Virus record (IMG/VR): IMGVR_UViG_3300032224_000591
Span: 103,757-167,756 of that record
Direction: 5' to 3' (one strand)
From: a virus
Length of the DNA stretch: 64,000 nucleotides
Shown one piece after another: positions 1 to 64,000 of the stretch. Positions within the stretch are counted from its first letter, which is position 1. Every line of letters begins with the position of its first letter. The notes below the pieces were generated by a model, which saw nothing but the letters and a program-made list of their open reading frames with translations, searched no databases and was not told where the DNA came from. Position numbers and translations under genes: made by a program.

Positions 1-2
1 AG

Positions 3-326
3 TTGCAGCGCTACTCGGCTACTGGCAAGATCGATACTGGTATCCTTGTCAACCTTGATGAGGAAGCGTTCAATCAGTTGGTTGGTCTACTTAAGGACAA
101 GAACTTTACGAGCATGCGCAAGTGGGTAGATAGCAACACTATCGATCAGACTGCCATGTTCCGTAAGTTCTATGATACTGCAGCTAGCTATATGACGCCA
201 GGTGGCGTAGCACAACTCGTTATGCTACTTGGTAAGTATCAGTATCAAGCTGCATTTGCTGCTGATCCAGTGATCAACTTCACTGCCTTCCTGACTGAGG
301 TCATGACCAAGTGTGAGTTCGAGTAA
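3..326 (+). CDS. 44: Clamp loader large subunit gp44, C-terminal part (5' truncated by window)
   Basis: LQRYSATGKID..., KYQYQAAFAADP.INF.AFLTEVM C-terminus; order 44-62-regA. Confidence 0.92.
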   Translation: MQRYSATGKIDTGILVNLDEEAFNQLVGLLKDKNFTSMRKWVDSNTIDQTAMFRKFYDTAASYMTPGGVAQLVMLLGKYQYQAAFAADPVINFTAFLTEVMTKCEFE

Positions 327-703
327 TGGCATATGATTGGCGATACGAGAACAGCATCAACTCCACCAAGGACTATCAGGATCCGGATGGGAATGAGCAC
401 AAGTACTCCGCATGGCGTACAAACTCGTCCCTGTCATACTTCCCTGATACTGTACTCTATGCCAATGATATGAACATGCTTCATCATCTGGATGACAAGC
501 CACAATACGACTACCTCTTCTTCTCCATCCGCCAGAAGAAGAGGTTCTTTAAGAGGGACAAGAAGCAGGACAAAGACAGCAACTTCGCTTTAGTTCAGGA
601 CCACTATAAATATAATAATACGAGAGCAAGGGAAGCACTGCAGATTCTTACGGAGAAGCAGCTCGATATTATTCGACAAAAAGAAGAAAAAGGTGGAACA
701 TGA
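326..703 (+). CDS. 62: Clamp loader small subunit gp62
   Basis: LSYFPDTVLYANDMN, QYDYLFFSIR.KKRF, YKYN..RA.EAL.IL motifs; position between 44 and regA. Confidence 0.92.
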   Translation: MAYDWRYENSINSTKDYQDPDGNEHKYSAWRTNSSLSYFPDTVLYANDMNMLHHLDDKPQYDYLFFSIRQKKRFFKRDKKQDKDSNFALVQDHYKYNNTRAREALQILTEKQLDIIRQKEEKGGT

Positions 704-1098
704 ACTTAATCGAATCACTGGTTGAAGTGAGAATCGCTGAGGAAGAGGACTTCCTAAAGATCAAGGAAACTCTGACACGTATTGGCGTTGCATCTCGTAA
801 GGATCAAAAGCTTTATCAGTCCTGTCATATCCTGCACAAACAGGGTAAGTACTATATCGTCCATTTCAAAGAGCTCTTTGCCCTAGATGGGAAGCCTTCG
901 GACTTCACACCTGAGGACAAGGGAAGACGTAACACTATTGCTTTGCTCCTAGAGGAGTGGGGGCTGGTGAAGGTTGTAGAACCAGAGAGAATCGCAGAGC
1001 CTAAGGCACCGATGAGTCAGGTGAAGATCCTGCCTCATAAGGAAAAGGATAACTGGATTCTGGAAGCAAAGTACAATATCGGCAGAAAGAAGAAATAG
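700..1098 (+). CDS. regA: RegA translational repressor
   Basis: FLKIKETLTRIGVAS..., LYQSCHILHKQGKYYIVHFKELFALDG. Confidence 0.97.
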   Translation: MNLIESLVEVRIAEEEDFLKIKETLTRIGVASRKDQKLYQSCHILHKQGKYYIVHFKELFALDGKPSDFTPEDKGRRNTIALLLEEWGLVKVVEPERIAEPKAPMSQVKILPHKEKDNWILEAKYNIGRKKK

Positions 1099-1100
1099 GC

Positions 1101-1472
1101 ATGAAATTTTTTGGTATGAAGGGCAAACGCCCTGCAAAGCCGATCGTTACTAAAACGCCGGCTGAAGTGAAGTTGGATATGATCAGGGACATCCTGTTCC
1201 CGCCGAGCGAATCCCATATCGATAAAGACGGAAGAAAGTTTCTAGTCGACTTCTCAGCTGACTTGAATCTTGACTCCGCCTTGTCGGACCTAGAAGATGG
1301 TTACAATGACAAGGCTTGTCAGCAGACCATCAAGAAAATCTCTAATCGTATTTTCGAGGTCCGAAAGATCCTCGAGGCCCATCAAGAAATCACCGACGCA
1401 GAGTACCTGATCGTCGACGACCTTGCGGAGGAAGCTTATGAAAAAGTTCAGGCGTCAGATAGAGAGCATTGA
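1101..1472 (+). CDS. Hypothetical protein
   Basis: Coupled to regA, phage-like codon usage. Confidence 0.7.
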   Translation: MKFFGMKGKRPAKPIVTKTPAEVKLDMIRDILFPPSESHIDKDGRKFLVDFSADLNLDSALSDLEDGYNDKACQQTIKKISNRIFEVRKILEAHQEITDAEYLIVDDLAEEAYEKVQASDREH

Positions 1473-1653
1473 CAAGTTCATCGAGTCTCTAGAGGAGATG
1501 ATCGATGCCCGCGATGATATGTGGCAGGAGGAGAAGTTCTGCAACTACAAGCAGGCCGAAAAGATCCGCGTGGCTCGATACGAACCAGCTAGAGCTAGGC
1601 TAAAGGAAGCACTCACCGACCACATTGTTGAGGTCGTGGAGGAAGAGGACTAG
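1438..1653 (+). CDS. Hypothetical protein
   Basis: GGAGG RBS before ATG 1438. Confidence 0.65.
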   Translation: MKKFRRQIESIDKFIESLEEMIDARDDMWQEEKFCNYKQAEKIRVARYEPARARLKEALTDHIVEVVEEED

Positions 1654-1731
1654 CCAGAACCACATCCACCGGCCATGCCCAGAGCGCGTGTGGTGGACGA
1701 TTGCCGATCGGATGCTGGATTCCATACCCCC

Positions 1732-1766
1732 GGGGACTGTGACAAAAAAGTCACAGTCCCCTTTTT
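1732..1766 (+). terminator. Intrinsic terminator hairpin that also contains the TGTGAC-N6-GTCACA palindrome
   Basis: GGGGACTGTGAC-AAAAAA-GTCACAGTCCCC-TTTTT. Confidence 0.8.
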
Positions 1767-1833
1767 GTTAGCCCCGGGCCGCATTTTCTAGTGTACTCTG
1801 CCGCCGGTTGCTATATAATAGGCCTATCAAATG
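1738..1833 (+). repeat. Early-promoter cassette copy 1
   Basis: Palindrome at 1738, CGCATTTT, TGTACT(1792)-N16-TATAAT, AGGCCTATCAAATG. Confidence 0.85.
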
Positions 1834-1857
1834 GTAACCAACCACTGGAGCTTAGCA

Positions 1858-2043
1858 ATGACCAAGGTTCACCAATTCATCACCCGCTATCCCACCGTCG
1901 ATGGCTACGAACTCATCTGCTTCGTCGAGGCATACGGCCGGCTTCTCAGAACCTCTGTTGACCTGCTCCTATCCGAAGGGCTAGAGTCCGACCAGACTGC
2001 TCGATTCTATATCGAGTGCATCGGCCGCATGAAGGGTGTGTGA
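1858..2043 (+). CDS. Small early hypothetical protein
   Basis: ACTGGAG RBS, follows cassette 1. Confidence 0.65.
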   Translation: MTKVHQFITRYPTVDGYELICFVEAYGRLLRTSVDLLLSEGLESDQTARFYIECIGRMKGV

Positions 2044-2134
2044 CAAAAAAGTCACACGGTACGGCAATCGAGTCTGAGGCCGCATTTTGCGGTGTACTTT
2101 CCGGCCAGCTGCTGTATAATAGGCCTATCAAATG
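2039..2134 (+). repeat. Early-promoter cassette copy 2
   Basis: Palindrome at 2039, CGCATTTT, TGTACT(2093)-N16-TATAAT, AGGCCTATCAAATG. Confidence 0.85.
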
Positions 2135-2165
2135 CAGATTGACTGCAGACAACTGGAGCTAGACT

Positions 2166-2417
2166 ATGAAGTTCAGCAAGGCTGATTTCGACTACCACGG
2201 TGGCTACCTGACCTACGGTGCAGACCGTAAGTTTGTTGCCCGGTTTAAGTATCGCGGTAGCGTCGGCAAAGCTGCCTTCGTCCGACTCTTGACGAAGTAC
2301 TACACCGTTGAGGACTACTTTGCTAAGCTTAAGCATAGTGCTCCTTTCAAGATCCTCATGGATGATGGTTTTGTGACTGTCGATACAGTCAACCATCGTA
2401 TTCTTGTGGCCAAGTAA
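2166..2417 (+). CDS. Small early hypothetical protein
   Basis: ACTGGAG RBS, follows cassette 2. Confidence 0.75.
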   Translation: MKFSKADFDYHGGYLTYGADRKFVARFKYRGSVGKAAFVRLLTKYYTVEDYFAKLKHSAPFKILMDDGFVTVDTVNHRILVAK

Positions 2418-2420
2418 GGG

Positions 2421-2515
2421 TGTGTCTTTTTTATCACACTGACCAGCTATCGAGTTTGACATCGCATTTTGTGATGTACATAGCCGGCCAGCGTGATATA
2501 ATGGTCATATCAAAT
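2421..2515 (+). repeat. Early-promoter cassette copy 3 (diverged)
   Basis: TGTGTC-T6-ATCACA at 2421, CGCATTTT, TGTACA(2475)-N16-TATAAT, TATCAAAT. Confidence 0.8.
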
Positions 2516-2537
2516 ACGGAATGACAGGAACTTGACT

Positions 2538-2651
2538 ATGGACTACGTGATCTTTGGAATCGTCTTTGTTATCGGCTGCTCGATCGCTTGGGCTGTCGGT
2601 GTTCGTCAAGGTGCTGCTTATGCGGCACGTGCTATCATCGAGGGTATCTAA
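2538..2651 (+). CDS. 37-aa single-pass membrane peptide (not in ORF track)
   Basis: MDYVIFGIVFVIGCSIAWAVGVRQG...; AGGA RBS; stop overlaps next ATG. Confidence 0.6.
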   Translation: MDYVIFGIVFVIGCSIAWAVGVRQGAAYAARAIIEGI

Positions 2652-2749
2652 TGTCTAGCTATGAAACGTTCCTTGTGTTCTCGCCCCTTCTTGCTCTTGT
2701 TGCGGTCATGCTGATTGGCCTCATCGCGGTTGACTATATCGGAGAATGA
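2651..2749 (+). CDS. 32-aa single-pass membrane peptide (not in ORF track)
   Basis: MSSYETFLVFSPLLALVAVMLIGLIAVDYIGE; coupled on both sides. Confidence 0.6.
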   Translation: MSSYETFLVFSPLLALVAVMLIGLIAVDYIGE

Positions 2750-3081
2750 TCATGCGCCGTTCGACTCAGTATCGTGCCACCGTCACGACTCTCAATGATC
2801 CGCTTGTCGGGATCCTTAAACACCTTACTAAGGTGCTGAATCATCGGCAGAAGATGCTCGAGCTTGACGGCAAGGGCAAGGTTAAGGACTACTTTGGTGA
2901 TACCTATGTGACTCGCTATCGGATGATCCCCCGTGGTCGTCTCGGCAAGCACAATGTCCATGCACCTCTCTACGCGGTTGATGGACCACTCCATCGTGAT
3001 GCTGCCCAGACCATTCGGCCTGAGCATGCAAGTCGATTTGATCTGTACGTGTCTGCCTACTCACAGAAGGTGAAGTCATAA
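2746..3081 (+). CDS. Hypothetical protein
   Basis: GGAG RBS, ATGA overlap. Confidence 0.7.
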   Translation: MIMRRSTQYRATVTTLNDPLVGILKHLTKVLNHRQKMLELDGKGKVKDYFGDTYVTRYRMIPRGRLGKHNVHAPLYAVDGPLHRDAAQTIRPEHASRFDLYVSAYSQKVKS

Positions 3082-3248
3082 TGGATGCTTTGATCGAAGA
3101 ACTCCTCACCCGTGTCCAGCGCTCGTATGAGCTGCTCGAGGCTTATGAAGCTCAAGGTGCTGCTCTATCTGATCGTGAGATAGGCTATGCCCAAGGTATC
3201 CGCGAGGAGATCGGCTTCTTAGAGCGTATGCTAGAGCGTTTCGTATAA
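3081..3248 (+). CDS. 55-aa hypothetical protein (not in ORF track)
   Basis: MDALIEELLTRVQ...; TAATG coupling. Confidence 0.6.
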   Translation: MDALIEELLTRVQRSYELLEAYEAQGAALSDREIGYAQGIREEIGFLERMLERFV

Positions 3249-3249
3249 G

Positions 3250-3278
3250 TGTACAAGCGTCCGTGAATGTGGTATAAT
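3250..3278 (+). promoter_or_regulatory. Early promoter TGTACA-N17-TATAAT
   Basis: Same motif recurs at 4037, 14056, 15347, 21985 (TTTACT), 24542, 34288, 39505, 49634, 62544, each just upstream of a gene. Confidence 0.85.
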
Positions 3279-3300
3279 ATTCCTACAGTGGAGATTGACT

Positions 3301-3492
3301 ATGAGCATCAACGAAGCCCTTGACTATGCCGAACGTTTCGACCTCATGATCATGCGCTCTGAGGCTGAGGGTTGGACTCCGTCTGACTTTCGCTCTGAGT
3401 TGCTGATTCTCAATCGTGAATTCCTTGAGGAGGCCGAACGTATCGATCGAATGTTCGAAGCCGAGCACCGCTATCAGCAGGCGACTGCCTAA
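3301..3492 (+). CDS. Hypothetical protein
   Basis: GGAG RBS after early promoter. Confidence 0.7.
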   Translation: MSINEALDYAERFDLMIMRSEAEGWTPSDFRSELLILNREFLEEAERIDRMFEAEHRYQQATA

Positions 3493-3854
3493 TGACGATG
3501 CATCTGCTGCCGGCGTTCGTCACCTCGACGAACATGAACCAGAGAAAGGTCAAGCCTAAACAGCTTGACCAGCATGACGTATGGCTGCTGAAGCGCGGGC
3601 TTCATCCAGAGCAGATCCGACTTAAGAAGATTGGTGATCCTAACTGGAAGCAGGCATACACAGAGTCTTTGCGTACCGACCGATCTAGTTATCATTCGGC
3701 AGGCATGGGTTCTGGCAAAACATCTAAAGCTGCACCCAAGGTGTATTCCGGCGAGCGCAAGCTTCTCGGCATCGCCACGATGCATAAGTCTAATATGGTA
3801 CCTGTTTTTGCTAAGCAGGATGCCGAGGATATTGCTAGGATGAGGAGAGGCTGA
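3492..3854 (+). CDS. Conserved T4-like hypothetical protein
   Basis: KVYSGERKLLGIATMHKSNMVPVF...A.DIARMRR C-terminal motif seen in T4-like phages. Confidence 0.8.
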   Translation: MTMHLLPAFVTSTNMNQRKVKPKQLDQHDVWLLKRGLHPEQIRLKKIGDPNWKQAYTESLRTDRSSYHSAGMGSGKTSKAAPKVYSGERKLLGIATMHKSNMVPVFAKQDAEDIARMRRG

Positions 3855-4027
3855 TGGATAGTGTTATGATACAGGCTCGGGATACGACAGGCAACTGGCG
3901 TACCTATCTGATCGTCATGAACGATCCTCAGCGAATTTTGAGTGAGATGCGTTCGTTGCAGTCTCGCTACCCGAGCTATCGCATTCGTGCGGTGGATGGG
4001 CATGATCGAGTGATTGACATGCTCTAA
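3854..4027 (+). CDS. 57-aa hypothetical protein (not in ORF track)
   Basis: MDSVMIQARDTTGNWRTY...; TGATG coupling. Confidence 0.6.
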   Translation: MDSVMIQARDTTGNWRTYLIVMNDPQRILSEMRSLQSRYPSYRIRAVDGHDRVIDML

Positions 4028-4111
4028 AAATAGTGATGTACAATGCCTGAAAAACAGTGTACTATATACAAGATGACAAATTGTCGTCTACTCAACATGG
4101 AGATAGTGACT

Positions 4112-4360
4112 ATGACGAATAAGACCGCAGCTCTTGTCGAAGCCTTTAAGTCCGGCAAGGAGCTCACCGCTGATCAGATCGCCTCTAAGTATGGCCTCGT
4201 CAACCCGACCGCTTCGGTCACTGCGTTGCGCAAGGCAGGCTATCCGATCTATCTGAATACTCGCAAGGGTGTTTCCAAGTATCGCCTTGGTACTCCTACG
4301 CGTAAGATGATCGCCGCTGGTTATGCTGCGCTTGGCGCACAGGCCGCTGGCCTCGTCTGA
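4112..4360 (+). CDS. Winged helix-turn-helix DNA-binding protein
   Basis: ELTADQIASKYGL.NPTASVTALRKAGYPI; own early promoter at 4037. Confidence 0.75.
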   Translation: MTNKTAALVEAFKSGKELTADQIASKYGLVNPTASVTALRKAGYPIYLNTRKGVSKYRLGTPTRKMIAAGYAALGAQAAGLV

Positions 4361-4408
4361 AAATAATTTCGCTGGAGCGGGTTTATTGCTCGCTCCAGTG
4401 CATAAATA

Positions 4409-4805
4409 GGTCGCTGTTTGAAATTGTTAATGGACGCTTCGGCGTCCACTTTAGTCTGCGCCACTTGTTGTCGCATTCTAATGTGGACTTGAAGTGTCTC
4501 TTCATGGATATACAGAGCGACGCAAGATACCTTAGTGGTTGTCGGCATAACATGCGATCTTGGTAGTGTTATGTACTGTAGGCATACAGGCTGTATATCT
4601 TTGTAGAGACAACTTATTAGGTGTGGTGTTATGGAAAACTCCAGTGTTCCTGGATAGCGCACAGTCAATGGGTCCACTGTCTGCAGGCACGGCCAATACT
4701 GAGTTGTAACTGAAAATTGGGGTTGCTCCCATGCATAAGGTTACAGAGTAAAGCGAACGGTATGGCGGTCTATCCATATCCATAACATGACATCACTCCT
4801 AATAG
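4409..4805 (+). ncRNA. Putative ~400-nt structured ncRNA, unclassified
   Basis: Follows late-type CATAAATA (4401); no credible ORF; C(UUCG)G hairpin 4431-4448 and several long-range helices. Confidence 0.6.
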
Positions 4806-4810
4806 GTTAA

Positions 4811-4885
4811 TGGCGCATAGCTCAGTGGTAGAGCACTGTCCTGATAAGACAGGGGTCGATGGATCGTAACCATCTGTGCCAACCA
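4811..4885 (+). tRNA. tRNA-Ile(GAT), atypical T loop
   Basis: Cloverleaf, loop CT-GAT-AA, encoded CCA. Confidence 0.9.
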
Positions 4886-5035
4886 GAGTGTGGTTGCTGG
4901 TGACTCGTTGTGGAACCAGCAAACTTATCAATAGTAGTGGTTCGAAACGCTGCTATCTGAGAATACACCGGTGCGCTACGTACTCGGCGAAACACCAAAA
5001 GGGTGGGGTAAGAGCCCCAATGAGTATGGAAATTC

Positions 5036-5111
5036 GGACCGTTAGCTCAGCTGGTAGAGCAGGAGACTCTTAATCTCTTTGTCGTAGGTTCGATCCCTAC
5101 ACGGTTCACCA
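5036..5111 (+). tRNA. tRNA-Lys(CTT)
   Basis: Cloverleaf, CCA. Confidence 0.95.
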
Positions 5112-5121
5112 AATAGAATAT

Positions 5122-5197
5122 GGGGACATAGCTCAGTTGGGAGAGCGTCTGATTTGCATTCAGAAGGTCTGCGGTTCGATCCCGCATGTCTCCACCA
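5122..5197 (+). tRNA. tRNA-Ala(TGC)
   Basis: Cloverleaf, G3:U70, CCA. Confidence 0.95.
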
Positions 5198-5423
5198 AGT
5201 TCAGGACTAACAGAGGAAGCAAATGGTTACCCTCTGTGAATGACAATAAGATGCTGGGAAACCCGATAAATCCAACCATGGAGTGCATCTAGTCAAGATT
5301 CTGAAACAGTGTGTGGTTACTGGTGACACTCCTAAGCTGTAGGAACCTTACTAACTATAGAGTCGCGTACGGGATGGTGTGGCTTGGCGAGGCCTGTGTA
5401 CACAACATCATCCCAACTAATTC

Positions 5424-5499
<76 letters not shown>

Positions 5500-5601
5500 A
5501 AGGCAAATAGCATCAGGTTCCAACCTGATCCAAGGGATTCGCGAGTCCCTGCTCAACGGTTGTCAGTGACGATGGGTGCTATCGGAACTGTCAAAGTTTA
5601 T

Positions 5602-5676
5602 CGCGGAGTGGAGAAGCAGAATCTCGTTTGGCTCATACCCAAAAGATCGTCGGTGCAATTCCGACCTCCGCAACCA
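5602..5676 (+). tRNA. tRNA-fMet(CAT), initiator type
   Basis: C1xA72 mismatch, anticodon CAT, CCA. Confidence 0.85.
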
Positions 5677-5698
5677 ATATAGAAGACAGGAGATTGAT

Positions 5699-5998
5699 AT
5701 GCTTAAAGTTGTAGTAGTAGCTACGGTGAGTGCAATTGCACTTGCTGGTTGTACAGCACGAGAGCAACAGCTGCTTGCAGCGGGCGCCGTAGGTGCAGTT
5801 GCTGGTGCGGTTGTTGCTAGCGAGGTGTCTCAGCCTCGTCCATACTATGTGCAGGAACGCCCATATTATGTACAGCCCCGTCCTGCATATTATGAAGAGC
5901 GTCGCCCAATCTATGTGCAACCTCATCGTCGTCCTCAATGTTTCTCCACATGGGAAAACACCCATCGTGGTATGGTAGAACGTCGCGTCTGCCGTTAA
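5699..5998 (+). CDS. Small lipoprotein with glycine zipper and Y/P/R-rich repeats
   Basis: Lipobox LAGC, GAVGAVAGAVV, repeated RPYYVQ; AGGAG RBS. Confidence 0.8.
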   Translation: MLKVVVVATVSAIALAGCTAREQQLLAAGAVGAVAGAVVASEVSQPRPYYVQERPYYVQPRPAYYEERRPIYVQPHRRPQCFSTWENTHRGMVERRVCR

Positions 5999-6005
5999 GG
6001 TTTGA

Positions 6006-6081
6006 TTCCCGATAGCTCAGCTGGTAGAGCGTCTGACTGTTAATCAGAATGTCCGTGGTTCGAGCCCACGTCGGGGAGCCA
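6006..6081 (+). tRNA. tRNA-Asn(GTT)
   Basis: Cloverleaf, CCA. Confidence 0.95.
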
Positions 6082-6252
6082 ATTCGTAGGGGTTGAGATC
6101 CTACAAATCACCACCTGTTCCGGGTTCAAGCGGTCATGGTGGATATAGGCTAGGGCTGCCTGAAGTGTCCCTGTTTCTTGGACCGTCTTCATCTCGGAAC
6201 CTACTCCGCGTAAAGGGAGAATGCTGGATGGCAGTAACCAGCGGCGAAATTT

Positions 6253-6327
6253 GATCCCATCGATTATCGGTTAAGTCACCTGCCTGTCACGCAGGAGTGA
6301 GGGGTTCGATTCCCCTTGGGATCGCCA
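6253..6327 (+). tRNA. tRNA-Asp(GTC)
   Basis: Cloverleaf, CCA. Confidence 0.92.
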
Positions 6328-6486
6328 TCTTTGTGGTAAGGAAAGCCTATGGAATACCACTCGCTGCAGCAGCGTGTATGATAGGATCGGAGTAATTGAC
6401 CGATAAAAGGAGAATGGGCAAGTCAAAGGCCTTGAAACCAATGACCAGATACCTCACCTGCCATAATTTAATATAGAGGATAGTAG

Positions 6487-7434
6487 ATGAAACCTATTGC
6501 AGTATTTTGTAAAGATCCTGAACTATCTGTCTATTGGACTCTTACAGATTTCTGTAATTTTAGTTGTAACTACTGTCCAGCTTTTCTTCATAGTGGCGAA
6601 TATCATAAAGGTATATCCAAGGGTTTTCCAACAGATGAACAGATAATTTCTTTTGTTGATAAATTAGAAGAGTTGTCTAAAACTAGAAAGCTTGAGGTTA
6701 CACTAAGCGGTGGAGAGCCTACTCTTCATCCTATGTTACCCTATATCATAGATAGACTACGGGGCAAATGCATATTATGCATAACATCTAATGGTTCAAG
6801 AGGAAATAACTTTTGGAACACAATTCTTCCTGTGTCTACTGTTCAATTATCTCTTCATCCAGAGTTTACAAAAGCTAATAAAATCAATAGTCTCTCTAGA
6901 GTTATTATTGATAGTGGCACTGTTCTGAGATATAATTTATCATGTGATCCCAATAACTGGGAAAAAGTATTAGCTCTATATGATTCTATAGATGATGAGT
7001 TTAAACCTTTTATTACCCCAAGAGTTCTACAACATTGGGGTACTCAATCTGATGTAAAGCGTATATCTCTAACATATAGTCAAGAGCAATCTGCTTGGAT
7101 TAAAGAGACGTTATTTAAGCATAGGCCATTGAATCCAGTAAACAAGTCTGATTATAAGATGTTTTTCTCTGATGGTTCATCTATATCAGCCCATAAAATG
7201 GGTGTTATAATAGTGAATGAATGGAATGATTTCAAAGGATGGAAATGTTATGCTGGGTCACAATCTATCAATGCAACCTATTCAGGTGATGTGTTTGCTG
7301 GAGTGTGTGGATCAAAATTTCTAGGTAAGATTGATAATTTCGAATTATTCAATGATCACATTATTTGTGAGAGACACCGATGTGTCTGTCTACCAGATAT
7401 TAGAGCTAACAAACAATTAATCATTCCGGAATAG
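6487..7434 (+). CDS. Radical SAM protein with C-terminal Cys-rich (SPASM/twitch-like) domain
   Basis: CNFSCNYC, SGGEPT, C-terminal C.AG...C...C...C.C; stop codon lies inside tRNA-Gln. Confidence 0.9.
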   Translation: MKPIAVFCKDPELSVYWTLTDFCNFSCNYCPAFLHSGEYHKGISKGFPTDEQIISFVDKLEELSKTRKLEVTLSGGEPTLHPMLPYIIDRLRGKCILCITSNGSRGNNFWNTILPVSTVQLSLHPEFTKANKINSLSRVIIDSGTVLRYNLSCDPNNWEKVLALYDSIDDEFKPFITPRVLQHWGTQSDVKRISLTYSQEQSAWIKETLFKHRPLNPVNKSDYKMFFSDGSSISAHKMGVIIVNEWNDFKGWKCYAGSQSINATYSGDVFAGVCGSKFLGKIDNFELFNDHIICERHRCVCLPDIRANKQLIIPE

Positions 7435-7500
7435 TTCAGCTGGTAGAACATCAGACTCTGAATCTGAGTGTCGGTGGTTCGAGTCCATCTTCCGGATCCA
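7425..7500 (+). tRNA. tRNA-Gln(CTG)
   Basis: Cloverleaf, CCA. Confidence 0.95.
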
Positions 7501-7504
7501 ATAT

Positions 7505-7595
7505 GCGTGGGCTGCAGAGACGGTGGTTCTGCGACGGACTGTAAATCCGTTCCCTAAGGGTAACATTGTAGGTTCGAATCCTTCCCCACGCACCA
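7505..7595 (+). tRNA. tRNA-Tyr(GTA)
   Basis: Long variable arm, CCA. Confidence 0.9.
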
Positions 7596-7728
7596 CTACA
7601 GGCTAGTTTTATGGTTCTCGAGATAAATAAAGCTAGGATTGTCATCGGACCGTGCCCTACTGTGCGGCTGCCGATGTAAAAGAAGCCGCGTGGCGAGTCA
7701 GGAGCCAGTTAACGGTGGGATAGTTTAA

Positions 7729-7803
7729 GTTGCCTGGGCTAGACGGTAAGGCGCGGGTCTGCAAAACCTTGAGAATCCGGTTCGACTCCGGAAGGTAACT
7801 CCA
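7729..7803 (+). tRNA. tRNA-Cys(GCA)
   Basis: U73 discriminator, CCA. Confidence 0.9.
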
Positions 7804-7820
7804 AACAAAAGGAATATAAT

Positions 7821-7934
7821 ATGCAAACAGAACATGGTGATTTTGTTTATAGGCTTTGTGGTTGGATGTATGTCTACATGAAACGTGTTGGTGAAGCATA
7901 TCACTATTACATTTCACACTCAAAGCTTCACTAA
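7821..7934 (+). CDS. 37-aa hypothetical peptide (not in ORF track)
   Basis: AAGGA RBS; fills gap between tRNAs exactly. Confidence 0.5.
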   Translation: MQTEHGDFVYRLCGWMYVYMKRVGEAYHYYISHSKLH

Positions 7935-7937
7935 TAC

Positions 7938-8015
7938 GTTTCGGTAGCTCAACTGGATGAGAGCATCGCGCTACGAACGCGAAGGTTGGGGGTTCGAATC
8001 CCTCTCGGAACACCA
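7938..8015 (+). tRNA. tRNA-Arg(ACG)
   Basis: Cloverleaf, CCA. Confidence 0.95.
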
Positions 8016-8019
8016 ATTC

Positions 8020-8094
8020 GCCGATGTAGCTCAGCGGTAGAGCACTCGCTTCATACGCGAAGGGTCGTAGGTTCAAGTCCTACTTTCGGCACCA
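8020..8094 (+). tRNA. tRNA-Met or Ile2 (CAT)
   Basis: Cloverleaf, paired 1:72, CCA; identity not resolvable by eye. Confidence 0.9.
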
Positions 8095-8099
8095 ATAAT

Positions 8100-8176
8100 C
8101 GGAGATTAGCGCAGTCTGGTAGCGTGGCTGGTTTGGAACCAGTAGGTCGCAGGTTCGAACCCTGCATCTCCGACCA
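8100..8176 (+). tRNA. tRNA-Pro(TGG)
   Basis: Cloverleaf, CCA. Confidence 0.95.
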
Positions 8177-8182
8177 CCTCTT

Positions 8183-8257
8183 GCGGAGGTAGCTCAGTGG
8201 TAGAGCTTCTGCTTGCCAAGCAGACGGTCGTGGGTTCGATCCCCATTCTCCGCTCCA
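8183..8257 (+). tRNA. tRNA-Gly(GCC)
   Basis: Cloverleaf, CCA. Confidence 0.95.
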
Positions 8258-8262
8258 TTAAT

Positions 8263-8339
8263 GCCCTCGTAGTCCAACTGGCAGAGGCGCCGGTCTTAGA
8301 AACCGGATGTTGTAAGTTCGAATCTTACCGGGGGCACCA
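8263..8339 (+). tRNA. tRNA-Leu(TAG), short variable loop
   Basis: Loop CT-TAG-AA, 77 nt, CCA. Confidence 0.92.
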
Positions 8340-8554
8340 TATTCGATGAGCAGAATCGCATCCGATCTGAGAGTAAGCCACTATGTGGACCGTCTTTTCT
8401 CAGGTGAGCTCGGGGTAAGACATCTTACATAAGCTTGGTAACCCGGATTCTGAAAAGAGGGTCGACACTCGTCCTCATCGGACCTAATAGCACGCAGGGA
8501 CCCTTGCTTTTATAGCATCGGTTCTTATTCCATAGTGAGTGTAATGCGTGTCTC

Positions 8555-8629
8555 GCATCCTTAGCTTAGCGGTAGAGCGTTCCCTTGACATGGGAGAGGT
8601 CGTTGGTTCGATCCCAGCAGGATGCACCA
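8555..8629 (+). tRNA. tRNA-Val(GAC)
   Basis: Cloverleaf, CCA. Confidence 0.95.
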
Positions 8630-8631
8630 TT

Positions 8632-8708
8632 GCCCATATAGCCAAACTGGTAAAGGCGGCAGTCTCAAAATCTGTAATCTGTAGGTTCAAATCCTACTGT
8701 GGGCACCA
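8632..8708 (+). tRNA. tRNA-Leu(CAA), short variable loop
   Basis: Loop CT-CAA-AA, 77 nt, CCA. Confidence 0.9.
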
Positions 8709-8709
8709 T

Positions 8710-8786
8710 GATTACGTAGCTCAGCAGGATAGAGCATCGGTTTCCTAAACCGAGGGTCGCATGTTCGAGTCATGCCGTGATCACCA
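8710..8786 (+). tRNA. tRNA-Arg(CCT)
   Basis: Cloverleaf, CCA. Confidence 0.95.
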
Positions 8787-8787
8787 T

Positions 8788-8863
8788 GCTGTCTTAGTGT
8801 AACTGGTAAGCACGTGAGATTGTGAATCTCGAGGTTTTGGTTCGAACCCAGAAGGCAGTACCA
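8788..8863 (+). tRNA. tRNA-His(GTG), alphaproteobacterial type
   Basis: G1:U72, A73, no encoded G-1, CCA. Confidence 0.92.
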
Positions 8864-8875
8864 TATAAATATGGC

Positions 8876-9523
8876 ATGAGGACAATTGCGCTATTCATCG
8901 ACGAGTCGTCTGACGCCGCCGCAGAGTGTGGCGATGGAATAGTTGAAGCCCTATCTCCTCATTTTCATATCAAAAGATTCACCGAGGAAGAGTGTACTGC
9001 ATCCACATTCAAGGGTGTGGATATGATTGCTTTTCCCGGTGGCGTTGGTGAGTCGGAAGACTATAACTATTTCTTTCGTCGAAAGAGAGAGATGGCTGTA
9101 GTCGAGTACCTTGCCAACGGTGGTAGTTATCTAGGAATCTGTGTCGGCGCTTATTGGGCCGGCTCGCATTATTTTGATGTACTTGATGGAGTGGATGCTG
9201 TACAATACATAAAGCGTCCAACAGCAGACATAAAACGAAGCTACAATAAAGCTATCCCAGTCACATGGAATAGCAAACCTGAGCGGATGTTTTTTAGAGA
9301 TGGCTGTGCCTTCATAGGAGATCAAACGAAGTTCGAAACTGTCGCTCGCTATGCAAATGGCGATCCGATGGCAATCATACAGGGCAAGATTGGCCTGATA
9401 GGTGCTTGTCCTGATTCATTACGTTCATGGTACATAGAACCATACAACAAACCATTTTGGCATGATGGTGCACATCATCAGTTGCTACTAGAGTTCGTAA
9501 ACAAAGTTGGAGCTTTCGTCTAG
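8876..9523 (+). CDS. Class I glutamine-amidotransferase-like (BPL-N type) protein
   Basis: MIAFPGG, GGSYLGICVGAY nucleophile elbow; late promoter TATAAATA at 8864; stop inside tRNA-Glu. Confidence 0.8.
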   Translation: MRTIALFIDESSDAAAECGDGIVEALSPHFHIKRFTEEECTASTFKGVDMIAFPGGVGESEDYNYFFRRKREMAVVEYLANGGSYLGICVGAYWAGSHYFDVLDGVDAVQYIKRPTADIKRSYNKAIPVTWNSKPERMFFRDGCAFIGDQTKFETVARYANGDPMAIIQGKIGLIGACPDSLRSWYIEPYNKPFWHDGAHHQLLLEFVNKVGAFV

Positions 9524-9585
9524 CGGTTCAGGACATCGCCCTCTCACGGCGAAGATCACGGGTTCGAATCCCGTAAGCTCTACCA
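9509..9585 (+). tRNA. tRNA-Glu(CTC)
   Basis: Cloverleaf, CCA. Confidence 0.93.
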
Positions 9586-9590
9586 AATAA

Positions 9591-9667
9591 CCCGTGTTCT
9601 TCTAAAGGCCTAGGAAAACTCGCTTTCAATGAGTGTAATGTCGGTTCGACTCCGTCACACGGGACCA
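9591..9667 (+). tRNA. tRNA-Glu(TTC)
   Basis: Loop CT-TTC-AA, CCA. Confidence 0.85.
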
Positions 9668-9671
9668 ATTC

Positions 9672-9747
9672 GCCTTCTTTGTATAGCTGGTGCGTACGCT
9701 GGTCTGAAGAACCAGAGGACTCCGTTCGATTCTGAGAGAAGGCACCA
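9672..9747 (+). tRNA. tRNA-Phe(GAA)
   Basis: Cloverleaf with a T-stem mismatch, CCA. Confidence 0.88.
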
Positions 9748-9753
9748 TAAATA

Positions 9754-9843
9754 GGAGAGTTGGCCGAGAGGCTTAAGGCACACGTTTGCTAAATGTGCGA
9801 ACCCTAACCGGTTCCGTGAGTTCGAATCTCACACTCTCCGCCA
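9754..9843 (+). tRNA. tRNA-Ser(GCT)
   Basis: Long variable arm, G73, CCA. Confidence 0.95.
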
Positions 9844-9847
9844 CTAT

Positions 9848-9921
9848 ATCGGTAAAGTGTTACGGTAGCACGATGGTCTCCAAAACCGCAAGCCTGGGTT
9901 CGACTCCTAGTACCGGTGCCA
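9848..9921 (+). tRNA. tRNA-Trp(CCA)
   Basis: Loop CT-CCA-AA, G73, CCA. Confidence 0.88.
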
Positions 9922-10124
9922 AACATATATAGTTCGTCTGCCACGGAATGTCAGTCGGAATAATAGTTAGTAGCTAGTCACTGCAACTACCGAGCCAACC
10001 GTGCCTCTAGATCTTGTTATATCAGACTGGTATAACTTAGGGAGTGACTTCCGAGATTGGCTGGATAGAGGGCGCTGCAGTGGGGCAGCAGGCAAGTAGC
10101 GGAGAGCTACACCCACAAGAATTA

Positions 10125-10208
10125 GGAGGGTAGCGTCTAAGGTAGACACACAGTCTTGAAAACTGCGCCACCTCACGGTTGATGGTTCGATTCCTTTACC
10201 CTCCGCCA
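10125..10208 (+). tRNA. tRNA-Ser(TGA)
   Basis: Long variable arm, G73, CCA. Confidence 0.9.
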
Positions 10209-10279
10209 TTATACGGTTAGTCGCGCTAAATAGACTCGTGTGGGCCACGGTTAGCCCACGACTTCAATTGGAGTTTATT

Positions 10280-10858
10280 ATGCAATTCATGAACTTATGG
10301 GCAACTCCTGTTGCCATCTTTCAAAATAGAGACTATAGAGATATTAACGCTGAGATCCTTAAGCACGAGGAACTTAGGGGTTGCACGTTTCTTAATAAGA
10401 AGGATGTGTGGGACTATAGAGATACTGTCCCAGCCTTACAAACACTATATGATTGGATGCTGGAATGCACGGCCAAGTACGCTGAAGAGTGTTTTGGTAT
10501 GGAGTATACGCCAGAGATTTTCTATCATGGCCATGGTTCAATGAACTTTCGTGGCAAGGGTGAAGAGGCACTTCTGCATACTCATCGCCTCACTACTGTG
10601 GTGATGACGTATTATATCGACGTCCATGACAATTGCGGCGACATCAGACTCCTAGACCCCAGGAGCACGCTAGGTTGGATCAGCCGTAATGACGGCAGAC
10701 CTTATAATCAGTACACACATAGTCCTAACAATGGTGAGCTTATCATGTTCCCTGGTTGGGTTACACATATGGTTGCTCAGAACCAAACTGACAAGGAGCG
10801 TGTCGCTCTTACGTCAAACGTATATCTTAAGGATGAGCACAAGGATAAAGTGTACTGA
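10280..10858 (+). CDS. Putative 2OG-Fe(II) oxygenase (TIGR02466-like)
   Basis: HTH...YY..., GDIRLLDPR, GELIMFPGW.TH.V..N....RV. Confidence 0.85.
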   Translation: MQFMNLWATPVAIFQNRDYRDINAEILKHEELRGCTFLNKKDVWDYRDTVPALQTLYDWMLECTAKYAEECFGMEYTPEIFYHGHGSMNFRGKGEEALLHTHRLTTVVMTYYIDVHDNCGDIRLLDPRSTLGWISRNDGRPYNQYTHSPNNGELIMFPGWVTHMVAQNQTDKERVALTSNVYLKDEHKDKVY

Positions 10859-11343
10859 TGGATAGATTCTATGTAATTGACGATGTCTTTGACGAGCGTA
10901 TTCGCCTCAAGATTCGTGACTTTGAATATGGTCCTGCATCACCACAGAAGTGGTATGACTTGGGTTCTAATCCAGATCATGAGAAGATCTTTGACATTGC
11001 GGTCGAGCTTGGGTTTGGATTTATTCATGGCGCCGGTATCATTGGCTATGAGATGTGGTGCAACACCAGGGCTGTTGGTTGGCATTACGATCATGATGAG
11101 GTAGCCTCGCGTGAGGCTGGTAAGCTCATCACTCCTATCTTTGCTGCTGTATACTATGCCGAGGTGGCAAACCTAGAGGGTGGTGACCTAGTGACAGAGT
11201 CACATCGTATCACACCAAAGACTAATCGTCTTGTCATCATGAGCGGTGGTTTGAAGCATGCTGTGTATCCGTATGCAGGTACACGTAAGGCCATCACAAT
11301 CAATCCATGGGATCATAAAATAATCAATGCGGGTGTGGTATAA
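10858..11343 (+). CDS. 2OG-Fe(II) oxygenase (prolyl-hydroxylase-like)
   Basis: WHYD, GGDL, PKTNRLV, H.V....G.R; stop inside tRNA-Gly. Confidence 0.85.
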   Translation: MDRFYVIDDVFDERIRLKIRDFEYGPASPQKWYDLGSNPDHEKIFDIAVELGFGFIHGAGIIGYEMWCNTRAVGWHYDHDEVASREAGKLITPIFAAVYYAEVANLEGGDLVTESHRITPKTNRLVIMSGGLKHAVYPYAGTRKAITINPWDHKIINAGVV

Positions 11344-11403
11344 GGGTTGTGCCTTAGCCTTCCAAGCTAATGAAGACTGGTTCGAGTCCAGCCATCCGCT
11401 CCA
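11329..11403 (+). tRNA. tRNA-Gly(TCC)
   Basis: Cloverleaf, CCA. Confidence 0.93.
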
Positions 11404-11415
11404 TTAAGGTACATA

Positions 11416-12156
11416 ATGTTCACATTCTTCCATCGTAAAAAGAGAGTGACGGTCGATTGCTTCACCTGCATTCCGGCAGTTCACGAGTATACACCAATCG
11501 TAAGAGCGTCTAAGACGATTCCCGATTGGTGGAAGAACTTGCCTAAAGTTGGGCCTCTTAAACGTGACGATGATGGAATATTTCAACTAGACAATAACAT
11601 GCGTCGGTGCTATGGTTTTCTAGAGCTCTACAAGCGTGGAGCTATCATTGAATCATGGACCGATGCGCACTTTGAGATAGCACCCGATACATATAGGTTC
11701 CATGTTACAATTGGTGATAAGCCTACATGGCATCTGAAAGAACAGTTCAAAGGTGGTTTCGATAACTATCATCATATTAAGTTAATGAGTCCTTGGCATT
11801 TCCGTGAGAAATCCGGAATGCCCTTTTTATTCATGGGAGCCGAATGGTCTATTGAGTTTCCATTTAAGGTTCTACCCGGAGTTGTTGAGTACCAGAACGT
11901 ATCAGGTACTCACATCAATATGATGGCTCCTAAGTATACTGATCCATACGAGATGACAATCAAGCTTGGGCAACCTCTTGTACATGTTATCCCATTACAG
12001 GACGATGTGCATGTAGACTTTAAGTCACATCTACTGACAAAGCCTGAGTTTGATAAGGTTACTCTTCACGGAGGTATATCATACGACGGTCTTCGAGGTA
12101 TGGTAGGTATGCGTAAAAGGAATGCTGAGAGGAAGTGTCCGTTTGGCTTCGGATAA
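11416..12156 (+). CDS. Conserved phage protein, dUTPase-like beta fold (DUF6065-like)
   Basis: IPDWWK, LPGVV, IKLGQPLVHVIP pattern. Confidence 0.55.
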   Translation: MFTFFHRKKRVTVDCFTCIPAVHEYTPIVRASKTIPDWWKNLPKVGPLKRDDDGIFQLDNNMRRCYGFLELYKRGAIIESWTDAHFEIAPDTYRFHVTIGDKPTWHLKEQFKGGFDNYHHIKLMSPWHFREKSGMPFLFMGAEWSIEFPFKVLPGVVEYQNVSGTHINMMAPKYTDPYEMTIKLGQPLVHVIPLQDDVHVDFKSHLLTKPEFDKVTLHGGISYDGLRGMVGMRKRNAERKCPFGFG

Positions 12157-12226
12157 ATAAACACATGAACGCATCGTTATGAAATCCTGATGATTGGTAA
12201 TCCTCAATTTCATAACGGAGTTTCAG

Positions 12227-14053
12227 ATGAAGAGATTTTTAGTAGCCCTAATTGGGCTATGCGCATTTACGTGTGCAGCCGTAGCACAGAACCTACCAGC
12301 CGGTTCGTTAGGAATCGTCAATAACAATACGCCAAACACATGGCAGACATTTACCTACTCGTTCACACCATCGACAACAGGTGCTAATTTCGTAGGTTTT
12401 GCATTTCGTCAGGATCCAGCATTCTGGACTTTCGACAATGTCAGACTAACAGCAGCTGGTTCATCAACCAACCTGCTAACTAACGGTGCCTTTGATACAG
12501 GCGGACAGTTCAGTGTAACAACCACTAACGGTCCTTCCTCTATGCAGGCACCAACTAATTGGGGCGTATGGTATCAAAATGGAACATATCCTGCTGCCGC
12601 TGGCACTTGGACTAACGTTGGGGGGACTCATGGTGGCGTATGGTATGACGGAGCTGTTGGCTCGTTCGACGGTATCTATCAAGGCGTGGCTCTCCAGGCG
12701 GGCACCACTTACACAATTTCTTTTGAAGTTAGCGGGAATCACGCTGCTGACAATGGTGCTGTTCAGCTTGGCATTTATGGCGGCGCTTGCGCAACTGTAA
12801 GTATTGCACCTAATCAGTGCACGATCCCACCATCCGCCGGATTCACTACGCTTGCTACACCTGCTCAAGGTGCAGCTGCTGGTGGACCTGCAGTTCCTAC
12901 TATCGTAAGTGAATTGCCTGGAACTCCTAGTGTATCATCATCTAGCGCCCCTGGCACATTAGTAACCACAACAGCAAGCACAAGAGGCACTTCAACAACG
13001 GCAATCGCCCGTTCAGATGCTGCTGCTAGATCCGTTAACAATATCAATATAACAAGAACTACTGTGACCACAGTTACGACGCCGGTCACAACTGTTACCA
13101 CGCGTACAACTCCTATCGTCACAACGACAACGACTATACCTAGAACAGTCACAACGTGGAGCGATGGTACCACAACGACAACTGATGGAACACCGGTTGT
13201 CACACGCACAACAACCAATCAGATTGTCACATCATCAGCAATAGCTAACGATGTACAGTCGACAACGGGAACACAATCACAGTCTGTTAGCTCTAATGGT
13301 GCTAAGAGTGCTGTGTCTTATCGTAACAATAATCCATTCATTGTCGACACACTAAGTCAGAAAGATGGTGCATGGATCAGTCCATCGGCTAGCTACTACA
13401 AGTCAGTAGGTAGCATGTCATCAGGTGGCATCGCTGCTGGTTATCAATGGACTGTTGAGAATAACACGTTCGGTACTGCATTTGCATACAACAGTGCAAA
13501 GAGTGGTGGACTAGTTGGATCTGATGTTCAAGCTGTCACCTACGATGGTGTTGCATATGCACTTAGCAAGCAGGATGGTGTTTGGTTCAAGGGAACCATT
13601 GGCTATGGTTATGGTGACTACACAACCAACACATCGATCCCACTATTTGCCCTGTACAATACGGGTAAGATGAAGCAAAAGTCATACGTAGCTGACCTGA
13701 CTCTTTACAGTGCAGCAGACTACATAGGCTTCCGTCCACTGATTGGCGCTACGATCAATAAGAGCCAGATTGAGGCTTCTGCTGCTGGTAGTCCACTATT
13801 AGACACTACGGGTGACATCAAGTCTACAACTACGGTAAATCCATATGTAGGTGCTAGATATGACTTCACAGATAGTGTGGGTATCGAGATGAGAGCCACA
13901 CAGACTAAGGACTTCAAAACAGTCGGTGGAATCCGCGCTGTTGCCAAGACTGAGCTGTTTGATGGTGTGTTCCTGAATGCTACGGTAGGACTAGATAAGG
14001 GAACAGGCTATCAAGCAGCCTCCGGAACACTAGGTATCAAGGTCGCCTTTTAA
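12227..14053 (+). CDS. Autotransporter-like outer-membrane protein with Thr-rich stalk
   Basis: Signal peptide, beta-rich N domain, T/V/P-rich linker, amphipathic C-terminal barrel ending GIKVAF. Confidence 0.7.
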   Translation: MKRFLVALIGLCAFTCAAVAQNLPAGSLGIVNNNTPNTWQTFTYSFTPSTTGANFVGFAFRQDPAFWTFDNVRLTAAGSSTNLLTNGAFDTGGQFSVTTTNGPSSMQAPTNWGVWYQNGTYPAAAGTWTNVGGTHGGVWYDGAVGSFDGIYQGVALQAGTTYTISFEVSGNHAADNGAVQLGIYGGACATVSIAPNQCTIPPSAGFTTLATPAQGAAAGGPAVPTIVSELPGTPSVSSSSAPGTLVTTTASTRGTSTTAIARSDAAARSVNNINITRTTVTTVTTPVTTVTTRTTPIVTTTTTIPRTVTTWSDGTTTTTDGTPVVTRTTTNQIVTSSAIANDVQSTTGTQSQSVSSNGAKSAVSYRNNNPFIVDTLSQKDGAWISPSASYYKSVGSMSSGGIAAGYQWTVENNTFGTAFAYNSAKSGGLVGSDVQAVTYDGVAYALSKQDGVWFKGTIGYGYGDYTTNTSIPLFALYNTGKMKQKSYVADLTLYSAADYIGFRPLIGATINKSQIEASAAGSPLLDTTGDIKSTTTVNPYVGARYDFTDSVGIEMRATQTKDFKTVGGIRAVAKTELFDGVFLNATVGLDKGTGYQAASGTLGIKVAF

Positions 14054-14107
14054 GGTGTACAAACTCTCTCCATCGTGGTATAATACTTAAATGATGGAGA
14101 GAGACAC

Positions 14108-14338
14108 ATGACTGAAGTTATCCAGTTCCCACTGCAATCTAGAGATGCTACGATTATCCAGGGAGTAGCAACTCAGCGGCCTTATAACAAGGCTAAGTAC
14201 GTTGCCCTCATCGAGAGGTTCTTGACTGAGGATGATTTCGATTTTGTGATGAGAGCCATTGAGGAACCATTCCTCTATGCTGCTCTTGAGCCTCAACTGC
14301 AAAAGATCGTTGACTGTTACTTTAGTTACGATTCTTGA
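14108..14338 (+). CDS. Hypothetical protein
   Basis: Early promoter 14056, GGAG RBS, VIQFP N-terminus. Confidence 0.7.
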   Translation: MTEVIQFPLQSRDATIIQGVATQRPYNKAKYVALIERFLTEDDFDFVMRAIEEPFLYAALEPQLQKIVDCYFSYDS

Positions 14339-14340
14339 TG

Positions 14341-14348
14341 TATAAATA
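14341..14348 (+). promoter_or_regulatory. T4-type late promoter TATAAATA
   Basis: Exact copies also at 605, 8864, 20216, 29603, 42368, 61784; variants at 4401, 12152, 29757, 33176, 37241. Confidence 0.85.
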
Positions 14349-14374
14349 AACTTACGAACACGCAAAGGTGCACC

Positions 14375-14503
14375 ATGACTAAGCAGATTACACATCGTAA
14401 TCCAGTTGCTAAGGCTCTGAAGAGCCAGTCTTGCCGTGCGCGTGTGGTCGCTGCTAAACGCGGCAAGGGTTCCTACAAACGTCAGAGCTTCAAAAAGTTC
14501 TGA
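14375..14503 (+). CDS. arfA: ArfA-like alternative ribosome-rescue factor, 42 aa (not in ORF track)
   Basis: MTKQITHRNPVAKALKSQSCRARVVAAKRGKGSYKRQSFKKF; ArfA signature R.RV...K.GKGSY.R; AAGGT RBS; late promoter. Confidence 0.8.
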   Translation: MTKQITHRNPVAKALKSQSCRARVVAAKRGKGSYKRQSFKKF

Positions 14504-14509
14504 GGTCAC

Positions 14510-14586
14510 GGATCCTTAGCTCAGTAGGTTAGAGCAGCGGTCTTTTAAACCGACGGTCCCGGGTTCGAATCCCGGAGGATCCACCA
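14510..14586 (+). tRNA. tRNA-Lys(TTT)
   Basis: Cloverleaf, CCA. Confidence 0.95.
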
Positions 14587-14731
14587 TTATTCTTATTCAA
14601 AGTTTTATATCATGTGCAATCTACGTGACTTTATTATGGTAGTGATTATGTGCAACTTGATTGCAATCTTAGCATCTTGTGTTATAATTGCATTGAGTTA
14701 TTGGAATTAGAAACAAACAAGGAGCAATAAA

Positions 14732-15283
14732 ATGCAAAAGACTATCATTACGGCGCTTGTTCTTCTTGCGTCGACAGCAGTGGCTTCGGCTACTGATCTG
14801 CCAAGCAAGACGAAGGCACCGTCTCTACCCACTCTAGCTCAGTCAACAGACTTCTACGCTGGTGTGAATGCAGGCGGTAACTTCAACGATGCACGCGTCT
14901 ATTCTGGTGGTGCTGTTGCTGGCTGGAACGTCCTACCGTTCCTCGCAGTAGAAGGTACATACGACTTTTCTGTTCCACAGAATAAGATCAAGGGTGATTA
15001 CAACTACCAGAATACGGTTGCTGTAAACGCTGTACCGCAGTACAAGGTTCCCGCTCTTCCAGTCACTGTCTATGCACTAGGCGGCGCTGGCTATCGCTGG
15101 AACACTGCAGCTACCGTAGCGGATATTTCCGTTTATAACTTCGGTGCTGGTGCTAAGTATGAGTTTGCTAAGGGGATCGAAATCGATGGTCGCTACCGTC
15201 GTATTGATGCCATTGAGTCAAAGAACCGTACTTCGACTTCGGCCGAAGATCGTGCTACGATTGGTGTGAACGCAAAGTTCTAA
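14732..15283 (+). CDS. Omp25/RopB-like 8-stranded outer-membrane beta-barrel
   Basis: Signal peptide then ATDLPSKTKAP, FYAGVNAG, C-terminal IGVNAKF. Confidence 0.85.
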   Translation: MQKTIITALVLLASTAVASATDLPSKTKAPSLPTLAQSTDFYAGVNAGGNFNDARVYSGGAVAGWNVLPFLAVEGTYDFSVPQNKIKGDYNYQNTVAVNAVPQYKVPALPVTVYALGGAGYRWNTAATVADISVYNFGAGAKYEFAKGIEIDGRYRRIDAIESKNRTSTSAEDRATIGVNAKF

Positions 15284-15293
15284 TCTAGTACTA

Positions 15294-15331
15294 AGCTCAG
15301 GCGCAGTGATCACAGATACTGCGCCTGAGTT
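15294..15331 (+). terminator. Hairpin after OMP gene, probable terminator
   Basis: CTCAGGCGCAGT...ACTGCGCCTGAG. Confidence 0.6.
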
Positions 15332-15403
15332 GTATGCAAATAGCAGTGTACAAACCTGACCGGCGTGATATAATATACTAATGAATAAGACGAGGTTAAC
15401 ACT

Positions 15404-15760
15404 ATGAATGATTTCAACACAGCACTGACTAAAAACTATACGAAGTTGTCGCTCATCACGGTAGCTTCATTATCGAGTACCCTTGGTCTTCGTACCGAGT
15501 TAGCTATCATCCTGAATGATATGGCCATGGCTACGTGGATCTCTATCATGTGGGTTTTTATCATCATCGCCGTCTTGGCCTACTACAAGTCTAAAGCTGA
15601 TGTTGAGTTGGAAAAGTTTCGCGAGGGCGAGAAAAATCGCATCTTGATGGGTCTAAAACCACTCTCCACGTATACATACACAGGCCAGTCTGAACAGGTG
15701 ATTGGCAAGGAAACATTGGATCGCCTAAACTCAGTGGATACTAAAGTTAGGGAGAAGTGA
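15404..15760 (+). CDS. Membrane protein, hypothetical
   Basis: Early promoter 15347; hydrophobic segment. Confidence 0.7.
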   Translation: MNDFNTALTKNYTKLSLITVASLSSTLGLRTELAIILNDMAMATWISIMWVFIIIAVLAYYKSKADVELEKFREGEKNRILMGLKPLSTYTYTGQSEQVIGKETLDRLNSVDTKVREK

Positions 15761-15761
15761 A

Positions 15762-15962
15762 ATGAACCGCTTTATCGTAAAGTACGACATTAAGCATACC
15801 GAGCGTTCGTCTCTTTTGAGTGGTGTGCTCATGCCTGAGCAGTGCAAGTTTGTTAATCTGCAGGATGCGATCAAGTTCGTTCGTGCGATGCGTGGTCATC
15901 GCACTCCTAAGTACGAGGTTGTTGGCATGCCTGTCATCGAGCACATCTCTAACTTCTCATGA
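15762..15962 (+). CDS. Hypothetical protein
   Basis: Coupled ORF. Confidence 0.65.
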   Translation: MNRFIVKYDIKHTERSSLLSGVLMPEQCKFVNLQDAIKFVRAMRGHRTPKYEVVGMPVIEHISNFS

Positions 15963-16747
15963 GCGACTGGGAAACTAAAGAAAACCTCACTAGAATGCGT
16001 AGCGGTGAAGCTATCGCTGCTTTTGACTCTGATGTATATAGTGAACTTGAGAAAACGTATGGAAAATATCTCTATGTGCCATATGATGTGCCAAAGATAC
16101 TTCCATACGACATCAACAAGTTTGTAGACTTCTACTTCCGCAATGCTAAGTTCTCCCAGAAATTGAGAGAGGACATTGCGGAAGGTATCCCACCAAAGTA
16201 TGAGACTACACCCTATCTGTCTGTTGATGGCGATGAAACCAATAAGAACTCAGTGTGGAGTAAGAACAGGGTACCAGAGATCTTCACGGAATTTCCGGAA
16301 ATCTTTGAGCAGATAAATGAGTATATGCCATGGGTGAATGGTCCACAGAGTTTGTCGTGGACGATGTGGTCCAGCGCTAAGGACATACTACCTCATCGTG
16401 ACCTAAAGTCTATGTTGGATATGCCTATCAGGGTACGAATAAAGTTATTCGATAGTAATCCTGTGGAGACATTGAGTGTTCAACTTGCACCGGTCGAAAA
16501 GGATCAGGGTGAGTTCATTCCGCTAAGCATTCCAAGTGATACTAACTCGTTCGCCTGGAATAATCTGAGGACGCGTCATAGGAGTTTGTTTACTCCTCCA
16601 TATAGGAAAATACTGATGATCTTCTTTGCTAACTACAAAGGAGTGTCGATGAATAAGTACGTAGACATGCTTGATAGAAGTGTCCACAAATACAAGGATC
16701 ATCTGATTGTAGACAATCAGACAACAGCGAAGGATTATATATTATGA
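15959..16747 (+). CDS. Hypothetical protein, possible cupin/HxD...H oxygenase
   Basis: ILPHRD and distal RH. Confidence 0.5.
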   Translation: MSDWETKENLTRMRSGEAIAAFDSDVYSELEKTYGKYLYVPYDVPKILPYDINKFVDFYFRNAKFSQKLREDIAEGIPPKYETTPYLSVDGDETNKNSVWSKNRVPEIFTEFPEIFEQINEYMPWVNGPQSLSWTMWSSAKDILPHRDLKSMLDMPIRVRIKLFDSNPVETLSVQLAPVEKDQGEFIPLSIPSDTNSFAWNNLRTRHRSLFTPPYRKILMIFFANYKGVSMNKYVDMLDRSVHKYKDHLIVDNQTTAKDYIL

Positions 16748-17244
16748 TGAAGTTTGTGATCGTCCCAGCTATGGCTCTTGCTCTGGCTGGCTGCAACATG
16801 GAACCTTCTAGTGATCGCCAACAGCGTGAGCAGCAGGAAGCAATTTCGAAACAAAGCCATATGGCCGTAGGCATGCCTGCTATCACTCGCTTCTCTGAGA
16901 AGCGTATGATGAAAGACATCCTAGAGATGCGTGATCAGATGCATCCTACCTACACGTACCTTGTCGGTGAACAGGCCGGTGTGATTGGTGAGAAGGTTTG
17001 TGACTCACTTGGTTATGGCCTCAACGGCGCTACGCAGTATACTAATCCTCAGAAAATGACATACTCTGATGGTGGTGGACATGTGCTAGTTCTCCCTCAG
17101 GCTGATCCTAATGGTTTGTTCTCACCCGCTACCACCGAAGGTACGTGGGTGATGTGTAAGGTTCCTGGTACTGATAAGATCTTGCCTCAGTATATCGAGC
17201 CTCGTGTTATTGTGCTGACATTCCCCAAAGAAGCGAGGAAGTGA
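16744..17244 (+). CDS. Conserved phage lipoprotein
   Basis: Lipobox LAGC; TQYTNPQ, QADPNGLF, EGTWVMC. Confidence 0.75.
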   Translation: MMKFVIVPAMALALAGCNMEPSSDRQQREQQEAISKQSHMAVGMPAITRFSEKRMMKDILEMRDQMHPTYTYLVGEQAGVIGEKVCDSLGYGLNGATQYTNPQKMTYSDGGGHVLVLPQADPNGLFSPATTEGTWVMCKVPGTDKILPQYIEPRVIVLTFPKEARK

Positions 17245-17438
17245 TGAAAAAGCTGAGTGAATATAATAGAGATAAGGGCGAAAGTTCGAAACCCTCTATC
17301 GGTTATGCAAATGTGAAATGCGATGATTGTGATGTTGAAATGTACTATGACAATCCATATGTTGCTCTTGCAAGTTTGCCAATGCAGCAATCAGTTGTTT
17401 GTCCTAAATGCAACAAACGTGACTATAAGGTGCTGTGA
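17241..17438 (+). CDS. Small zinc-ribbon protein
   Basis: CDDC...CPKC. Confidence 0.65.
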   Translation: MMKKLSEYNRDKGESSKPSIGYANVKCDDCDVEMYYDNPYVALASLPMQQSVVCPKCNKRDYKVL

Positions 17439-17794
17439 TGAGCTATAAGAATGATGCAAAAGAAGTCGCCCAGTTCTTTTCCCTGTTTGGGTTTGGTGTT
17501 TGGGGAATAGTGTTGGTACTCCTGCCGCTGATTGGTGGTCTTGGATATATTTCCTACCTTGCGTATTCGTTCTATGCTCCCAAGTATGAGCAGGTTCGCT
17601 ATGATACGTTCAAGCAGAGTCAGACGTACAATGATGGTATGCTCCGTGACCTGCAGGATCTGCAGATGGAGTACATGAAGGCTAACGACGAACAGAAGGC
17701 TGCTATGAAGGCAATCATCCTTCACCGCTTTGCTGTCTATGACGTTAATCGTCTGCCAATCGACCTTCGTTCATTCTATCAGAGTATCCGATAA
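17435..17794 (+). CDS. Membrane-anchored hypothetical protein
   Basis: N-terminal TM segment. Confidence 0.7.
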   Translation: MMSYKNDAKEVAQFFSLFGFGVWGIVLVLLPLIGGLGYISYLAYSFYAPKYEQVRYDTFKQSQTYNDGMLRDLQDLQMEYMKANDEQKAAMKAIILHRFAVYDVNRLPIDLRSFYQSIR

Positions 17795-18039
17795 TGAATC
17801 TCGAGGGTGGAGAGATTTATAAGAAGTTTATGGATGAGGGTAAGCTAATGCAGTTTATGGTTAAGCATCAGAAGTCACTGCAGTATGAGATTGACTATCT
17901 GAAGACTCAGCTAAAGGATCATGACACTGGTCATATCCGTACCGCTATCTCTGTGCTAGAGGAGCGTGTAGTTGAGATTCAGAAGTATATCGACAGTGTA
18001 CACGATATGATTATTAGAGCGCAGGCGGTGCTAGGATGA
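17794..18039 (+). CDS. Hypothetical protein
   Basis: Coupled ORF. Confidence 0.65.
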   Translation: MNLEGGEIYKKFMDEGKLMQFMVKHQKSLQYEIDYLKTQLKDHDTGHIRTAISVLEERVVEIQKYIDSVHDMIIRAQAVLG

Positions 18040-18707
18040 AAGTAAACATTGGTCCCTATTTGACTTGGTACGGTCCTTATCAGATCGCTGATATGATTTT
18101 CTTTTGGATTAAGACCAGGGGCATTTATCTGAAGGATGATGACCCGCTCAATGAGCGTTGGGACTATGTAGCAAAAGAAAAGTTTGGTGACTGGCTGGCT
18201 GATACTTGGGTTGCTAATTTCTGTAACTGGATCCAGGATAAGCGTAAGCGCACAGAAAAGGTTGAGATTCATCATTATGACGTATGGTCCATGGATCACA
18301 CGCTCGCGCTTATCATTCATCCTATGCTGGTAAAGCTAAAGGAACAGAAACATGGGGCTCCCTTTACCGAGGATAAAGATGTTCCAGAGCATTTGCGCTC
18401 TACCTCTGCACCTCCGCTGACTGAAGATGAAAAAAACTGTGGTTCTACTGATAAGCTGTTCTTCGATCGCTGGGAATATATTCTTAATGAGATGATTTGG
18501 GCTTTCTATCAAGCTGCAAAAGACGATCCGGACGCGCCTGAACAACCTAAATTCTATACGCGCAAGCTGCTTGACAATGATTTCGATGATTCTCCTGATA
18601 ACGTTGAAGCTTGGAAAAACTATCAAGTGGAAAATGTCAAGTTTGAGAAGCGTAAAGAGAACGGTTATTTGCTATTTGGTAAATACTATCGTGGGCTGTG
18701 GGACTGA
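18036..18707 (+). CDS. Conserved T4-like hypothetical protein
   Basis: DVWSMDHTLA.II.PML, RW.YIL.EMIWAF, G..LFGKYY.GLWD. Confidence 0.8.
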   Translation: MKVNIGPYLTWYGPYQIADMIFFWIKTRGIYLKDDDPLNERWDYVAKEKFGDWLADTWVANFCNWIQDKRKRTEKVEIHHYDVWSMDHTLALIIHPMLVKLKEQKHGAPFTEDKDVPEHLRSTSAPPLTEDEKNCGSTDKLFFDRWEYILNEMIWAFYQAAKDDPDAPEQPKFYTRKLLDNDFDDSPDNVEAWKNYQVENVKFEKRKENGYLLFGKYYRGLWD

Positions 18708-18711
18708 TTGA

Positions 18712-18786
18712 TCGGGGTTAGTTTAATAGGTAGAACGAAGGACTTTGAATCCTTTGGTCGAGGTTCGAGTCCTTGCCCCCGAGCCA
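18712..18786 (+). tRNA. tRNA-Gln(TTG)
   Basis: Cloverleaf, CCA. Confidence 0.92.
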
Positions 18787-18799
18787 ACGTTGGAGATAT

Positions 18800-19469
18800 A
18801 TGATGAACGATAAGTTGATAGCAGAGCTTGTCAATAAAGACAAAATTATTGATGATTTGAAGGCAACGATGCGGGACGCAATGTTTCAAATCAATTGTGA
18901 AGACCCTTGGCAAGCCTACGAAATTCTTGAAGAAGCGGTACAAAAAAACAACGGCGATTGGGAAAAATTAGATGTTGTTCTTCAGCAAGAATGTTGAGAA
19001 ACGAATTGCTTGGAAGATTGAGATTGATGGTATTACCACAGAAGGTAAACCAATCTATCACGTTTACAAAGCAAGAGCACCTTATGGCATGGATTTAGTT
19101 TGTGAGTTCCATGACTATGATATGGCAAAACGATTTGTAGAAAAGCACATCGACTTTCCTGTCTATTTCTACGAGGATTAGCAAATGCCTTTTGGTGGAT
19201 ATAACCCATTAGATGATGGCGAGTATGAAGATTTTTCGCCATGGTTCAAACCTGAAAGAAAAGTGGAAAAAGTAGTGACAGAGACTTTAACATTCACCTG
19301 CAAAGAACTATACGACCTCTATAAGTGGATTGATGCTATGGATCCAAAGCCGCATCTTATTAAGATCTATAGCACGCAGACCGGCATCGGTCCATCTCTG
19401 CGTGCTGAGATTGATAACGGTGAAGGTGAAGGGATCTATAAGGACTTTACCGACTATGAGAGTTGGTAA
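18800..19469 (+). other. Run of three small hypothetical CDSs (about 18800-18997, 18972-19181, 19185-19469)
   Basis: Consecutive + strand ORFs with RBS/overlaps. Confidence 0.6.
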
Positions 19470-19479
19470 ATAGAGTAAT

Positions 19480-19555
19480 GCCCGGTTAGCTCAGCGGTAG
19501 TAGCATTTCCTTTACACGGAAAATGTCGGCGGTTCGATCCCGTCACCGGGTACCA
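19480..19555 (+). tRNA. tRNA-Val(TAC)
   Basis: Cloverleaf, CCA directly abutting the o-spanin stop on the other strand. Confidence 0.93.
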
Positions 19556-19846
19556 CTACTCTTTCTTAGAAGCCTCAGTGGTCTTCTTTGCACCATCCAA
19601 GAACTGATAGATCGAGTTGATGTTCTTCTGACACTGTGTATTATTGGTGTGCAGTTGAACAAGCAGCTTTGAAACTTCTACGTCCGTTAATGATTCCGGA
19701 TTCGGAAACTTGCGGACGTTTGGACAATTGAACAAGCTTTTGTCTGGCATGATCACAACCTGTTCAGTCTTGGTCAGTACCTGAGGAGGAAGTGGCTTAG
19801 CGCAACCGACTACGATGAATGGAAGGAGTAGTACTAGCTTCTTCAT
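19556..19846 (-). CDS. Outer-membrane spanin (Rz1-like lipoprotein)
   Basis: Lipobox VVGC, Pro-rich, two further Cys; overlaps i-spanin. Confidence 0.8.
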   Translation of the reverse strand: MKKLVLLLPFIVVGCAKPLPPQVLTKTEQVVIMPDKSLFNCPNVRKFPNPESLTDVEVSKLLVQLHTNNTQCQKNINSIYQFLDGAKKTTEASKKE

Positions 19847-20190
19847 TTCGGTGCATCCTTTAGCTTGGTCACTGTCATCTTCAATACCTCAGAGGCAGGA
19901 CGATCTAGCTTCTTTGTCTCTGCTGCAGACAGATAATCATCTGCCGCTTTCATCTTAGCATCGAAAGCATCTTTCTCAGCCTTATTTTTCTTAATAATCT
20001 CTTCTTGAGAGGCTTGGATGGCTTCCATCTTGGCCTTAAACTCTTGCTGGTCCTTAATGGCCTGTTCGATTTGTTTTTGATTGTATTCCATAAGAGCTTC
20101 ACGTTCGATGCTTGAACGCCACCCATAATAGCCTGCAGTGAGTGCTCCGAAGAACATCAACCCACCGATAATGATAATGTACAGACGCAT
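19843..20190 (-). CDS. Inner-membrane spanin (Rz-like)
   Basis: N-terminal TM plus coiled coil; late promoter on minus strand at 20212-20219. Confidence 0.8.
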   Translation of the reverse strand: MRLYIIIIGGLMFFGALTAGYYGWRSSIEREALMEYNQKQIEQAIKDQQEFKAKMEAIQASQEEIIKKNKAEKDAFDAKMKAADDYLSAAETKKLDRPASEVLKMTVTKLKDAPK

Positions 20191-20222
20191 GATAACCTCC
20201 GTGTTCTGGTCTATTTATAAAT

Positions 20223-20468
20223 ATGACGTATCAGGAGGTTTATATGAGACAAGTTCCACTAATAGGTAATATGCAAATCGTCCCTGAAGAGATTGTCGAG
20301 TACTGTGCCAATCAACTTCCAAAAGACGAGGATAATAACTTTTCAATGTTTCTAAAGGTTGCTAAGCAGCTTAGGCACGCCGGTCTGACACCGATATTCC
20401 TGTGTTCGCAGGACCTAAGGGATCTATACGTAACGTCAGAAGAGAAACTTCAAAAAAAGTTCCACTGA
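20223..20468 (+). CDS. Hypothetical protein (start may be a later ATG)
   Basis: ORF after late promoter. Confidence 0.6.
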   Translation: MTYQEVYMRQVPLIGNMQIVPEEIVEYCANQLPKDEDNNFSMFLKVAKQLRHAGLTPIFLCSQDLRDLYVTSEEKLQKKFH

Positions 20469-20542
20469 CCATGTAAATTTTGTGCGTGAGCACATATATA
20501 GGATTGTGAGATGCCATCCGGGTCTTATGATAAACCAACTAA

Positions 20543-20557
20543 CTCGCTTAATAGGAG
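20543..20557 (+). promoter_or_regulatory. ROSE-like RNA thermometer hairpin over hsp20 Shine-Dalgarno
   Basis: CUC(G)CU-UAAU-AGGAG, U(U/C)GCU anti-SD with bulged G. Confidence 0.6.
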
Positions 20558-20563
20558 ATAGAC

Positions 20564-21076
20564 ATGACTACTACACCTTGGCCTACATATAAGTTCGATC
20601 ATACGTTCGCAGACTTTAACAAGTTTGACAAGTACTTCGTTGGAGCCGACAAGTTCTTCGATCGTCTCAAAGAGACACACGATCTGATCGCTAACACTGC
20701 TGCCGTAACATACCCTCCATTCAACCTCAAGAAGACAGATGATAACGTATATGTCCTTGAGATGGCTGTTGCAGGTTTTGCTAAGCAAGACATCGAGCTT
20801 ACACTCGAGGACAACAAGCTGAAGATTGCTGGTAAGGTTGAGGGTGACGATGCAGTGACTGATGAGTACCTGCATAAGGGTATCTCAGCCCGTCCGTTCC
20901 AGCGCTCATTCGTTCTGAATGATAATGTCGTTGTCAACAACGCACAATACTTTAATGGATTGCTGAAGATCTGGCTTGAGCATATCATCCCCGATGATAA
21001 GAAGCCTAAGAAGATTAATATCGAGGATACCGACTCTCCTGCTCCTAAGGGCAAGAAGCAGTTCCTCGCAGAGTAA
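20564..21076 (+). CDS. Small heat-shock protein Hsp20 (IbpA-like)
   Basis: YPPFNL, LEMAVAGF, YLHKGISARPF.RSF.L, NGLL.I. Confidence 0.95.
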   Translation: MTTTPWPTYKFDHTFADFNKFDKYFVGADKFFDRLKETHDLIANTAAVTYPPFNLKKTDDNVYVLEMAVAGFAKQDIELTLEDNKLKIAGKVEGDDAVTDEYLHKGISARPFQRSFVLNDNVVVNNAQYFNGLLKIWLEHIIPDDKKPKKINIEDTDSPAPKGKKQFLAE

Positions 21077-21149
21077 TTCCCCGCCAGTAGATACGTCGAT
21101 TGGCCCCTCCCGGCTCCGGCCGGGAGACTTCTATTCAAGGAATAAGAAA

Positions 21150-21329
21150 ATGACAAATCTAATATCAACTTTCAGCAGCTGGCTGAAGGGTACATCATAC
21201 TATTATAATACAATTTACGAACTATCTAGATTGACGGATAGAGAGCTACAGGACATCGGGCTTACACGTAATGAAATCATCCATATTGCAAATGAGCAAT
21301 ATATCAAGCGGATGATAAATAATTCGTGA
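21150..21329 (+). CDS. DUF1127 (YjiS-like) small protein
   Basis: ELSRLTDRELQDIGLTRNEI. Confidence 0.85.
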   Translation: MTNLISTFSSWLKGTSYYYNTIYELSRLTDRELQDIGLTRNEIIHIANEQYIKRMINNS

Positions 21330-21353
21330 TCCACTCACATTTATGGAGTTACA

Positions 21354-21968
21354 ATGTCGATTACACTAGAACAACTCATTAATTTCTTCGAAGACACTGA
21401 CGACTTCGTACTAGAGAAATATGTTGAGCCTCTCAACAAGACTTTCGAAAAGTTCGAAATCAATACACCAGATCGTATTGCTATGTTCCTTGCACAGGTT
21501 GGACATGAGTCCGGCGGTCTTACTAAGATTCAAGAGAACCTAAACTACAAGCCGGCTCGTCTGGCACAAATCTTTCCCAAATATTTTAGAGATGTTGATC
21601 CTGATGACTACGGTGGCAAGCCTGAAATGATTGCTAATCGTGTCTATGCCAGTCGCATGGGTAATGGTGATGAAGATTCTGGTGATGGTTATCGATTCCG
21701 TGGTCGTGGTTTGATTCAGCTGACTGGTCGTAATAACTATGAGTCATTTGCTGAGGACATGGAGATGGATCTAGATGCTGCTGTTGAGTATCTAGGTACA
21801 CCAGAGGGCGCGTGTATGTCTGCAGGTTGGTTCTGGGATCAGAATGACTTGAATGACCTGGCTGACAAGGGTGACATCACGCGATGCACTAAGAAGATCA
21901 ATGGTGGTACCATCGGTCTTGAAGAGCGTACTGAGCTCTTCGAAGAGGCAAAGACAATTTTTGCCTGA
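21354..21968 (+). CDS. GH19 endolysin
   Basis: AMFLAQVGHESGG, ENLNY, FRGRGLIQLTGRNNY, TKKINGG. Confidence 0.93.
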   Translation: MSITLEQLINFFEDTDDFVLEKYVEPLNKTFEKFEINTPDRIAMFLAQVGHESGGLTKIQENLNYKPARLAQIFPKYFRDVDPDDYGGKPEMIANRVYASRMGNGDEDSGDGYRFRGRGLIQLTGRNNYESFAEDMEMDLDAAVEYLGTPEGACMSAGWFWDQNDLNDLADKGDITRCTKKINGGTIGLEERTELFEEAKTIFA

Positions 21969-22033
21969 CTCTAGAACCGAGTCATTTACTTTTACGTGAA
22001 ATTATTGTATAATGTACCTACAATGGAGGTCAG

Positions 22034-24541
22034 ATGACTCGGTTCTACACACACGTCTATATGCGCGGCAACAAGATCTACGTCCGCGGTTACCAGAATG
22101 GCAAGCCCTTCAAGGAAGAAGAGCACTATCAGCCGTATCTGTTTGAGTACGTTCCCAACCAGAACTCGAAGTACAAGTCACTCGATGGGCGTCCAGTCCG
22201 TCGACGTGACTTTCGTAGTATCAAAGAGGCGCGTGACTATGTGAAGTCGATGGAGGGTGTGTCCAACAAGCAGATGTTTGGCACTACTCTATATCAATAT
22301 GTGTACCTGAATGATGAGTTCTCAGGTGATGTTGAGTATGATCCATCTGTCATATCTGTAGTCAGCATCGACATCGAAACACCAACCGATCAAGGTTTCC
22401 CTGATCCTACAGTAGCTGAGACGCCTATTAGCAACATCACAATCAGCAAGAATGGCAAGATCGTTGTGTTCGGTTGTGAGTACTACAAGGTTAAGGAACC
22501 TAACGTCTACTACTTCCTCTGTAAGAACGAGGAAGAGATGCTGCGTAAGTTCCTCATGGTCTGGAATGATGAGGACTGGACACCTGATGTTCTGACTGGT
22601 TGGAATATCGATGGATTCGACGTGCCATACCTGTACAATCGTATCACTAAGCTACTTGGTGAGAATGAAGCACGTAAGCTCTCGCCGTGGCGTATGGTTG
22701 AGGCACGTGAGGTGAAGATGAAGTCAGGCGAGGTCAAGATCATCTACGATCTTGTCGGCATTGCCGTGCTTGACTATCTTGAGTTGTATAAGAAGTTCTC
22801 ATTCACCAATCAGGAAAGCTACAAGCTCGATCATATCGCTAATCTCGTTTTAGGTGAGAACAAACTGGACTACTCTGAGTACAACTCACTGTATGACTTC
22901 TACAAGAAGGACTATGAGCGATTCGTCGACTACAATATCCACGATACTGTTCTAGTTGAACGCCTTGAGGATAAGCTCGGCATGATCAAGCAGGTGTTTG
23001 CGCTTGCTTATGACGCGAAGGTTAACTATAACGACGTACTCACGACAACACGTCAGTGGGACATCATCATCCATAACTATCTAATGAAAGATAATATTGT
23101 TGTGCCATTCTTCTCTACCTTTAAGGAGGAGTTCACTCTTATCGGCGGTTATGTGAAGGAGGTACAGACTGGTATGCATAAGTGGGTTGTGTCGTTCGAC
23201 TTGAACTCGCTCTATCCTCATCTCATCATGCAGTACAATATCAGTCCCGAGACGTTTGTTAGTCGTCAACGTAATGTGCCATCAATCGACAATATCATTA
23301 AGGGTATGTATCGTGCGCCTGATGGTAATGAAGCTGTGGCTGCTAATGGCTGTACATATCGTAAGGACAAGCAAGGGTTTTTGCCAGCTCTTATGGAGAA
23401 GATGTATGATGATCGTGTGATCTACAAGAACATGATGCTTGATGCGAAGAAGCGTTATGAGCAGACGAAGAGCAAGGAGGATGAGAAGCTAATCTCTCGC
23501 TATCACAACCTACAGCTTGCCAAGAAGATCCAGTTGAACTCAGCTTACGGTGCTCTCGGCAATCGCTACTTCCGTTGGTTCTCATTCGATAATGCTGAGG
23601 CTATCACTACATCTGGCCAGCTCTCTATTCGTTGGATCGAGAGCCGTATGAATGAGTACATGAACAAGATCTGTAAGACGAAGGGTGTTGACTATGTTAT
23701 CGCGTCCGATACAGACTCTATCTATGTCACATTCAAGAACCTGATCCCTGTAGGTGCTGATGAGCTCGAGTCTGTTAAGCTTATCGATGAGTTCTGTGAG
23801 ACTAAGATCCAGTCGTACATCAATAGCTGCTATGATGAGCTGGCTGGCATGATGAACGCCTATCAGCAGAAGATGCAGATGAAGCGTGAGACAATCGCTA
23901 ATAAGGGTATCTGGAAAGAGAAGAAGATGTATATCCTCAACGCCTGGAACGTTGAAGGTGTGCAGTATGATAAGCCTAAGTTGAAGATGTCTGGTATCGA
24001 AGCTGTTCGTTCATCTACTCCTAAGAAGTGTCGTGAAGCTATTAAGACCGCCCTCGAGGTGCTTATGAATCAGACTGAACCTGAGTTTCAAAAGTTTATC
24101 GCTGACTTCAAACTTAAGTTCATGGAGATGCCGTTCGAGGAGGTTGCATTCCCACGTGGTGTCCGCCTGATGGGATATAAGACATCACCTACCGGTGGAT
24201 CATATAAGACCACTTATAAGCTTGGCGACAAGTCATTACCTATTCAAGTCCGTGGTGCTCTACTCTATAACGACATGATCAAGCGCATGGGACTAGAGAA
24301 AAAGTATGACATGATCAAGGAGGGTGACAAGATTAAGTTTGCGTATCTGACATCACCAAATCCATTACGCTCTAATGTGATAGCAGTACTAGATGTACTG
24401 CCACCAGAGTTCAAGCTTGATATGCATATCGATCGTGATATGCAGTTCGATAAGACATTCCTCGATCCACTCAAGTCCATCACTGAAGTTATCGGATGGC
24501 AGATCGAGAAGAAGGCAACGCTACAATCTTTCTTCTACTGA
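22034..24541 (+). CDS. 43: DNA polymerase B gp43
   Basis: DIET exonuclease, SFDLNSLYP, K..LNSAYG, SDTDS. Confidence 0.98.
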   Translation: MTRFYTHVYMRGNKIYVRGYQNGKPFKEEEHYQPYLFEYVPNQNSKYKSLDGRPVRRRDFRSIKEARDYVKSMEGVSNKQMFGTTLYQYVYLNDEFSGDVEYDPSVISVVSIDIETPTDQGFPDPTVAETPISNITISKNGKIVVFGCEYYKVKEPNVYYFLCKNEEEMLRKFLMVWNDEDWTPDVLTGWNIDGFDVPYLYNRITKLLGENEARKLSPWRMVEAREVKMKSGEVKIIYDLVGIAVLDYLELYKKFSFTNQESYKLDHIANLVLGENKLDYSEYNSLYDFYKKDYERFVDYNIHDTVLVERLEDKLGMIKQVFALAYDAKVNYNDVLTTTRQWDIIIHNYLMKDNIVVPFFSTFKEEFTLIGGYVKEVQTGMHKWVVSFDLNSLYPHLIMQYNISPETFVSRQRNVPSIDNIIKGMYRAPDGNEAVAANGCTYRKDKQGFLPALMEKMYDDRVIYKNMMLDAKKRYEQTKSKEDEKLISRYHNLQLAKKIQLNSAYGALGNRYFRWFSFDNAEAITTSGQLSIRWIESRMNEYMNKICKTKGVDYVIASDTDSIYVTFKNLIPVGADELESVKLIDEFCETKIQSYINSCYDELAGMMNAYQQKMQMKRETIANKGIWKEKKMYILNAWNVEGVQYDKPKLKMSGIEAVRSSTPKKCREAIKTALEVLMNQTEPEFQKFIADFKLKFMEMPFEEVAFPRGVRLMGYKTSPTGGSYKTTYKLGDKSLPIQVRGALLYNDMIKRMGLEKKYDMIKEGDKIKFAYLTSPNPLRSNVIAVLDVLPPEFKLDMHIDRDMQFDKTFLDPLKSITEVIGWQIEKKATLQSFFY

Positions 24542-24596
24542 TGTACAAGCTTGCACGCTTGTGATATAATAACTGAAGTAACCAAAAGGAGACTAC

Positions 24597-25652
24597 ATGT
24601 CGCTTAAGGACAAACTTATTAAGAACAGCACTATTAACTGGACGTCGACACTGACCGACAGTAAGATCTTTACTAAGAAGGACATTATCCAGACCCCTGT
24701 GCCTATGATCAACGTAGCTCTATCAGGTACTGTCGATGGTGGCTTGACGCCTGGTGTGACAATGCTTGCTGGACCTTCGAAGCACTTTAAGACTGGCTTC
24801 GCTCTTCTACTCGCATCCTCATTCTTGAAGAAGTACAAAGATGGCGTCATCCTTTTTTACGATTCTGAGTTCGGTACTCCTCAGTCTTATTTTCAGACCT
24901 TTGGTATACCTTTTGATTCTGTGGTTCACACGCCTATTACTGACATTGAGGAACTTAAGTTCGACATAATGCAACAGTTGAAGGAGCTCGGTCGTGATGA
25001 TCATGTCATGATCGTGATTGACTCTATCGGCAACATCGCTTCGAAGAAGGAAGTTGATGATGCTCTCGATGGTAAGTCTGTTGCTGACATGTCACGTGCT
25101 AAGCAGTTGAAGTCTCTGTTCCGTATGATTACACCACATCTGTCTCTCAAGGATATTCCTTTGGCAGTTATCAATCATACGTACAAGGAAATTACCATGT
25201 ATCCTAAGGACATTGTGTCTGGTGGGACTGGTTCGTACTATGGTGCAGATAATATCTGGATCCTTGGTCGTCAACAGGATAAGGATGCAGATGGCATTCA
25301 GGGTTATCACTTCGTCATTAACGTTGAGAAGTCGCGCTTCGTTCGTGAGAAGTCGAAGATACCTATTACAGTGTCATTTGAGGGTGGCATTAATCGTTGG
25401 TCTGGGTTGCTTGATGTGGCACTTGAAGGAGCCTACATCGTCAAGCCCAAAGCAGGTTGGTACGCGCTCGTCGATCGTGAGAGTGGAGAGGTAAAGCAAC
25501 CTTCAATGAGAGCTGCAGACATTGTTGATAACAAGGATTTCTGGATGAAGATGTTTTCAGAGACAGACTTTGCTAAGTTCATCGAGGCAAAGTATCGTAT
25601 GGCAACTACATCTATTATGGAGGACCAGGATGGCGTGGAAGGAAGTATCTGA
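24597..25652 (+). CDS. uvsX: UvsX recombinase
   Basis: AGPSKHFKT, FYDSEFG, DMSRAK. Confidence 0.97.
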   Translation: MSLKDKLIKNSTINWTSTLTDSKIFTKKDIIQTPVPMINVALSGTVDGGLTPGVTMLAGPSKHFKTGFALLLASSFLKKYKDGVILFYDSEFGTPQSYFQTFGIPFDSVVHTPITDIEELKFDIMQQLKELGRDDHVMIVIDSIGNIASKKEVDDALDGKSVADMSRAKQLKSLFRMITPHLSLKDIPLAVINHTYKEITMYPKDIVSGGTGSYYGADNIWILGRQQDKDADGIQGYHFVINVEKSRFVREKSKIPITVSFEGGINRWSGLLDVALEGAYIVKPKAGWYALVDRESGEVKQPSMRAADIVDNKDFWMKMFSETDFAKFIEAKYRMATTSIMEDQDGVEGSI

Positions 25653-25845
25653 ACATGTTGGTGCATATCTGAAGAGACACGCGTATGTAAATTATGATAT
25701 GGATGAGGAGTGCTACTTCATTGACTTCTATCAGGATGACAATTATGTCACTAGTGAGCGTTACCCGGGTAAGAGCATTCACTTTGCAGAGGATGCTGCA
25801 GAGAACTATGCAATAGGTATCTTAAATGTACCACAAACAGCCTAG
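25630..25845 (+). CDS. Small hypothetical protein
   Basis: KSIHFAEDAAENY motif; usual slot between uvsX and 41. Confidence 0.65.
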   Translation: MAWKEVSEHVGAYLKRHAYVNYDMDEECYFIDFYQDDNYVTSERYPGKSIHFAEDAAENYAIGILNVPQTA

Positions 25846-25887
25846 TTCCATTAAGTATGACTACAACAAAGAGGAGACCGTACGCAA

Positions 25888-27294
25888 ATGTCCATTGAGC
25901 AAACCATTCTCAGCAATCTCGTCTATAATGAAGCGTACGGTCGTAAGGTTATCCCATTCCTCAAAGATGAATACTTTTCGGATGTTCCTATTCGAACAGT
26001 ATATCAACTCATTGATGCGTACGTTAAACAGTACAACGCATTTCCTTCCAAGGAGGCGCTGGCTATCGACTTATCCAATCGAGTTGGTACTCCAGAAAAC
26101 GTGTTCAAGTCTTCTAAAGATATTGTAGAGAGTTTAAGCTTTGACAAAGACACGCAAGTCGAATGGCTTGTCACCCAGACAGAGAAGTTCTGTCAAGAGA
26201 AGGCAGTATACAATGCGATCATGTCATCCATCCAAATATTGGATGACCGTGATGGGAAAATCTCTAAAGGCGCCATTCCGCAAATCCTATCGGACGCGCT
26301 CGGTGTATCATTCGATACTAACATCGGGCATGATTTCATTGAAGATGCGGATGCTCGCTATGAATTCTATCATACAAAAGAAAATCGCATCCCATTCGAT
26401 CTTGACTACCTCAACAAGATCACGGGTGGCGGGCTACCTAACAAGACGCTGAATATCATCCTTGCTGGTACTGGTGTCGGTAAGTCGTTGATGATGTGTC
26501 ATATGTCAGCTGCTAACCTTATGGTTGGTAAGAACGTTCTCTATATTACCATGGAGATGGCTGAGGAACGTATCTCTGAGCGTGTTGATGCTAACCTGCT
26601 TGATGTACCATTGGATCAACTCAAGGTTATTCCTAAAGACATCTACGATAAGAAGATGGACAAGATACGTAAGAAGACTCAGGGTAAGCTTATCGTTAAG
26701 GAATATCCTACTGCCTCTGTTGGGTCTGCAAACTTTCGTCATCTGCTTAATGAGTTGAAGCTTAAGAAGAAGTTTGTCCCTGACATCATCTATATCGACT
26801 ATCTGAATATCTGTACGTCTTCGAGGATTAAGCATGGAGCCCAAGTCAATTCTTATACCCTTATCAAGGCAATCGCAGAAGAGCTCAGGGGATTGGCAGT
26901 CGAGTTCAATGTACCTGTCGTCTCTGCGACTCAAACAACTCGAAGCGGATATTCGAGCAGCGACTTGGAACTGGGAGATACGTCAGAATCCTTCGGACTC
27001 CCAGCCACAGCTGATTTTATGTTTGGTATCTCCACATCAGAAAAGCTGGATGAACTCGGCCAGATCATGGTTAAGCAGCTCAAGAATCGCTATGGTGATC
27101 CCAGCACTAATCGTAGGTTCGTTGTTGGGGTGGATCGCAGCCGCATGCGTCTATATGATGTAGAGCAGTCTGCACAGGATGACATCATGGAGGATCGTCC
27201 TGTTATGGACAATGGTCACTTCATGACTGAGGATACTGAACGCAACAAGCCAAGGCAGAAGTTCACTAAGGACGTATTCGCGGGGTTCAAATGA
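25888..27294 (+). CDS. 41: Replicative helicase gp41
   Basis: AGTGVGKS, IDYLNI, SATQTTR, SESFGLPATAD, KNRY. Confidence 0.97.
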   Translation: MSIEQTILSNLVYNEAYGRKVIPFLKDEYFSDVPIRTVYQLIDAYVKQYNAFPSKEALAIDLSNRVGTPENVFKSSKDIVESLSFDKDTQVEWLVTQTEKFCQEKAVYNAIMSSIQILDDRDGKISKGAIPQILSDALGVSFDTNIGHDFIEDADARYEFYHTKENRIPFDLDYLNKITGGGLPNKTLNIILAGTGVGKSLMMCHMSAANLMVGKNVLYITMEMAEERISERVDANLLDVPLDQLKVIPKDIYDKKMDKIRKKTQGKLIVKEYPTASVGSANFRHLLNELKLKKKFVPDIIYIDYLNICTSSRIKHGAQVNSYTLIKAIAEELRGLAVEFNVPVVSATQTTRSGYSSSDLELGDTSESFGLPATADFMFGISTSEKLDELGQIMVKQLKNRYGDPSTNRRFVVGVDRSRMRLYDVEQSAQDDIMEDRPVMDNGHFMTEDTERNKPRQKFTKDVFAGFK

Positions 27295-27623
27295 AAGCTA
27301 TCTGGAAGTTCGGGCCACTTCATGTAGGTCAGCCTATGAAAGTTATGGGTCGACCGGTACATTTGAATATATCTGACGGCAACAATATACATGTTTGGTG
27401 TGAGGTAGATCCTGCTTGGCGTGATCTTCCTAACACAAAAGAGGGTCCTGCTTGGCGTGATCTTCCTAACACAAAAGAGGGTGAAAGTGAAGTTGAATGG
27501 CATACTGTAGTTCTTGTACCTACAGGCGAATCTTATGAAGGCAAGTACTTGTTTAGTACCTATGTAACTTACTATGATCGTGGTATGAAGTACTACTATC
27601 ATCTAATTGAGGTAGAGCGATGA
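27291..27623 (+). CDS. Hypothetical protein with 12-aa tandem duplication
   Basis: PAWRDLPNTKEG x2. Confidence 0.65.
   Translation: MKAIWKFGPLHVGQPMKVMGRPVHLNISDGNNIHVWCEVDPAWRDLPNTKEGPAWRDLPNTKEGESEVEWHTVVLVPTGESYEGKYLFSTYVTYYDRGMKYYYHLIEVER
27411..27482 (+). repeat. Perfect 36-bp tandem duplication
   Basis: CCTGCTTGGCGTGATCTTCCTAACACAAAAGAGGGT x2. Confidence 0.95.
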
Positions 27624-27838
27624 AGGGTTTTGTAATATCACATCCAGATCCAAAGGCGCGGGAGCTTTGCTGGGGATACTGGACATTCGCACCTACTGCA
27701 TCGGAAGCGTGGTTCCGCTGGATGGGCCACGAGCATCATGATATTGATCGCCCATATCTAATCCAAAAGTGGCATGATAAGGGCTATCGTGTAAGAGAAG
27801 CAGAGCTAACTGTATTTAAGGGCGAAGACGAGAAATGA
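27620..27838 (+). CDS. Hypothetical protein
   Basis: Coupled ORF. Confidence 0.65.
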   Translation: MKGFVISHPDPKARELCWGYWTFAPTASEAWFRWMGHEHHDIDRPYLIQKWHDKGYRVREAELTVFKGEDEK

Positions 27839-28338
27839 GAGACATCTACGTAATCAGCGACACACACTTTGGCCATGAGAACATCCTCAAGTTCGTTGAT
27901 ACTGAGGAGAAGCCTCTGCGTGAGTTCCATGATATTCATCACATGAATGAATTCATGATTGACCGTTGGAACAAGACGGTTAAGGACAATGATATTGTCT
28001 ATCATCTGGGTGATGTGTACTTCGGTAAGGGCTATGAAGTTCTGTCGAGATTACGTGGTCGTAAGCGTTTGATTCTTGGTAACCATGATGATGGTAAGTC
28101 AAAGTATCTTCAAGAGACGTTCGAGAAGATTCTGATGTGGAGGGAGTTCAAGGAGTTTGACTGTATCCTGACACACGTACCTATTCATGAGAGTGCACTG
28201 TACAAGCGTAAGTACAATCTGCATGGGCACGTGCATAAGGGCAGTCACCGTGGCCTAATTCAGGATGATAGATATATCAACTGTTGTGTTGAGGTCCGTG
28301 ACTATATGCCTGTTCATATTGAGGAGCTTGTGAAATGA
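27835..28338 (+). CDS. Calcineurin-like metallophosphoesterase
   Basis: SDTHFGH, HLGD, GNHD, THVP, HGHVH. Confidence 0.92.
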   Translation: MRDIYVISDTHFGHENILKFVDTEEKPLREFHDIHHMNEFMIDRWNKTVKDNDIVYHLGDVYFGKGYEVLSRLRGRKRLILGNHDDGKSKYLQETFEKILMWREFKEFDCILTHVPIHESALYKRKYNLHGHVHKGSHRGLIQDDRYINCCVEVRDYMPVHIEELVK

Positions 28339-28784
28339 CTGATAAGAATGATATGTGGGAAGACTTCAAGGCCATTGGTGATGCTATGAAGTCACGTGAG
28401 GATGAACTCGATAAGCTTGCTGAAACTTGTGACTATGATATGAAGCTGGCGGTCACTCGCTGGGTGATGAAGCATATTGTTGAGCATGCTGAGGAATCTG
28501 GGTCTTATCGATACCTAATCTATGATCGTCTTGGCTTTGGCCCTGATGCATATGCACCTCTTTGTAGTTCTGGTCTTACTATCAGCAATGAGTTCGACCT
28601 TGGCTTAAAAGAAGAGATAACTAAAGCTCTTGTGGCCGAGGATTATAAGCAGGTTAAATCGATAGTTGGCTTATGTGATGTTGATGGTTGCTACGATCAT
28701 GTTAGTTGTGGTTGGCCTTCACCTGACGGTTACCGCATGACCTGTAGTAAGCACATGAGGGAGTTAGATAATGAACAGGCGTAA
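28335..28784 (+). CDS. Hypothetical protein with C-terminal Cys cluster
   Basis: GSYRYLIYDRLGF. Confidence 0.7.
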   Translation: MTDKNDMWEDFKAIGDAMKSREDELDKLAETCDYDMKLAVTRWVMKHIVEHAEESGSYRYLIYDRLGFGPDAYAPLCSSGLTISNEFDLGLKEEITKALVAEDYKQVKSIVGLCDVDGCYDHVSCGWPSPDGYRMTCSKHMRELDNEQA

Positions 28785-29178
28785 GTTCTTTGCATTCCTT
28801 CCTGCTGCTCCATTTGCAGCAGTAGCGGCTGCTGAAGCAATGGCTAAGACTCCTCCTGCATCGATGGCGCCAGAGAAAGCATTGATGACGTTGACTGCTC
28901 ACAAGCAACCTCCGCCTGTTATGCCTCGCGACCCATTTACGTTTGCACCCAAGTATCCTTCATGGGGTGAACATTATATCTCTAAGGCGAGTTTAGACAA
29001 TTTTAATTATGTTACTTCTGGTCAATACACCAATAATAAGCTGACAATTGGTAAAGGTATGGAAGTAGAGGCAGATCAACATTTTGACGAAGAAATAAGA
29101 GTAGCTATGTCTGTTGGTAAGGATGGACATCTGTGGTTGAAGATAAATGATGAATGGAAGAGGATTGTGACAGAATGA
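28771..29178 (+). CDS. Protein with twin-arginine-like signal
   Basis: MNRRKFF...AAVAAAEA. Confidence 0.65.
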   Translation: MNRRKFFAFLPAAPFAAVAAAEAMAKTPPASMAPEKALMTLTAHKQPPPVMPRDPFTFAPKYPSWGEHYISKASLDNFNYVTSGQYTNNKLTIGKGMEVEADQHFDEEIRVAMSVGKDGHLWLKINDEWKRIVTE

Positions 29179-29405
29179 GTGACTCGCTAATTCAAGACAT
29201 TAGAGCTGTCAACTATTGGGAGTACATTGAACCACCGTGGGATGGTGTCACTATTCCTCGTCCAGAGAAGCAGCTAGTTGTTACCAACTATCAGCTACAG
29301 ATACGCAAGATTGTCGTAGATGCTCAGGGTCAGCCGACTCTAAGTGACTGGACTCCGATTCAAGTTCTCGATCATTATCCATCAACGATAAAGGTAACTC
29401 CATGA
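29175..29405 (+). CDS. Hypothetical protein
   Basis: Coupled ORF. Confidence 0.6.
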   Translation: MSDSLIQDIRAVNYWEYIEPPWDGVTIPRPEKQLVVTNYQLQIRKIVVDAQGQPTLSDWTPIQVLDHYPSTIKVTP

Positions 29406-29611
29406 ACTACAAGATCGTATCTACAAGCGAGCTGCACCAGATCCTAGAGACTGCGACAGAGCAGGTGATCGAATCATTCCCAACTAAAGAAGAGGCACGT
29501 AAGATGCTGCGCCACTTCAACCTTGGTGGTGGGTTTGATGGGTACACACCAACCTTCATGGTAAAAAATTGTTCTAAACTTCTTCAAAAATTAGAATCCG
29601 CGTATAAATAG
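29402..29611 (+). CDS. Conserved T4-like small protein
   Basis: NLGGGFDGYTPTF motif. Confidence 0.75.
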   Translation: MNYKIVSTSELHQILETATEQVIESFPTKEEARKMLRHFNLGGGFDGYTPTFMVKNCSKLLQKLESAYK

Positions 29612-29720
29612 GTTCACGAGCGAACTGTGTACTGTGTCTGCAGCACAAGTGGCAAGTTAGTAACGTTGGAATAGTCGGGAATAACGGTGGGGTTCCGCCT
29701 GACCACATTCGCTAGTGATA
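29612..29720 (+). ncRNA. Putative ~110-nt stand-alone late ncRNA
   Basis: TATAAATA at 29603, closing helix TCACGAGCGAA/TTCGCTAGTGA, own terminator. Confidence 0.65.
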
Positions 29721-29722
29721 CG

Positions 29723-29750
29723 AGGGGTGAGCGCAAGCTCACCCCTTTTT
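29723..29750 (+). terminator. Intrinsic terminator
   Basis: AGGGGTGAGC-GCAA-GCTCACCCC-TTTTT. Confidence 0.9.
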
Positions 29751-29791
29751 AGTTTGGATAAATACTAAAAAACCTATTTTAGGGATCCAAC

Positions 29792-31063
29792 ATGCGCTCA
29801 TTTCTAGCTTTCTTAAGAGAAGACTTCCTGGTTGAAAGGGACACTAGTGCGGCTGCAGCCGCTAGTGCTAATAACAATGCACTTGGTGCTGCATATGAAA
29901 CAGCCACTGCATTAAGACTTCATTCGATGACGGGATCATCAAAGAATAAGGATGCAGCTCATAAGAAGCGTATTGAGAGAATGCAGACACTACACGATGC
30001 CTCTATGACTTCTCTCTCACCTGAGAAGCAAAAGCAGGTCCTAGAGTATGCCAATAACTCTGCTACGGCATATCTAGATAGCTTGAAGAAGAATAAGGGT
30101 ATTAAGCCTGAGGATATTCATGAGGTTCATCACACGTATGCTGGTATCGATGATCTGATGGGCAAGAAGGTTGATCGTGCCGGTAACCCACACGACATTG
30201 CTATTAAGACGAAGGACGGCACACTGCATGGTGCATCACTAAAGTTTAAGCCTGGCACATTAAGTAACTCAACAACTAATACATTCGATCAGGCATCTAA
30301 TGCAGCTGGTATCAAGACAGATATTACTGGAATTTGGAATGCTGCTAAGAAGAAGGCTGGTTTAGAAGGCCTATCAGGTAAAGAGATTAAAGCTAGACGT
30401 GAAGATCCACAAGTTCTAGCAGCCAATAAGGCTGCACAATTAGCAGCCGCTAAACATCACTCAGAGGCTTTTAATTCAGCAAAACCGGCTCAGAAGAAAG
30501 CAATGCTTCAAAGCCTGATGAAGACATCTCCTGACTTAGACTATGATTATGTTGTAGGTTCAAAGAAGACGTCTGAACCTATTATGGAGAAGAAGCATAC
30601 GCAGGTTGTTAACAACGCAAAAGACTTTAAGGCTACACATACGCCTGGCGGTGTTGTTCATATTCATGACCAAGATGGTAATCATGTTATGTCGTATGAG
30701 CATCGTCCAACTCATGGTGCATTCTCATCCATACAGGTTAATGGTAAGCTAGGTAATCTTGGTGGAAAGAAGCCAGCTGCACCAGCCGCAAAGCCTATTG
30801 CTAAACCACCAACTACAAAGCAAACTATTAAGAAGGTTATTGGCGGACGCGCGCGCAATCCATCCGCTCCTAAGCCAGTTAAGTCTGCAGCCGCTGCCGC
30901 CGTTCAAACAGCAGCACAACCTGCTCGAGCTGCACAGATGGCACCGCCACCTAAACCTGCTCCAGCACCTACACCGACGCCATCAACTGGTAATTATCTT
31001 CAGGCTCCACCACCACGCATGAAGATTCAGAATCATATTAACACGATAAAGAAAACAAACTAA
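29792..31063 (+). CDS. Putative PD-(D/E)xK-like nuclease with Pro/Ala/Lys tail and capsid-targeting-like N-terminus
   Basis: GAAYE...PHD-x10-ASLK; starts MRSFLAFLRE. Confidence 0.5.
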   Translation: MRSFLAFLREDFLVERDTSAAAAASANNNALGAAYETATALRLHSMTGSSKNKDAAHKKRIERMQTLHDASMTSLSPEKQKQVLEYANNSATAYLDSLKKNKGIKPEDIHEVHHTYAGIDDLMGKKVDRAGNPHDIAIKTKDGTLHGASLKFKPGTLSNSTTNTFDQASNAAGIKTDITGIWNAAKKKAGLEGLSGKEIKARREDPQVLAANKAAQLAAAKHHSEAFNSAKPAQKKAMLQSLMKTSPDLDYDYVVGSKKTSEPIMEKKHTQVVNNAKDFKATHTPGGVVHIHDQDGNHVMSYEHRPTHGAFSSIQVNGKLGNLGGKKPAAPAAKPIAKPPTTKQTIKKVIGGRARNPSAPKPVKSAAAAAVQTAAQPARAAQMAPPPKPAPAPTPTPSTGNYLQAPPPRMKIQNHINTIKKTN

Positions 31064-33180
31064 TGCTAGTTTTTAAGAACTATCTAATCGAGTCACTCGA
31101 CATCGAGAAGCTAAAGCATCTTGAGCATGCAGAGGATCATATTGTCAATGCTGGTAATGAAGGTGTTGCTCATGCCCATGACTCGATGATGGATGTGATT
31201 AAGATTATTGAAGGCATGCCTACAAAGAGCATCATTACAACAAAGTATGATGGTGCACCTTCTATTGTGTTTGGAATTAATCCAGAAAATGGTAAGTTCT
31301 TTGTAGCATCAAAGTCTGCATTCAATAAGAATCCAAAGCTAAACTATACACCTGAAGACTGTGAGACTAACCACGGCCATGCACCTGGACTTGTGGCTAA
31401 ACTTAAGGCTGCCCTTGAGGAACTGCCTAAGATTATGCCTAAGAAGGGTGGTGTGTTCCAGGGCGACCTAATGTACACCAAGGATGATGTTAAGGACGAT
31501 GGTGATAGCTATAGCTTTACACCTAACACAATCACATATAGTGCAAAGAAGGATGGTCCACGCGGGCGTAATATCACTGCCGCAAAGCTAGGTGTTGTTA
31601 TTCACTCGTATTATGAAGGTAAGACCCTAGCTGATGCTAAGGTTAGATTTGACCTAGACCATGGTCAGTTCCGTAAGGATGCAGACGTTGATGCGATCAA
31701 TCCTGAGATTGGTCCAACATCTATTAGCCCGATGGAGAAGAAGAAGTTTGAGAGAGAAATTGAAGAGGCCAATCAAGTATTTGCTGGCATGGACTCTGAC
31801 TGGTATAATGTTCTCTCTGGCCATGAGATTACAATCAAGACTTATATCAATGACCTGGTCCGTAAGGGCACATGGAAGAATGCAAGTGCTGATGGATATA
31901 TCAAATTCCTAGGTGATAGAACTACTAAGGATATTGATGCATATGCTAAGAAGGCAACAAAGCCTGAGTTGATTGCAAAGAAAAGAGAGAAGCTGCTAGC
32001 TGACTTCAAGCTTATCTCAGACCACATCAAGCTTCATAAGCAGCAGTTCAACTCAATCTTCAAGCTTCATAGTACGCTACAGAGAGCTAAGGATACATTA
32101 GTTGGTTCTCTATCACGTGCAGATAATGGGTTCACAACAACAAGCGGTGGTGAAGCTGTTAAACCTGAAGGATTTGTCATCATTCGTAATGGCAAGCCTA
32201 CAAAGCTCGTTGATCGTGCTGAGTTCTCACGTAATAACTTCCTTCGTGGTTCTTTCCAGAAGATGGGTGAGGATGAGCCGGCTGATAGCGCAATGCCAAA
32301 AAAGCCTATTGTTACTACCTTTGGTCGTATGAATCCACCTACATATGCCGGTCACGGTGCAGTTGTTGGTAGAGTTCAAGAGCTTGCTAAAGAGAATAAG
32401 GCTCAGGCTGATATTACACTTTCAAGATCACAGGATCCTGAAAAGAATCCATTGACACCAGAGCAGAAGCTGAAGCATGCAAAGCGTATGTTCCCCGGTG
32501 CTCCTATTCGTATCACTGATGAAGATGCACCTAGCATTATCGATCATGTCAAGAAGCTAGCAGCGGCGGGACATGATCATCTTATTATGGTCGTCGGTTC
32601 TGATCGTGTTGAGGGTATTAAGAAGCTTCTCGATAGCTATAATGGTAAAGAGTATAACTTCAAGAAGATTGATGTTGTATCTGCCGGTGAACGTGACCCC
32701 GATAGTGAGGCAGATGACGATGAGAAGCCACAGTCCGCTGATGATGTAAGACGTAAAATGTCTGCATCTAAAATGCGCCGTCACGCTCTAGCAGGTAAGA
32801 AGGCAGACTTCAGAGCTGGTATGCATCCAACTGCATCTGATGAGCATGTCGATGAGATGTACAATGAAGTACGTCAGGGCATGGATATTAAGATCGATGC
32901 TAATACTCCTATGAGGTCTCTATTAAACCACGCTCGTCGTAAGGACAAGATTGGTACACGTGCACGTAATGAGGTGAAGCGCCGCGAGCTTGCTAGAACT
33001 GTTGCAAAGCAGCAGACCGCAAGAGCAAAGGTAGCTAAGAAGGTTCAACCTAAAGTAGCAGCCCCGAAGCCTATCAAGGCGGCCCAACCAAAACCAGCAG
33101 TACCTAAACCACCTATGAAATCGATTCGTGAAGAGTTTATATCAAACCTATTGCAAACTATAAGAGAGCGAAATTGGTAA
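31063..33180 (+). CDS. Fusion: RNA-ligase-like (KxDG) domain plus HIGH-type cytidyl/nucleotidyltransferase
   Basis: TKYDGAP, QGD, EGFV...K; then FGRMNPPT.AGH, KNPL, VGSDR, SAG.RDPD, MSASKMR. Confidence 0.8.
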   Translation: MLVFKNYLIESLDIEKLKHLEHAEDHIVNAGNEGVAHAHDSMMDVIKIIEGMPTKSIITTKYDGAPSIVFGINPENGKFFVASKSAFNKNPKLNYTPEDCETNHGHAPGLVAKLKAALEELPKIMPKKGGVFQGDLMYTKDDVKDDGDSYSFTPNTITYSAKKDGPRGRNITAAKLGVVIHSYYEGKTLADAKVRFDLDHGQFRKDADVDAINPEIGPTSISPMEKKKFEREIEEANQVFAGMDSDWYNVLSGHEITIKTYINDLVRKGTWKNASADGYIKFLGDRTTKDIDAYAKKATKPELIAKKREKLLADFKLISDHIKLHKQQFNSIFKLHSTLQRAKDTLVGSLSRADNGFTTTSGGEAVKPEGFVIIRNGKPTKLVDRAEFSRNNFLRGSFQKMGEDEPADSAMPKKPIVTTFGRMNPPTYAGHGAVVGRVQELAKENKAQADITLSRSQDPEKNPLTPEQKLKHAKRMFPGAPIRITDEDAPSIIDHVKKLAAAGHDHLIMVVGSDRVEGIKKLLDSYNGKEYNFKKIDVVSAGERDPDSEADDDEKPQSADDVRRKMSASKMRRHALAGKKADFRAGMHPTASDEHVDEMYNEVRQGMDIKIDANTPMRSLLNHARRKDKIGTRARNEVKRRELARTVAKQQTARAKVAKKVQPKVAAPKPIKAAQPKPAVPKPPMKSIREEFISNLLQTIRERNW

Positions 33181-33246
33181 ATACCATGTCAGCAGAAAGC
33201 TACGGCAATCCTGCAAAATTCATGGTTAAGCCCACGGGAATCACCA

Positions 33247-34302
33247 ATGTCTGAAGAAACGAAGTCTCCTACTAGTCCTCAGCTAGCGTTCGACGAATCG
33301 AGCGGGCTTGCCGTAGTCCTGACACCTAAACAAACTGTCTCCCTATACAAGAAATCAAAGTCATCTGGAATCCCGTTTGATACACTGGAGGAAGTGTATC
33401 GCCGTGGGTATTCAGAGACATTATCAGAACAGGTTGCATACGACCGTATCAACTCATTCATCGCAGGCGGAGCAGCTATAATGATAGATAAAGACCTTTT
33501 AGAAGATGCTAAAGGATATAAAAATCCAACCGGTGGATTAACTCAAAAAGGGCGTGACCACTATAATAGAGAAACCGGTGGACATTTAAAGGCACCAGTA
33601 ACTACTTCCCCATCAAAATTAAAGGCTGGTTCAAAAGCAGCAGGCCGTCGTAAATCATTTTGTGCCCGTATGGGTGGTGTTGAAGGCCCAATGAAAAAGC
33701 CAAATGGTGAACCCACACGAAAGGCATTAGCATTGCGTAAATGGAATTGTCGTAGCGAAGAAACACAGATTGATGAAAAGACATGTAATTGCTGGGATGG
33801 TTATAAGCGTGTTCGAGGAACAAAACCGTGCGCTCCGGGCTCATGTGTCAAAGAATCTAATATTACTGAAAAGCGTGGGCTATGGGATAATATCCATGCC
33901 AAGCGCGAAAGAATTAAGCACGGATCAGGAGAGCATATGCGTAAGCCTGGATCTAAAGGTGCTCCTTCAGCCAAAGACTTGAAAGACTCACAGGTTACTG
34001 AAGTATCAGCCGAGTTAGTCGGTAAGGTTAATAAAGCCAGAACAATTGATAAGAGGCCGAGTAAAACCGAAGCTGGTGCAAAGACATTGCAGCTAGCCGT
34101 CAAGAAGGCGTTTATCGGTAAGAGTGTCAAGGAAGCCTATACCAACGGAGAGCCAATCTCTGCAAACAAGGATGATGCATCAAACCGTTTTACTGGCACA
34201 GACTCTCTAGTTCAGAACTACAAAGAAACTACACCAGGTCAATCTAGCCGACTAAGTATTATCAAGAAGGTGGTAAGGGAATCTAGATGTACAAATGATT
34301 AG
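33247..34302 (+). CDS. Modular basic virion/internal-head-type protein
   Basis: GGLTQKGR...RRKSFCARM...ALRKWNC, CWDGYK, GLWDNIHAKR modules separated by [ILV]xE. Confidence 0.7.
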   Translation: MSEETKSPTSPQLAFDESSGLAVVLTPKQTVSLYKKSKSSGIPFDTLEEVYRRGYSETLSEQVAYDRINSFIAGGAAIMIDKDLLEDAKGYKNPTGGLTQKGRDHYNRETGGHLKAPVTTSPSKLKAGSKAAGRRKSFCARMGGVEGPMKKPNGEPTRKALALRKWNCRSEETQIDEKTCNCWDGYKRVRGTKPCAPGSCVKESNITEKRGLWDNIHAKRERIKHGSGEHMRKPGSKGAPSAKDLKDSQVTEVSAELVGKVNKARTIDKRPSKTEAGAKTLQLAVKKAFIGKSVKEAYTNGEPISANKDDASNRFTGTDSLVQNYKETTPGQSSRLSIIKKVVRESRCTND

Positions 34303-34342
34303 GATTGTAGTACAATAGACCAGAGATTGGAAAGGTACTACG

Positions 34343-34951
34343 ATGCTGAAGTTTAGAGATTATGTAACAGACAGGGCTACGCTGTTTGTGTTTGATATTG
34401 ATGATACGATGTTCCATACCACAGCCAAGGTTAAGGTTGTGAGGAATGGTAAGATTGTAAAGACTTTGGATACAAGTGAATTCAATACGTATACACTTGG
34501 ATCAGGTGAGCATTATGACTTTAGTGAGTTCCATGATGCTAAGAAGTTTCATGATGAGTCGGTACCTATTGAGAAGATGTTGGAGACTGTAAAGAAGATT
34601 CATGCTTTGGTCCGCAAGGACCCCAATAGTAGAGTTATCATAAATACAGCAAGAGCGGACTTCGATGACAAAGTTACGTTCTTGAACACGTTTCGAAAGT
34701 ACGGTATCAATATCGATGGTATTCATGTTGAGCGCGCCGGCAATATTCCTGGTAAGGAAGCGCCTGCCTCAAAGAAGGTATCGATCCTGAAGAGGTACAT
34801 CGATCTTTTGAAATTTAAGAAGGTAGTCATGTATGACGACAGTAAGTCGAACCTGAAGGCTTTATTGTCTATGAAGAATGAATTTCCAGACGTCAGGTTC
34901 GTCGCTTATCATGCACAACCCGATGGGTCTATTAAACACTATGGAGTATAA
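34343..34951 (+). CDS. HAD-family phosphatase (Pnkp phosphatase-like)
   Basis: FDIDDT, TAR, K, YDD..NL. Confidence 0.85.
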   Translation: MLKFRDYVTDRATLFVFDIDDTMFHTTAKVKVVRNGKIVKTLDTSEFNTYTLGSGEHYDFSEFHDAKKFHDESVPIEKMLETVKKIHALVRKDPNSRVIINTARADFDDKVTFLNTFRKYGINIDGIHVERAGNIPGKEAPASKKVSILKRYIDLLKFKKVVMYDDSKSNLKALLSMKNEFPDVRFVAYHAQPDGSIKHYGV

Positions 34952-34954
34952 AAC

Positions 34955-35371
34955 ATGGAAACGTTAATTGGCATTGCATTTATTCTAGCGGTTGGTTTTG
35001 TTCTTTGGAAGGTCCTTGTTAAGAAGGAGACCGTTCAAGAGGCAGTTAATGAAACAGTGGCTGATGTGAAGAGCGCAGCTGATGTTAATAAGGATGGACA
35101 GATTAATACGGCAGACCTAGTAGCCGCTGTTCAAGAGATTAAGGCGGTTGAGGCTAAGGTTGAAGTGGTCGTTAATAAAGCTACAGAAGAAATCAAGGCT
35201 AATATCGATGCTAAGACAGAAGAAGCTTTTGTTAAGGCGATGGAAGAAGCCGCTAAAGTTGAAGTAGCTGTCGAGAAGGCAGTTGAAGAGGTTAAGGTTG
35301 TTGCTGAAAAAACCAAAGCGGTTGTTAAGAAGGCAACATCACGTAAGAAGAAAGTAAAGAAGAATGGATGA
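34955..35371 (+). CDS. Membrane-anchored A/V/K/E-rich protein
   Basis: N-terminal TM, DVNKDGQI EF-hand-like loop. Confidence 0.7.
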   Translation: METLIGIAFILAVGFVLWKVLVKKETVQEAVNETVADVKSAADVNKDGQINTADLVAAVQEIKAVEAKVEVVVNKATEEIKANIDAKTEEAFVKAMEEAAKVEVAVEKAVEEVKVVAEKTKAVVKKATSRKKKVKKNG

Positions 35372-35801
35372 GCTTATTGAGCAAATGAAGGTGTCTCTTG
35401 CTAGCACCTTTGCTTTCTATTTGAAAGCCCACAATTTTCATTGGAATGTGGAAGGTCCAAACTTTCCACAGTACCACGAGTTTTTAGGCGATCTCTGGGA
35501 GGAAACATTTGCAGCTGTCGACGGAATTGCTGAGCACCTTCGTACTCTTAGGGCTTATGCTCCAGGCTCTCTTTCACGCTATACTGAGCTATCAATTGTT
35601 CACGATGAAGTAAATATCCCATCAGCTATGGCTATGTTTCAAAAGCTTAGCTCTGATAATGATATGCTTCTTGCGCAACTTACGAAGACACAAACTCTAG
35701 CCGAATCTAATAAGAAGATGGGTTTAGCTAATTACCTACAGGATCGCATCGACGCCCATGAGAAGCATGGCTGGATGATCCGTTCAACTATAAAGGGCTA
35801 A
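35364..35801 (+). CDS. dps: Dps ferritin-like protein
   Basis: KAHNFHWNVEGPNF..YH, D.IAE, HEKHGWM. Confidence 0.95.
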   Translation: MDELIEQMKVSLASTFAFYLKAHNFHWNVEGPNFPQYHEFLGDLWEETFAAVDGIAEHLRTLRAYAPGSLSRYTELSIVHDEVNIPSAMAMFQKLSSDNDMLLAQLTKTQTLAESNKKMGLANYLQDRIDAHEKHGWMIRSTIKG

Positions 35802-35802
35802 C

Positions 35803-37002
35803 ATGAAAGACTTTCGCAGCTTAGAGCAAAAGATCAGAGCTATGTACGAGGCAAAGGTTCCCGATAATTGGGAAGAGAACTCTAAGTCAAAGCGTGCGGC
35901 TACTGCAAAGAAGGTAGCTAATGATGCTATGGATCATGATAAGACCGATAAGATTATTCCGCATGTTCCAAAGATCACTGAGGCTGCGAAGGACGATGAC
36001 AACGATGCAGACAATAAGCCTAAGGCTAAAAAGTCTGACAACGATGGCGATGCTGATAACATGGACGCCAAGGAAATTAAGGGCGGTAAGACCGACGTCG
36101 ATCTAAACCCAAAGACTGATGATAAGACTGAGGGCGAGAACGATGACGATAAAGCCTCAAAGTCTGCAAAGAATAAAGCTAACAAAGATATTGGACAAAA
36201 GGGAGTCAAGGAAATGCATAATCCTACAAAGAATTTTGGGCTCTCTGATAGCCTAGTTGAAGCAGTTCGCAAGGTCATGACCAGTCGTGTTGAAGAAGAG
36301 CTCAAGGGCGGCCAGAAGAAGCTTGATAAGAATCATAATGGTAAGCTTGATAAACAGGATTTCAAGATGCTTCGTAATGAAGAGGCAGTTGAAGAAGGCA
36401 ATGCAGACAATAAAGCTAAGAAAAATGCTGCAGTAGCCGCTGTTGGCGCTAAAAATAAAGATAGTCAGTATCTAAATAAAATGAATCCAGCCGTGGCTGA
36501 TAAGATTCGTGGTCGCGAAAAGATGTCAGGCAATGATCGTAAGCAGTTTGAAGAAGTCGAGCAGGTTGACGAGCTATCAAATAAGACACTCTATAGCTAT
36601 GGCGCTAAGGCACACAATCAAGTTATCAAGACTGGTATGGGCTTAACTAAAAAGCAGGGTGGTCTTAGAACTAAGGGTGTATCTTTAGAAGACGGTAAGA
36701 GAAAGATGGCCAATAGAAAAGCTGGTGTAGAACTAGCTCATAAGAAGGCACAGTCTAGGGCTAATGAAGAAGTAGTTGCCGAGGGTCCGACATCTCCTGT
36801 TGTTAAGAGCAAAGATAAGTACGACGTTTCTGACATGGTTGCAAAGTTTAAGGCTAAGGGTGGCGCTGTCACTCAGGGTAAGACTGGTGCTGCCTACGGT
36901 GCTAAGGTTCCGAAGCGCACTAAGGCTATGAGGGAAGAGGTCGAGCTATCAGCTGATGAGATGGCACGCATCGAGGCAATCATCGCCGAGATCAAGCTGT
37001 AA
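35803..37002 (+). CDS. Charged modular internal-head-type protein
   Basis: Repeated VEE/VDE sites, LKGGQKKLDKNHNGKLD, ELSNKTL.SY modules. Confidence 0.7.
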   Translation: MKDFRSLEQKIRAMYEAKVPDNWEENSKSKRAATAKKVANDAMDHDKTDKIIPHVPKITEAAKDDDNDADNKPKAKKSDNDGDADNMDAKEIKGGKTDVDLNPKTDDKTEGENDDDKASKSAKNKANKDIGQKGVKEMHNPTKNFGLSDSLVEAVRKVMTSRVEEELKGGQKKLDKNHNGKLDKQDFKMLRNEEAVEEGNADNKAKKNAAVAAVGAKNKDSQYLNKMNPAVADKIRGREKMSGNDRKQFEEVEQVDELSNKTLYSYGAKAHNQVIKTGMGLTKKQGGLRTKGVSLEDGKRKMANRKAGVELAHKKAQSRANEEVVAEGPTSPVVKSKDKYDVSDMVAKFKAKGGAVTQGKTGAAYGAKVPKRTKAMREEVELSADEMARIEAIIAEIKL

Positions 37003-37011
37003 GGTAAACTA

Positions 37012-37245
37012 ATGGCTATTACAATTAATGTGCCTCCGCCGCCTCCCGAACCAACCGGTCCTCCAGTTAACATGGCGATCAGTGACAGGTTGAGGATTAT
37101 TCAGAGAGAAAAGGAATTAGAGGCTTTAGAAGCCGCTAAACTTCCATTTTCAGCGGATCATCATCTTTTAGTCGTGGACGGTAAGGCTAAGAAGGTCAGT
37201 AAGCGATCTCAGTACCTCATCGACATGATGACCGTAGACGAATAA
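37012..37245 (+). CDS. Hypothetical Pro-rich protein
   Basis: AAGGT RBS. Confidence 0.65.
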   Translation: MAITINVPPPPPEPTGPPVNMAISDRLRIIQREKELEALEAAKLPFSADHHLLVVDGKAKKVSKRSQYLIDMMTVDE

Positions 37246-37279
37246 ATAAGAATAACAAAGCTCTCTAGGAGGAAATCTA

Positions 37280-38314
37280 ATGGCACAATGGGGTAGAAAC
37301 GATCAGGCTGTTACAGCTAACAGCTCAACAACTAAGGAGTCCTCAAATGGAGCTCCGATTGGTACATACGCTCTCGTAAACGGCGGTAGCACATCTAACA
37401 TTGCAACAATCTCTGTAGCTCACACGCCGAACGGCCACTTTGGTAACACATCGTCTGGCTCTCGTGCATCAGTTGATGCTGCAATGTTTGGCAACACAAC
37501 TATCAATGCCTTCCGTCAGGGTCAAGCAGTTGGTGTCTTCGGCCTTGATACTACTGAGATGAGTGTTACTACCGGTACTTCAAACGGTATCTATCGTGTG
37601 ACTTCGGGTGGTACAGGTTACGGAGCTAATGCTTCTGTGACTCTAACCTTCTCGAACAGCACATCAACATATTCAAATGCTCTAGCTGTTAACTCAACTG
37701 CTGGTTCAACTGGCACAGATGCCGGTCGTATCACTGCGCTGACAGGAAACGCTACTGTTACCGGTATTATCGGTCAGGTCTCGCTGGCTATCGCTGCTCC
37801 TGCTGCAATTAATATCACTGCAAACTCAACAAGCTTTGCTAATGGTACAGTTGCTGGTGCTTCGAATAGCTCGTTCATTATTGCATCTGCTAACTCAAGA
37901 TGGCAGACAGGCGACCGTCTATACTACGGTGTTCCTGCAGCTAACACACCTATCGCGCCTCTAACTGGCAACACATACTACTATGTGTCATTTGCTAACA
38001 CAACTGTTATCAAGCTAGCAACTACTGCAACCGGTGCAAATATTGCTATCACTGATACACGTGTGCTTGGTGCTGCTGAGACTCATACGTTCGCCGGCGA
38101 TACTGCTACTGGCGTACTGATTCCATCGGGTGCTAAGCGCCATGCTGCTCACGCTGGTTGGGTTCTTCGTACAGAAGGAACTGGCGGACGTGCAGGTCGT
38201 GTACAGTATGAGACACTTGTAGCTATGGGTTCACTTGGTGCTCAGACTGCTGCTTATGGTACAGCTGCGCTGGTTGCTGACGCAGCTGATGATAACATCT
38301 TCCACGACGCCTAA
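37280..38314 (+). CDS. Probable virion structural (decoration/fibre-like) protein
   Basis: MAQWG start, HAGWV...GGRAGRVQYETLVAM; G/A/T/N-rich; late promoter variant at 37241. Confidence 0.75.
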   Translation: MAQWGRNDQAVTANSSTTKESSNGAPIGTYALVNGGSTSNIATISVAHTPNGHFGNTSSGSRASVDAAMFGNTTINAFRQGQAVGVFGLDTTEMSVTTGTSNGIYRVTSGGTGYGANASVTLTFSNSTSTYSNALAVNSTAGSTGTDAGRITALTGNATVTGIIGQVSLAIAAPAAINITANSTSFANGTVAGASNSSFIIASANSRWQTGDRLYYGVPAANTPIAPLTGNTYYYVSFANTTVIKLATTATGANIAITDTRVLGAAETHTFAGDTATGVLIPSGAKRHAAHAGWVLRTEGTGGRAGRVQYETLVAMGSLGAQTAAYGTAALVADAADDNIFHDA

Positions 38315-38332
38315 TAGTTAGGACTTTAGTTA

Positions 38333-38563
38333 ATGGCTAATAATGGTATAAAAATATCTGATTTGCCTATAGCAAATTCAGTAGCTACTGGAGATAGGCT
38401 TGTACTTTACAGGCCTAACTCTGGTACTTCTGTACGTACTATTGCATTTACTAATATAATTCCTGGACCGTTTGCTAACAATGCTGCAGCTAATACTGGT
38501 GGTGTTGCGCTTAAAGGTCTCTATTACGATTCCTCGGGAAATGTAAAAATTAGATTAACTTAA
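38333..38563 (+). CDS. Small fibre-related protein
   Basis: KISDLP, FANNAAA..GGV.L.GLY. Confidence 0.65.
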   Translation: MANNGIKISDLPIANSVATGDRLVLYRPNSGTSVRTIAFTNIIPGPFANNAAANTGGVALKGLYYDSSGNVKIRLT

Positions 38564-38964
38564 TGTATGAAAAACTGACTGATGATAATTTTCTGATCTA
38601 CTGTGCAAAATATTATGATAATCCACAATGCCACTCTACTGAAGAGTTCATCGAGGATCTGAAGCGAATCAAGTATATCAAGAAACTGATTACACGATAC
38701 ATTGAAACTGATGAACTGAAGGAACGATTGATCCTCAACCATTTGACGATCCTCTGTAATGTATTTGGCCCTGATCATCTGAACAGGATTTTATACCTGA
38801 AGATGAAGCCACAGTTTAAGTATATTAAGCCGTTTTTAGTATTACTAAATATATTACAACCTCGAATATTTGAGGTAAGAAACGAGAAGATAGTTGACAC
38901 CGACACCATTGAGATGGATGAAGGTGTCATTCAAGTATTAAGGACGATCAATGACGAAGCTTAA
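38563..38964 (+). CDS. Conserved T4-like protein
   Basis: YDNPQC...EF.EDL.RIKYIK, ERLILNH. Confidence 0.8.
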   Translation: MYEKLTDDNFLIYCAKYYDNPQCHSTEEFIEDLKRIKYIKKLITRYIETDELKERLILNHLTILCNVFGPDHLNRILYLKMKPQFKYIKPFLVLLNILQPRIFEVRNEKIVDTDTIEMDEGVIQVLRTINDEA

Positions 38965-39124
38965 AGAAGATGGCGAGGGGGCTGCTCCAACAAACTCTGT
39001 AGCGGGTGTAGCCGGAACTGGTGACTCTCGTCTACCTGCTAGTCAGCGCGAACCAGGCGTCAATAAGAAGAAGAAACTTCGTACAATTTTACCTCCTAGT
39101 CCTCTAACACGTAAGTTACCATAG
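38951..39124 (+). CDS. 57-aa protein (not in ORF track)
   Basis: MTKLKEDGEGAAPTNSV...REPGV; LKE site. Confidence 0.6.
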   Translation: MTKLKEDGEGAAPTNSVAGVAGTGDSRLPASQREPGVNKKKKLRTILPPSPLTRKLP

Positions 39125-39501
39125 TGGCCCCGGATCCGACACCAGCAATTATCGAGAGATTGACTCAGATCTCTATGGACATCAAGTCCATGCTGGCTGT
39201 CCACGAGCAGCGTCTCACACAACATGAGAAGGCTGTGGATAATATCGCAGTCTATATTGAAAAACGTAGAGATGAGTTGGATCAGAAATTAAAAGACGTC
39301 TACGAAACTATTCGAACACGTGACGATAGACTCCTGGAGGAGATTAAAGCATCACGTGAAGAGCACAACAAGCACTACAACTGTCTAAACGAAAAGTTCA
39401 ATACTATCCAGCGCTACGTATGGATGGCTATCGGTGGCGGAGTCGCCCTAGGCTATGGTTTCTCCTTCATAGCCAACTATTTTAAGGTACTAGGACATTA
39501 A
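39124..39501 (+). CDS. Coiled-coil protein with C-terminal TM
   Basis: MLAVHEQRL; WMAIGGGVALG. Confidence 0.7.
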   Translation: MAPDPTPAIIERLTQISMDIKSMLAVHEQRLTQHEKAVDNIAVYIEKRRDELDQKLKDVYETIRTRDDRLLEEIKASREEHNKHYNCLNEKFNTIQRYVWMAIGGGVALGYGFSFIANYFKVLGH

Positions 39502-39558
39502 CAATGTACATCTGAGTGTGTTGGTGGTATAATACTATCAACGACTGGAGATATACAG

Positions 39559-40584
39559 ATGTGGCTAGAACGAAAGTACATCAGCCTGCTGTCTGGCAGA
39601 CTGCAGCAATTCAAACCACGTAATCATGGCTTCAACTTCCGCTGCCCCTTCTGCGGTGATAGCCAGACGTCTAAGTACAAGACACGTGGTTGGATCTACG
39701 AGAAGAAGGGCGACTACAAATTCCACTGCTTCAACTGCAATGCATCCAAGGGGTTTTCCTACTTCCTGAAGGAGCTTGATCAGCAGCTGTACAACGAGTA
39801 CCGTATGGAGGTCTTGAAAGATTCAAAGACTCTGGAGCAGGAAGAGCTTGAGGTCTTCATCAAGAAGATGGAGAAGCCTAAGTTCATGAAGGAAGGTGTT
39901 CTTAAGGGACTCAAGAAAGTCTCTCAGCTATCACCTGACCACAAAGTCAAGAAGCTTGTCGACTCTCGAAAGATCCCAACAGACGTACACTACAAACTAT
40001 TCTCATGCCCGAACTTCTTCAAGTTCTGCAACAGTGTGATCCCCGGCAAGTTCAGCGATAAGACTCTTGAGCACGATGAAACTAGGTTGTTGATACCGTT
40101 CTTTGATAAGGACAAAAATGTCCATGCCTTTCAGGGTCGTGCGCTAGGTGAGTCTAGAGTTAAATATGTGACGATCGTTATTGATGAGTCTGTTCCCAAG
40201 GTGTATGGACTTGATACGGCTAACTTTGATAAAACCGTGTATGTGACGGAGGGCCCAATTGATTCTATGTTTATCCCCAATAGTATTGCTACTGCTGGTG
40301 GTGATCTTGTTTCTGCTCTGGGTGCTTTTCAAGGCGAAGCCAAATCTTCCTTGGTGATCGTGTACGATAACGAGCCTAGAAGTAAGGACACTGTAAAGAA
40401 GCTTGACAAAGCTATCCTCCAGGGTTATCGTGTCTGCATCTGGCCCGATAACCTTGATCATAAGGACATCAATGACATGGTAATGGCTGGTCTTTCATCT
40501 GACTTCATCAAGCACATTATCGATACAAACACGTACAAAGATCTAGCTGCAAAGTTAGCACTAAACCGGTGGAGCAAAGTCTAA
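39559..40584 (+). CDS. 61: DNA primase gp61
   Basis: CPFCGDS...CFNC zinc finger, QGR, EGPIDS, DNEPR, KDIND. Confidence 0.97.
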   Translation: MWLERKYISLLSGRLQQFKPRNHGFNFRCPFCGDSQTSKYKTRGWIYEKKGDYKFHCFNCNASKGFSYFLKELDQQLYNEYRMEVLKDSKTLEQEELEVFIKKMEKPKFMKEGVLKGLKKVSQLSPDHKVKKLVDSRKIPTDVHYKLFSCPNFFKFCNSVIPGKFSDKTLEHDETRLLIPFFDKDKNVHAFQGRALGESRVKYVTIVIDESVPKVYGLDTANFDKTVYVTEGPIDSMFIPNSIATAGGDLVSALGAFQGEAKSSLVIVYDNEPRSKDTVKKLDKAILQGYRVCIWPDNLDHKDINDMVMAGLSSDFIKHIIDTNTYKDLAAKLALNRWSKV

Positions 40585-41127
40585 TGAATGATAAAATTGA
40601 AAACCTGCTAAACGAACTTGGTTGGGGTATGGGTGATCCTGCAGATGACTGCATGCAGTGTAGCCCATTTGATCCCTATGAGTTTGCTATTAGGATTATC
40701 GAAGAGTGTATGGAAGTTGCTGATGATTCAGTAGAACATGGCATTCCGTCTGCACATATTGCTAAACATTTTGGCATGGAGGTTGAGTATGATTGAACCA
40801 TTAAAGCTTACAGACATTGGCTCTTTCGAAGAGTTTGCTACTATGGAGATGAGTCGTCTTCTTGAAGCACTTAGAATTGCATCCGAACGCATCGAGCAAC
40901 TGACTTCTGGCCCTGGCGGCATCATGGAAATGAAGCAGACCATTGCAGATAAAGAACAGCGCATCGAAAAACTAGAGACGGCATTGGAGCATACAATGGA
41001 GTGCTTCCTCGGTGCTAGAGAGGCGTTGAAGGAATGCGTCATTGAGCGGGATGAAGCCCGCAAAGCACTGGAGAGGACAGAGAACTATGGGCAAGGTTCA
41101 GAACCCTGGTTAGAGGACACAAAATAA
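40584..41127 (+). other. Two hypothetical CDSs (40584-40796, about 40789-41127)
   Basis: Coupled + strand ORFs. Confidence 0.6.
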
Positions 41128-41426
41128 TGAGCGGATATATATCCAAGAAGATGATGGCCAGGAGCCGCGAGCCAGAGGAAGATGCAATTATGGGTTTCAT
41201 TAAGCTAACTAATAGGGCAGGTAAGCATGCTGGCATGCCACTGTTATTCAACGTTGATTGGATTACGACTGTCTATGAAGAGGCAGGCCCTGATGGTGGT
41301 AGCCTTAGTACTATGGTTTATTGTATTCAGGGTAATAAGTCATGGGTTGTTGAGGAGAGTATGAGTGAGGTCTTGAAGAAGATTGTTGCTGCATCGAGTC
41401 CAGTTAAAGCGTGTACATGTCCATAA
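41127..41426 (+). CDS. FlbD-like small protein
   Basis: FIKLT...FNVDWITTV...VVEESMSEVLKKI. Confidence 0.5.
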   Translation: MSGYISKKMMARSREPEEDAIMGFIKLTNRAGKHAGMPLLFNVDWITTVYEEAGPDGGSLSTMVYCIQGNKSWVVEESMSEVLKKIVAASSPVKACTCP

Positions 41427-41476
41427 CAGTCCCTGACGTTGATTATCACTATCGTGAATATGACGAGGTAAAGCGA

Positions 41477-42157
41477 ATGAATACTGCTAAAATTATTGCT
41501 ATGACACAACCTACTATTTGGACTGATGCACCCAGTGAACCACAGAAGCTTACTGTCGATGAGTTCATTGCATATGTTGCACGTGTATCTAATCCACAGA
41601 ACCAGAATAACACACTAACTGCGCCTAAGCTTCTCCGCTACCTCGCTAAACATAAGCATTGGTCACCATTCGAGATGGTCCATGTTGTAATGGAAATCAA
41701 TACCACTCGTGACATTGGCCGTCAGATCCTTCGTCACCGTTCCTTCAGCTTCCAGGAGTTTTCTCAACGCTATGCAGATCCAACCAAAAATATGGGGTTT
41801 ACCTTTCGCGAAGCCCGTTTACAAGATACAGCCAATCGACAAAATTCCATCGAAACTTCCGACAAAGAAACAAAATTTGAATGGCAAAAACTCCAATGTA
41901 TCGTCAGAGACACATCAAGAGGAGCCTACGAGCAAGCTATCAATATGGGCGTAGCAAAGGAGCAGGCACGTGCATTACTACCTGAAGGACTTATTCTTAG
42001 TCGCATGTATATGGCTGGCAGTCTTCGCTCTTGGATTCATTATTGCCAACTGAGAATGACTGAAGGTACGCAAAAAGAACATCGTGAGATTGCTCTTGAT
42101 GCATGGTATCAGATCACTGAGGCATTCCCATCTCTTAAGGATGCATTGGATATATGA
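41477..42157 (+). CDS. thyX: Flavin-dependent thymidylate synthase
   Basis: HWSPFE, RQILRHRSFSFQEFSQRY, TQKEHR. Confidence 0.97.
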   Translation: MNTAKIIAMTQPTIWTDAPSEPQKLTVDEFIAYVARVSNPQNQNNTLTAPKLLRYLAKHKHWSPFEMVHVVMEINTTRDIGRQILRHRSFSFQEFSQRYADPTKNMGFTFREARLQDTANRQNSIETSDKETKFEWQKLQCIVRDTSRGAYEQAINMGVAKEQARALLPEGLILSRMYMAGSLRSWIHYCQLRMTEGTQKEHREIALDAWYQITEAFPSLKDALDI

Positions 42158-42372
42158 TTAAGAAGCCGGTAATTCCTGACCATGTCTGTCCATATGTCGA
42201 TTTAGCTATTGAGCTTATTGAAGGCATGGCTGATCAAGAAGATAAGGCCTGGAGAAAATCCCAGGCCACAATGGCAATTGCACTAATGGAACATGTTAGG
42301 GTTAGTGCTGAGAAGCTTAGGGCTAGCAGTCAATATTGGTATGATAAGAGTAAAAGGCTGCCTAAAGTATAA
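42154..42372 (+). CDS. Hypothetical protein
   Basis: CPYVD motif, coupled ORF. Confidence 0.65.
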   Translation: MIKKPVIPDHVCPYVDLAIELIEGMADQEDKAWRKSQATMAIALMEHVRVSAEKLRASSQYWYDKSKRLPKV

Positions 42373-42398
42373 ATAGTCTGAGTACAGAGGATTAAAAG

Positions 42399-42845
42399 AT
42401 GAGAAGTTTTGCAGCCATCCTGGTAGTATATCTCGCGTCGACACTGGCGGTGGCTGCAGAACAACTTACCTTTCAGTTTAAGAATCCATCATTTAATGGT
42501 AATGGATGGTCATCTATGGCTCTGACTATCCAGCAACAAGAGTTTAGTAGAGAGCAACAGATTAAGGCCGATAAGAAGGCTGCAGCCGATGCTATCGAAG
42601 CTGCTAAGACAAATACGAACTTACAGAAGTTTCTTAATAACCTAGAATCACGTATCTATGCACAGATTAGTCAGCAAATGGCTAACAATATGTTTACCGG
42701 TACTGGTGGTTCTACGGGCACAATGAACTTTGAAGGCAACACAATCTTCTGGGTTAAGAGTACTGATAGCGTTATGTTACAGGTGACAGATACAACGGGC
42801 AGTGTGACAACGATCACTGTACCAATTGGGAGCTTTGTGTTCTAA
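42399..42845 (+). CDS. csgF: Curli assembly protein CsgF-like
   Basis: Signal peptide, QLTFQFKNPSFNG, F..NLESRI, TG..TTI.VP; late promoter 42368. Confidence 0.88.
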   Translation: MRSFAAILVVYLASTLAVAAEQLTFQFKNPSFNGNGWSSMALTIQQQEFSREQQIKADKKAAADAIEAAKTNTNLQKFLNNLESRIYAQISQQMANNMFTGTGGSTGTMNFEGNTIFWVKSTDSVMLQVTDTTGSVTTITVPIGSFVF

Positions 42846-43657
42846 TGAAAATGATCTTCGCTATTGCTCTGGCGGCGGCCTTATCAGGCTGCGCTACGAT
42901 TGACTCTACAATGAAAGAACAAAGCGGCGCGATGGATGAGCCGCAGGTTATTACTAAGCAGCGTATCCCTGAAATTCTGACTGTTCCAATGAATGCTGGT
43001 GACCCGATTCCGATTGCGGTATATGCATTCAATGATAAGACTGGTCAGCGTAAGCCTAACGATAATGTTGCACTGTTAAGTAGTGCAGTGACACAAGGCG
43101 CTGAAGTATTCCTTATCAAGGCACTTAAAGATGCTGGTAGTGGTAAGTGGTTTAAGCCTATTGAAAGAGTTGGTCTTGATAATCTAGTTAAGGAACGTCA
43201 GCTTATTCGTTCACAGCGAGAGACGTATGAGGGTCAACAAGCAAAGCCTCTAGAACCTCTATTAGTTGCTGGTGTAATGATCGAAGGTGGTGTTGTTGGA
43301 TTTGATACCAACATTGCTAGCGGTGGTATAGGTGCAGCTTTCCTTGGCATTGGCGCTGATAAGCAGTACCGCGTTGATCAAGTAGTTATTGTTATGAGAC
43401 TTATATCCGTACAAACAGGAGAAGTTCTTCTGAGTGTTGGAACAAGTAAGACAATATATAGTACAGTTGGTAGTGTCAACCTTCTGAAGTTTGTAGACAG
43501 TGGGACTAAAGATGTCCAGTTCGAAGCTGGAAGCAGTATTAATGAACCTACAACATATGCCGTGCGAGTTGCTATTGAAGCAGCAGTAGTCGATATGATA
43601 CGTGAAGGACAAAAGGCAAAGCTCTGGTTCTATAAGCCAGTGCCAAAGAAAAAGTAG
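42845..43657 (+). CDS. csgG: Curli secretion channel CsgG-like lipoprotein
   Basis: Lipobox LSGC, AVY.F.DKTGQRK, SSAVTQG, ERVGLDNL.KERQLIR, TGEVL. Confidence 0.93.
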   Translation: MKMIFAIALAAALSGCATIDSTMKEQSGAMDEPQVITKQRIPEILTVPMNAGDPIPIAVYAFNDKTGQRKPNDNVALLSSAVTQGAEVFLIKALKDAGSGKWFKPIERVGLDNLVKERQLIRSQRETYEGQQAKPLEPLLVAGVMIEGGVVGFDTNIASGGIGAAFLGIGADKQYRVDQVVIVMRLISVQTGEVLLSVGTSKTIYSTVGSVNLLKFVDSGTKDVQFEAGSSINEPTTYAVRVAIEAAVVDMIREGQKAKLWFYKPVPKKK

Positions 43658-43668
43658 GAGTAAAACAA

Positions 43669-44358
43669 ATGAGAAACATTATAGCTTTTGCTATGGTTTG
43701 TTTCTCACTTCTGTTAAGTAACGTATCTTATGGAGCTGGAAACTCGGTCTATATGGACCAGATAGGCGATAACTCAACATTGACTGTTACCCAAACAGGT
43801 AGTGGGAATGCATTAGGAACAAATATGGCTAGCGCCAAGTTTGGTGGTGATTCACAGACTGTGCTCATTACTCAAATTGGTATGAATAACATACATGATG
43901 TGGTTGTTGATGGTTCAAGAACGACTGTCAACAGCATTGTAACTGGTAACAATAACCGCACTACTATCGGATGTGGTACGGTTGGTGGTGGTCAGTGTGC
44001 TGATGCTAATATTGCTGCTAATGCTACAGGTGGTGGTAACATCATGAAGATTACTACACAAGGGATGTCTGATTCTCAGATTCAAATTGTTGGTGATCAA
44101 AACGAAGCGCAAATCAATAACACTTCTACGTCATTGCTCGGCGCTAAGGCTCTTATAGATATTTCTGGTGGTAATGGTAACTATGTCGGTATAGTCCAAG
44201 ATGGACCTGCCGGTGTCAATGGACACGATGCTTCTGTGACTGTGGTCGGTGCAACAAACACCGTGAACGTGGCACAAGGAGGCAGCGTTGACTCAATCGT
44301 ACGTGTTACGACTACCGGTAGTAGCAACACTATTAGCGTTAAGTCTAACCACCAGTAA
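43669..44358 (+). CDS. Curlin-repeat protein (CsgA/B-like)
   Basis: Signal peptide; repeated QxGxxN beta arcs. Confidence 0.8.
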   Translation: MRNIIAFAMVCFSLLLSNVSYGAGNSVYMDQIGDNSTLTVTQTGSGNALGTNMASAKFGGDSQTVLITQIGMNNIHDVVVDGSRTTVNSIVTGNNNRTTIGCGTVGGGQCADANIAANATGGGNIMKITTQGMSDSQIQIVGDQNEAQINNTSTSLLGAKALIDISGGNGNYVGIVQDGPAGVNGHDASVTVVGATNTVNVAQGGSVDSIVRVTTTGSSNTISVKSNHQ

Positions 44359-45418
44359 GGCCGAAGTTGGCAAAATAACGGAACAAACAGGTCCGACAGA
44401 GATTCAAAGACTAAGGGAAGTGATTCCTGGTTCTTTAACTGTCGGGCTTGAGATGAAAGATGCTATTGTTACTGCTAATGCTCGTGCTGGTATAACATTC
44501 AAAGATAACACCCGTGTTCAGATGACTGAGCAGTCTAAGCTTGTCATCGATACATTCGTGTATGACCCAGCTGCATCTGATGCAGGTAAGCTTTCAATGA
44601 AAGCAGCATTCGGCACTATTAAATACGCAAGTGGCCAGATAGCACGTTCGAACCCCCAAGAAGTAAAGATCGAGACACCCACCGCTTCTATCGGTGTTCG
44701 TGGAACCGACTTTACTATGACTGTCGATGAGTTAGGTCGTAGTCTTATCATCCTACTACCATCTTGTCCAACTGGATTCAGAAGTGTCGAGAGAGATTGT
44801 GTAACTGGCAAGATCATAGTCACGACTGATATGGGTGAGGAGATTCTTGATCGACCATTTCAATCGACTATCACTACATCGAGAGAGAAGAATCCATCTA
44901 AGTCTGTAATACTGAAGCTCGACCCATCAGACATCAGCAACATGTTAATTCTGACTCCACCTAGGACTGAAGAGCAACAAACTAAAGTAATGCAGAAGCA
45001 GATAAAGACCGCACTTGATATTAACTACCTAGATCAGAACTTCCTTGATACCAGCGGCATGCTTGATAACATGCTGACATATACAGTGCTTGATGTGAAT
45101 AGGTTGAACACAAACTTCCTATTCAATATGCTTGACCTACTCAATCAGATCCTACTTGATAATGCACTTGATGAGTTTTCAAAGACTGGCAACATGCTAC
45201 CGAACTATACGAAGATCAATAAGGTTCTCGGTCTACAGTATGCAGTTGATGGTGATACTCTCATGCTGTACAAGGAGAGTCCTATCTCTGATTATGTTGA
45301 ACTTAAGTTCAATAAGTATCGTGATGGCACATTAAACCTGACTCAGAACTCAATAGCCCTTACACAGAAAATAAATAGAGGATCTAGCACTAATATTACT
45401 ATCAAGCAGGGGCAATGA
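44288..45418 (+). CDS. FecR-domain periplasmic protein
   Basis: ITFKDNT, IETPTASIGVRGTDF, GKIIV; start uncertain. Confidence 0.85.
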   Translation: MTQSYVLRLPVVATLLALSLTTSKAEVGKITEQTGPTEIQRLREVIPGSLTVGLEMKDAIVTANARAGITFKDNTRVQMTEQSKLVIDTFVYDPAASDAGKLSMKAAFGTIKYASGQIARSNPQEVKIETPTASIGVRGTDFTMTVDELGRSLIILLPSCPTGFRSVERDCVTGKIIVTTDMGEEILDRPFQSTITTSREKNPSKSVILKLDPSDISNMLILTPPRTEEQQTKVMQKQIKTALDINYLDQNFLDTSGMLDNMLTYTVLDVNRLNTNFLFNMLDLLNQILLDNALDEFSKTGNMLPNYTKINKVLGLQYAVDGDTLMLYKESPISDYVELKFNKYRDGTLNLTQNSIALTQKINRGSSTNITIKQGQ

Positions 45419-45675
45419 TGAAAGCGCTAATCCTTCTACTCATGTCTACAACATTCGCCTTTGCTGGCAACTCTGTCACTGTGACCTCAACGGGGAATCG
45501 TCAAAATGTTACTATTACTCAGTCTGGCGGGAATCATTCTACTAATCTCAATCTGGTCGGGAATGATGTTTCCGTTATCGCAACCCAGTCTGGTTCTGTT
45601 TCTAAATCTTTCAGCATTGATATTAATTGTGGCAGCACTTGTCCTACTAGTCCCTATACCATCGACCAATACTGA
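45415..45675 (+). CDS. Small secreted curlin-like protein
   Basis: Signal peptide; NVTITQSGGNH, ATQSG. Confidence 0.7.
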   Translation: MMKALILLLMSTTFAFAGNSVTVTSTGNRQNVTITQSGGNHSTNLNLVGNDVSVIATQSGSVSKSFSIDINCGSTCPTSPYTIDQY

Positions 45676-47750
45676 TGGAAACAATAGGAAAATATCTAAC
45701 TGGCACTTGGGCAGCTGTTATCAGCGTCTGTCTCCTGTTGACATTGTTTGTAATCAATCCAGGGTTTATGCAAACCCTACAGCTAAAGACATTTGACTAT
45801 CTAATCACATCGCTTGAGCAGAAGAAGTCTGATGAGATTGTCATAGTCAATATAGGTGAAAAGTCTGTTGAGAAGTTTGGTCAGTGGCCATTCAACAGAT
45901 CCGATCTATCAACTATTATCGAGAAGCTAAGAGATAATGGTGCCGGCGTCATAGCAGCACCTATACTGTTTTCAGAGAAAGATAGAGCTGGAGGCGATGA
46001 TGATTTTGCAAAGGTTCTCGATGGTGTGGTCCTCGCACAAATCCCAACTATTCAGAATAGTAAACCTGATTCGGTCCGCCGTGGTTTTTCTGCTATTGGG
46101 CCTATTAATCCTAGTACTAGTGTCTACGGTTGGCCTGGTGGATTACGCCCTCTTGATAAGTTCTCCGAAAATGCCTCAGGCGTTGGTGTGGTCGCAACAG
46201 TTCCTGAATTGGACGGTGTGGTTCGTCGTATTCCTTTACTGGTCAATATTGCATCTGGTCTTTATCCAAGCTTTCCTTTGGAAACCATTCGTGTCGCTGC
46301 TGGAGATATTAGTTTCCAAGTTAAAACAAATGATGAGGGCATTGAGGCGGTTAGAATCCCACAGTTCCCTGCTATATCGACCGACACACGAGGACGCATC
46401 TGGCTAGCATGGAACAATAAGTTCGAAACCCTAGAAGCATCCGAAATTGATGATAGGGTCAAAGATAAAGTAGTTGTACTTGGGCTTACGATTGAAGGTG
46501 TCGGTGGTATTATAGCCACACCAATCGGTGAAAAATGGGCGCACGAAATTCAAGCTCAGGCTCTCCAGACTCTTGTTGATGGTACTTCTATCTCTCGCCT
46601 ATCCGTAGCAAAACTATTAGAAGGAACATTACTAGCATTGCTACTAATGCTACTTCTGTATATAGTTCCAAGACTGACTGTAAGTTTGACAGTTCCATTT
46701 TACGCCCTCTGTATTGCATGCATATCATATGGATCCTATTACTTATTTAAGACACAACTTCAGTTATGGGATCCAAGCTATATCATATTGGCAACAACTG
46801 CTGTATATGGTCATCTTGTATTCAATAACTTTGCCCGTGAGTTCAGACTTAAGCAGCAGATTAAGAAGCAGTTTGGTACGTACCTATCACCAGCACTTGT
46901 TGAGAAGCTTCAGAAGAACCCTGAGCTACTACGTCTTGGTGGTGAAACACGAGAGCTATCGATTATGTTCACGGACGTCCGTGGCTTTACTACTATTAGT
47001 GAGCATTATGGCAGTGATGTTCAGGGTCTGACAAAGATCATGAATCGCTATATGACAGCGATGACTGCAAAGATTATTCAGAATGAAGGTACACTAGACA
47101 AGTATATTGGTGATGCTCAGATGGCTTTCTGGAATGCGCCATTAGATGATAAAGAACACGCTAAACATGCAGTTAAAACAGCATTGGAGATGTTGGATGA
47201 CCTCAAAAGATTTAACACCGAGATTTTGGCTGAAGGTGTGCCTCCCTTTGGTATGGGTCTTGGCATTAACACAGGTAGTGTCGTTGTGGGGAACATGGGA
47301 TCTTCTCAGCGTTTTGATTACACCTGTCTTGGCGATACTGTTAACTTGGCAAGTCGTTTGGAAGGACAGAGTAAACCGTACCATGTAAAGATGGTTATCG
47401 GTCCACTCACATACCAATATGTGAAGGACGAGTATCTATGCCTAGAGCTTGATTGCCTTGCAGTTAAGGGTAAGAGCGAGGGTGTTAAGATCTATACGAT
47501 CGTTAACAAGAATGCTATCAACAATGCCTACTCAAAGACACATGCTGACTTCCTACAACACTATCGCGATATGAACTGGGAGAAAGCACTTGAGTACATA
47601 CCCTACCTTGATAGTGCTTTCGAAGGCGATATGACCGAGTACTACCATATGATGGTAGAGAGAATTGAAGAGTATAAGAAGACACCACCTGGTGTATGGT
47701 ATGATGGGGAGCAGATCTGGGATGGTGTCTTTAGAACAAACAGCAAATAA
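45675..47750 (+). CDS. CHASE2-domain class III adenylate cyclase
   Basis: GQWPFNR, DGVVRRIP (CHASE2); 3 TM; FTDVRGFT, DKYIGDA, YTCLGDTVNLASRLE. Confidence 0.95.
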   Translation: METIGKYLTGTWAAVISVCLLLTLFVINPGFMQTLQLKTFDYLITSLEQKKSDEIVIVNIGEKSVEKFGQWPFNRSDLSTIIEKLRDNGAGVIAAPILFSEKDRAGGDDDFAKVLDGVVLAQIPTIQNSKPDSVRRGFSAIGPINPSTSVYGWPGGLRPLDKFSENASGVGVVATVPELDGVVRRIPLLVNIASGLYPSFPLETIRVAAGDISFQVKTNDEGIEAVRIPQFPAISTDTRGRIWLAWNNKFETLEASEIDDRVKDKVVVLGLTIEGVGGIIATPIGEKWAHEIQAQALQTLVDGTSISRLSVAKLLEGTLLALLLMLLLYIVPRLTVSLTVPFYALCIACISYGSYYLFKTQLQLWDPSYIILATTAVYGHLVFNNFAREFRLKQQIKKQFGTYLSPALVEKLQKNPELLRLGGETRELSIMFTDVRGFTTISEHYGSDVQGLTKIMNRYMTAMTAKIIQNEGTLDKYIGDAQMAFWNAPLDDKEHAKHAVKTALEMLDDLKRFNTEILAEGVPPFGMGLGINTGSVVVGNMGSSQRFDYTCLGDTVNLASRLEGQSKPYHVKMVIGPLTYQYVKDEYLCLELDCLAVKGKSEGVKIYTIVNKNAINNAYSKTHADFLQHYRDMNWEKALEYIPYLDSAFEGDMTEYYHMMVERIEEYKKTPPGVWYDGEQIWDGVFRTNSK

Positions 47751-48891
47751 TTATTGTTCGTTGGCTTATGGTGGGTTATTTTATCAGAATGGCTCAGCAT
47801 CTTCTTGTTGTGCTATGAAAACACAACCAATGTCACCGGATGAATATCTAAATCATCCTGATACTATAAAGCTTCGACAAGATTTTACTAATGGGTTAAA
47901 ACCTGAAAAGTGTATTAACTGTTGGGATAAAGAAGATCGTGGTCATCGTAGCATTCGTAGCTATTTTCAGAAAGAACGTGATCCTTCTAAAATTACACAC
48001 ATGGAGCTCCGTGAAAGTAATCTATGCAATTATGGTTGTAGGATGTGTGATCGCTCGAGTAGTAGTGTAATAGAGCATGAGATGGATAATAATCCTCAGC
48101 TTGAAAAGTATTTTAATCGCGATAAGGATTCAGACACGCTAGAGACTGATACCGACACTTCACCGACTTCTAATAAAAATTGGAATGAAATACTAGTACT
48201 AGCCCATGGGTTAGAATCACTCATTCTAACCGGTGGTGAACCAATGTTAATGAAACGATACTATGATCTTTTAGATTATCTAGTTAAGATTGGAAAGCAA
48301 AATATAAAGTTAATCATATACACAAATGGTAGTGTGTATAATCCTATTATTGTTGATAAGCTTAAGAACTTTCCTAATCTAATCTTAAAGTTTAGTATTG
48401 ACGGTGTTGGAAAAGTTGGTGAGTATCAAAGACATAGGTCAGATTGGAATGTAGTAAGTTCTAACCTTTTACGATTTTCAGAATTACCATTGACAATCAA
48501 GATTCATACTACTATAACAGCATATAATATATTAGATATTTCTAATCTAGCAAAATATTTAGTTTCACTACAACTTCCACATTATAATAATGCTGCTACA
48601 ATAAGTGATGCTACAGCACATGTTGTCGCGCATCCAAGAAGTCTTGAATTTCTTAATCTAAATGTACCTCTAAAGATACGAGCTATACAAGAAATTAATA
48701 AAGCAGTTAAATTAATGGAAGGCTATAAATTCTTAGCATCATATTCAAATGATCTTATGGCAGTACAAAATATGCTAGTAGAAACTAAACACGAAGAAAC
48801 TAAGTTTCATAAATTTGTTGAGATGACTAAAGCATTAGATAAAGTTAGAAACGAGAGGTTTGAGGATGTCTTTGGCTACAAGCTATACTAG
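47722..48891 (+). CDS. Twitch-domain radical SAM protein
   Basis: N-terminal C...CC...C..C, CNYGCRMC, TGGEP, SIDG; start uncertain. Confidence 0.9.
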   Translation: MVSLEQTANNYCSLAYGGLFYQNGSASSCCAMKTQPMSPDEYLNHPDTIKLRQDFTNGLKPEKCINCWDKEDRGHRSIRSYFQKERDPSKITHMELRESNLCNYGCRMCDRSSSSVIEHEMDNNPQLEKYFNRDKDSDTLETDTDTSPTSNKNWNEILVLAHGLESLILTGGEPMLMKRYYDLLDYLVKIGKQNIKLIIYTNGSVYNPIIVDKLKNFPNLILKFSIDGVGKVGEYQRHRSDWNVVSSNLLRFSELPLTIKIHTTITAYNILDISNLAKYLVSLQLPHYNNAATISDATAHVVAHPRSLEFLNLNVPLKIRAIQEINKAVKLMEGYKFLASYSNDLMAVQNMLVETKHEETKFHKFVEMTKALDKVRNERFEDVFGYKLY

Positions 48892-48922
48892 CCTAGGCAT
48901 CCCCATCTTCCTAGTGTGGACC

Positions 48923-49333
48923 TTACTTGGTCTTCTTCTCTGGTACCGGTACGGTACTATCATCTACTTTGACAGCCTCGTGGTTATGTTTAGCTGCTAG
49001 TTCTTCTGCCGCTTTGACCTGCTTATCGGCGGCTTCAAGCTCTCGTTTCTGAGCTTTAGCTGCTGTTTCCACGTCATGCAGGTGGCGCTCTGACTCAATC
49101 TCTTTACCACGTAGCTGAAGCACAATATTAATTTTTTGATTTAATCTAATTAAATCGTTATCCAGCATGCGGATGCGGTCTATCAGAGCGATAAGTACTG
49201 TGTTAGCATCTGAGAGGACGGGTTTGACCTCTTGTGTTGCCCATATCCAAACATAGTAAATAAGATACCCCATGCCGCCAGCAGCGATAATAGGAAAGCC
49301 ATATTTGTTAATCAGGTCTGCAATATCGCTCAT
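48923..49333 (-). CDS. Small membrane protein with GFPI motif (YvrJ-like), paralog 1
   Basis: INKYGFPII, TM, LIDRIRMLDNDLIR. Confidence 0.75.
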   Translation of the reverse strand: MSDIADLINKYGFPIIAAGGMGYLIYYVWIWATQEVKPVLSDANTVLIALIDRIRMLDNDLIRLNQKINIVLQLRGKEIESERHLHDVETAAKAQKRELEAADKQVKAAEELAAKHNHEAVKVDDSTVPVPEKKTK

Positions 49334-49336
49334 CTA

Positions 49337-49618
49337 TCAATCCCTTCTTGCGTCGTTCTTGCCATCAGCTCGTGCGATACGGTCTGTGTCAGGCTTAACA
49401 CCCAGAGCATTTGAGACTAGAGTATCGATACGGATGACGTCATGATTCATAGTTCTCACACGATTATCCAAAGCTGTAATGATGCCAGAAAGCCCTTTGA
49501 CAGAGCTCATAACACCAGCTAGAATAAACTTCATAGTGAGGAACACGAAGTACCCACCGGCACATGCTGCAGCTATTGGGAATCCAACCTCAGCAACTAA
49601 CTTAAACCATTGATCCAT
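49337..49618 (-). CDS. Small membrane protein with GFPI motif (YvrJ-like), paralog 2
   Basis: VAEVGFPIA, TM, LDNRVRTMNHDVIR. Confidence 0.75.
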   Translation of the reverse strand: MDQWFKLVAEVGFPIAAACAGGYFVFLTMKFILAGVMSSVKGLSGIITALDNRVRTMNHDVIRIDTLVSNALGVKPDTDRIARADGKNDARRD

Positions 49619-49689
49619 GTAACACCTTTTTGTTGTACATTGTTGATTGAGTGGTGTATAATCATATTTATCGGTTCAGGAGAAGAAGA

Positions 49690-51981
49690 ATGATCAACAC
49701 AGTATTGGTAACTAAGCGTAGCGGTGATCGTGAACCACTAGATCTTAATAAGTTTCATAAGGTAGTTGCATGGGCATGTGAGGGTATTAACACAGTCTCT
49801 GCATCTGAAATCGAGCTCCGTTCACATATCCAGTTCTACGATGGTATCAAGACTTCTGACATTCAGGAAACACTTATCAAGGCAGCCGCCGACCTTATCA
49901 GCGAAGAAGCCCCGGGTTACCAGTACGTAGCTGGTCGCCTCATCAACTATCATCTGAGGAAGCAAGTATATGGTACCTACCGTGAGCCTCATCTCGCTAG
50001 TCATATTGATAATGTTATTGCAGCTGGATACTATGACAAGGATATTAAAGAATGGTATTCTTTTGCTGATATTAATACTCTTAATGGGTATATTGATCAC
50101 AAGCGAGACTTTTCAATTGCTTATGTTGGTATGGAGCAGTTCCGTGGCAAATATCTAATTCGTAATCGTGTGACAGGGCAGATCTTTGAGACACCTCAGA
50201 TGCTCTATATGCTTATCGCTATGGTGCTCTTCAGAAACTATCCGAAAGAGACACGACTGAAATGGGTAAAGGAACTATATGACGCAACATCTACTTTTGA
50301 AATTTCATTGCCGACTCCTATTATGGCGGGTCTCCGCTCGCCTCAGAAGCAATTCTCTTCGTGCGTCCTTATCGAGACGGATGACAGCCTTGATTCAATC
50401 AATGCTAGCGCTTCCGCAATTGTTAAGTATGTGTCTCAAAAAGCTGGCATTGGTATTAATGCTGGTCGTATTCGTGCTATCGGCTCTCCCATTCGCGCTG
50501 GTGACGCTAGCCATACTGGTGTTATCCCATTTTACAAGCACTTCCAATCCGCCGTTAAGAGTTGCAGCCAGGGCGGTGTACGAGGCGGTGCAGCGACTCT
50601 TTACTATCCTATCTGGCATCTGGAAGTTGAGGACCTACTAGTACTTAAGAACAATAAGGGTACAGAGGATAATCGTATTCGTGGGCTGGACTATGGTGTC
50701 CAATTCAATAAGGTGATGTATGAACGACTTCTTGTTGGCGGGAATATTACTCTTTTCAGCCCTAGTGATGTCCCTGGTCTATATGATAGCTTTTTTATTG
50801 ATGTTGATAAATTCAGATCGCTATATCAAAAATACGAGGCAGATCCGGCGATCAGAAAGAAGTCAATACCCGCTGTGGACCTATTCTCATCGTTCATGCA
50901 GGAAAGAAAAGATACCGGACGAATCTACCTCCAAAATGTCGACCACGCAAACGACCACGGATCGTTCATCAAAGAGCTAGCGCCTATTCATATGTCTAAT
51001 CTTTGTTGTGAAATTACTTTACCAACCAAACCACTCAATGATATTAATGATCCTGATGGAGAGATTTCACTATGTACTCTAGCCGCTATCAACTGGGGGA
51101 AGATTCGTGATCCTGCAGATTTCGAACGTCCTTGTACTCTTGCTGTGCGCGCTTTGGATGAGCTTCTTGATTATCAAGACTATCCTGTTCTTGCAGCTAA
51201 AAATTCTACCATGGCCAGACGCCCTCTTGGTGTTGGTATCATTAACCTCGCTTATTGGTTGGCTCGTAATGATCTTAGCTATCAGCACATTGATCACGAT
51301 GGGTTGAATAAGCTTCATGCATTTGCAGAGGCTTGGTCTTATTATTTAATTAAAGCATCTGTTGATCTAGCAGAGGAGAAGGGTGCCTGTGAGAAGAGTA
51401 ATGAAACAAAATACAGTCAAGGTGCGTTCCCCATACACACCTACAAGAGAGAATTGGACGAAATCGTATCGCCGGAATATCGGATGGACTGGGCTGCGTT
51501 GGGCGATAAGGTTCAGCTTCACGGCATCAGGAACTCAACGCTCATGGCTCTCATGCCATCAGAAACATCAGCACAGATTAGCAACGCAACGAATGGTATT
51601 GAGCCACCAAGATCGCTTGTCTCTGTTAAACAGTCTAAAGATGGCGTCCTTAAACAAGTTGTACCAGAAGTTCGTAAACTTAAAAAGAAATACGACCTAC
51701 TTTGGGACCAACAGTCCCCCGAAGGATATATTAAGATTTGCGGGGTATTGCAAAAGTTCATTGATCAAGGAATTTCCGTCAACACCTCGTACAACCCTAA
51801 ATTCTACGAAGATGAAAAGATACCGATGAGTGATATGATTGGGCATCTGTTGATGTTCTATAAGTATGGCGGAAAACAGCTATACTACTTCAACACCAAT
51901 GATGGTGCTGGAGAATATGAAGAAGCACCTTTGGCTGCTGGTGTTGTTGAAGATGAGGATTGTGAAAGCTGTAAGATATGA
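49690..51981 (+). CDS. nrdA: Class Ia ribonucleotide reductase alpha subunit with ATP cone
   Basis: VTKRSG, QFSSC, SQGGVRGG, SNLCCEI, C-terminal CESC. Confidence 0.98.
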   Translation: MINTVLVTKRSGDREPLDLNKFHKVVAWACEGINTVSASEIELRSHIQFYDGIKTSDIQETLIKAAADLISEEAPGYQYVAGRLINYHLRKQVYGTYREPHLASHIDNVIAAGYYDKDIKEWYSFADINTLNGYIDHKRDFSIAYVGMEQFRGKYLIRNRVTGQIFETPQMLYMLIAMVLFRNYPKETRLKWVKELYDATSTFEISLPTPIMAGLRSPQKQFSSCVLIETDDSLDSINASASAIVKYVSQKAGIGINAGRIRAIGSPIRAGDASHTGVIPFYKHFQSAVKSCSQGGVRGGAATLYYPIWHLEVEDLLVLKNNKGTEDNRIRGLDYGVQFNKVMYERLLVGGNITLFSPSDVPGLYDSFFIDVDKFRSLYQKYEADPAIRKKSIPAVDLFSSFMQERKDTGRIYLQNVDHANDHGSFIKELAPIHMSNLCCEITLPTKPLNDINDPDGEISLCTLAAINWGKIRDPADFERPCTLAVRALDELLDYQDYPVLAAKNSTMARRPLGVGIINLAYWLARNDLSYQHIDHDGLNKLHAFAEAWSYYLIKASVDLAEEKGACEKSNETKYSQGAFPIHTYKRELDEIVSPEYRMDWAALGDKVQLHGIRNSTLMALMPSETSAQISNATNGIEPPRSLVSVKQSKDGVLKQVVPEVRKLKKKYDLLWDQQSPEGYIKICGVLQKFIDQGISVNTSYNPKFYEDEKIPMSDMIGHLLMFYKYGGKQLYYFNTNDGAGEYEEAPLAAGVVEDEDCESCKI

Positions 51982-52392
51982 GATATTTCTGTTACTATGA
52001 GTGGGATGAAAATCGTAAATGGGTCGAAACAGTATCAGAGCAACAGATTCGTGATTGGGAATGGTACGCATGGCAACGTAGGAAGTCTTGGAAAGAAGGA
52101 ACAGATTATGTGAACAAAACCTACTGTTTCCAAGACTGTCTAGATGAATGGATCATTGTAAATCAAGCGTGGGAGAGCACTGATGAATGATTTAAGCTTC
52201 ACACTATATGAAAGACTAGAAAATAACGAATCAAAATTTGTTGGAAGATATTATAACGGATACTCAGAAAAACAAGTGATTGATATTGTTTGTAATCGCA
52301 CTAAAGCATTTGATAAAGGAAGAATGCTTTATGTGGTAGATGATCTAGTTGGAAATATTATCGCAGAAATTAAAGATGGGAAACGGCTATGA
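51978..52392 (+). other. Two small hypothetical CDSs (51978-52190, 52183-52392)
   Basis: Coupled ORFs. Confidence 0.6.
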
Positions 52393-53090
52393 CATATCAA
52401 AACGAATCACAAGCATATCCAGCACCAGTAGTTGATTGGGGTCTAAGAACATATCTCGTTGGTGTGTTCAATCACATGGGAATCGCATTGTTAATCAGTG
52501 CGATTGTCAGCGCATACATTGGTCTGTCACCTGAGATTGGTGCTGCTATCTGGGGGACACCGTTCAAGTGGGTTGCTATCTTTGCACCTCTTGCATTCGT
52601 GTTTCTGTTTGCATATATTGCAGATAAGATTTCATCAGGCACTGCAGCAATCATGCTCTATGTTTTTGCTGGCTTGATGGGCTTGAGTCTTAGTAGCATT
52701 TTTATGATATTCAAGTTGGGCAGTATTGCTAATGTGTTTTTCATTAGTGCTGCTACATTTGGTGCTACTGCATTGTATGGATACACAACCAAGCGTGACC
52801 TAAGTAGCATGGGATCATTCCTAATGATGGGTGCTATTGGTTTGATGATTGCTGGTGTTGTCAATCTGTTTCTACAGAGTAGTATTATGGCCTTTGTCAT
52901 CAGTGTTATTGGTGTACTTATCTTTGTTGGCTTCACCGCATATGATATGCAGGATATTAAGGAGAAGTACTACGAACTAAATGATGATGAAGAGATCCGT
53001 AAGGCTGGTATCTTTGGCGCTCTTAATCTTTACCTAGACTTTGTGAATATCTTTATCAATCTGCTACAGTTGTTAGGAGATAGGAAGTGA
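52389..53090 (+). CDS. Bax inhibitor-1/YccA family membrane protein
   Basis: 7 TM, YGYTTKRDLS, TAYD.Q, ALNLYLDFVNIF. Confidence 0.93.
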   Translation: MTYQNESQAYPAPVVDWGLRTYLVGVFNHMGIALLISAIVSAYIGLSPEIGAAIWGTPFKWVAIFAPLAFVFLFAYIADKISSGTAAIMLYVFAGLMGLSLSSIFMIFKLGSIANVFFISAATFGATALYGYTTKRDLSSMGSFLMMGAIGLMIAGVVNLFLQSSIMAFVISVIGVLIFVGFTAYDMQDIKEKYYELNDDEEIRKAGIFGALNLYLDFVNIFINLLQLLGDRK

Positions 53091-54360
53091 AAGTAAAGAA
53101 AACTAATGTGATGAATGAGCATGTAAATCACTATTATGCTATTATGATCGCTCGAAGAAATAAATGTTTTGGTCCAGTTTATCGTATTCATGATAGATGG
53201 GGTGGATACTGGCAAACCACTTCTCCAGAAGGTTATGCTTATAATTTTAGAACCTTGGTTAAAGGATGACAAGAAATGAACGAGCGTATCACAGAACTTT
53301 CTATGGAAGCAGAAACTTATGCACGAAGTATATGTAATCCAGCTGGTAACTATCGAAACGAAGAAACTGATGAAGTAAAACCATTCTGGCGAGTTTCAAG
53401 AGAAAAGTTCGCTGAGTTGATTATTAAGGAAGTTTTGGCAGTTCAAGAACAACTGATTGCTGAAGGTCACAATGCTTGGCATGTGAATAAACCCACACGA
53501 GAACATTTTGGAGTTGAATGATGAAACTTGCTTGGTTATGTTATCTACACGATGAAGACGATTTGCTGCCAGTGATTCGTTTCGAAGAACCAGAGCGTTG
53601 GATATATCGCAAGATTGTTCCTATCGTCTATGCTGTGTTGGAGAGTAATGATGATAACTGAAATCAAATGCATTGAGTGTGAGGAAGTTGCAACATGGAT
53701 ACGCCATACGCAATTTGCTGGCTCTCACCCTTTCTGCGAACATCATGCTAAGTTACAGACTGACTTCTATAATAGTGATAGCTATTTGGACTGGGAAGAG
53801 TTGACTGATGAAAGAGATGAATAAAAACGATAGAATTTATCATGATATGTCAACTATGATTGATGTAAAGTATCATGATAAGTATTTTGTTCACAGAGTG
53901 ATAAGGTTTCTCCGCGATCACCCTGAAAGAGCGCCAGACTACGAAGATTTTGTGCCTGATTGGCAGACGAGGAAGTTAGATGAGTAGCTCTGTTACACAA
54001 TTAAATCCACCTATTCCTTTAATGACACCAAAGGGTAGAGCTACGGCTCATTTCCTTATCGACTATGGTGTTGAAAATGATCTTATGTGGGTATGTTTTC
54101 AAGATGACACAGGTGAATCGTGGACTTGGGAAAATGCATATATAAGAGCCAGAGTTAATGAAACAATTGGCAGAAGAAAGATAAGCAAGATAAATGTTTG
54201 AAGTAACAAAAGACAACTATCATACTTTTTTAACATTTCATGGTATGAATCCTGAAGTGGCTGAATATGTTATCAATCAATATGATAACACTGAAGGTTA
54301 TCATAATTTGATGAGTGTTCGTTTATGGGTTGAAGCCTCTAAGTTTGTAGTAGGGATTAA
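53087..54360 (+). other. Cluster of short hypothetical CDSs between BI-1 and nrdB
   Basis: Consecutive small + strand ORFs incl. 53276-53521, 53980-54201. Confidence 0.55.
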
Positions 54361-54363
54361 TAA

Positions 54364-55464
54364 ATGAGCTATAGCGTATTCGATTCAAAAAATAAGAAAG
54401 ATGCAACACAGGTAAGAGCATTCTTCGATGATGCTCCTACCATTGCTCGTTACGATAAGCAAAAGTATCCATGGATCGAAAAGCTCACTAATCAACAGCT
54501 TGGATTCTTCTGGCGCCCAGAGGAAGTAGACATCTATAAAGATTCTAAAGACTTTAAGGATCTAACAGTTCATGAACAACATATTTTTACCTCAAATCTT
54601 AAGCGACAAATTCTCCTTGACTCAGTACAGGGTAGAGCACCAACAATGGCATTTGGACCTATTTGTAGTTTACCTGAACTCGAAACATGGATCACAACTT
54701 GGGCATTCTCAGAGACCATCCACTCACGCAGCTATACGCACATCATACGAAACATTTATCCAAACCCATCCAAGATATTCGATGAGATAATGGACATTCC
54801 TGAGATCGTTGAATGCGCAGGTGATATTAGTAAGTATTATGATAAGCTGATCATGTATAACTCATTTCCTATGTCGAACCCTAATAACACTGTTCATCCA
54901 ATGGCACATAAAAAAGCTCTTTGGTTGGCTCTTATGTCTGTTAACGTACTTGAAGGAGTTAGGTTCTATGTATCTTTTGCGTGCAGTTGGGCTTTCGCAG
55001 AAGTTAAAAGAATGGAGGGAAATGCCAAGATCATCAAGCTTATTGCCCGTGACGAGAACCTTCATCTTGCTGGAACACAACAGCTACTCAAGGCGCTTCA
55101 GAAAGAAGATGAGGACTTCGCCGCAATTGCTCAAGAAACGAAAGATGAATGCATCCAACTTTTCGTTAGTGCTGTTAACCAAGAGAAAGCTTGGGCGAGT
55201 TATCTATTCAGAGACGGGTCGATGGTTGGTTTGAATGAGGCTCTGCTGAACGAATATATAGAGTGGATTGCCAACAAGCGTATGACTGCGGTCGGTCTAC
55301 CGACACCTTATAAAGGTGGAAGCAATCCACTGCCATGGACGCAAAAGTGGATCAGTGGCAGCGAGGTGCAGGTTGCCCCACAAGAAACTGAGATCACAAG
55401 TTATATTAATGGTGGTGTGAAGAAGGACGTTAATGAGAACACATTTAAGGGTTTCAGTCTATGA
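54364..55464 (+). CDS. nrdB: Class Ia ribonucleotide reductase beta subunit
   Basis: FFWRPEE, DSVQGR, ETIHSRSY, EGVRFYVSF, RDENLH. Confidence 0.98.
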   Translation: MSYSVFDSKNKKDATQVRAFFDDAPTIARYDKQKYPWIEKLTNQQLGFFWRPEEVDIYKDSKDFKDLTVHEQHIFTSNLKRQILLDSVQGRAPTMAFGPICSLPELETWITTWAFSETIHSRSYTHIIRNIYPNPSKIFDEIMDIPEIVECAGDISKYYDKLIMYNSFPMSNPNNTVHPMAHKKALWLALMSVNVLEGVRFYVSFACSWAFAEVKRMEGNAKIIKLIARDENLHLAGTQQLLKALQKEDEDFAAIAQETKDECIQLFVSAVNQEKAWASYLFRDGSMVGLNEALLNEYIEWIANKRMTAVGLPTPYKGGSNPLPWTQKWISGSEVQVAPQETEITSYINGGVKKDVNENTFKGFSL

Positions 55465-56162
55465 TTTCATTCATCATACCATGCTACAACGAGCAAGACT
55501 ATATTAAAGAATGCATTCAATCTATCAAGCGTGAAGCTAAATGGATTCCACACGAGATTATTGTGGTTGATAATAACTGTACTGATAACACAGTGTATAT
55601 TGCTATACAAGAAGGTGCGATTGTTGTCACTGAGAAGCAAAAGGGTGTGGTATTTGCACGTCAATCTGGGTATGAACACGCTAAATATAGTCTGATTGCA
55701 AATATCGATGCAGACTCCAGATTATTTCCAGGCTGGATCTGGATAGCAATGAAGCACATATCACAACCAGATGTTGTAGCTGTAACAGGACCAATCATAT
55801 ATGATGGTGCATCATTAGCGCTGCGTGTTCTCACGAGAATCTACTATTGGTTTGCCCTACAAAGCAATAAGTATATCGGTGTCTTTCTACAAGGTGGCAA
55901 CTGCTTAATAAGAAAGTCTGCCCTAGATTTGGTTGGTGGTTACGATCGATCAATAGCCTTCTATGGTGAGGATACGATGACAGCCAAACGACTTGAGCAA
56001 TCTGGTAAGATTGTATTTGAACCAGGTCTGTTTATCTACTCCTCTCCAAGGAGATTGAAAGACCAGGGCATTATCAGCACTACATGGTTATATCTAACGA
56101 ATTATTTCTCGGTGACTTTTAAGAACAAATCCACTACAGACGATTACAAGGATTTTAGATGA
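55461..56162 (+). CDS. GT2 family glycosyltransferase
   Basis: IIPCYNE, VDNNCTD, DAD, GED, SPRR. Confidence 0.93.
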   Translation: MISFIIPCYNEQDYIKECIQSIKREAKWIPHEIIVVDNNCTDNTVYIAIQEGAIVVTEKQKGVVFARQSGYEHAKYSLIANIDADSRLFPGWIWIAMKHISQPDVVAVTGPIIYDGASLALRVLTRIYYWFALQSNKYIGVFLQGGNCLIRKSALDLVGGYDRSIAFYGEDTMTAKRLEQSGKIVFEPGLFIYSSPRRLKDQGIISTTWLYLTNYFSVTFKNKSTTDDYKDFR

Positions 56163-56908
56163 AGTCATACAAAACCATTTTTGTTTCTGATATACATTTG
56201 GGAACAAAGATGAGTCAGGCAGACCAGCTGCTTGAGTTCCTAAAGACAGTTGAAACAGAGAAGATATATTTAGTTGGTGACATTATTGATTGTTGGGCCA
56301 TGTCGAAGAAAAAGATATGGTCACAATTTCATAGTGACGTAATTCAGAAGCTACTTCGTCGAGCAAGAAAGGGTGTAGAGATTGTCTACATTCCTGGTAA
56401 TCATGATGAGATGATGCGTGAGTATTGTGACGCAGAGTTTGGTCATATTATGCTCGTTGAGGAGTGCATACATATAGGTGTTGATGGCAAATTATATCTT
56501 GTTACTCATGGTGATCAGTTTGACATCGTTATGAGAAATAGCAAGTGGCTAGCACATCTAGGATCTTGGGCGTACGATGTTAGTATTGATTTAAGTCGTG
56601 TTGTCAATAAAATTCGTGGGATTCTTAAGTTGCCTCACTGGTCTCTATCGGCGTACTTAAAGTATAGAGTTAAAGAATCTGTAAACTTTATTGGTGACTA
56701 TGAAGAGACTCTTACTAAGTACGTGAAAGGTAAGAAGCTAGATGGTATTATTTGCGGTCACATTCACCATGCTAATATTCGTGATATTGGCGGCATTAGA
56801 TATATGAACTGTGGTGATTGGGTAGAGTCATGCACTGCTCTTGTAGAGAACCATGATGGATCATTTGAGATTGTCAAATGGAATTTAACTAAAGGATTAA
56901 TAAAATGA
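56159..56908 (+). CDS. PlcP/LpxH2-like metallophosphoesterase (putative phospholipase C)
   Basis: SDIHLG, LVGDIID.W, DVIQKLLRRARKG, PGNHDE, HGDQFD, CGHIH, NCGDWVESCTA. Confidence 0.85.
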   Translation: MKSYKTIFVSDIHLGTKMSQADQLLEFLKTVETEKIYLVGDIIDCWAMSKKKIWSQFHSDVIQKLLRRARKGVEIVYIPGNHDEMMREYCDAEFGHIMLVEECIHIGVDGKLYLVTHGDQFDIVMRNSKWLAHLGSWAYDVSIDLSRVVNKIRGILKLPHWSLSAYLKYRVKESVNFIGDYEETLTKYVKGKKLDGIICGHIHHANIRDIGGIRYMNCGDWVESCTALVENHDGSFEIVKWNLTKGLIK

Positions 56909-57705
56909 AATTAACATCCTTGGTGGTTGCACTTTTAGCGACCACAGGATTTGCCTATGCGGCAGATCAAGCACCACCTAAGCCAGTTGCTGCATGTGCA
57001 GCGATGGTACCATATGGAATGCCAGGGTCAAAGCCTAATGAGCCAGTCATTTGCCGCGGTGGTTATATCCTAGAGCATAATAACACAGCCAAGATTCCAG
57101 GTTGGGTTGCATGGACACTAACGACTGAACACGCCATCAGCTGTCTTCCACGCGAGGATGCCTTCGCTGCAGATTTGTCGCTTGGTCCTAATTCAGCTAA
57201 GCCTTCTGATTACGTTGGTTCTGGTTATGACCAGGGCCATCTAGCACCAAATGCTGACATGTCTTACAATGCAACTATTGCTCGTGAGTCGTTCATCATG
57301 TCTAACATGAGCCCACAGCTCCCCGGTGTTAATCGTGGTACGTGGAAGAATCTTGAGTCTGCTGGTCGTGCATGGGCATACTCAAACAAAGCTTCCTATA
57401 CTATCTACGCTGGTAATATCTGGAAGCCGACTAGTAAGACGATTGGACCAGGTAAGGTTGTAGTCCCTGACTTCCTCTTTAAGATCTTGGTAAATAACAA
57501 CACTAAGCAGTCACTAGCATTCATCATGCCTAATATTCCCGGTACAGATCAGAACTTTACGCTTTATCAAGTGACAGTTGCTGATGTTGAGAAAGCGTCC
57601 GGCTATACATTCCCGGTTCCTGATGCTAAGACAGCTAAGAACAAAGTCCCGCCAGTTGATCTTAAGACGATCACTGCCGACAAGAAGAATAAATGTAAGG
57701 CTTAA
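56905..57705 (+). CDS. Secreted DNA/RNA non-specific endonuclease
   Basis: Signal peptide, YDQGHLAP, SNMSPQ...NRGTW..LE. Confidence 0.93.
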   Translation: MKLTSLVVALLATTGFAYAADQAPPKPVAACAAMVPYGMPGSKPNEPVICRGGYILEHNNTAKIPGWVAWTLTTEHAISCLPREDAFAADLSLGPNSAKPSDYVGSGYDQGHLAPNADMSYNATIARESFIMSNMSPQLPGVNRGTWKNLESAGRAWAYSNKASYTIYAGNIWKPTSKTIGPGKVVVPDFLFKILVNNNTKQSLAFIMPNIPGTDQNFTLYQVTVADVEKASGYTFPVPDAKTAKNKVPPVDLKTITADKKNKCKA

Positions 57706-57707
57706 TC

Positions 57708-57860
57708 ATGGGAACCGATTATCTATGTGAACAATGCGATGCAGAGTATCAAGTCATTCATCGCGAGAAAGATCCAGTGTCCTTTTGTCCCTTTTGTGGG
57801 TGGCAGAAGGATCTAGATGAAGAAACTGAGGAAGACGAAGAGCTCTGGGACGACGAGTAG
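57708..57860 (+). CDS. 50-aa zinc-ribbon protein with acidic tail (not in ORF track)
   Basis: CEQC...CPFCG. Confidence 0.7.
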   Translation: MGTDYLCEQCDAEYQVIHREKDPVSFCPFCGWQKDLDEETEEDEELWDDE

Positions 57861-58270
57861 TGTCCTACGAAAATCCGTGGACCTATGAAGGTAACTTAGT
57901 AGATGAAGAATTAGTGTACAATCATGTTGGTTTTGTGTATAATATAACCAACATGACAACAGGTAGAAGCTACATTGGTAAGAAGCTTTTCACTAAGGCT
58001 AAGACTAGGCAAGTGAAGGGTAAGAAGAAGCGAACTAGAGTAGCGTCTGACTGGATGGATTACTACGGCTCGAATAAAGAGTTACAAGCTGATGTAGAGC
58101 AACTAGGTATCTACAACTTCAAAAGAGAGATACTAAGACTATGCAAAACCAAGGGCGAGTGCAACTATTGGGAGGCTCGATACCAATTCGATTATCGAGT
58201 TCTCGAGTCTAACGACTATTATAATTCGTGGATCATGGTTAAAGTCCACAAAGCGCATCTGCCCATGTAG
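57860..58270 (+). CDS. GIY-YIG-like endonuclease
   Basis: GFVYNIT...SYIGKK, YYGS, FKREIL; stop inside tRNA-Leu. Confidence 0.8.
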   Translation: MSYENPWTYEGNLVDEELVYNHVGFVYNITNMTTGRSYIGKKLFTKAKTRQVKGKKKRTRVASDWMDYYGSNKELQADVEQLGIYNFKREILRLCKTKGECNYWEARYQFDYRVLESNDYYNSWIMVKVHKAHLPM

Positions 58271-58338
58271 GCCAACTGGTTAGAGTCAGCGGACTTAAAA
58301 TCCGCACAGTGTCGGTTCGAATCCGACCATGGGCACCA
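58261..58338 (+). tRNA. tRNA-Leu(TAA), short variable loop
   Basis: Loop CT-TAA-AA, 78 nt, CCA. Confidence 0.93.
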
Positions 58339-58360
58339 AACTTCTAAAGGATGTACTTTC

Positions 58361-58690
58361 ATGAGTAGTATCATTATGCCGTCTCGAAGATTATTCCTTG
58401 GCGGGCTTATAGCTGCACCTGCTGTTATTGCAGCAAATAAGCTTATGCCTATCAAGTCCTTCGATTTACTGGATGTACCTCAGGAAGAATGGGTTTTGAT
58501 AAAGCACTTTGGTAATAATCCAACTTCTATGGCTTGGATGCCTAAGATTAAATTTGCTACTCAAAATACTGTTGATCTTTCTGAATATAGAATTGTTAGA
58601 ACAGAAAAAGTTCCCGCTCGTACTAATTATAAAACAATACATGCAGGAACTGAATTTTTAACAATTCACAATGCACCGATCATTACTTAA
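58361..58690 (+). CDS. Protein with twin-arginine-like signal
   Basis: SRRLFLGGLIAAPAVI. Confidence 0.65.
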   Translation: MSSIIMPSRRLFLGGLIAAPAVIAANKLMPIKSFDLLDVPQEEWVLIKHFGNNPTSMAWMPKIKFATQNTVDLSEYRIVRTEKVPARTNYKTIHAGTEFLTIHNAPIIT

Positions 58691-58697
58691 ACACTAA

Positions 58698-58774
58698 ACT
58701 CGCGTCGCCAAGTGGTCTAAGGCCAGTCGCTCATAACGGTTTCATCGGGGGTTCGAATCCCTCCGCGAGTACCA
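58698..58774 (+). tRNA. tRNA-Ile2 or Met (CAT)
   Basis: Cloverleaf, CCA. Confidence 0.9.
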
Positions 58775-58794
58775 TTTCAACAAAGGAGTATACT

Positions 58795-58884
58795 ATGGCA
58801 CATCCTCATAAAAATCGTCCTCGTAAGGGCCGTCGTAAGATTGGCTCTAAGAAGCGTAAGCAGAGGAATAAGAGGAAGAGGTGA
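58795..58884 (+). CDS. 29-aa K/R-rich peptide (not in ORF track)
   Basis: MAHPHKNRPRKGRRKIGSKKRKQRNKRKR; AAGGAG RBS; GTGA overlap with next gene. Confidence 0.7.
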   Translation: MAHPHKNRPRKGRRKIGSKKRKQRNKRKR

Positions 58885-59240
58885 AACTCTTCCTACTAGC
58901 TATGGCCATGGTATTCCCACTATCAGCATATTCCGCTGATATGAATGGGCAATACCATGGCACTGCTTCTTGGTACCAGAAAGGCACCAAGACGGCAAGT
59001 GGCCAAAAATTCAATCCTCATAAGTATTCAGTGGCACATAAAAATCTACCATTTGGTACGATGTTGCGTTTGACTAATATAAAGACTGGTGCTACGATCG
59101 ACGCGGTCGTTAATGATAGAGGACCGTTTAAGAAGGGCCGAGAGCTTGATGTGTCACGTGCTGGTGCAATCTCTCTTGGATTCTTCCATAGTGGTACGGC
59201 AAAGCTTCTAATTGAGGTGTTGACCGACCTAAAGAAATAA
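58881..59240 (+). CDS. rlpA: RlpA-like lytic transglycosylase (DPBB)
   Basis: GTASWY, TASG, AHKNLPFGT, VNDRGPF, LDVS. Confidence 0.9.
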   Translation: MKLFLLAMAMVFPLSAYSADMNGQYHGTASWYQKGTKTASGQKFNPHKYSVAHKNLPFGTMLRLTNIKTGATIDAVVNDRGPFKKGRELDVSRAGAISLGFFHSGTAKLLIEVLTDLKK

Positions 59241-60160
59241 TGGAGAATGATATGCACAAGACACTTCTAACTGTAGGGATTATGTTTGCAGCTATAACTG
59301 CCACCACACCAGTACGTGCTTGGTCTCTGTCTGACCTTTTTTCTAGTCCACAACCAGAGGTTCAGCAACCAGTACAGCAACCGAAGAAGGTTGTCAAGAA
59401 GCGTACTAAGAAGCCAGTAAAGCAGGTTAAGGCTCCTGTTAAAGTAGCACCTGAGAAGAACGCGTTCACAAAGTGTGATTCAGTGTTTGGTATTGGTTGT
59501 GGCATGGTAGCAGCGGCACCCACTGCAGCGGCTATCACATATGGTGTTGGTATGAATGCACCATCAATCTCAAGTGAAGATATGTCTGCCTCACAGTATT
59601 GGGCAGAAGAGGCTAAGCGCACTCAAAAGACTGTAGTTGCATCATTACCTAAACAGTCTATCGCTAAGAACTTAAAGACACGTGAAGAGCATCGTCGTGA
59701 GATGGTGATGAACTGCAGTTGGTTCACATGCACTCCTGGTTTTGCTGAACCGGTTATGGAAGCAAAGAAGTGGGAAGGCAAGACTGCTAAGGCAAATAAG
59801 AAAGAATTACAATCGTTGTTTGCTGATGGTAAGATTCCACCTATCGATCCATCACGTATCCCATGGTGTGCCGCATTTGCTAATGCGATCCTATCTAGAA
59901 CTGGTCATGCTACAACTGGTAGTTTGACTGCTAGAAGCTTCCTTCACTGGGGTACAAAGACTAAAGACCCTAAGGAGGGTGATATTGTAGTTCTTGCGCG
60001 CGGCCGTGATAGCTGGTCCGGACATGTTGGTTTCTTCCAAGGCTTTGAAGACTTTGAAGGAGTCAAATACGTTAAGGTGCTTGCTGGTAATACAGACAAG
60101 GCAGTTCAGGTTGGCTACTTCCCTGTGAGTAAAGTTCTTGGATACAGAACAGCAGCCTAA
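59240..60160 (+). CDS. Secreted CHAP/NlpC-type peptidoglycan peptidase (TIGR02594-like)
   Basis: PWCAAFAN, ARSF..WG, GHVGF, AGN. Confidence 0.85.
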   Translation: MENDMHKTLLTVGIMFAAITATTPVRAWSLSDLFSSPQPEVQQPVQQPKKVVKKRTKKPVKQVKAPVKVAPEKNAFTKCDSVFGIGCGMVAAAPTAAAITYGVGMNAPSISSEDMSASQYWAEEAKRTQKTVVASLPKQSIAKNLKTREEHRREMVMNCSWFTCTPGFAEPVMEAKKWEGKTAKANKKELQSLFADGKIPPIDPSRIPWCAAFANAILSRTGHATTGSLTARSFLHWGTKTKDPKEGDIVVLARGRDSWSGHVGFFQGFEDFEGVKYVKVLAGNTDKAVQVGYFPVSKVLGYRTAA

Positions 60161-60436
60161 CGATCGATATATAAGTTATAGAAAAATAAACGGGCAGTAT
60201 GTTATTCTCGATACTGCCCGTGATCAAATCTTACTATTAACAATTGAGAAAAAAGTTTGCTTGTTTATCATGGAGATTTTGAATGGCAGAGGTCGACCTA
60301 GTAAAGGTTGAGCTCGAGTGGTATAAACAAATCCTCGAGCATATCAATAAAGTTCTATCTAATCCGCAAATGACCGATGATGAAAAGGTCAGTTCAGCCA
60401 CGTGGCTTGTCAAACAGTTGAAGAAGAGTGATCGTG

Positions 60437-60997
60437 ATGATTGATAAGGATGAGAAGAAGACCGAGATTCCTAACATCGAAGACCATCACTACTTTATGT
60501 TCACTAAAGAATTTGATGCCGATTCATCAGCCGACGCCATTGAGTTCATTATTGCTCGTAACCTGATGAAGATCAAGCCGAAGATGATGAAGATGATCAT
60601 TAATTCTCCAGGTGGAGAAGTGTCTGCTGCCTTTGCACTGATTGATACGATGAAGGGATCTCGTATCCCAATCTATACATATGGTCTTGGCGAGATTGCA
60701 TCTTGTGGCTTGATGACATTTATTGCAGGTGATCATGGTCATCGCTACATCACACGTAATACGGCAATCCTATCACATCAATATAGCTGGGGTCACTTTG
60801 GTAAAGACCATGAGCTTATGGCACGTGTGAAGGAATTCAATAATACCCATGCACGTATCCTTGATCACTATAAGAAGTGCACAGGCATGTCTGAGAAAGA
60901 TGTGAAGAAGTATCTACTTCCACCTGAAGATGTATGGCTTACGGCTAAAGAGGCTGTTAAGTATGGTATTGCTGATGAGATTGTGGACTTTTACTAA
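60437..60997 (+). CDS. clpP: ClpP-like protease
   Basis: INSPGG, IASCG (Ser), SHQ (His), DVWLTA.EA..YGI.D. Confidence 0.9.
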   Translation: MIDKDEKKTEIPNIEDHHYFMFTKEFDADSSADAIEFIIARNLMKIKPKMMKMIINSPGGEVSAAFALIDTMKGSRIPIYTYGLGEIASCGLMTFIAGDHGHRYITRNTAILSHQYSWGHFGKDHELMARVKEFNNTHARILDHYKKCTGMSEKDVKKYLLPPEDVWLTAKEAVKYGIADEIVDFY

Positions 60998-61144
60998 TGT
61001 GGAAACTCTGGGCAAAAGCGCTTGGGGAAAAAGCGAGCGATGCGGATGGTGAGGCTGATAAGGTCGCTATCATCAGGACATTCATTATTATTAGCTACAT
61101 CATCACTAACATGTTCATCGTTGCAGGCGTAATTAGGCATTGGA

Positions 61145-61375
61145 ATGGGTAAATACAATTGGGTATTTTGGGCCGAGTGGATTTCAACTGCGGTCCTCAT
61201 ATGTGGTTGTGTTCTAACAGCCTTCAATATCTACCCACTCAACATATATCTAAGTCTAGCTGGTAACTTTGGTTGGGCTATAGTTGCAGTTGAGTGGCGT
61301 AAATGGTCACTGTTAGTTATTCAAGGCGTAGTATCAATCATCTACATAGCTGGTGTTGTAAAGGTGCTGACATGA
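61145..61375 (+). CDS. Small 3-TM membrane protein
   Basis: Hydrophobic, NIYPLN. Confidence 0.7.
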   Translation: MGKYNWVFWAEWISTAVLICGCVLTAFNIYPLNIYLSLAGNFGWAIVAVEWRKWSLLVIQGVVSIIYIAGVVKVLT

Positions 61376-61788
61376 CAGATAAAATTAACATTAAAACGTA
61401 TCAAACAATTGTGCCGGAACCATTCTCACCAGAGGCGACAAGGTTCGAGTACTTCTGGCGTAATCAACTAGATGATGATAATAGGAAGGATCTTGAGTCA
61501 CTCTGCGATGGTGAGGAGCTCTATAGTACTTTCGATAAGTCTGCCTGGATCATTGTGTATGATGGTGATAAGGCTATCGCGTTTACTAAGTTCCTAGTGT
61601 ATCCTGACCGTTCAATCAGTGAGCTGACATACTCGCCTAATATTGAGATTGCCAATGAGTTGTTTTTCTATGAGATCATGATCATGAGTCAGATCATGTG
61701 GGAAGGACAATACCACTTTCTAGCTGATACGTACCAACCTCTCTTTGACAAAACAAAGATCCCAGGATTCGAGAAGGTCGATATATAA
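61372..61788 (+). CDS. Hypothetical protein, possibly GNAT-like fold
   Basis: IIVYDGDKAIAF strand pair; weak. Confidence 0.5.
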   Translation: MTDKINIKTYQTIVPEPFSPEATRFEYFWRNQLDDDNRKDLESLCDGEELYSTFDKSAWIIVYDGDKAIAFTKFLVYPDRSISELTYSPNIEIANELFFYEIMIMSQIMWEGQYHFLADTYQPLFDKTKIPGFEKVDI

Positions 61789-61811
61789 ATACCCAAAAAC
61801 ATGGGTGTAAC

Positions 61812-62540
61812 ATGCAGAGCTTCACAGAATATCTGACCGAAACTAAAATCTCACTTGAGTATCATAGTGAGCTAAACCAGAAGCTCTGGAACGGAACTAA
61901 CCTAAAACCACAGGTTAGGGCTAAACTACTTCAGTTTGCGTACGCGTGGGCTGACTTTGCAAAGATTCCACGTAGCATGATTCAAGACATCATAATGATC
62001 GGTGGAAATGCAAACTATAACTATACACCCCAATCAGACATCGATGTACATCTAGTCATCAATAGAAATGCATTTGCTAGAGGTGCTAGCAGAGAAATCA
62101 TCGATGAGTACCTGCAGGATAAGAAGCTACTATGGACACTTACACACAAGGTGTCTATCCTAGGTTACTCAATTGAGCCGTATGCTCAACATAGTGAAGA
62201 TCGCGCTGCTGCTAATCAAGGTGTGTTCTCTCTGAAGAATAATAAATGGTTACAGTTCCCCAATCGCGGAAGTTATAATTGGAAGAACGATCCTTCGCTT
62301 AAGCGCAAGGTCATTTTTTATAAACGATCAATTGATGAAATTATTAAGAATAAGATGGATGGTGAAGCTGTTAGAGAGATGAAGCGTAAGATACGAGATA
62401 TGCGTAGTGCGGCTATCACAAAGGGTGGCGAGTTTAGTTTTGAGAATCTCGTCTTCAAAGAGTTGCGCAATCGTGGTTATCTAGACCGCATCAACCGCTA
62501 CGAGCAAACACTCAAAGATCAAACTTTGAGCTTAAAATAG
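61812..62540 (+). CDS. Pol-beta-type nucleotidyltransferase with capsid-targeting-like N-terminus
   Basis: GGNANYNY..QSDIDVH, GEFSFENLVFKELR; starts MQSFTEYLTE; late promoter 61784. Confidence 0.85.
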   Translation: MQSFTEYLTETKISLEYHSELNQKLWNGTNLKPQVRAKLLQFAYAWADFAKIPRSMIQDIIMIGGNANYNYTPQSDIDVHLVINRNAFARGASREIIDEYLQDKKLLWTLTHKVSILGYSIEPYAQHSEDRAAANQGVFSLKNNKWLQFPNRGSYNWKNDPSLKRKVIFYKRSIDEIIKNKMDGEAVREMKRKIRDMRSAAITKGGEFSFENLVFKELRNRGYLDRINRYEQTLKDQTLSLK

Positions 62541-62743
62541 TGGTGTACAAACCAGCTATTTGAATATATAATAGATCTACAATATGCAGAGGATCATGAC
62601 ATGAAGACTTTGAAATCAGTCCTTACTAAGTGGGAAACAATGACCGACTTCGAACGAATGGTCGCCGAAGATATGGTCAAGCAGGGATATGATTATCTAG
62701 ACCCTGCTGACATCCAAGAATTTTGGCGGGAGCTTATATCCAC

Positions 62744-63004
62744 ATGGACAGAGTAGTAATATATAGTAGGGATAACTGTGCCTACTGCGCATACGCTAAG
62801 AACCTTTTAGAGTCTAAGGGAATTGACTACATGGAGCTTAAACTCGACGTAGACTTCTCGAGAGAAACTCTAGCAGAGAACTACCCAACAGCTAAGACTT
62901 TTCCTGTTATCACAGTCGACGGTTTCTACATTGGTGGTTACTCACAACTCGCAGAACGAATCAACTCAACAGCAAGTGAAAATACACAACTTCTAACTGA
63001 ATAG
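62744..63004 (+). CDS. Glutaredoxin
   Basis: CAYC, TFPVI, IGGY. Confidence 0.92.
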   Translation: MDRVVIYSRDNCAYCAYAKNLLESKGIDYMELKLDVDFSRETLAENYPTAKTFPVITVDGFYIGGYSQLAERINSTASENTQLLTE

Positions 63005-63012
63005 GTGATGAT

Positions 63013-63288
63013 ATGAATGGTAAGTACCAGCGTGATGCAGTCCTTAAGGATCTGCATGAGAATGTTATTGAAGTGACATTCACTAAGGTCAATGGTGATC
63101 AGCGAGTTCTTCGTTGTACTCTTGATCCTAAGTATCTCCCTCCTAACTACGATGCGCAGCATCTTGATGAGCAGCATAAGAAGAAGGAAAATCTTTCTGT
63201 GATTGCTGCATGGGATTTGAACAACAACGGTTGGCGCTCCTTCCGTATTGAATCAATCCAGTATCTTCAGGTCATTGACGCAGGATAA
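63013..63288 (+). CDS. WYL/SH3-like conserved T4-like protein
   Basis: VTFTKVNG..R...CTL, WD....GWRSFR. Confidence 0.8.
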   Translation: MNGKYQRDAVLKDLHENVIEVTFTKVNGDQRVLRCTLDPKYLPPNYDAQHLDEQHKKKENLSVIAAWDLNNNGWRSFRIESIQYLQVIDAG

Positions 63289-63292
63289 TATC

Positions 63293-63580
63293 ATGACTAA
63301 GTTGGTTATGGTTGAAACTCTATCACAGTTTCGACATAGATATGTCGTAGAACTGCCAGACAATGCTGAAAACAACTGGGCAGTTGAGGACGTCATTATC
63401 ACGGGTGGCGTTGAAGAGTTTAGTCAGACTCACTTGGGTGAGCTTGACTTCTCAAGTCGTGAAATCACAAAAGAAGAGTACCTACGCTTGTTCGATGAGG
63501 ATGTATCCTATTGTAGGGATTGGTCCGAAGAGCAGAAGCTTAAGTTCATCCATCAATCAACTGCACTAGAAGGAAAATAG
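63293..63580 (+). CDS. Conserved hypothetical protein
   Basis: VETLSQFRHRYVV, EFSQTHLGE. Confidence 0.7.
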   Translation: MTKLVMVETLSQFRHRYVVELPDNAENNWAVEDVIITGGVEEFSQTHLGELDFSSREITKEEYLRLFDEDVSYCRDWSEEQKLKFIHQSTALEGK

Positions 63581-63581
63581 T

Positions 63582-63950
63582 ATGTCACACTATTGGGGGT
63601 ATCACCTCATGCTGGATTGCGCTGAATTGGATCATGATTCAATCACAGACGCTGAAGTAATTTATAAGTTCGTCAAGCGTCTTGTCAGAGATATTGAGAT
63701 GGTCGCTTATGGCGAACCACAGATTGTAAACTTTGGCTCAGGTAATAAGGCTGGCTACACGTTGGTCCAGTTGATCGAGACATCTAACATCTGTGCACAC
63801 TTTGTGCCTGATGATGGTAATGGTGGCAACGCCATGTACCTCGATGTCTTCTCTTGCAAGTCGTATGATGATGAGGTTGTGATCGATCTTGTTCGCCAGT
63901 ACTTCGGCGCAAAGTATATTCGACCTAACTATCTGACGCGTCAAGCCTAA
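63582..63950 (+). CDS. S-adenosylmethionine decarboxylase-like proenzyme (SpeD/SpeH family)
   Basis: GYHLMLDC, GYTLVQLIETSNICAH, YLDVFSCK. Confidence 0.8.
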   Translation: MSHYWGYHLMLDCAELDHDSITDAEVIYKFVKRLVRDIEMVAYGEPQIVNFGSGNKAGYTLVQLIETSNICAHFVPDDGNGGNAMYLDVFSCKSYDDEVVIDLVRQYFGAKYIRPNYLTRQA

Positions 63951-64000
63951 GGAATTTATAATGAGTTTGATTTTCTCTGATTTCGATCAGAATTCTGAAA

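Follow-up and report, generated by a model that had tools for sequence, protein, structure and literature searches.

Two structured RNA genes, one of them a cassette with exchangeable cargo, behind a boxA-like block at the head of a phage tRNA array

What is encoded in about 400 nt that carry no gene, directly ahead of a long tRNA array, in an otherwise compact phage genome? Phage tRNA arrays are usually read as devices for codon supply or against nucleases, with their spacers being ignored. The locus raising this question lies in a complete IMG/VR virus record of 167,756 bp with direct terminal repeats, the last 64 kb of which were analyzed as a whole and are referred to as the window. With a DNA polymerase sharing about 47% identity with the enzymes of T4-like cyanomyoviruses, the record can be assigned to an uncultured T4-like phage. 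The tRNA array, predicted by both ARAGORN and Rfam, comprises 31 genes which are all located on the plus strand, and the gene-free stretch reaches from the stop codon of a winged-helix (wHTH) ORF (4358–4360) to the first of these tRNAs at 4811 (Table 1). Besides the wHTH protein, a radical SAM enzyme and 2OG oxygenases are encoded by the neighboring ORFs.

For this stretch, an earlier note had proposed a structured RNA, either a new large phage ncRNA or a string of three smaller ones. The absence of a gene, which was part of this proposal, is borne out, as the stretch is bounded by the ORF stop and tRNA-Ile, the longest frames on the plus strand are only 30–49 aa without any credible ORF among them, and no frame stays open throughout the homologues of 4611–4810. 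Likewise, the postulated structure is real. The minimum free energy (MFE) of 4405–4810 amounts to −140.7 kcal/mol compared to −114.5 ± 6.0 kcal/mol for shuffled sequences (z = −4.35), and the check for covariation in homologues that had been suggested reveals base pairing maintained well above the level of shuffles in two units, designated D2 and D3.

Relatives of the locus were retrieved via the flanking ORF, and the parts were compared locus by locus. L002, having a flanking ORF 99% identical to that of the window, shows D1 and D2 without D3, the same two parts are found in L003, L008 possesses D2 and D3, and in L149, L150, and L177 D3 occurs alone between two tRNAs. Since the parts are separate in relatives, the stretch represents a string of independent parts and not one 400-nt molecule. 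Hence, of the two possibilities offered before, the string of smaller RNAs is retained and the single large RNA is abandoned. In the window, D2 and D3 abut without spacer, A4611 being the last nucleotide of the former and A4612 the first of the latter, and long-range helices between the domains were not found. Both are structured RNA genes not described previously, and D2 is a swappable cassette.

Table 1. Features at the head of the tRNA array, given in positions of the window.
Feature	Position	Strand	Details
82-aa winged-helix (wHTH) ORF	4112–4360	+	weak HTH_39 match
Hairpin after 82-aa ORF stop	4372–4398	+	8-bp stem 4372–4379/4391–4398, no U-tract
CATAAATA, T4-type late-promoter-like box	4401–4408	+	kept in L002, L318, L003
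boxA-like block GCTGTTTGAAATTG	4413–4426	+	identical to boxes ahead of 16S rRNA
D1, lineage-specific leader hairpins	4431–4494	+	only in window, L318, L002, L003
D2 unit	4495–4611	+	stalk 4495–4515/4591–4611; cargo 4516–4590
D3	4612–4807	+	P1 4612–4633/4786–4807; ends 3 nt before tRNA-Ile
tRNA-Ile(GAU), array's first tRNA	4811–4885	+	ARAGORN, Rfam

The D2 unit consists of a stalk of 21 positions, interrupted by U·U mismatches at 4502·4604 and 4505·4601, and an enclosed cargo of 75 nt folding into three hairpins. With this duplex being formed by the flanking sequences, the stalk has the length expected for RNase III processing stalks (at least about 20 bp). A search with a 5'-arm pattern followed by an arm-pair filter retrieved units of 78–197 nt from many T4-like contigs, resulting in a family which, read in the sense of the tRNAs, comprises 48 distinct units and about 20 unrelated cargo classes. 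Each run of these units consists of one to four members and occupies the head of a tRNA array, with spacers of 1–9 nt between neighboring units and toward the first tRNA, and exactly one unit is present in the 168-kb phage genome. Among the 48 units, stalk positions 1–11 are near-constant, position 5 alternating between C-G and U-A and position 9 being either U·U or U-A, and position 12 is a pyrimidine-pyrimidine mismatch in all but two. Positions 13–22, on the other hand, covary, as 98.1% are paired versus 74.5 ± 1.5% when the 3' arms are shuffled (maximum of 1000 shuffles, 80.2%). Moreover, G·U outnumbers A·C by 85 to 10 on the tRNA strand, with the ratio reversed on the other strand, so the selected structure is an RNA of tRNA sense. 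A small protein encoded by the stretch was considered as well and rejected, not only for lack of a conserved frame but also because the AUG in the 5' arm of D2 is not kept (position 12 being U or C).

The cargo is replaced between closely related loci. Contig L318 from a metagenome matches the window at about 99% identity on both sides of the cargo, on one side over the ORF end and D1 and reaching into the 5' arm, on the other over the 3' arm and D3 and reaching into tRNA-Ile, while the approximately 75 nt between the arms are unrelated to the cargo of the window; L002 holds a third cargo. Conversely, L174 and L187 contain a cargo 95% identical to that of the window next to a flanking ORF of no more than about 45% identity, and their basal stalk shows compensated changes. 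Among 45 locus pairs with D3 sequences at least 94.6% identical, only three have their cargo in common. As cargo differs between near-identical loci in this way, the slot is far more variable than its surroundings. The largest cargo class possesses conserved motifs and covariation of its own, and some cargos of relatives carry T-arm-like sequences such as GGTTCGAATCC. In one cargo class, the 13-nt motif CAUUGUUGUCAAG flanks an internal loop on both sides (L100, 6252–6327; L101, 7869–7960; L097, 361–481), a pair which may represent a symmetric site for protein binding or dimerization.

D3 represents a new family of structured RNAs of about 196 nt. While a 16-nt exact pattern led to one contig only, a gapped pattern of two invariant blocks found the homologues, amounting to 31 distinct full-length members from IMG/VR, metagenomes and one MAG contig. 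Folding of a 17-sequence alignment with RNAalifold, with which a larger alignment agrees, resulted in a consensus of 57 pairs in nine helices, with 98% of cells paired and a closing stalk set on a multi-helix junction. Compensatory changes are present in 37 of the 57 pairs, versus 9.8 ± 2.3 in shuffles (none of 500 reaching the observed value) and 3–10 when partners are slid. The closing stalk P1 consists of 21 bp and one bulge and therefore has the length of an RNase III-type stalk (at least about 20 bp). Invariant nucleotides number about 65 and are in many cases unpaired, as in GGAAAA, CAAUGGGU, CCAAUAC, AAAGC.AAC, and AUAAC. D3 is always found on the tRNA strand, 0–3 nt before a tRNA which is most often tRNA-Lys(UUU). 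The MAG member, L238, is a 5,029-bp contig of a betaproteobacterial MAG (Umea3 bin) encoding promoter, boxA, stalk unit, D3, and eight tRNAs; it is the one real D3 match among the genome-contig matches listed, which are mostly due to chance, and looks like a phage fragment misbinned into the MAG.

Against this comparative background, four of the seven helices drawn in the earlier note are retained. Helix 4615/4798 is the base of P1 in D3 and has comparative support, helix 4705/4740 shows compensatory changes in five of its seven pairs, and hairpin 4431–4448 is present with one compensatory pair in L003. The fourth, hairpin 4576–4589, is part of the MFE structure, its four homologues being near-identical. 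Helix 4627/4779 had been drawn in the wrong register, as covariation favors pairing of 4623–4633 with 4786–4796. The remaining two give way to the D2 stalk: 4537/4608 is displaced by its 21 bp, and 4410/4516, which overlaps the boxA block, is gone in L318 despite identical flanks around the other cargo. Overlooked at that time were the boxA-like block, the constant stalk itself and the swapping of cargo.

The region upstream of D2 differs between the window and most of its relatives. The hairpin following the 82-aa ORF has its positional counterpart, in most relatives, in a true intrinsic terminator composed of GGCGGGA...TCCCGCC and a subsequent T-run. The CATAAATA box that had been noticed just before the stretch is indeed present, and by its sequence it would function as a late promoter. 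ATAAATA is found 16 times on the plus strand of the window and twice on the minus strand, often 20–35 nt ahead of start codons. In the segment 14341–14586, where a TATAAATA box beside tRNA-Lys had been reported, ATAAATA is confirmed at 14342. Most other relatives possess a strong sigma-70-type promoter (TTGACT-17-TATACT) instead of CATAAATA; behind a terminator, its −10 element ends 8–21 nt before the boxA-like block (also in L238), placing the block within the 5' leader RNA in these phages. In the window, L002 and L318, in contrast, a hairpin without U-tract is followed by CATAAATA ending only 4 nt before the block. A late transcript would consequently start at or inside boxA, and an intact boxA RNA may here require read-through from upstream.

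The block itself occurs in the window as a single exact plus-strand copy, and in 27 distinct contexts its consensus is GYTGTTTGAMA, located 18–33 nt ahead of the first stalk, or 66–79 nt where the D1 hairpins are inserted. When 301 sampled Pseudomonadota genomes were screened for copies of the block lying 50–450 nt ahead of the universal 16S 5' primer site, 16 genomes gave matches, in each rrn copy located, compared to none with the reversed control. The matching boxes, identical 14- to 17-mers, are positioned 230–390 nt upstream of 16S rRNA. The exact 14-mer of the window sits upstream of 16S in two genomes (G082 and G170), and in two others (G034 and G054) the corresponding boxes are 17- to 18-mers of phage relatives; a match that can be named is the alphaproteobacterium Sphingorhabdus profundilacus. 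Compared to the published boxA consensus GYTCTTTAANA (PMC5725501), the phage block agrees at 9 of 11 positions, this consensus being gamma-proteobacterial. Positions 4 and 8 deviate from the E. coli-type consensus, position 4 being one of two positions jointly mutated in a construct that abolished boxA function (PMC5725501). By analogy, the block is proposed to be a loading site for the antitermination complex of host NusB/NusE. A literature search for boxA in phage tRNA operons, or for such cassettes, did not return any paper.

Between block and first stalk, relatives outside the small D1 group have a short hairpin in place of D1. In the window, hairpin 4431–4448 and a longer hairpin, 4436–4495, are mutually exclusive, the longer one also being conserved in L003. 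In five other loci (L103, L110, L114, L008, and L184), the terminal part of the 3' arm is repeated as GAGAYAAC or GAAACAA just upstream of the first 5' arm, and this leader copy can pair with the first 7–8 nt of the latter, in some loci with a UUCG loop. Formation of such a leader hairpin would be at the expense of the stalk base.

In bacterial rrn operons, a long duplex around the 16S rRNA accompanies boxA, and the D2 stalk was compared with it. In operon L352, the processing stalk arises from base pairing between the 16S trailer and a leader strand located 6 nt downstream of boxA. The leader strand has an 11- to 12-mer in common with phage 3' arms and the trailer strand a 10-mer in common with phage 5' arms, which was reached by 3 and 8 of 500 shuffles, respectively. 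Phage and L352 stalk duplexes are therefore alike with their strands swapped relative to the enclosed RNA. This exact match was found in one of three operons examined, as no exact match of at least 8 nt exists in the sphingomonad-type operon L353, which is close by eye, or in the third operon. P1 of D3 shares k-mers with two host rrn operons only at chance level. In sequence, the duplex of the D2 stalk is similar to a 16S processing stalk of an alphaproteobacterial type. The near-constancy of the basal 11 bp of D2 exceeds what RNase III is known to need and could mark a sequence-specific protein instead.

Several further observations concern the array and its relatives. The ORFs for the radical SAM enzyme (6487–7434), a BPL_N/GATase-like protein (8822–9523), and a 2OG oxygenase (10858–11343) each terminate inside the following tRNA gene, i.e., tRNA-Gln, tRNA-Glu, and tRNA-Gly, with overlaps at 7425–7434, 9509–9523, and 11329–11343, respectively. 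Another in-array ORF of 140 aa (5576–5998) encodes a hydrophobic segment and PRPYYVQ-like repeats; as it overlaps with tRNA-Met (5602–5676), its true start is probably later. The long inter-tRNA spacers at 4886–5035, 5198–5423, and 5793–5807 have the 15-nt motif GTGTGGTTGCTGGTG in common, the copies of which are 87–93% identical, and may contain more small RNAs. In related phages, a tRNA with anticodon UCA, assigned by ARAGORN to tRNA-SeC, is encoded a few genes downstream of D3 (L187, 7963–8040; L174, 5194–5271; L141, 3807–3882; L238, 3474–3551), possibly representing an opal suppressor.

Searches for known RNAs were negative. Covariance models of Rfam 15, as had been recommended for checking, gave only tRNAs and two chance matches when run with cmscan on the window (gathering thresholds) and on 4340–5040 (E ≤ 10), hence no known family, and only tRNAs on 17 related loci, nine of which were also empty at E ≤ 1. 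In agreement with the earlier failure to recognize them, tmRNA, RNase P RNA and group I intron gave neither an Rfam match nor, for tmRNA, an ARAGORN call. Blastn of the whole stretch, D2, D3, and the class-139 unit against 50,697 GenBank phage records found no real match, and in the T4 tRNA region harboring rnaC and rnaD, nhmmer profiles of D3 and the largest cargo class gave nothing with matches of E ≤ 10 admitted. Accordingly, D2 and D3 are real new RNA families, in which known principles are newly arranged; a published catalogue of about 8,500 candidate RNAs from IMG/VR (29–151 nt) could contain pieces of both. Genes for Ro/TROVE, RtcB, RNase III, and dsRBD proteins were not found in this phage, so host enzymes would be needed for processing. 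For the 82-aa wHTH protein as a dedicated RNA partner, genome context speaks neither way, since its ORF is syntenic in the clade but also present in many phages without these RNAs.

Taken together, we assign a probability of about two in three to the stretch being the leader of a tRNA operon built like that of an rRNA operon, combining Nus/boxA antitermination with stalk-closed RNAs cut from the precursor. The structures, their strand and modularity, the identity of the block with rrn-leader boxes and the cargo swapping are established by the sequence comparisons, and transcription, Nus binding and cleavage toward stable, functional RNAs are proposed to take the following course. The transcript would start at the CATAAATA late-type box or read through from upstream, bringing the boxA signal near its 5' end. 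In analogy to rrn operons and lambda nut, boxA would load host NusB/NusE and then NusA, NusG, and SuhB onto RNA polymerase, and the complex thus loaded would confer Rho resistance on transcription of the long, untranslated array. Of the two RNA genes following, each would be closed by its flanks pairing into a stalk of 21–22 bp, D2 with a clade-constant stalk around the exchangeable 75-nt cargo and D3 as a conserved multi-helix RNA. Both would be cut out by RNase III-type cleavage of the stalks plus RNase P at the next tRNA, the cut at the 5' end of tRNA-Ile fixing the 3' boundary of D3, and the RNAs thus released, small and with paired ends, would be long-lived and act in trans. Our best guess at their function, guided solely by the hypervariable cargo and the tRNA-like cargos of some relatives, is host takeover or counter-defense.

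Other readings have to be weighed against this one. The terminal stem formed from 5' and 3' ends, with its near-invariant basal 11 bp and fixed pyrimidine-pyrimidine mismatch, recalls the handle by which an RNA-binding protein of host or phage might hold a Y-RNA-like RNP, the cargo acting as effector as in YrlA. Bacterial Y RNAs are modular and mimic tRNA, to which the T-arm-like sequences in cargos of some relatives would correspond. A TROVE gene, however, is missing not only in the phage but also in five related records, the YrlA motif GNCGAAN0-1G, expected near the 5' end, is absent from 4495–4530, Y RNA and YrlA models of Rfam did not match even at E ≤ 10 (4340–5040) or E ≤ 1 (nine relatives), and the stalk sits after a boxA block and resembles the rrn processing stalk, making such an RNP an unlikely solution. 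Quite improbable, in our view, is also a leader acting purely in cis, i.e., attenuator- or riboswitch-like control of read-through into the array without any RNA released in trans. The promoter-proximal position would suit it, as would the terminator-like hairpin 4431–4448, which excludes the longer alternative also conserved in L003, and the leader copy of the 3' arm that can pair with the 5' arm in relatives. Against it, D3 also occurs between tRNAs far from promoters (L149, L150, and L177), D2 units are found in tandem runs of up to four, and a hypervariable cargo is ill-suited to a ligand sensor.

The exactness with which cargo is exchanged between conserved arms in near-identical genomes, the arms forming an imperfect inverted repeat of about 21 bp, might also point to a DNA-level element, with mobile-element ends or a recombination site in which RNA structure is incidental. 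From DNA symmetry, however, the excess of 85 G·U over 10 A·C is not expected, the distal half of the stalk covaries freely, cargos show covariation of their own, and the units are restricted to array heads, in one orientation and 1–9 nt apart. The dispersed copies and the associated transposase or integrase that mark a MITE or integron-like cassette are absent, there being a single copy in the 168-kb genome and no such gene nearby, and swapping by ordinary homologous recombination at the arms is compatible with the rrn-like leader, rendering the DNA element highly improbable. Finally, phage tRNA genes are known to have large ornate RNAs as neighbors, and one GOLLD/ROOL-type molecule of about 400 nt, as had been considered in the earlier note, would be in line with domains abutting without spacers and with the favorable folding of the whole stretch (z = −4.35). 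But the modules are independent and found separately in relatives, helices connecting the domains are lacking, that between 4410 and 4516 is not conserved, and the Rfam models of GOLLD and ROOL did not match. A single RNA is already contradicted by the distribution of its parts and thus largely refuted, leaving it barely credible.

Returning to the rrn-like leader, a further-reaching proposal is possible, although we regard it as rather doubtful: the clade might have copied the host rrn leader, i.e., boxA plus 16S-type stalk, as a portable cassette for expression and processing, its slot being used in an arms race for decoy or mimic RNAs, some of them tRNA-like, directed against defenses or translation, while D3 might be a new class of ribozyme or RNP RNA traveling with tRNA arrays. 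If true, whatever small RNA is inserted between the constant arms would escape termination during its transcription and then be excised and stabilized. The D2 unit is a natural RNA cassette, whose hypervariability among near-identical phages is typical of loci of host-phage conflict, and the stalk may be of use where defined small RNAs are to be expressed in bacteria. A host-type antitermination signal would provide a testable answer to how an untranslated transcript of several kilobases escapes Rho. Independent of this, the array head carries two RNA families under strong selection which are absent from Rfam. As a larger set of comparable RNAs, they open up a fresh approach to species 1 and 2 of T4, whose annotation does not go beyond that of small stable RNAs.

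Among known systems, the bacterial rrn leader shows the same order of promoter, boxA and long duplex formed from the flanks of a structured RNA, with an identical boxA block, a stalk sharing 10- to 12-mers and tRNAs downstream in the same transcript. In contrast to it, the phage leader heads a tRNA array instead of rRNA and encloses RNAs of 75–196 nt, the strands of its stalk are swapped, the stalk is constant while the cargo is exchanged, and neither boxB nor boxC has been identified. GOLLD and ROOL are likewise structured non-coding RNAs adjoining phage tRNA genes, but the RNAs found here are much smaller, form independent modules and lack an Rfam match. With the YrlA Y RNAs, D2 shares a terminal stem with a conserved irregularity and a modular, sometimes tRNA-like interior, while differing in the missing Ro/TROVE partner, GNCGAA motif and model match. 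In lambda nut, boxA in the phage transcript recruits host Nus factors for processive antitermination (PMC2724277); here, too, boxA would reside in a phage transcript, albeit without an evident boxB hairpin or N protein, as an rrn-type box and with a non-coding transcript being protected. The T4 species 1 and 2 RNAs (rnaC and rnaD) are small RNAs on the tRNA strand of a tRNA cluster, with neighbors 1–6 nt apart, and are presumably released by tRNA-type processing. They are located at the 3' end of the T4 cluster and not at its head, show no sequence similarity and lack a constant stalk, and rnaC has a T-arm, unlike D2 and D3 of the window. Functionally, rrn leaders, the boxA of lambda nut and the T4 species 1 and 2 RNAs are the closest relatives of this leader.

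What the first reader, a model, noticed from the sequence alone, without database searches (positions are those of the whole stretch)
6487..11403. CDSs whose stop codons sit inside tRNA 5' ends: built-in non-stop mRNAs paired with a phage ArfA
Seen: radical SAM stop TAG 7432-7434 is inside tRNA-Gln (starts 7425); BPL-N-like stop 9521-9523 inside tRNA-Glu (9509); 2OG oxygenase stop 11341-11343 inside tRNA-Gly (11329); GIY-YIG stop 58268-58270 inside tRNA-Leu (58261). Known: RNase P cuts at tRNA position 1; non-stop mRNAs are handled by tmRNA tagging (degradation) or ArfA/RF2 (release untagged). Inference: tRNA maturation removes the stop and the last 3-4 codons, so output of these four enzymes would be set by competition between host tmRNA and the late phage ArfA-like protein (14375): a possible processing-coupled switch. 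Alternative: neutral compaction that reuses stop triplets naturally present in tRNA D-arm regions.
Basis: partly seen in the sequence, partly recalled or inferred. Interest (0 to 1): 0.8.

Follow-up and report, generated by a model that had tools for sequence, protein, structure and literature searches.

The report
Phage genes ending inside tRNA genes
In the tightly packed tRNA island of a 168-kb T4-like phage, four real genes take their stop codon from the first 15 bases of the next tRNA gene; phage T5 and other tRNA-rich phages show the same packing by-product, and comparison gives no link to this phage's ArfA rescue factor.

Summary
The first in-frame stops of the radical-SAM, BPL_N-like, 2OG-oxygenase and SegE-like GIY-YIG genes fall at tRNA positions 8-10 or 13-15. 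The tRNA 5' ends are confirmed by ARAGORN and, for the three junctions in the scanned range, by Infernal. The 42-aa ArfA-like ORF is also real.

- Phage T5, which has no arfA, has stops inside tRNAs at 4 of 11 gene-to-tRNA junctions. This phage also has 4 of 11.
- Two other complete arfA-less phages, DSS3_MAL1 and Vibrio 70E37.1, have two such overlaps each.
- The closest relative keeps the overlaps at the same orthologous genes. It has no arfA in its 107 kb, including the matching slot.
- A relative that does carry arfA shows no overlaps in the tRNA region sampled.

In this genome 20 of 32 tRNAs carry TAG at positions 8-10, so tRNA 5' ends act as ready-made backup stops. About a third of gene-to-gene junctions in the genome also overlap. 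The few residues encoded by tRNA bases are not conserved between orthologues.

Best reading: compaction of a tRNA island, long tolerated. Transcripts cut by RNase P would indeed lack a stop codon, but that was not tested here. The phage also carries its own tmRNA, which the finding missed. This scan had already noted gene/tRNA overlaps in T5-like phages.

The parts
6487..7434 (+). Radical-SAM gene (315 aa). Its stop TAG 7432-7434 is U8-A9-G10 of tRNA-Gln, and the last 2.3 codons (..I-P-E) are tRNA bases.
   Evidence: The orthologue in G001 is 72% identical and ends the same way, inside tRNA-Leu(UAG).
7425..7500 (+). tRNA-Gln(CUG), with CCA encoded
   Evidence: ARAGORN; Infernal 66.8 bits with model position 1 at 7425
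8876..9523 (+). BPL_N / GATase-like gene (215 aa from ATG 8876). Its stop TAG 9521-9523 is tRNA-Glu positions 13-15, and the last 4 codons (G-A-F-V) are tRNA bases.
   Evidence: The G001 orthologue ends at TGA, positions 12-14 of tRNA-Ser(GCU).
9509..9585 (+). tRNA-Glu(CUC)
   Evidence: Infernal 65.1 bits
10858..11343 (+). 2OG-Fe(II) oxygenase gene (161 aa). Its stop TAA 11341-11343 is tRNA-Gly positions 13-15, and the last 4 codons (A-G-V-V) are tRNA bases.
   Evidence: The G001 orthologue ends at TAG, positions 8-10 of tRNA-Leu(CAA).
11329..11403 (+). tRNA-Gly(UCC)
   Evidence: Infernal 45.9 bits
57860..58270 (+). SegE-like GIY-YIG homing-endonuclease gene (136 aa). Its stop TAG 58268-58270 is tRNA-Leu positions 8-10. 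The gene is specific to this lineage: G001 has no copy and carries a promoter at that place instead.
58261..58338 (+). tRNA-Leu(UAA)
6093..6254 (+). 53-codon ORF whose TGA overlaps tRNA-Asp (6253-6327) by 2 nt. It is conserved in G001.
14375..14503 (+). ArfA-like 42-aa gene with its own TGA stop. TATAAATA lies at 14341-14348, and a 6-nt spacer separates the gene from tRNA-Lys(UUU) at 14510-14586.
   Evidence: The arrangement is conserved in contigs L091-L094.

Best explanation
These are ordinary products of extreme compaction in a phage tRNA island, and they have been tolerated for a long time.

In this 168-kb T4-like phage, tRNAs and small enzyme genes are co-oriented and packed almost without spacers: 1-6 nt between tRNAs and 4-10 nt or less between a gene and the next tRNA. 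tRNA 5' regions carry conserved stop-like triplets, U8-A9-G10 (TAG) and N13-A14-R15 (TAA or TAG). A gene that abuts a tRNA can therefore lose its own stop, or have a tRNA block or a mobile endonuclease gene inserted at its end. It is then still closed 3-5 codons later.

The tail residues are dictated by the tRNA and are dispensable for the protein, so the arrangement costs little and persists. Once a gene overlaps a tRNA, only rearrangements that break exactly at tRNA position +1 keep both products working. That explains why orthologues in two phages end inside different tRNAs at the same point of the protein.

Inferred, not shown: normal termination happens on the unprocessed co-transcript. 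Molecules already cut by RNase P lack a stop and would be cleared by the general rescue systems. This is a side effect, not a switch tuned by the phage ArfA.
For: 1. tRNAs as backup stops. 20 of 32 tRNAs in this genome have TAG at positions 8-10 and 7 have a stop at 13-15. 32 of 96 tRNA reading frames close within 16 nt. All four overlaps use exactly these triplets.

2. Matching compaction. tRNA-to-tRNA spacers are 1-6 nt. Five other gene-to-tRNA junctions have spacers of 4-10 nt. About 34% of gene-to-gene junctions overlap.

3. Same frequency without arfA. T5 has 4 of 11, all already in the deposited annotation (hegC, hegD, T5.057, T5.069), and no PF03889 match. DSS3_MAL1 has 2 of 6, and one of the two genes is confirmed as phrog_9995 at E 3e-32. 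Vibrio phage 70E37.1 has 2 of 5, with one confirmed as phrog_23579. Neither has arfA.

4. Close relatives. G001 has 4 overlaps at the orthologous radical-SAM, 2OG (two genes) and BPL-like genes, with different tRNA partners. It has no arfA in 107 kb or in the syntenic slot. G002 has arfA at 40 bits but 0 of 3 overlaps.

5. Unconserved tails. The tRNA-encoded tails differ between orthologues: PE against PL, GAFV against WRVG, AGVV against PV. More distant radical-SAM orthologues end about 3 residues earlier, with their own TAA and a 4-nt spacer before a tRNA.

6. A recent insertion. The SegE-like gene is absent from G001, where a TTGACA-17-TATAAT promoter precedes the same tRNA. Homing endonucleases wedged into tRNA clusters are known from T4 SegB (PMC2330249) and from the T5 heg genes.
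Against: - The overlaps at three orthologous genes have survived 28-50% protein divergence and changes of tRNA partner. That fits selection for the overlap as well as mere tolerance of it.
- Overlaps of 10-15 nt are rarer among gene-to-gene junctions: about 12 of 152 are 8 nt or longer.
- The three phages of the alpha-type tmRNA group that have overlaps (G000, G001, DSS3_MAL1) all carry a phage tmRNA. A looser link with ribosome rescue is therefore not excluded.
- No RNA or protein data could be obtained.
- The hosts of T5 and of the Vibrio phage probably have their own ArfA, so absence of a phage arfA does not remove ArfA from those systems.
Confidence: 0.7

Rival explanations
1. RNase P processing turns the four mRNAs into non-stop mRNAs. 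Output of the four enzymes is then set by competition between tmRNA tagging, which leads to degradation, and the late phage ArfA with RF2, which releases a protein lacking 3-4 residues. That would be a processing-coupled temporal switch.
For: - The geometry is right: cleavage at +1 removes the stop and 3-4 codons.
- The ArfA-like gene is real and lies behind a T4-type late-promoter motif, TATAAATA.
- The tail residues are dispensable, so ArfA-released products would probably be active.
- A TATAAATA motif also directly precedes the BPL-like gene.
Against: - It fails its own co-occurrence test. Overlap frequencies are equal or similar in arfA-less T5, DSS3_MAL1 and 70E37.1.
- G001 keeps the overlaps at the orthologous genes without arfA in 107 kb, though that record is only 65% complete. 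The arfA-bearing G002 shows none.
- The fourth gene is a selfish homing endonuclease inserted recently, which is an unlikely member of a regulated enzyme set.
- The phage adds its own tmRNA as well, so it raises both arms of the supposed competition.
Confidence: 0.07
2. A looser functional link. Operons punctuated by tRNAs, together with phage-induced mRNA decay, create a heavy load of stop-less mRNAs. Phages with large tRNA islands therefore carry general ribosome-rescue capacity, here a tmRNA plus ArfA. The gene/tRNA overlaps contribute to that load but are not individually regulated.
For: - G000, G001 and DSS3_MAL1 all combine overlaps with an alpha-type permuted tmRNA.
- Streptomyces phage BillNye also pairs a large tRNA island with a tmRNA.
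- arfA sits inside the tRNA region, 6-7 nt before tRNA-Lys, in all five contigs that carry it next to that tRNA.
Against: - G005 has a tmRNA but 0 of 3 overlaps.
- T5 has overlaps and neither an arfA nor an annotated tmRNA in the region viewed.
- Vibrio phage 70E37.1 has overlaps and neither an arfA nor an alpha-type tmRNA.
- Translation-related genes cluster in large phages for many reasons.
- The sample is small, most relatives are fragments, and there is no phylogenetic correction.
Confidence: 0.17
3. Annotation artefact. On this view the ORFs are truncated pseudogenes or have miscalled ends, or the tRNA 5' ends are misplaced, so no functional gene really ends inside a functional tRNA.
For: - The SegE-like product has only the GIY-YIG domain (136 aa) and could be a remnant.
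Against: - Two independent tRNA finders agree on the 5' ends.
- The acceptor stems are intact in the sequence.
- Three genes align to their orthologues up to the last few residues.
- No earlier in-frame stop exists.
Confidence: 0.03

Closest known systems
Gene 3' ends overlapping tRNA 5' ends in the phage T5 tRNA region (NC_005859: T5.057/tRNA-Met, hegD/tRNA-Gln2, hegC/tRNA-Ser2, T5.069/tRNA-Asn)
   Same: Genes and tRNAs are interleaved on one strand. 4 of 11 gene-to-tRNA junctions have the stop inside the tRNA, and homing-endonuclease genes are among them.
   Different: T5 is an unrelated siphovirus (Demerecviridae). Its stops lie at tRNA positions 4, 12, 21 and 22 rather than 8 and 13. T5 encodes no ArfA. 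Here three of the four genes are enzymes, not endonucleases.
Mitochondrial tRNA punctuation (mRNA ends made by tRNA excision; from general knowledge, reviewed in PMC4394434)
   Same: mRNAs are flanked by tRNAs with no spacer, so tRNA 5' processing would define the mRNA 3' end.
   Different: Mitochondria complete partial stop codons (T or TA) by polyadenylation. Here a complete stop lies inside the tRNA and would be lost on processing. No processing data exist for this phage.
E. coli arfA regulation (RNase III cleavage makes arfA mRNA non-stop; tmRNA represses ArfA; PMC10107115, PMC8012679)
   Same: It involves an endonucleolytic cut that removes a stop codon, tmRNA/ArfA competition, and an ArfA-family protein with the KGKGSY motif.
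   Different: The phage ArfA ORF has its own TGA stop, and at 42 aa it has already lost the C-terminal part that RNase III cutting removes from the 72-aa E. coli protein. The genes proposed to become non-stop are other genes. Nothing has been shown experimentally.
T4 SegB, a GIY-YIG homing endonuclease inside the T4 tRNA gene cluster (PMC2330249)
   Same: A Seg-type GIY-YIG gene sits directly beside a tRNA gene in a T4-like phage. This one is lineage-specific, as expected of a mobile gene.
   Different: The best Pfam match of this gene is the SegE-type GIY-YIG domain. It is only 136 aa and ends inside tRNA-Leu. Its endonuclease activity is untested.

Membership tests
Gene/tRNA overlaps of phage tRNA islands (T5 type) | A same-strand protein gene whose first in-frame stop lies in the 5' part of the next tRNA gene | tested here: met
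   Four junctions, with stops at tRNA positions 8-10 or 13-15
Gene/tRNA overlaps of phage tRNA islands (T5 type) | Both partners look functional: an intact tRNA and a conserved protein | tested here: met
   Infernal 45.9-66.8 bits for three of the tRNAs, full model length; the fourth, tRNA-Leu(UAA), was found by ARAGORN only. Pfam hits. Orthologues align to the C-terminus.
Gene/tRNA overlaps of phage tRNA islands (T5 type) | Occurs whether or not the phage carries a rescue factor | tested here: met
   T5, DSS3_MAL1, Vibrio 70E37.1 and G001 have overlaps and no PF03889 match
ArfA (Pfam PF03889) | Score at or above the Pfam gathering cut-off | tested here: inconclusive
   25.3 bits against a cut-off of 25.5, and 23.6 bits in the six-frame search. 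The homologue in G002 scores 40 bits. 88%-identical metagenome proteins carry a precomputed PF03889 hit; one of the two (P0003) is named ArfA by JGI. Single-sequence phmmer against ArfA chains in the PDB gives only E 0.58.
ArfA (Pfam PF03889) | KGKGS(Y) motif followed by a basic tail | tested here: met
   The translation reads ...AAKRGKGSYKRQSFKKF
ArfA (Pfam PF03889) | Recruits RF2 to ribosomes stalled on non-stop mRNA | not testable with these tools
   Needs biochemistry, and the host is unknown
Programmed non-stop mRNA control (E. coli arfA type) | The stop codon is removed by a demonstrated endonucleolytic cut | not testable with these tools
   RNase P cleavage at +1 is inferred from general tRNA biology.
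Programmed non-stop mRNA control (E. coli arfA type) | Functional dependence on, or co-occurrence with, the rescue factor | tested here: not met
   There is no association of overlaps with arfA across 10 phage records
Mitochondrial-type tRNA punctuation | Incomplete stop codons completed after tRNA excision | tested here: not met
   All four genes have complete TAG or TAA stops lying inside the tRNA. Nothing upstream of +1 forms a partial stop.

The most novel reading that the evidence does not exclude
Phage tRNA islands may work as tRNA-punctuated operons. On this reading, RNase P excision routinely produces stop-less mRNAs for the embedded genes, and translation of the gene end in turn delays maturation of the overlapped tRNA. 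Phage-encoded tmRNA and a short ArfA with its own stop codon would then have been acquired to manage this self-inflicted load of non-stop mRNAs. Retention of the overlap at the same protein position in two diverged phages, despite a swap of tRNA partner, would reflect selection for this coupling.
Probability: 0.1. Interest if true: 0.6.

Novelty: new member of a known kind. Interest (0 to 1): 0.25.

Why it matters
As it stands this is an annotation point, with one practical consequence. Gene callers that mask tRNAs first drop genes of this type: the phrog_9995 gene of DSS3_MAL1 is missing from its GenBank record. Phage tRNA islands are therefore probably more gene-dense than the databases show.

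The mechanistic question remains open and could be tested in T5, where the same architecture exists in a tractable host. How much translation of such genes happens on RNase P-cut, stop-less mRNA? Does ribosome traffic over the first 15 nt of a tRNA delay its maturation?

The evidence here does not support a specific ArfA-controlled switch.

Tried and rejected
- Complete relative: a 169.7-kb metagenome contig carrying the G001-type island was found (L090). Its record is not held for whole-record searches, so absence of arfA in that lineage rests on the 107-kb, 65%-complete G001 record.
- Literature: four searches and one badly set search found no paper that treats phage gene/tRNA overlaps as sources of non-stop mRNA. 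They also found none describing a phage-encoded ArfA. Absence from the open-access library is not proof of absence.
- Promoter and terminator scan of 3500-15500: counts were within the shuffled expectation, and no + strand terminator lies between any of the genes and its tRNA.
- Near-identity DNA search against deposited phages gave only tRNA-sized hits. No cultured close relative was found.
- No SmpB, RF-1-domain (ArfB, RF1, RF2) or Pth homologue exists in the phage genome.
- Considered and rejected: that the precise tRNA +1 boundaries in G000 and G001 require a special mechanism for moving tRNA cassettes. Survivorship explains them, since only breaks exactly at +1 keep both the gene and the tRNA.

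Full report
**What the window is.** The window is the last 64 kb of a 167,756-bp virus record with direct terminal repeats, 43% G+C. The genome has 32 tRNA genes and T4-type late-promoter motifs: TATAAATA occurs 8 times against 3.2 expected. I call it T4-like on that basis, and earlier notes of this scan report T4-type genes elsewhere in the genome. No close cultured relative exists in the deposited phage collection.

Infernal independently confirms three of them at 7425, 9509 and 11329. The raw sequence and codon-level parsing give these gene ends, where [marks tRNA position +1:
- radical-SAM gene: ...ATC AT[T CCG GAA TAG
- BPL_N-like gene: ...GTT [GGA GCT TTC GTC TAG
- 2OG oxygenase gene: ...AAT [GCG GGT GTG GTA TAA
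- SegE-like gene: ...CAT CT[G CCC ATG TAG

The stops are therefore U8-A9-G10 (twice) and positions 13-15 (twice). Pfam supports all four proteins. The BPL_N-like gene starts at ATG 8876, not 8822. A 53-codon ORF overlaps tRNA-Asp by 2 nt, and a doubtful 40-codon ORF ends at TAG 8-10 of tRNA-Thr.

**Why tRNAs close reading frames.** In this genome 20 of 32 tRNAs have TAG at positions 8-10 and 7 have a stop at 13-15. A third of all tRNA reading frames close within 16 nt. A gene that runs into a tRNA is therefore often ended after 3-5 extra codons.

**How packed the region is.**
- tRNA-to-tRNA spacers are 1-6 nt.
- Of 11 solid gene-to-tRNA junctions, 4 stop inside the tRNA, 1 overlaps by 2 nt, 5 have spacers of 4-10 nt and 1 is distant.
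- By a crude ORF call, 52 of 152 same-strand gene-to-gene junctions overlap, mostly by 1 or 4 nt.

The share of overlapping gene-to-tRNA junctions matches the genome's general packing. The overlaps are longer only because the first usable stop in a tRNA lies at positions 8 or 13.

**Relatives.** The radical-SAM protein recovers 76 viral contigs, 15 of them with tRNAs near the gene.

The closest relative is G001 (72% identical radical-SAM protein, 107 kb, 65% complete). Its orthologues of the radical-SAM, BPL-like and both 2OG genes each end inside a tRNA, but a different one:
- radical-SAM gene into tRNA-Leu(UAG), position 8
- 2OG gene b into tRNA-Leu(CAA), position 8
- 2OG gene a into tRNA-His, position 13
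- BPL-like gene into tRNA-Ser(GCU), position 12

For the radical-SAM and BPL-like genes, tRNA +1 sits at the same alignment position of the protein, within 1 nt. The present phage simply has extra tRNA blocks (Gln through Gly; Glu, Glu, Phe) inserted exactly at that boundary. The tRNA-encoded tails are not conserved: PE against PL, GAFV against WRVG, AGVV against PV.

More distant radical-SAM orthologues end about three residues earlier. They have their own TAA and either a 4-nt spacer before tRNA-Arg or no tRNA at all.

I read this as loss of an old stop, followed by long tolerance. Once a gene overlaps a tRNA, only rearrangements that break exactly at +1 keep both products, and that explains the precise boundaries.

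The SegE-like gene is absent from G001. There a TTGACA-17-TATAAT promoter precedes the same tRNA-Leu(UAA). This fits a recent insertion of a mobile endonuclease, as known for T4 SegB (PMC2330249).

**The ArfA link.** The 42-aa ORF is ArfA-like. It matches PF03889 at E 1.1e-5 and 25.3 bits against a cut-off of 25.5, and it has the KGKGSY motif. A 45-aa homologue in G002 scores 40 bits. Two metagenome proteins 88% identical to it carry a precomputed PF03889 hit, and JGI names one of them ArfA. It has its own TGA stop 6 nt before tRNA-Lys(UUU). That arrangement is conserved in four short metagenome contigs.

| Record | Junctions with stop inside the tRNA | arfA (PF03889) |
|---|---|---|
| This phage (G000) | 4 of 11 | present |
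| T5 (NC_005859) | 4 of 11, all in the deposited annotation | none |
| DSS3_MAL1 | 2 of 6 (one gene is phrog_9995, E 3e-32, unannotated) | none |
| Vibrio phage 70E37.1 | 2 of 5 (annotated; one gene is phrog_23579) | none |
| G001 (65% complete) | 4 of 10 | none in 107 kb or in the syntenic slot |
| G002 (fragment) | 0 of 3 | present |
| Aeromonas P19, Vibrio R10Z, Streptomyces BillNye | none | none |

**A missed element.** The phage also encodes an alpha-type permuted tmRNA with tag ANDNAPLVMALAA. It has no SmpB, RF-domain protein or Pth. G001, G005 and DSS3_MAL1 also carry such a tmRNA. The phage thus adds to both rescue arms, which does not fit a simple switch between host tmRNA and phage ArfA. 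A looser link between tRNA islands and rescue capacity remains possible. It is not shown: G005 has a tmRNA and no overlaps, while T5 and 70E37.1 have overlaps and no such factor found.

**Mechanism, with what is shown and what is inferred.**
- Shown: the geometry, the reality of the genes and tRNAs, the conservation pattern, and the lack of association with arfA.
- Inferred from established RNase P and ribosome-rescue biology (PMC8012679): complete translation requires the unprocessed co-transcript, and molecules cut at +1 lack a stop and would be handled by tmRNA or ArfA.
- Not testable here: what fraction of translation occurs after cutting, and whether ribosomes covering the first 15-30 nt of the tRNA delay its maturation.

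**Verdict.** The ArfA-coupled switch is not supported. Compaction with tRNA-provided backup stops is the best explanation (about 0.7). A general link between tRNA islands and rescue factors is the main live alternative (about 0.17).

Noticed in passing
G000:C1:15208-15648 (outside the window; L005 409-796): The phage encodes an alpha-type permuted (two-piece) tmRNA with tag ANDNAPLVMALAA, directly followed by tRNA-Arg(UCU). Rfam scores are RF01849 106.7 bits and RF04321 107.8 bits. No SmpB gene exists in the genome. The alpha-type tmRNA hints at an alphaproteobacterial host, where ArfA is unusual.
   Followed up: partly
L002 4245-4322 and 8254-8328 (relative G001; also present in L090): The closest relative carries two suppressor-type tRNAs, with anticodons UCA (reads UGA) and CUA (reads UAG). 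The present phage has neither. In G001 three of the four stops that lie inside tRNAs are TAG or TGA, so read-through into the tRNA is conceivable there.
   Followed up: no
L085 8577-8927 (Bacteriophage DSS3_MAL1, MN602268.1, about 12835-13185): A 116-aa gene matching phrog_9995 (E 3e-32) is missing from the GenBank annotation. Its stop TAG lies at positions 8-10 of tRNA-Val(UAC). Gene callers that mask tRNAs first probably drop such genes systematically. A second candidate lies at L085 11457-11897 and runs into tRNA-Arg.
   Followed up: partly
window 14108-14586; L091-L094: The order 75-78-aa ORF, then arfA, then a 6-7-nt spacer, then tRNA-Lys(UUU) is conserved in four short metagenome contigs whose ArfA is 88% identical. 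RNase P cutting plus slight 3' trimming could make the arfA mRNA itself stop-less. That would echo E. coli arfA control with a different nuclease. This is pure speculation.
   Followed up: partly
window 8864-8878: A TATAAATA motif starts one base after the CCA end of tRNA-His and ends 4 nt before the BPL-like ATG (8876). The leader is at most 12 nt and has no Shine-Dalgarno match. Either the transcript is nearly leaderless or the motif is a chance match.
   Followed up: no
L007 about 18055-18110, compared with window 57860-58270: In G001 a near-consensus sigma-70 promoter (TTGACA, 17 nt, TATAAT) sits directly before tRNA-Leu(UAA). In this phage the same place holds the SegE-like gene. This looks like a case of a homing endonuclease replacing a tRNA promoter region.
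   Followed up: partly
window 7425-9921: tRNA-to-tRNA spacers inside the arrays are only 1-6 nt and every tRNA encodes its CCA. Processing must separate adjacent tRNAs with almost no leader or trailer.
   Followed up: no
L086 10442-10862 (Vibrio phage 70E37.1): A GOLLD RNA is annotated inside that phage's tRNA island. It was seen only in the deposited annotation.
   Followed up: no

Follow-up and report, generated by a model that had tools for sequence, protein, structure and literature searches.

A short open reading frame placed directly ahead of a tRNA-Lys gene in a phage genome raises the question of whether it encodes a ribosome rescue factor of the ArfA family, and, if it does, how such a peptide would be made and what it might contribute during infection. 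To our knowledge ArfA has been described as a gammaproteobacterial and in some cases betaproteobacterial factor, always made from non-stop mRNA, and so appearing only upon failure of tmRNA.

We analysed a window of 64,000 nucleotides at the end of a 167,756-bp virus record that carries direct terminal repeats (IMG/VR record IMGVR_UViG_3300032224_000591, positions 103,757 to 167,756). The window carries T4-like genes for a family B DNA polymerase (~47% identity to cyanomyophage ones), a DnaB-type helicase and ribonucleotide reductase, as well as 31 tRNA genes (ARAGORN), and the arfA-like gene sits inside the tRNA island. The source is a 168-kb T4-like lake phage that probably infects an alphaproteobacterium; a megablast search with the 4 kb around the arfA-like gene found no match among GenBank phages. 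Elsewhere in the window, at 45675-47750, lies a CHASE2-domain adenylate/guanylate cyclase (PF05226 and PF00211), a kind of signalling gene that is unusual among T4-like phages.

Anatomy and conservation of the gene

The features of the locus are as follows.

14056..14084, + strand: sigma-70-like promoter match, TGTACA-17-TATAAT with TG, from a consensus scan, ahead of the 76-aa ORF
14108..14338, + strand: 76-aa ORF directly upstream of the arfA-like gene, with an ORF of 75-78 aa in the same place in relatives
14341..14348, + strand: T4-type late-promoter motif TATAAATA, 26 nt before the arfA-like ATG
14365..14370, + strand: Shine-Dalgarno sequence AAGGTG, read directly from the sequence, 4 nt upstream of the arfA-like ATG
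14375..14503, + strand: arfA-like ORF of 42 aa, ATG start, TGA stop at 14501-14503
14479..14506, + strand: predicted RNA hairpin, 11 pairs, -13.5 kcal/mol, z -5.1, with the stop codon in its 3' arm, ending 3 nt before the tRNA
14510-14586, + strand: tRNA-Lys(UUU) with encoded CCA, called by ARAGORN, 6 nt past the arfA-like stop

The first-pass annotation had pointed to a 42-aa ORF with its own stop 6 nt before tRNA-Lys, and the coordinates, the TGA and the ARAGORN tRNA all agree with that description. The encoded protein, MTKQITHRNPVAKALKSQSCRARVVAAKRGKGSYKRQSFKKF, contains 13 lysine and arginine residues and not a single aspartate or glutamate, giving it a pI of ~11.9. At least 24 contigs of separate metagenomic origin encode the identical 42-aa protein, its gene flanked each time by the 76-aa ORF and an outer-membrane beta-barrel gene, and five variants of 83-93% identity all retain exactly 42 codons, a Shine-Dalgarno sequence (AGGTG or GGAGTG in relatives), the TGA stop, and a tRNA-Lys(UUU) 6-7 nt downstream. 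Comparison with the 88%-identical relatives gave a dN/dS of 0.10-0.13, from ~14 synonymous and 9 non-synonymous differences. Given the recurrence of the identical protein, the conserved anatomy, and a dN/dS close to 0.1, the 42-codon ORF is a real gene under purifying selection, and not a chance ORF.

A 140-aa ORF on the opposite strand (14087-14509) was considered as a gene and rejected, as it is interrupted in every relative. The 76-aa upstream ORF, which had no Pfam or PHROG matches, may be co-transcribed with the arfA-like gene. Outer-membrane-type genes lie on both sides of the arfA-tRNA unit, one at 12194-14053 encoding a 619-aa, Thr-rich product and the other at 14732-15283 encoding a 183-aa OMP beta-barrel (PF13505, E 1.2e-10), the latter with a sigma-70-like promoter match upstream at 14661-14688.

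Membership of the ArfA family

As a single sequence the 42-aa protein scores 25.3 bits against PF03889 (E 1.1e-5), 0.2 bits short of the gathering cut-off of 25.5, and in a six-frame search the locus scores 23.6 bits. The single 42-aa sequence had no match in NCBIfam, and its PHROGs matches were weak and all to families of unknown function. Its 88% relative P0002 and many other clade members do score over the PF03889 cut-off. A single-sequence search of the PDB reached ArfA only at E 0.6; the top matches there were artificial alpha-repeat proteins matching the stretch NPVAKALK, which we rejected as repeat-driven noise.

The clade profile improved on this result. The underlying alignment (A3) comprises the window protein and 29 diverse viral relatives drawn from a pattern scan of IMG/VR, in which relatives were present on at least 214 viral contigs. 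All 29 relatives match PF03889, with a best E of 6.5e-12, and when the A3 profile was run against all PDB sequences it retrieved E. coli ArfA chains only (E 1.5e-7 to 3.5e-7), the next match lying at E 0.4. The profile-ArfA alignment spans 32 columns without gaps, with the shared pattern N..L..P.(aromatic)R.RV.K.KKGKGSY.RK; the profile consensus over those columns is NPiAKeLrtpkyrprvVKpKKGKGSYkRkkkk, and the E. coli ArfA counterpart starts NAIE[A18T]. In 1.84 billion representative proteins, the same profile matched 1065 clusters (50% identity) at E <= 0.001.

Taken together, these matches support well the assignment of the 42-aa protein as an ArfA homologue, which is how the first-pass annotation had read it. 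The HMM comparison with the ArfA family that it had named as a check turned out positive for the clade profile and the relatives, and marginally below the cut-off for the sequence by itself. Its description of the gene as hidden is only partly right, since gene callers and JGI already call the protein or its relatives ArfA: the protein database assigns PF03889 to the window protein and its relatives, and the JGI name for one of them is 'stalled ribosome alternative rescue factor ArfA'. An alternative is that the tRNA leader happens to contain a small ORF whose KGKGSY-like motif arose by accident. The very short length and the single-sequence Pfam score just below the curated cut-off would suit this reading, but it has next to no probability, being already contradicted by the low dN/dS and the conservation of length, start, Shine-Dalgarno sequence and stop, and also by the more than 1000 related clusters and the profile match to E. 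coli ArfA.

The short form and its distribution

The first-pass annotation had further described the protein as pre-truncated, lacking the C-terminal control region of E. coli ArfA. The window protein does have its own stop and no hydrophobic tail, and a scan for a terminator-like site at the locus found none. However, this architecture is not special to the phage. Most of 69 delimited viral ORFs stop 4-20 residues past GKGS[YF], with a minority carrying hydrophobic tails, and among 185,579 species genomes that were scanned 194 matches were confirmed, the best 80 of which come almost all from Pelagibacteraceae (SAR11). The SAR11 ORFs among these best 80 are 35-49 aa long and end with their own stops (e.g. 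L153:2001-2120, L136:1983-2120 and L109:1992-2099), share the same core motif with a tail of ~5 residues after GKGSF, and score over the PF03889 cut-off, which makes them the nearest cellular counterpart that we found. They differ from the window gene in being cellular, with 35-57% identity to the window protein, in having no adjacent tRNA, and in lying amid housekeeping genes, their neighbours being ordinary chromosomal genes such as those for a PfkB kinase, endonuclease III and an L,D-transpeptidase. On sequence grounds, then, the short stop-bearing form is the norm of a clade of more than 1000 clusters that includes SAR11 chromosomal genes, and not a phage-specific truncation.

Across an even sample of alphaproteobacterial genomes, 17 of 401 had a match, and the control genome of Caulobacter vibrioides had no PF03889 match. 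A published survey with nucleotide HMMs recorded arfA in 0 of 2,376 Alphaproteobacteria (PMC11633108). The clade is also present in cultured phages of Caulobacter (Cr30), Ochrobactrum, Erythrobacter, Roseobacter and Pelagibacter.

The branch therefore departs from both of the rules by which ArfA has been described, in that its members are short, mostly end with their own stop, and occur mainly in phages of Alphaproteobacteria and on SAR11 chromosomes. If these peptides recruit RF2, many phages would equip hosts that for the most part have no such pathway with an unregulated route of rescue, accompanied by tRNAs and in some cases a tmRNA, and abundant ocean bacteria would possess an overlooked back-up rescue factor.

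Two ideas about how the clade might be regulated or distributed were examined and set aside. Feedback by RF2 through the TGA stop was rejected because TGA is not enriched, being used in 39% of phage genes of the clade against a background of 31%, and in 12% of the SAR11 genes against 27%. A distribution complementary to that of ArfB was likewise rejected, as five SAR11-type carriers have RF1 and RF2 only, without ArfB, and five small non-carriers are identical in this respect, so that the comparison does not discriminate.

Putative promoters, linkage to tRNA-Lys, and a predicted hairpin over the stop codon

The TATAAATA motif upstream of the arfA-like gene bears on when the gene is expressed. 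In the four 88% copies that were checked the TAAATA box is retained at the same position, as ATAAATA or CTAAATA. Exact copies of the motif number 16 in the genome, and three of them lie 29, 45 and 21 nt before the genes for head scaffold, tail sheath and head closure, respectively. Given that the same octamer precedes these three structural genes, it is reasonable to read TATAAATA as a late promoter of the phage, and the first-pass proposal that the arfA-like gene is under such a promoter is plausible. The sigma-70-like match at 14056..14084 is a possible candidate for an early or host-polymerase route into the arfA-tRNA unit.

In 6 of the 6 relatives examined (L009-L012, L017 and L018) tRNA-Lys lies 6-7 nt past the stop; no tRNA is nearby at 61 of the 69 viral clade loci. 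The 6-nt gap in the window is too small for a promoter, and thus the tRNA-Lys precursor must contain the arfA-like ORF, which is transcribed whenever the tRNA is.

The predicted hairpin is made from the last 25 nt of the ORF and the spacer. In the 88% relatives this stretch carries five substitutions and is still predicted to fold (-9.3 kcal/mol, z -3.2), with one compensatory change, G-C to A-U. In the pair count, 92.7% of cells were paired. The covariation was not significant, as 49 of 500 shuffles reached the observed score, in a comparison of two lineages only that has low power. The hallmarks of non-stop synthesis are not seen at this end of the gene: the in-frame TGA is conserved, there is no terminator-like site, and the hairpin spans the stop codon itself.

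These observations bear directly on whether the peptide is made by normal termination, as we favour, or conditionally. In the conditional case exonuclease trimming, or cleavage of the hairpin, would follow RNase P processing and leave a non-stop mRNA, whose peptide product would receive a tag from tmRNA of host or phage and accumulate only if trans-translation were saturated, reproducing the logic of E. coli arfA by way of a tRNA and not an RNase III site. The constant position of tRNA-Lys in the relatives is consistent with this, as is a hairpin over the stop codon, the control element of E. coli arfA being likewise a hairpin (PMC8012679). Moreover, tmRNA still works on mRNAs that extend as far as 9 nt beyond the P site, precisely the length of the stop codon and the 6 nt after it, and the phage has a tmRNA of its own. 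On the other hand, there would be no call for a conserved TGA stop in an mRNA destined to lose it, a hairpin with 3 nt beyond it is a classic barrier to 3' exonucleases, and an 11-pair stem is short for RNase III. Most clade members, the SAR11 genes included, also have plain stops and no adjacent tRNA. We consider conditional synthesis unlikely and prefer normal termination.

A broader proposal, speculative and to our minds improbable, is that the ORF, the stop-codon hairpin and tRNA-Lys(UUU) form a single processing unit. RNase P would set the mRNA's 3' end at 6-7 nt past the stop, tying the supply of rescue factor to the maturation of tRNA-Lys, and the message would be either protected and translated normally, or non-stop and subject to the phage tmRNA, according to whether the hairpin survives, possibly as a response to nucleases that attack tRNA-Lys. 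Were this so, the unit would do through a tRNA what the RNase III switch does for E. coli arfA.

Residues retained and replaced relative to E. coli ArfA

We numbered the alignment from the A18T residue in chain 5mdw_6, such that residue n of the window protein corresponds to residue n+5 of E. coli ArfA. E. coli ArfA (YhdL; PF03889; PDB 5MDV, 5MDW, 5MGP, 5H5U, 5U4I and 7OJ0) and the window protein are homologous over ~32 gapless residues, from the helix-starting Asn through Leu20, the RF2-pairing R-x-R-V strand and K-[KR]-G-K-G-S-Y to a basic tail. The conserved E. coli positions are N14, L20, R26, R28, V29, K33 to Y39, which include the KGKGSY motif, and R41. In the window protein the motif reads R29-G-K-G-S-Y34 and is followed by the basic tail KRQSFKKF.

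The two proteins differ in length and at both ends. E. coli ArfA is encoded by a 72-codon gene from which a ~55-aa peptide is made off non-stop mRNA, whereas the window protein has 42 aa and its own stop, is missing the first 5 residues, and has no hydrophobic C-terminal extension. Its last residue is equivalent to E. coli residue 47. A version of E. coli ArfA cut to residues 1-40 has no activity, cryo-EM structures of ribosome complexes show order for only 46-48 residues, and residues past ~55 serve regulation only (PMC8012679). An end at residue 47 is therefore compatible with activity, judged by this alignment.

The RF2-recruiting beta-strand of E. coli ArfA (Q27-E30) aligns with A22-R23-V24-V25, and its R-V is conserved clade-wide. 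In contrast, A18, L19, P23, L24, F25 and K44-H45 of E. coli ArfA are not conserved in the window protein. The RF2-activating minidomain is not kept, I11, A18, L19 and L24 aligning with T6, K13, A14 and S19, respectively. P23 is replaced by Q18, where most of the clade has P, and F25 by C20, where four close relatives have F and either Y or F predominates in the clade; the tail pocket motif K44-H45 is absent. In E. coli ArfA the A18T substitution alone abolishes RF2 activation, and L19, L24 and F25 contact Trp319 of the RF2 switch loop (PMC5378476). The clade has in place of the minidomain residues its own invariant N-terminal motif, N-P-x-A, and for this reason we class the protein with a divergent short ArfA-family clade and not with ArfA of the E. 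coli type. Of the two halves of the protein, the one for ribosome binding and RF2 docking thus appears to be retained, and the activating one is different. Because these N-terminal activating residues are not conserved, we place no more than moderate confidence in a rescue function.

The same division between the two halves of the protein invites a different reading, in which an ArfA-derived inhibitor or modulator would sit in the vacant A site and mRNA channel without activating RF2, so as to block host tmRNA-SmpB or ArfB, or to park ribosomes. The channel-binding half is well conserved and the RF2-activating N-terminal core is not, and the window protein has a lysine at the A18 position, where A18T ends activation but spares binding and RF2 recruitment (PMC5378476). 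However, the NPxAK motif and this lysine are also found in the SAR11 chromosomal genes amid housekeeping genes, where an inhibitor of rescue would be implausible, and the RF2-pairing strand R-V-V is conserved. The invariance of N, P and A in the N-terminal motif suggests instead a working, co-adapted N-terminal fold, and a blockade of tmRNA sits uneasily with a phage that has a tmRNA itself. We regard inhibition as quite unlikely, and retain rescue as the preferred function.

tmRNA in the same phage and a proposed mechanism

Both ArfA and tmRNA act on stalled ribosomes, with different requirements: ArfA leaves its products untagged and needs RF2 only, and tmRNA needs SmpB, EF-Tu and charging and marks its products for degradation. 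Outside the window, at genome position 15208-15595, lies the phage's own tmRNA gene, of the alpha-type two-piece form (RF01849, 106.7 bits), and this type points to an alphaproteobacterial host. The phage genome contains no gene for SmpB, a release factor, ArfB or Pth; lacking SmpB, release factor and Pth genes, the phage must use the factors of its host. With a tmRNA of the phage's own, the first-pass suggestion that the peptide could bypass trans-translation is doubtful, and from its gene content the phage would appear to supplement both rescue routes and replace neither. Erythrobacter phage vB_EliS-L02 likewise has a tmRNA together with an unannotated ArfA-like ORF, and no tmRNA was found in Cr30, vB_OspM_OC or CRP-212.

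The explanation that we consider best, and hold with moderate confidence, is that the gene encodes a short ArfA-family ribosome-rescue factor that is made with normal termination and depends on RF2. Like E. coli ArfA the window protein is small, very basic and without a catalytic domain, and a release factor is therefore required. On a ribosome that has run to the 3' end of a broken mRNA and stalled there, the basic C-terminal part, KRGKGSYKRQSFKKF, would bind by inserting into the vacant mRNA channel. The preceding RVV strand would pair with the beta-sheet of host RF2, and RF2 would then hydrolyse the peptidyl-tRNA without a stop codon, freeing the ribosome.

As for its synthesis, the gene would be co-transcribed as part of the 5' leader of tRNA-Lys(UUU), probably from the late TATAAATA promoter and perhaps from the upstream sigma-70-like one, and the timing of expression would follow from these. 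Cleavage by RNase P at the 5' end of the tRNA would define the mRNA's 3' end, leaving a message that retains its stop and bears a 3'-terminal hairpin. Translation would terminate normally, the peptide would escape the tmRNA tag, and, unlike E. coli ArfA, it would accumulate with or without working trans-translation; it is in this sense that we infer constitutive activity, along with the use of RF2. The peptide would then supplement the host rescue factors and the phage tmRNA late in infection, when decay of mRNA leaves many ribosomes stranded.

A more specific purpose can be imagined for the pairing of the two genes. It is known that tRNA-Lys is a target of PrrC- and PARIS-type nucleases and that phage tRNAs can overcome such nucleases. 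The arfA-like gene and tRNA-Lys(UUU) could then be a counter-defence cassette against host anticodon nucleases, supplying a replacement tRNA along with a factor that clears ribosomes stalled at Lys codons. The linkage to tRNA-Lys(UUU) is indeed tight and conserved, and a second viral clade (L023, L028 and L038) also has tRNA-Lys genes, 0.3-1.4 kb downstream. But ArfA acts only after cleavage of the mRNA at the site of the stall, and the host has no known nuclease of this kind; the window holds 31 tRNAs, so that lying next to one may simply reflect position, and the large majority of viral clade loci (61 of 69) have no tRNA nearby. We therefore judge a counter-defence role to be very unlikely, while noting that it concerns the purpose of the locus and is compatible with an RF2-dependent rescue factor made by normal termination.

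Relation to known rescue systems and annotated phage genes

The phage that carries the window gene probably infects an alphaproteobacterium, and the survey cited above found no arfA in that class (PMC11633108). Phage genes have been annotated as ArfA before, in pelagiphage HTVC027P (gp30; PMC12753301) and Citromicrobium phage vB_CbaS-RXM (g10; PMC8953757), and p093 of Ochrobactrum phage vB_OspM_OC is called ArfA in a GenBank note. All three are phages of Alphaproteobacteria, as is probable for the window phage, and tblastn with the window protein gave matches in HTVC027P and vB_OspM_OC. In alignment, vB_OspM_OC p093 has the NPxAK...KGKGS[YA] core in common with the window protein, but at 65 aa it keeps a hydrophobic C-terminal extension like that of E. 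coli ArfA, which the window protein is without; no adjacent tRNA was found at the vB_OspM_OC locus. Transcripts of HTVC027P gp30 appear both early and late in infection (PMC12753301), in agreement with the two promoter types at the window gene.

BrfA of Bacillus and ArfT of Francisella are small basic proteins that sense the empty mRNA channel and recruit a release factor (PMC8012679), which is what we propose for the window protein. No sequence relationship between them and the window protein was detected, and they were absent from the matches of every search that we ran.

In the literature searched there was no functional study of, or experiment on, any member of the clade, and no paper on the short stop-bearing branch or on its presence in SAR11. 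For the window alone the gene is one more member of a group known from annotation, in databases and in three phages, and the advance is incremental.

Several further ArfA-like ORFs came to light in the course of the comparison. The GenBank records of Cr30 (L013/L072:1447-1599) and Erythrobacter phage vB_EliS-L02 (L016:1447-1617) contain such an ORF without annotation. In Roseobacter phage CRP-212 (MZ892988.1) a clear 41-aa ArfA-like ORF (L014:1495-1620) lies in another frame within the 3' part of the 3.6-kb gp38, and gp38 is thus either over-called or overlapping with an ArfA-like gene.

The ArfA-like module also occurs in longer proteins. On viral contigs it is N-terminal or internal in proteins of 136-163 aa (L033:1501-1929, L052, L061, L093-L096:1381-1791, L044 and L049), which have a conserved C-terminal stretch, NKAGNYTKPTMRKRLF...GQWSARKAQ; a Pfam search with the C-terminal extensions of longer family members found no domain. 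The second viral clade mentioned above (L023, L028 and L038, from IMG/VR) is separate from that of the window protein and is recognized by the sequence MEESMKTRNPIARSL...; in L028 its ArfA-like ORF extends into a 171-aa protein.
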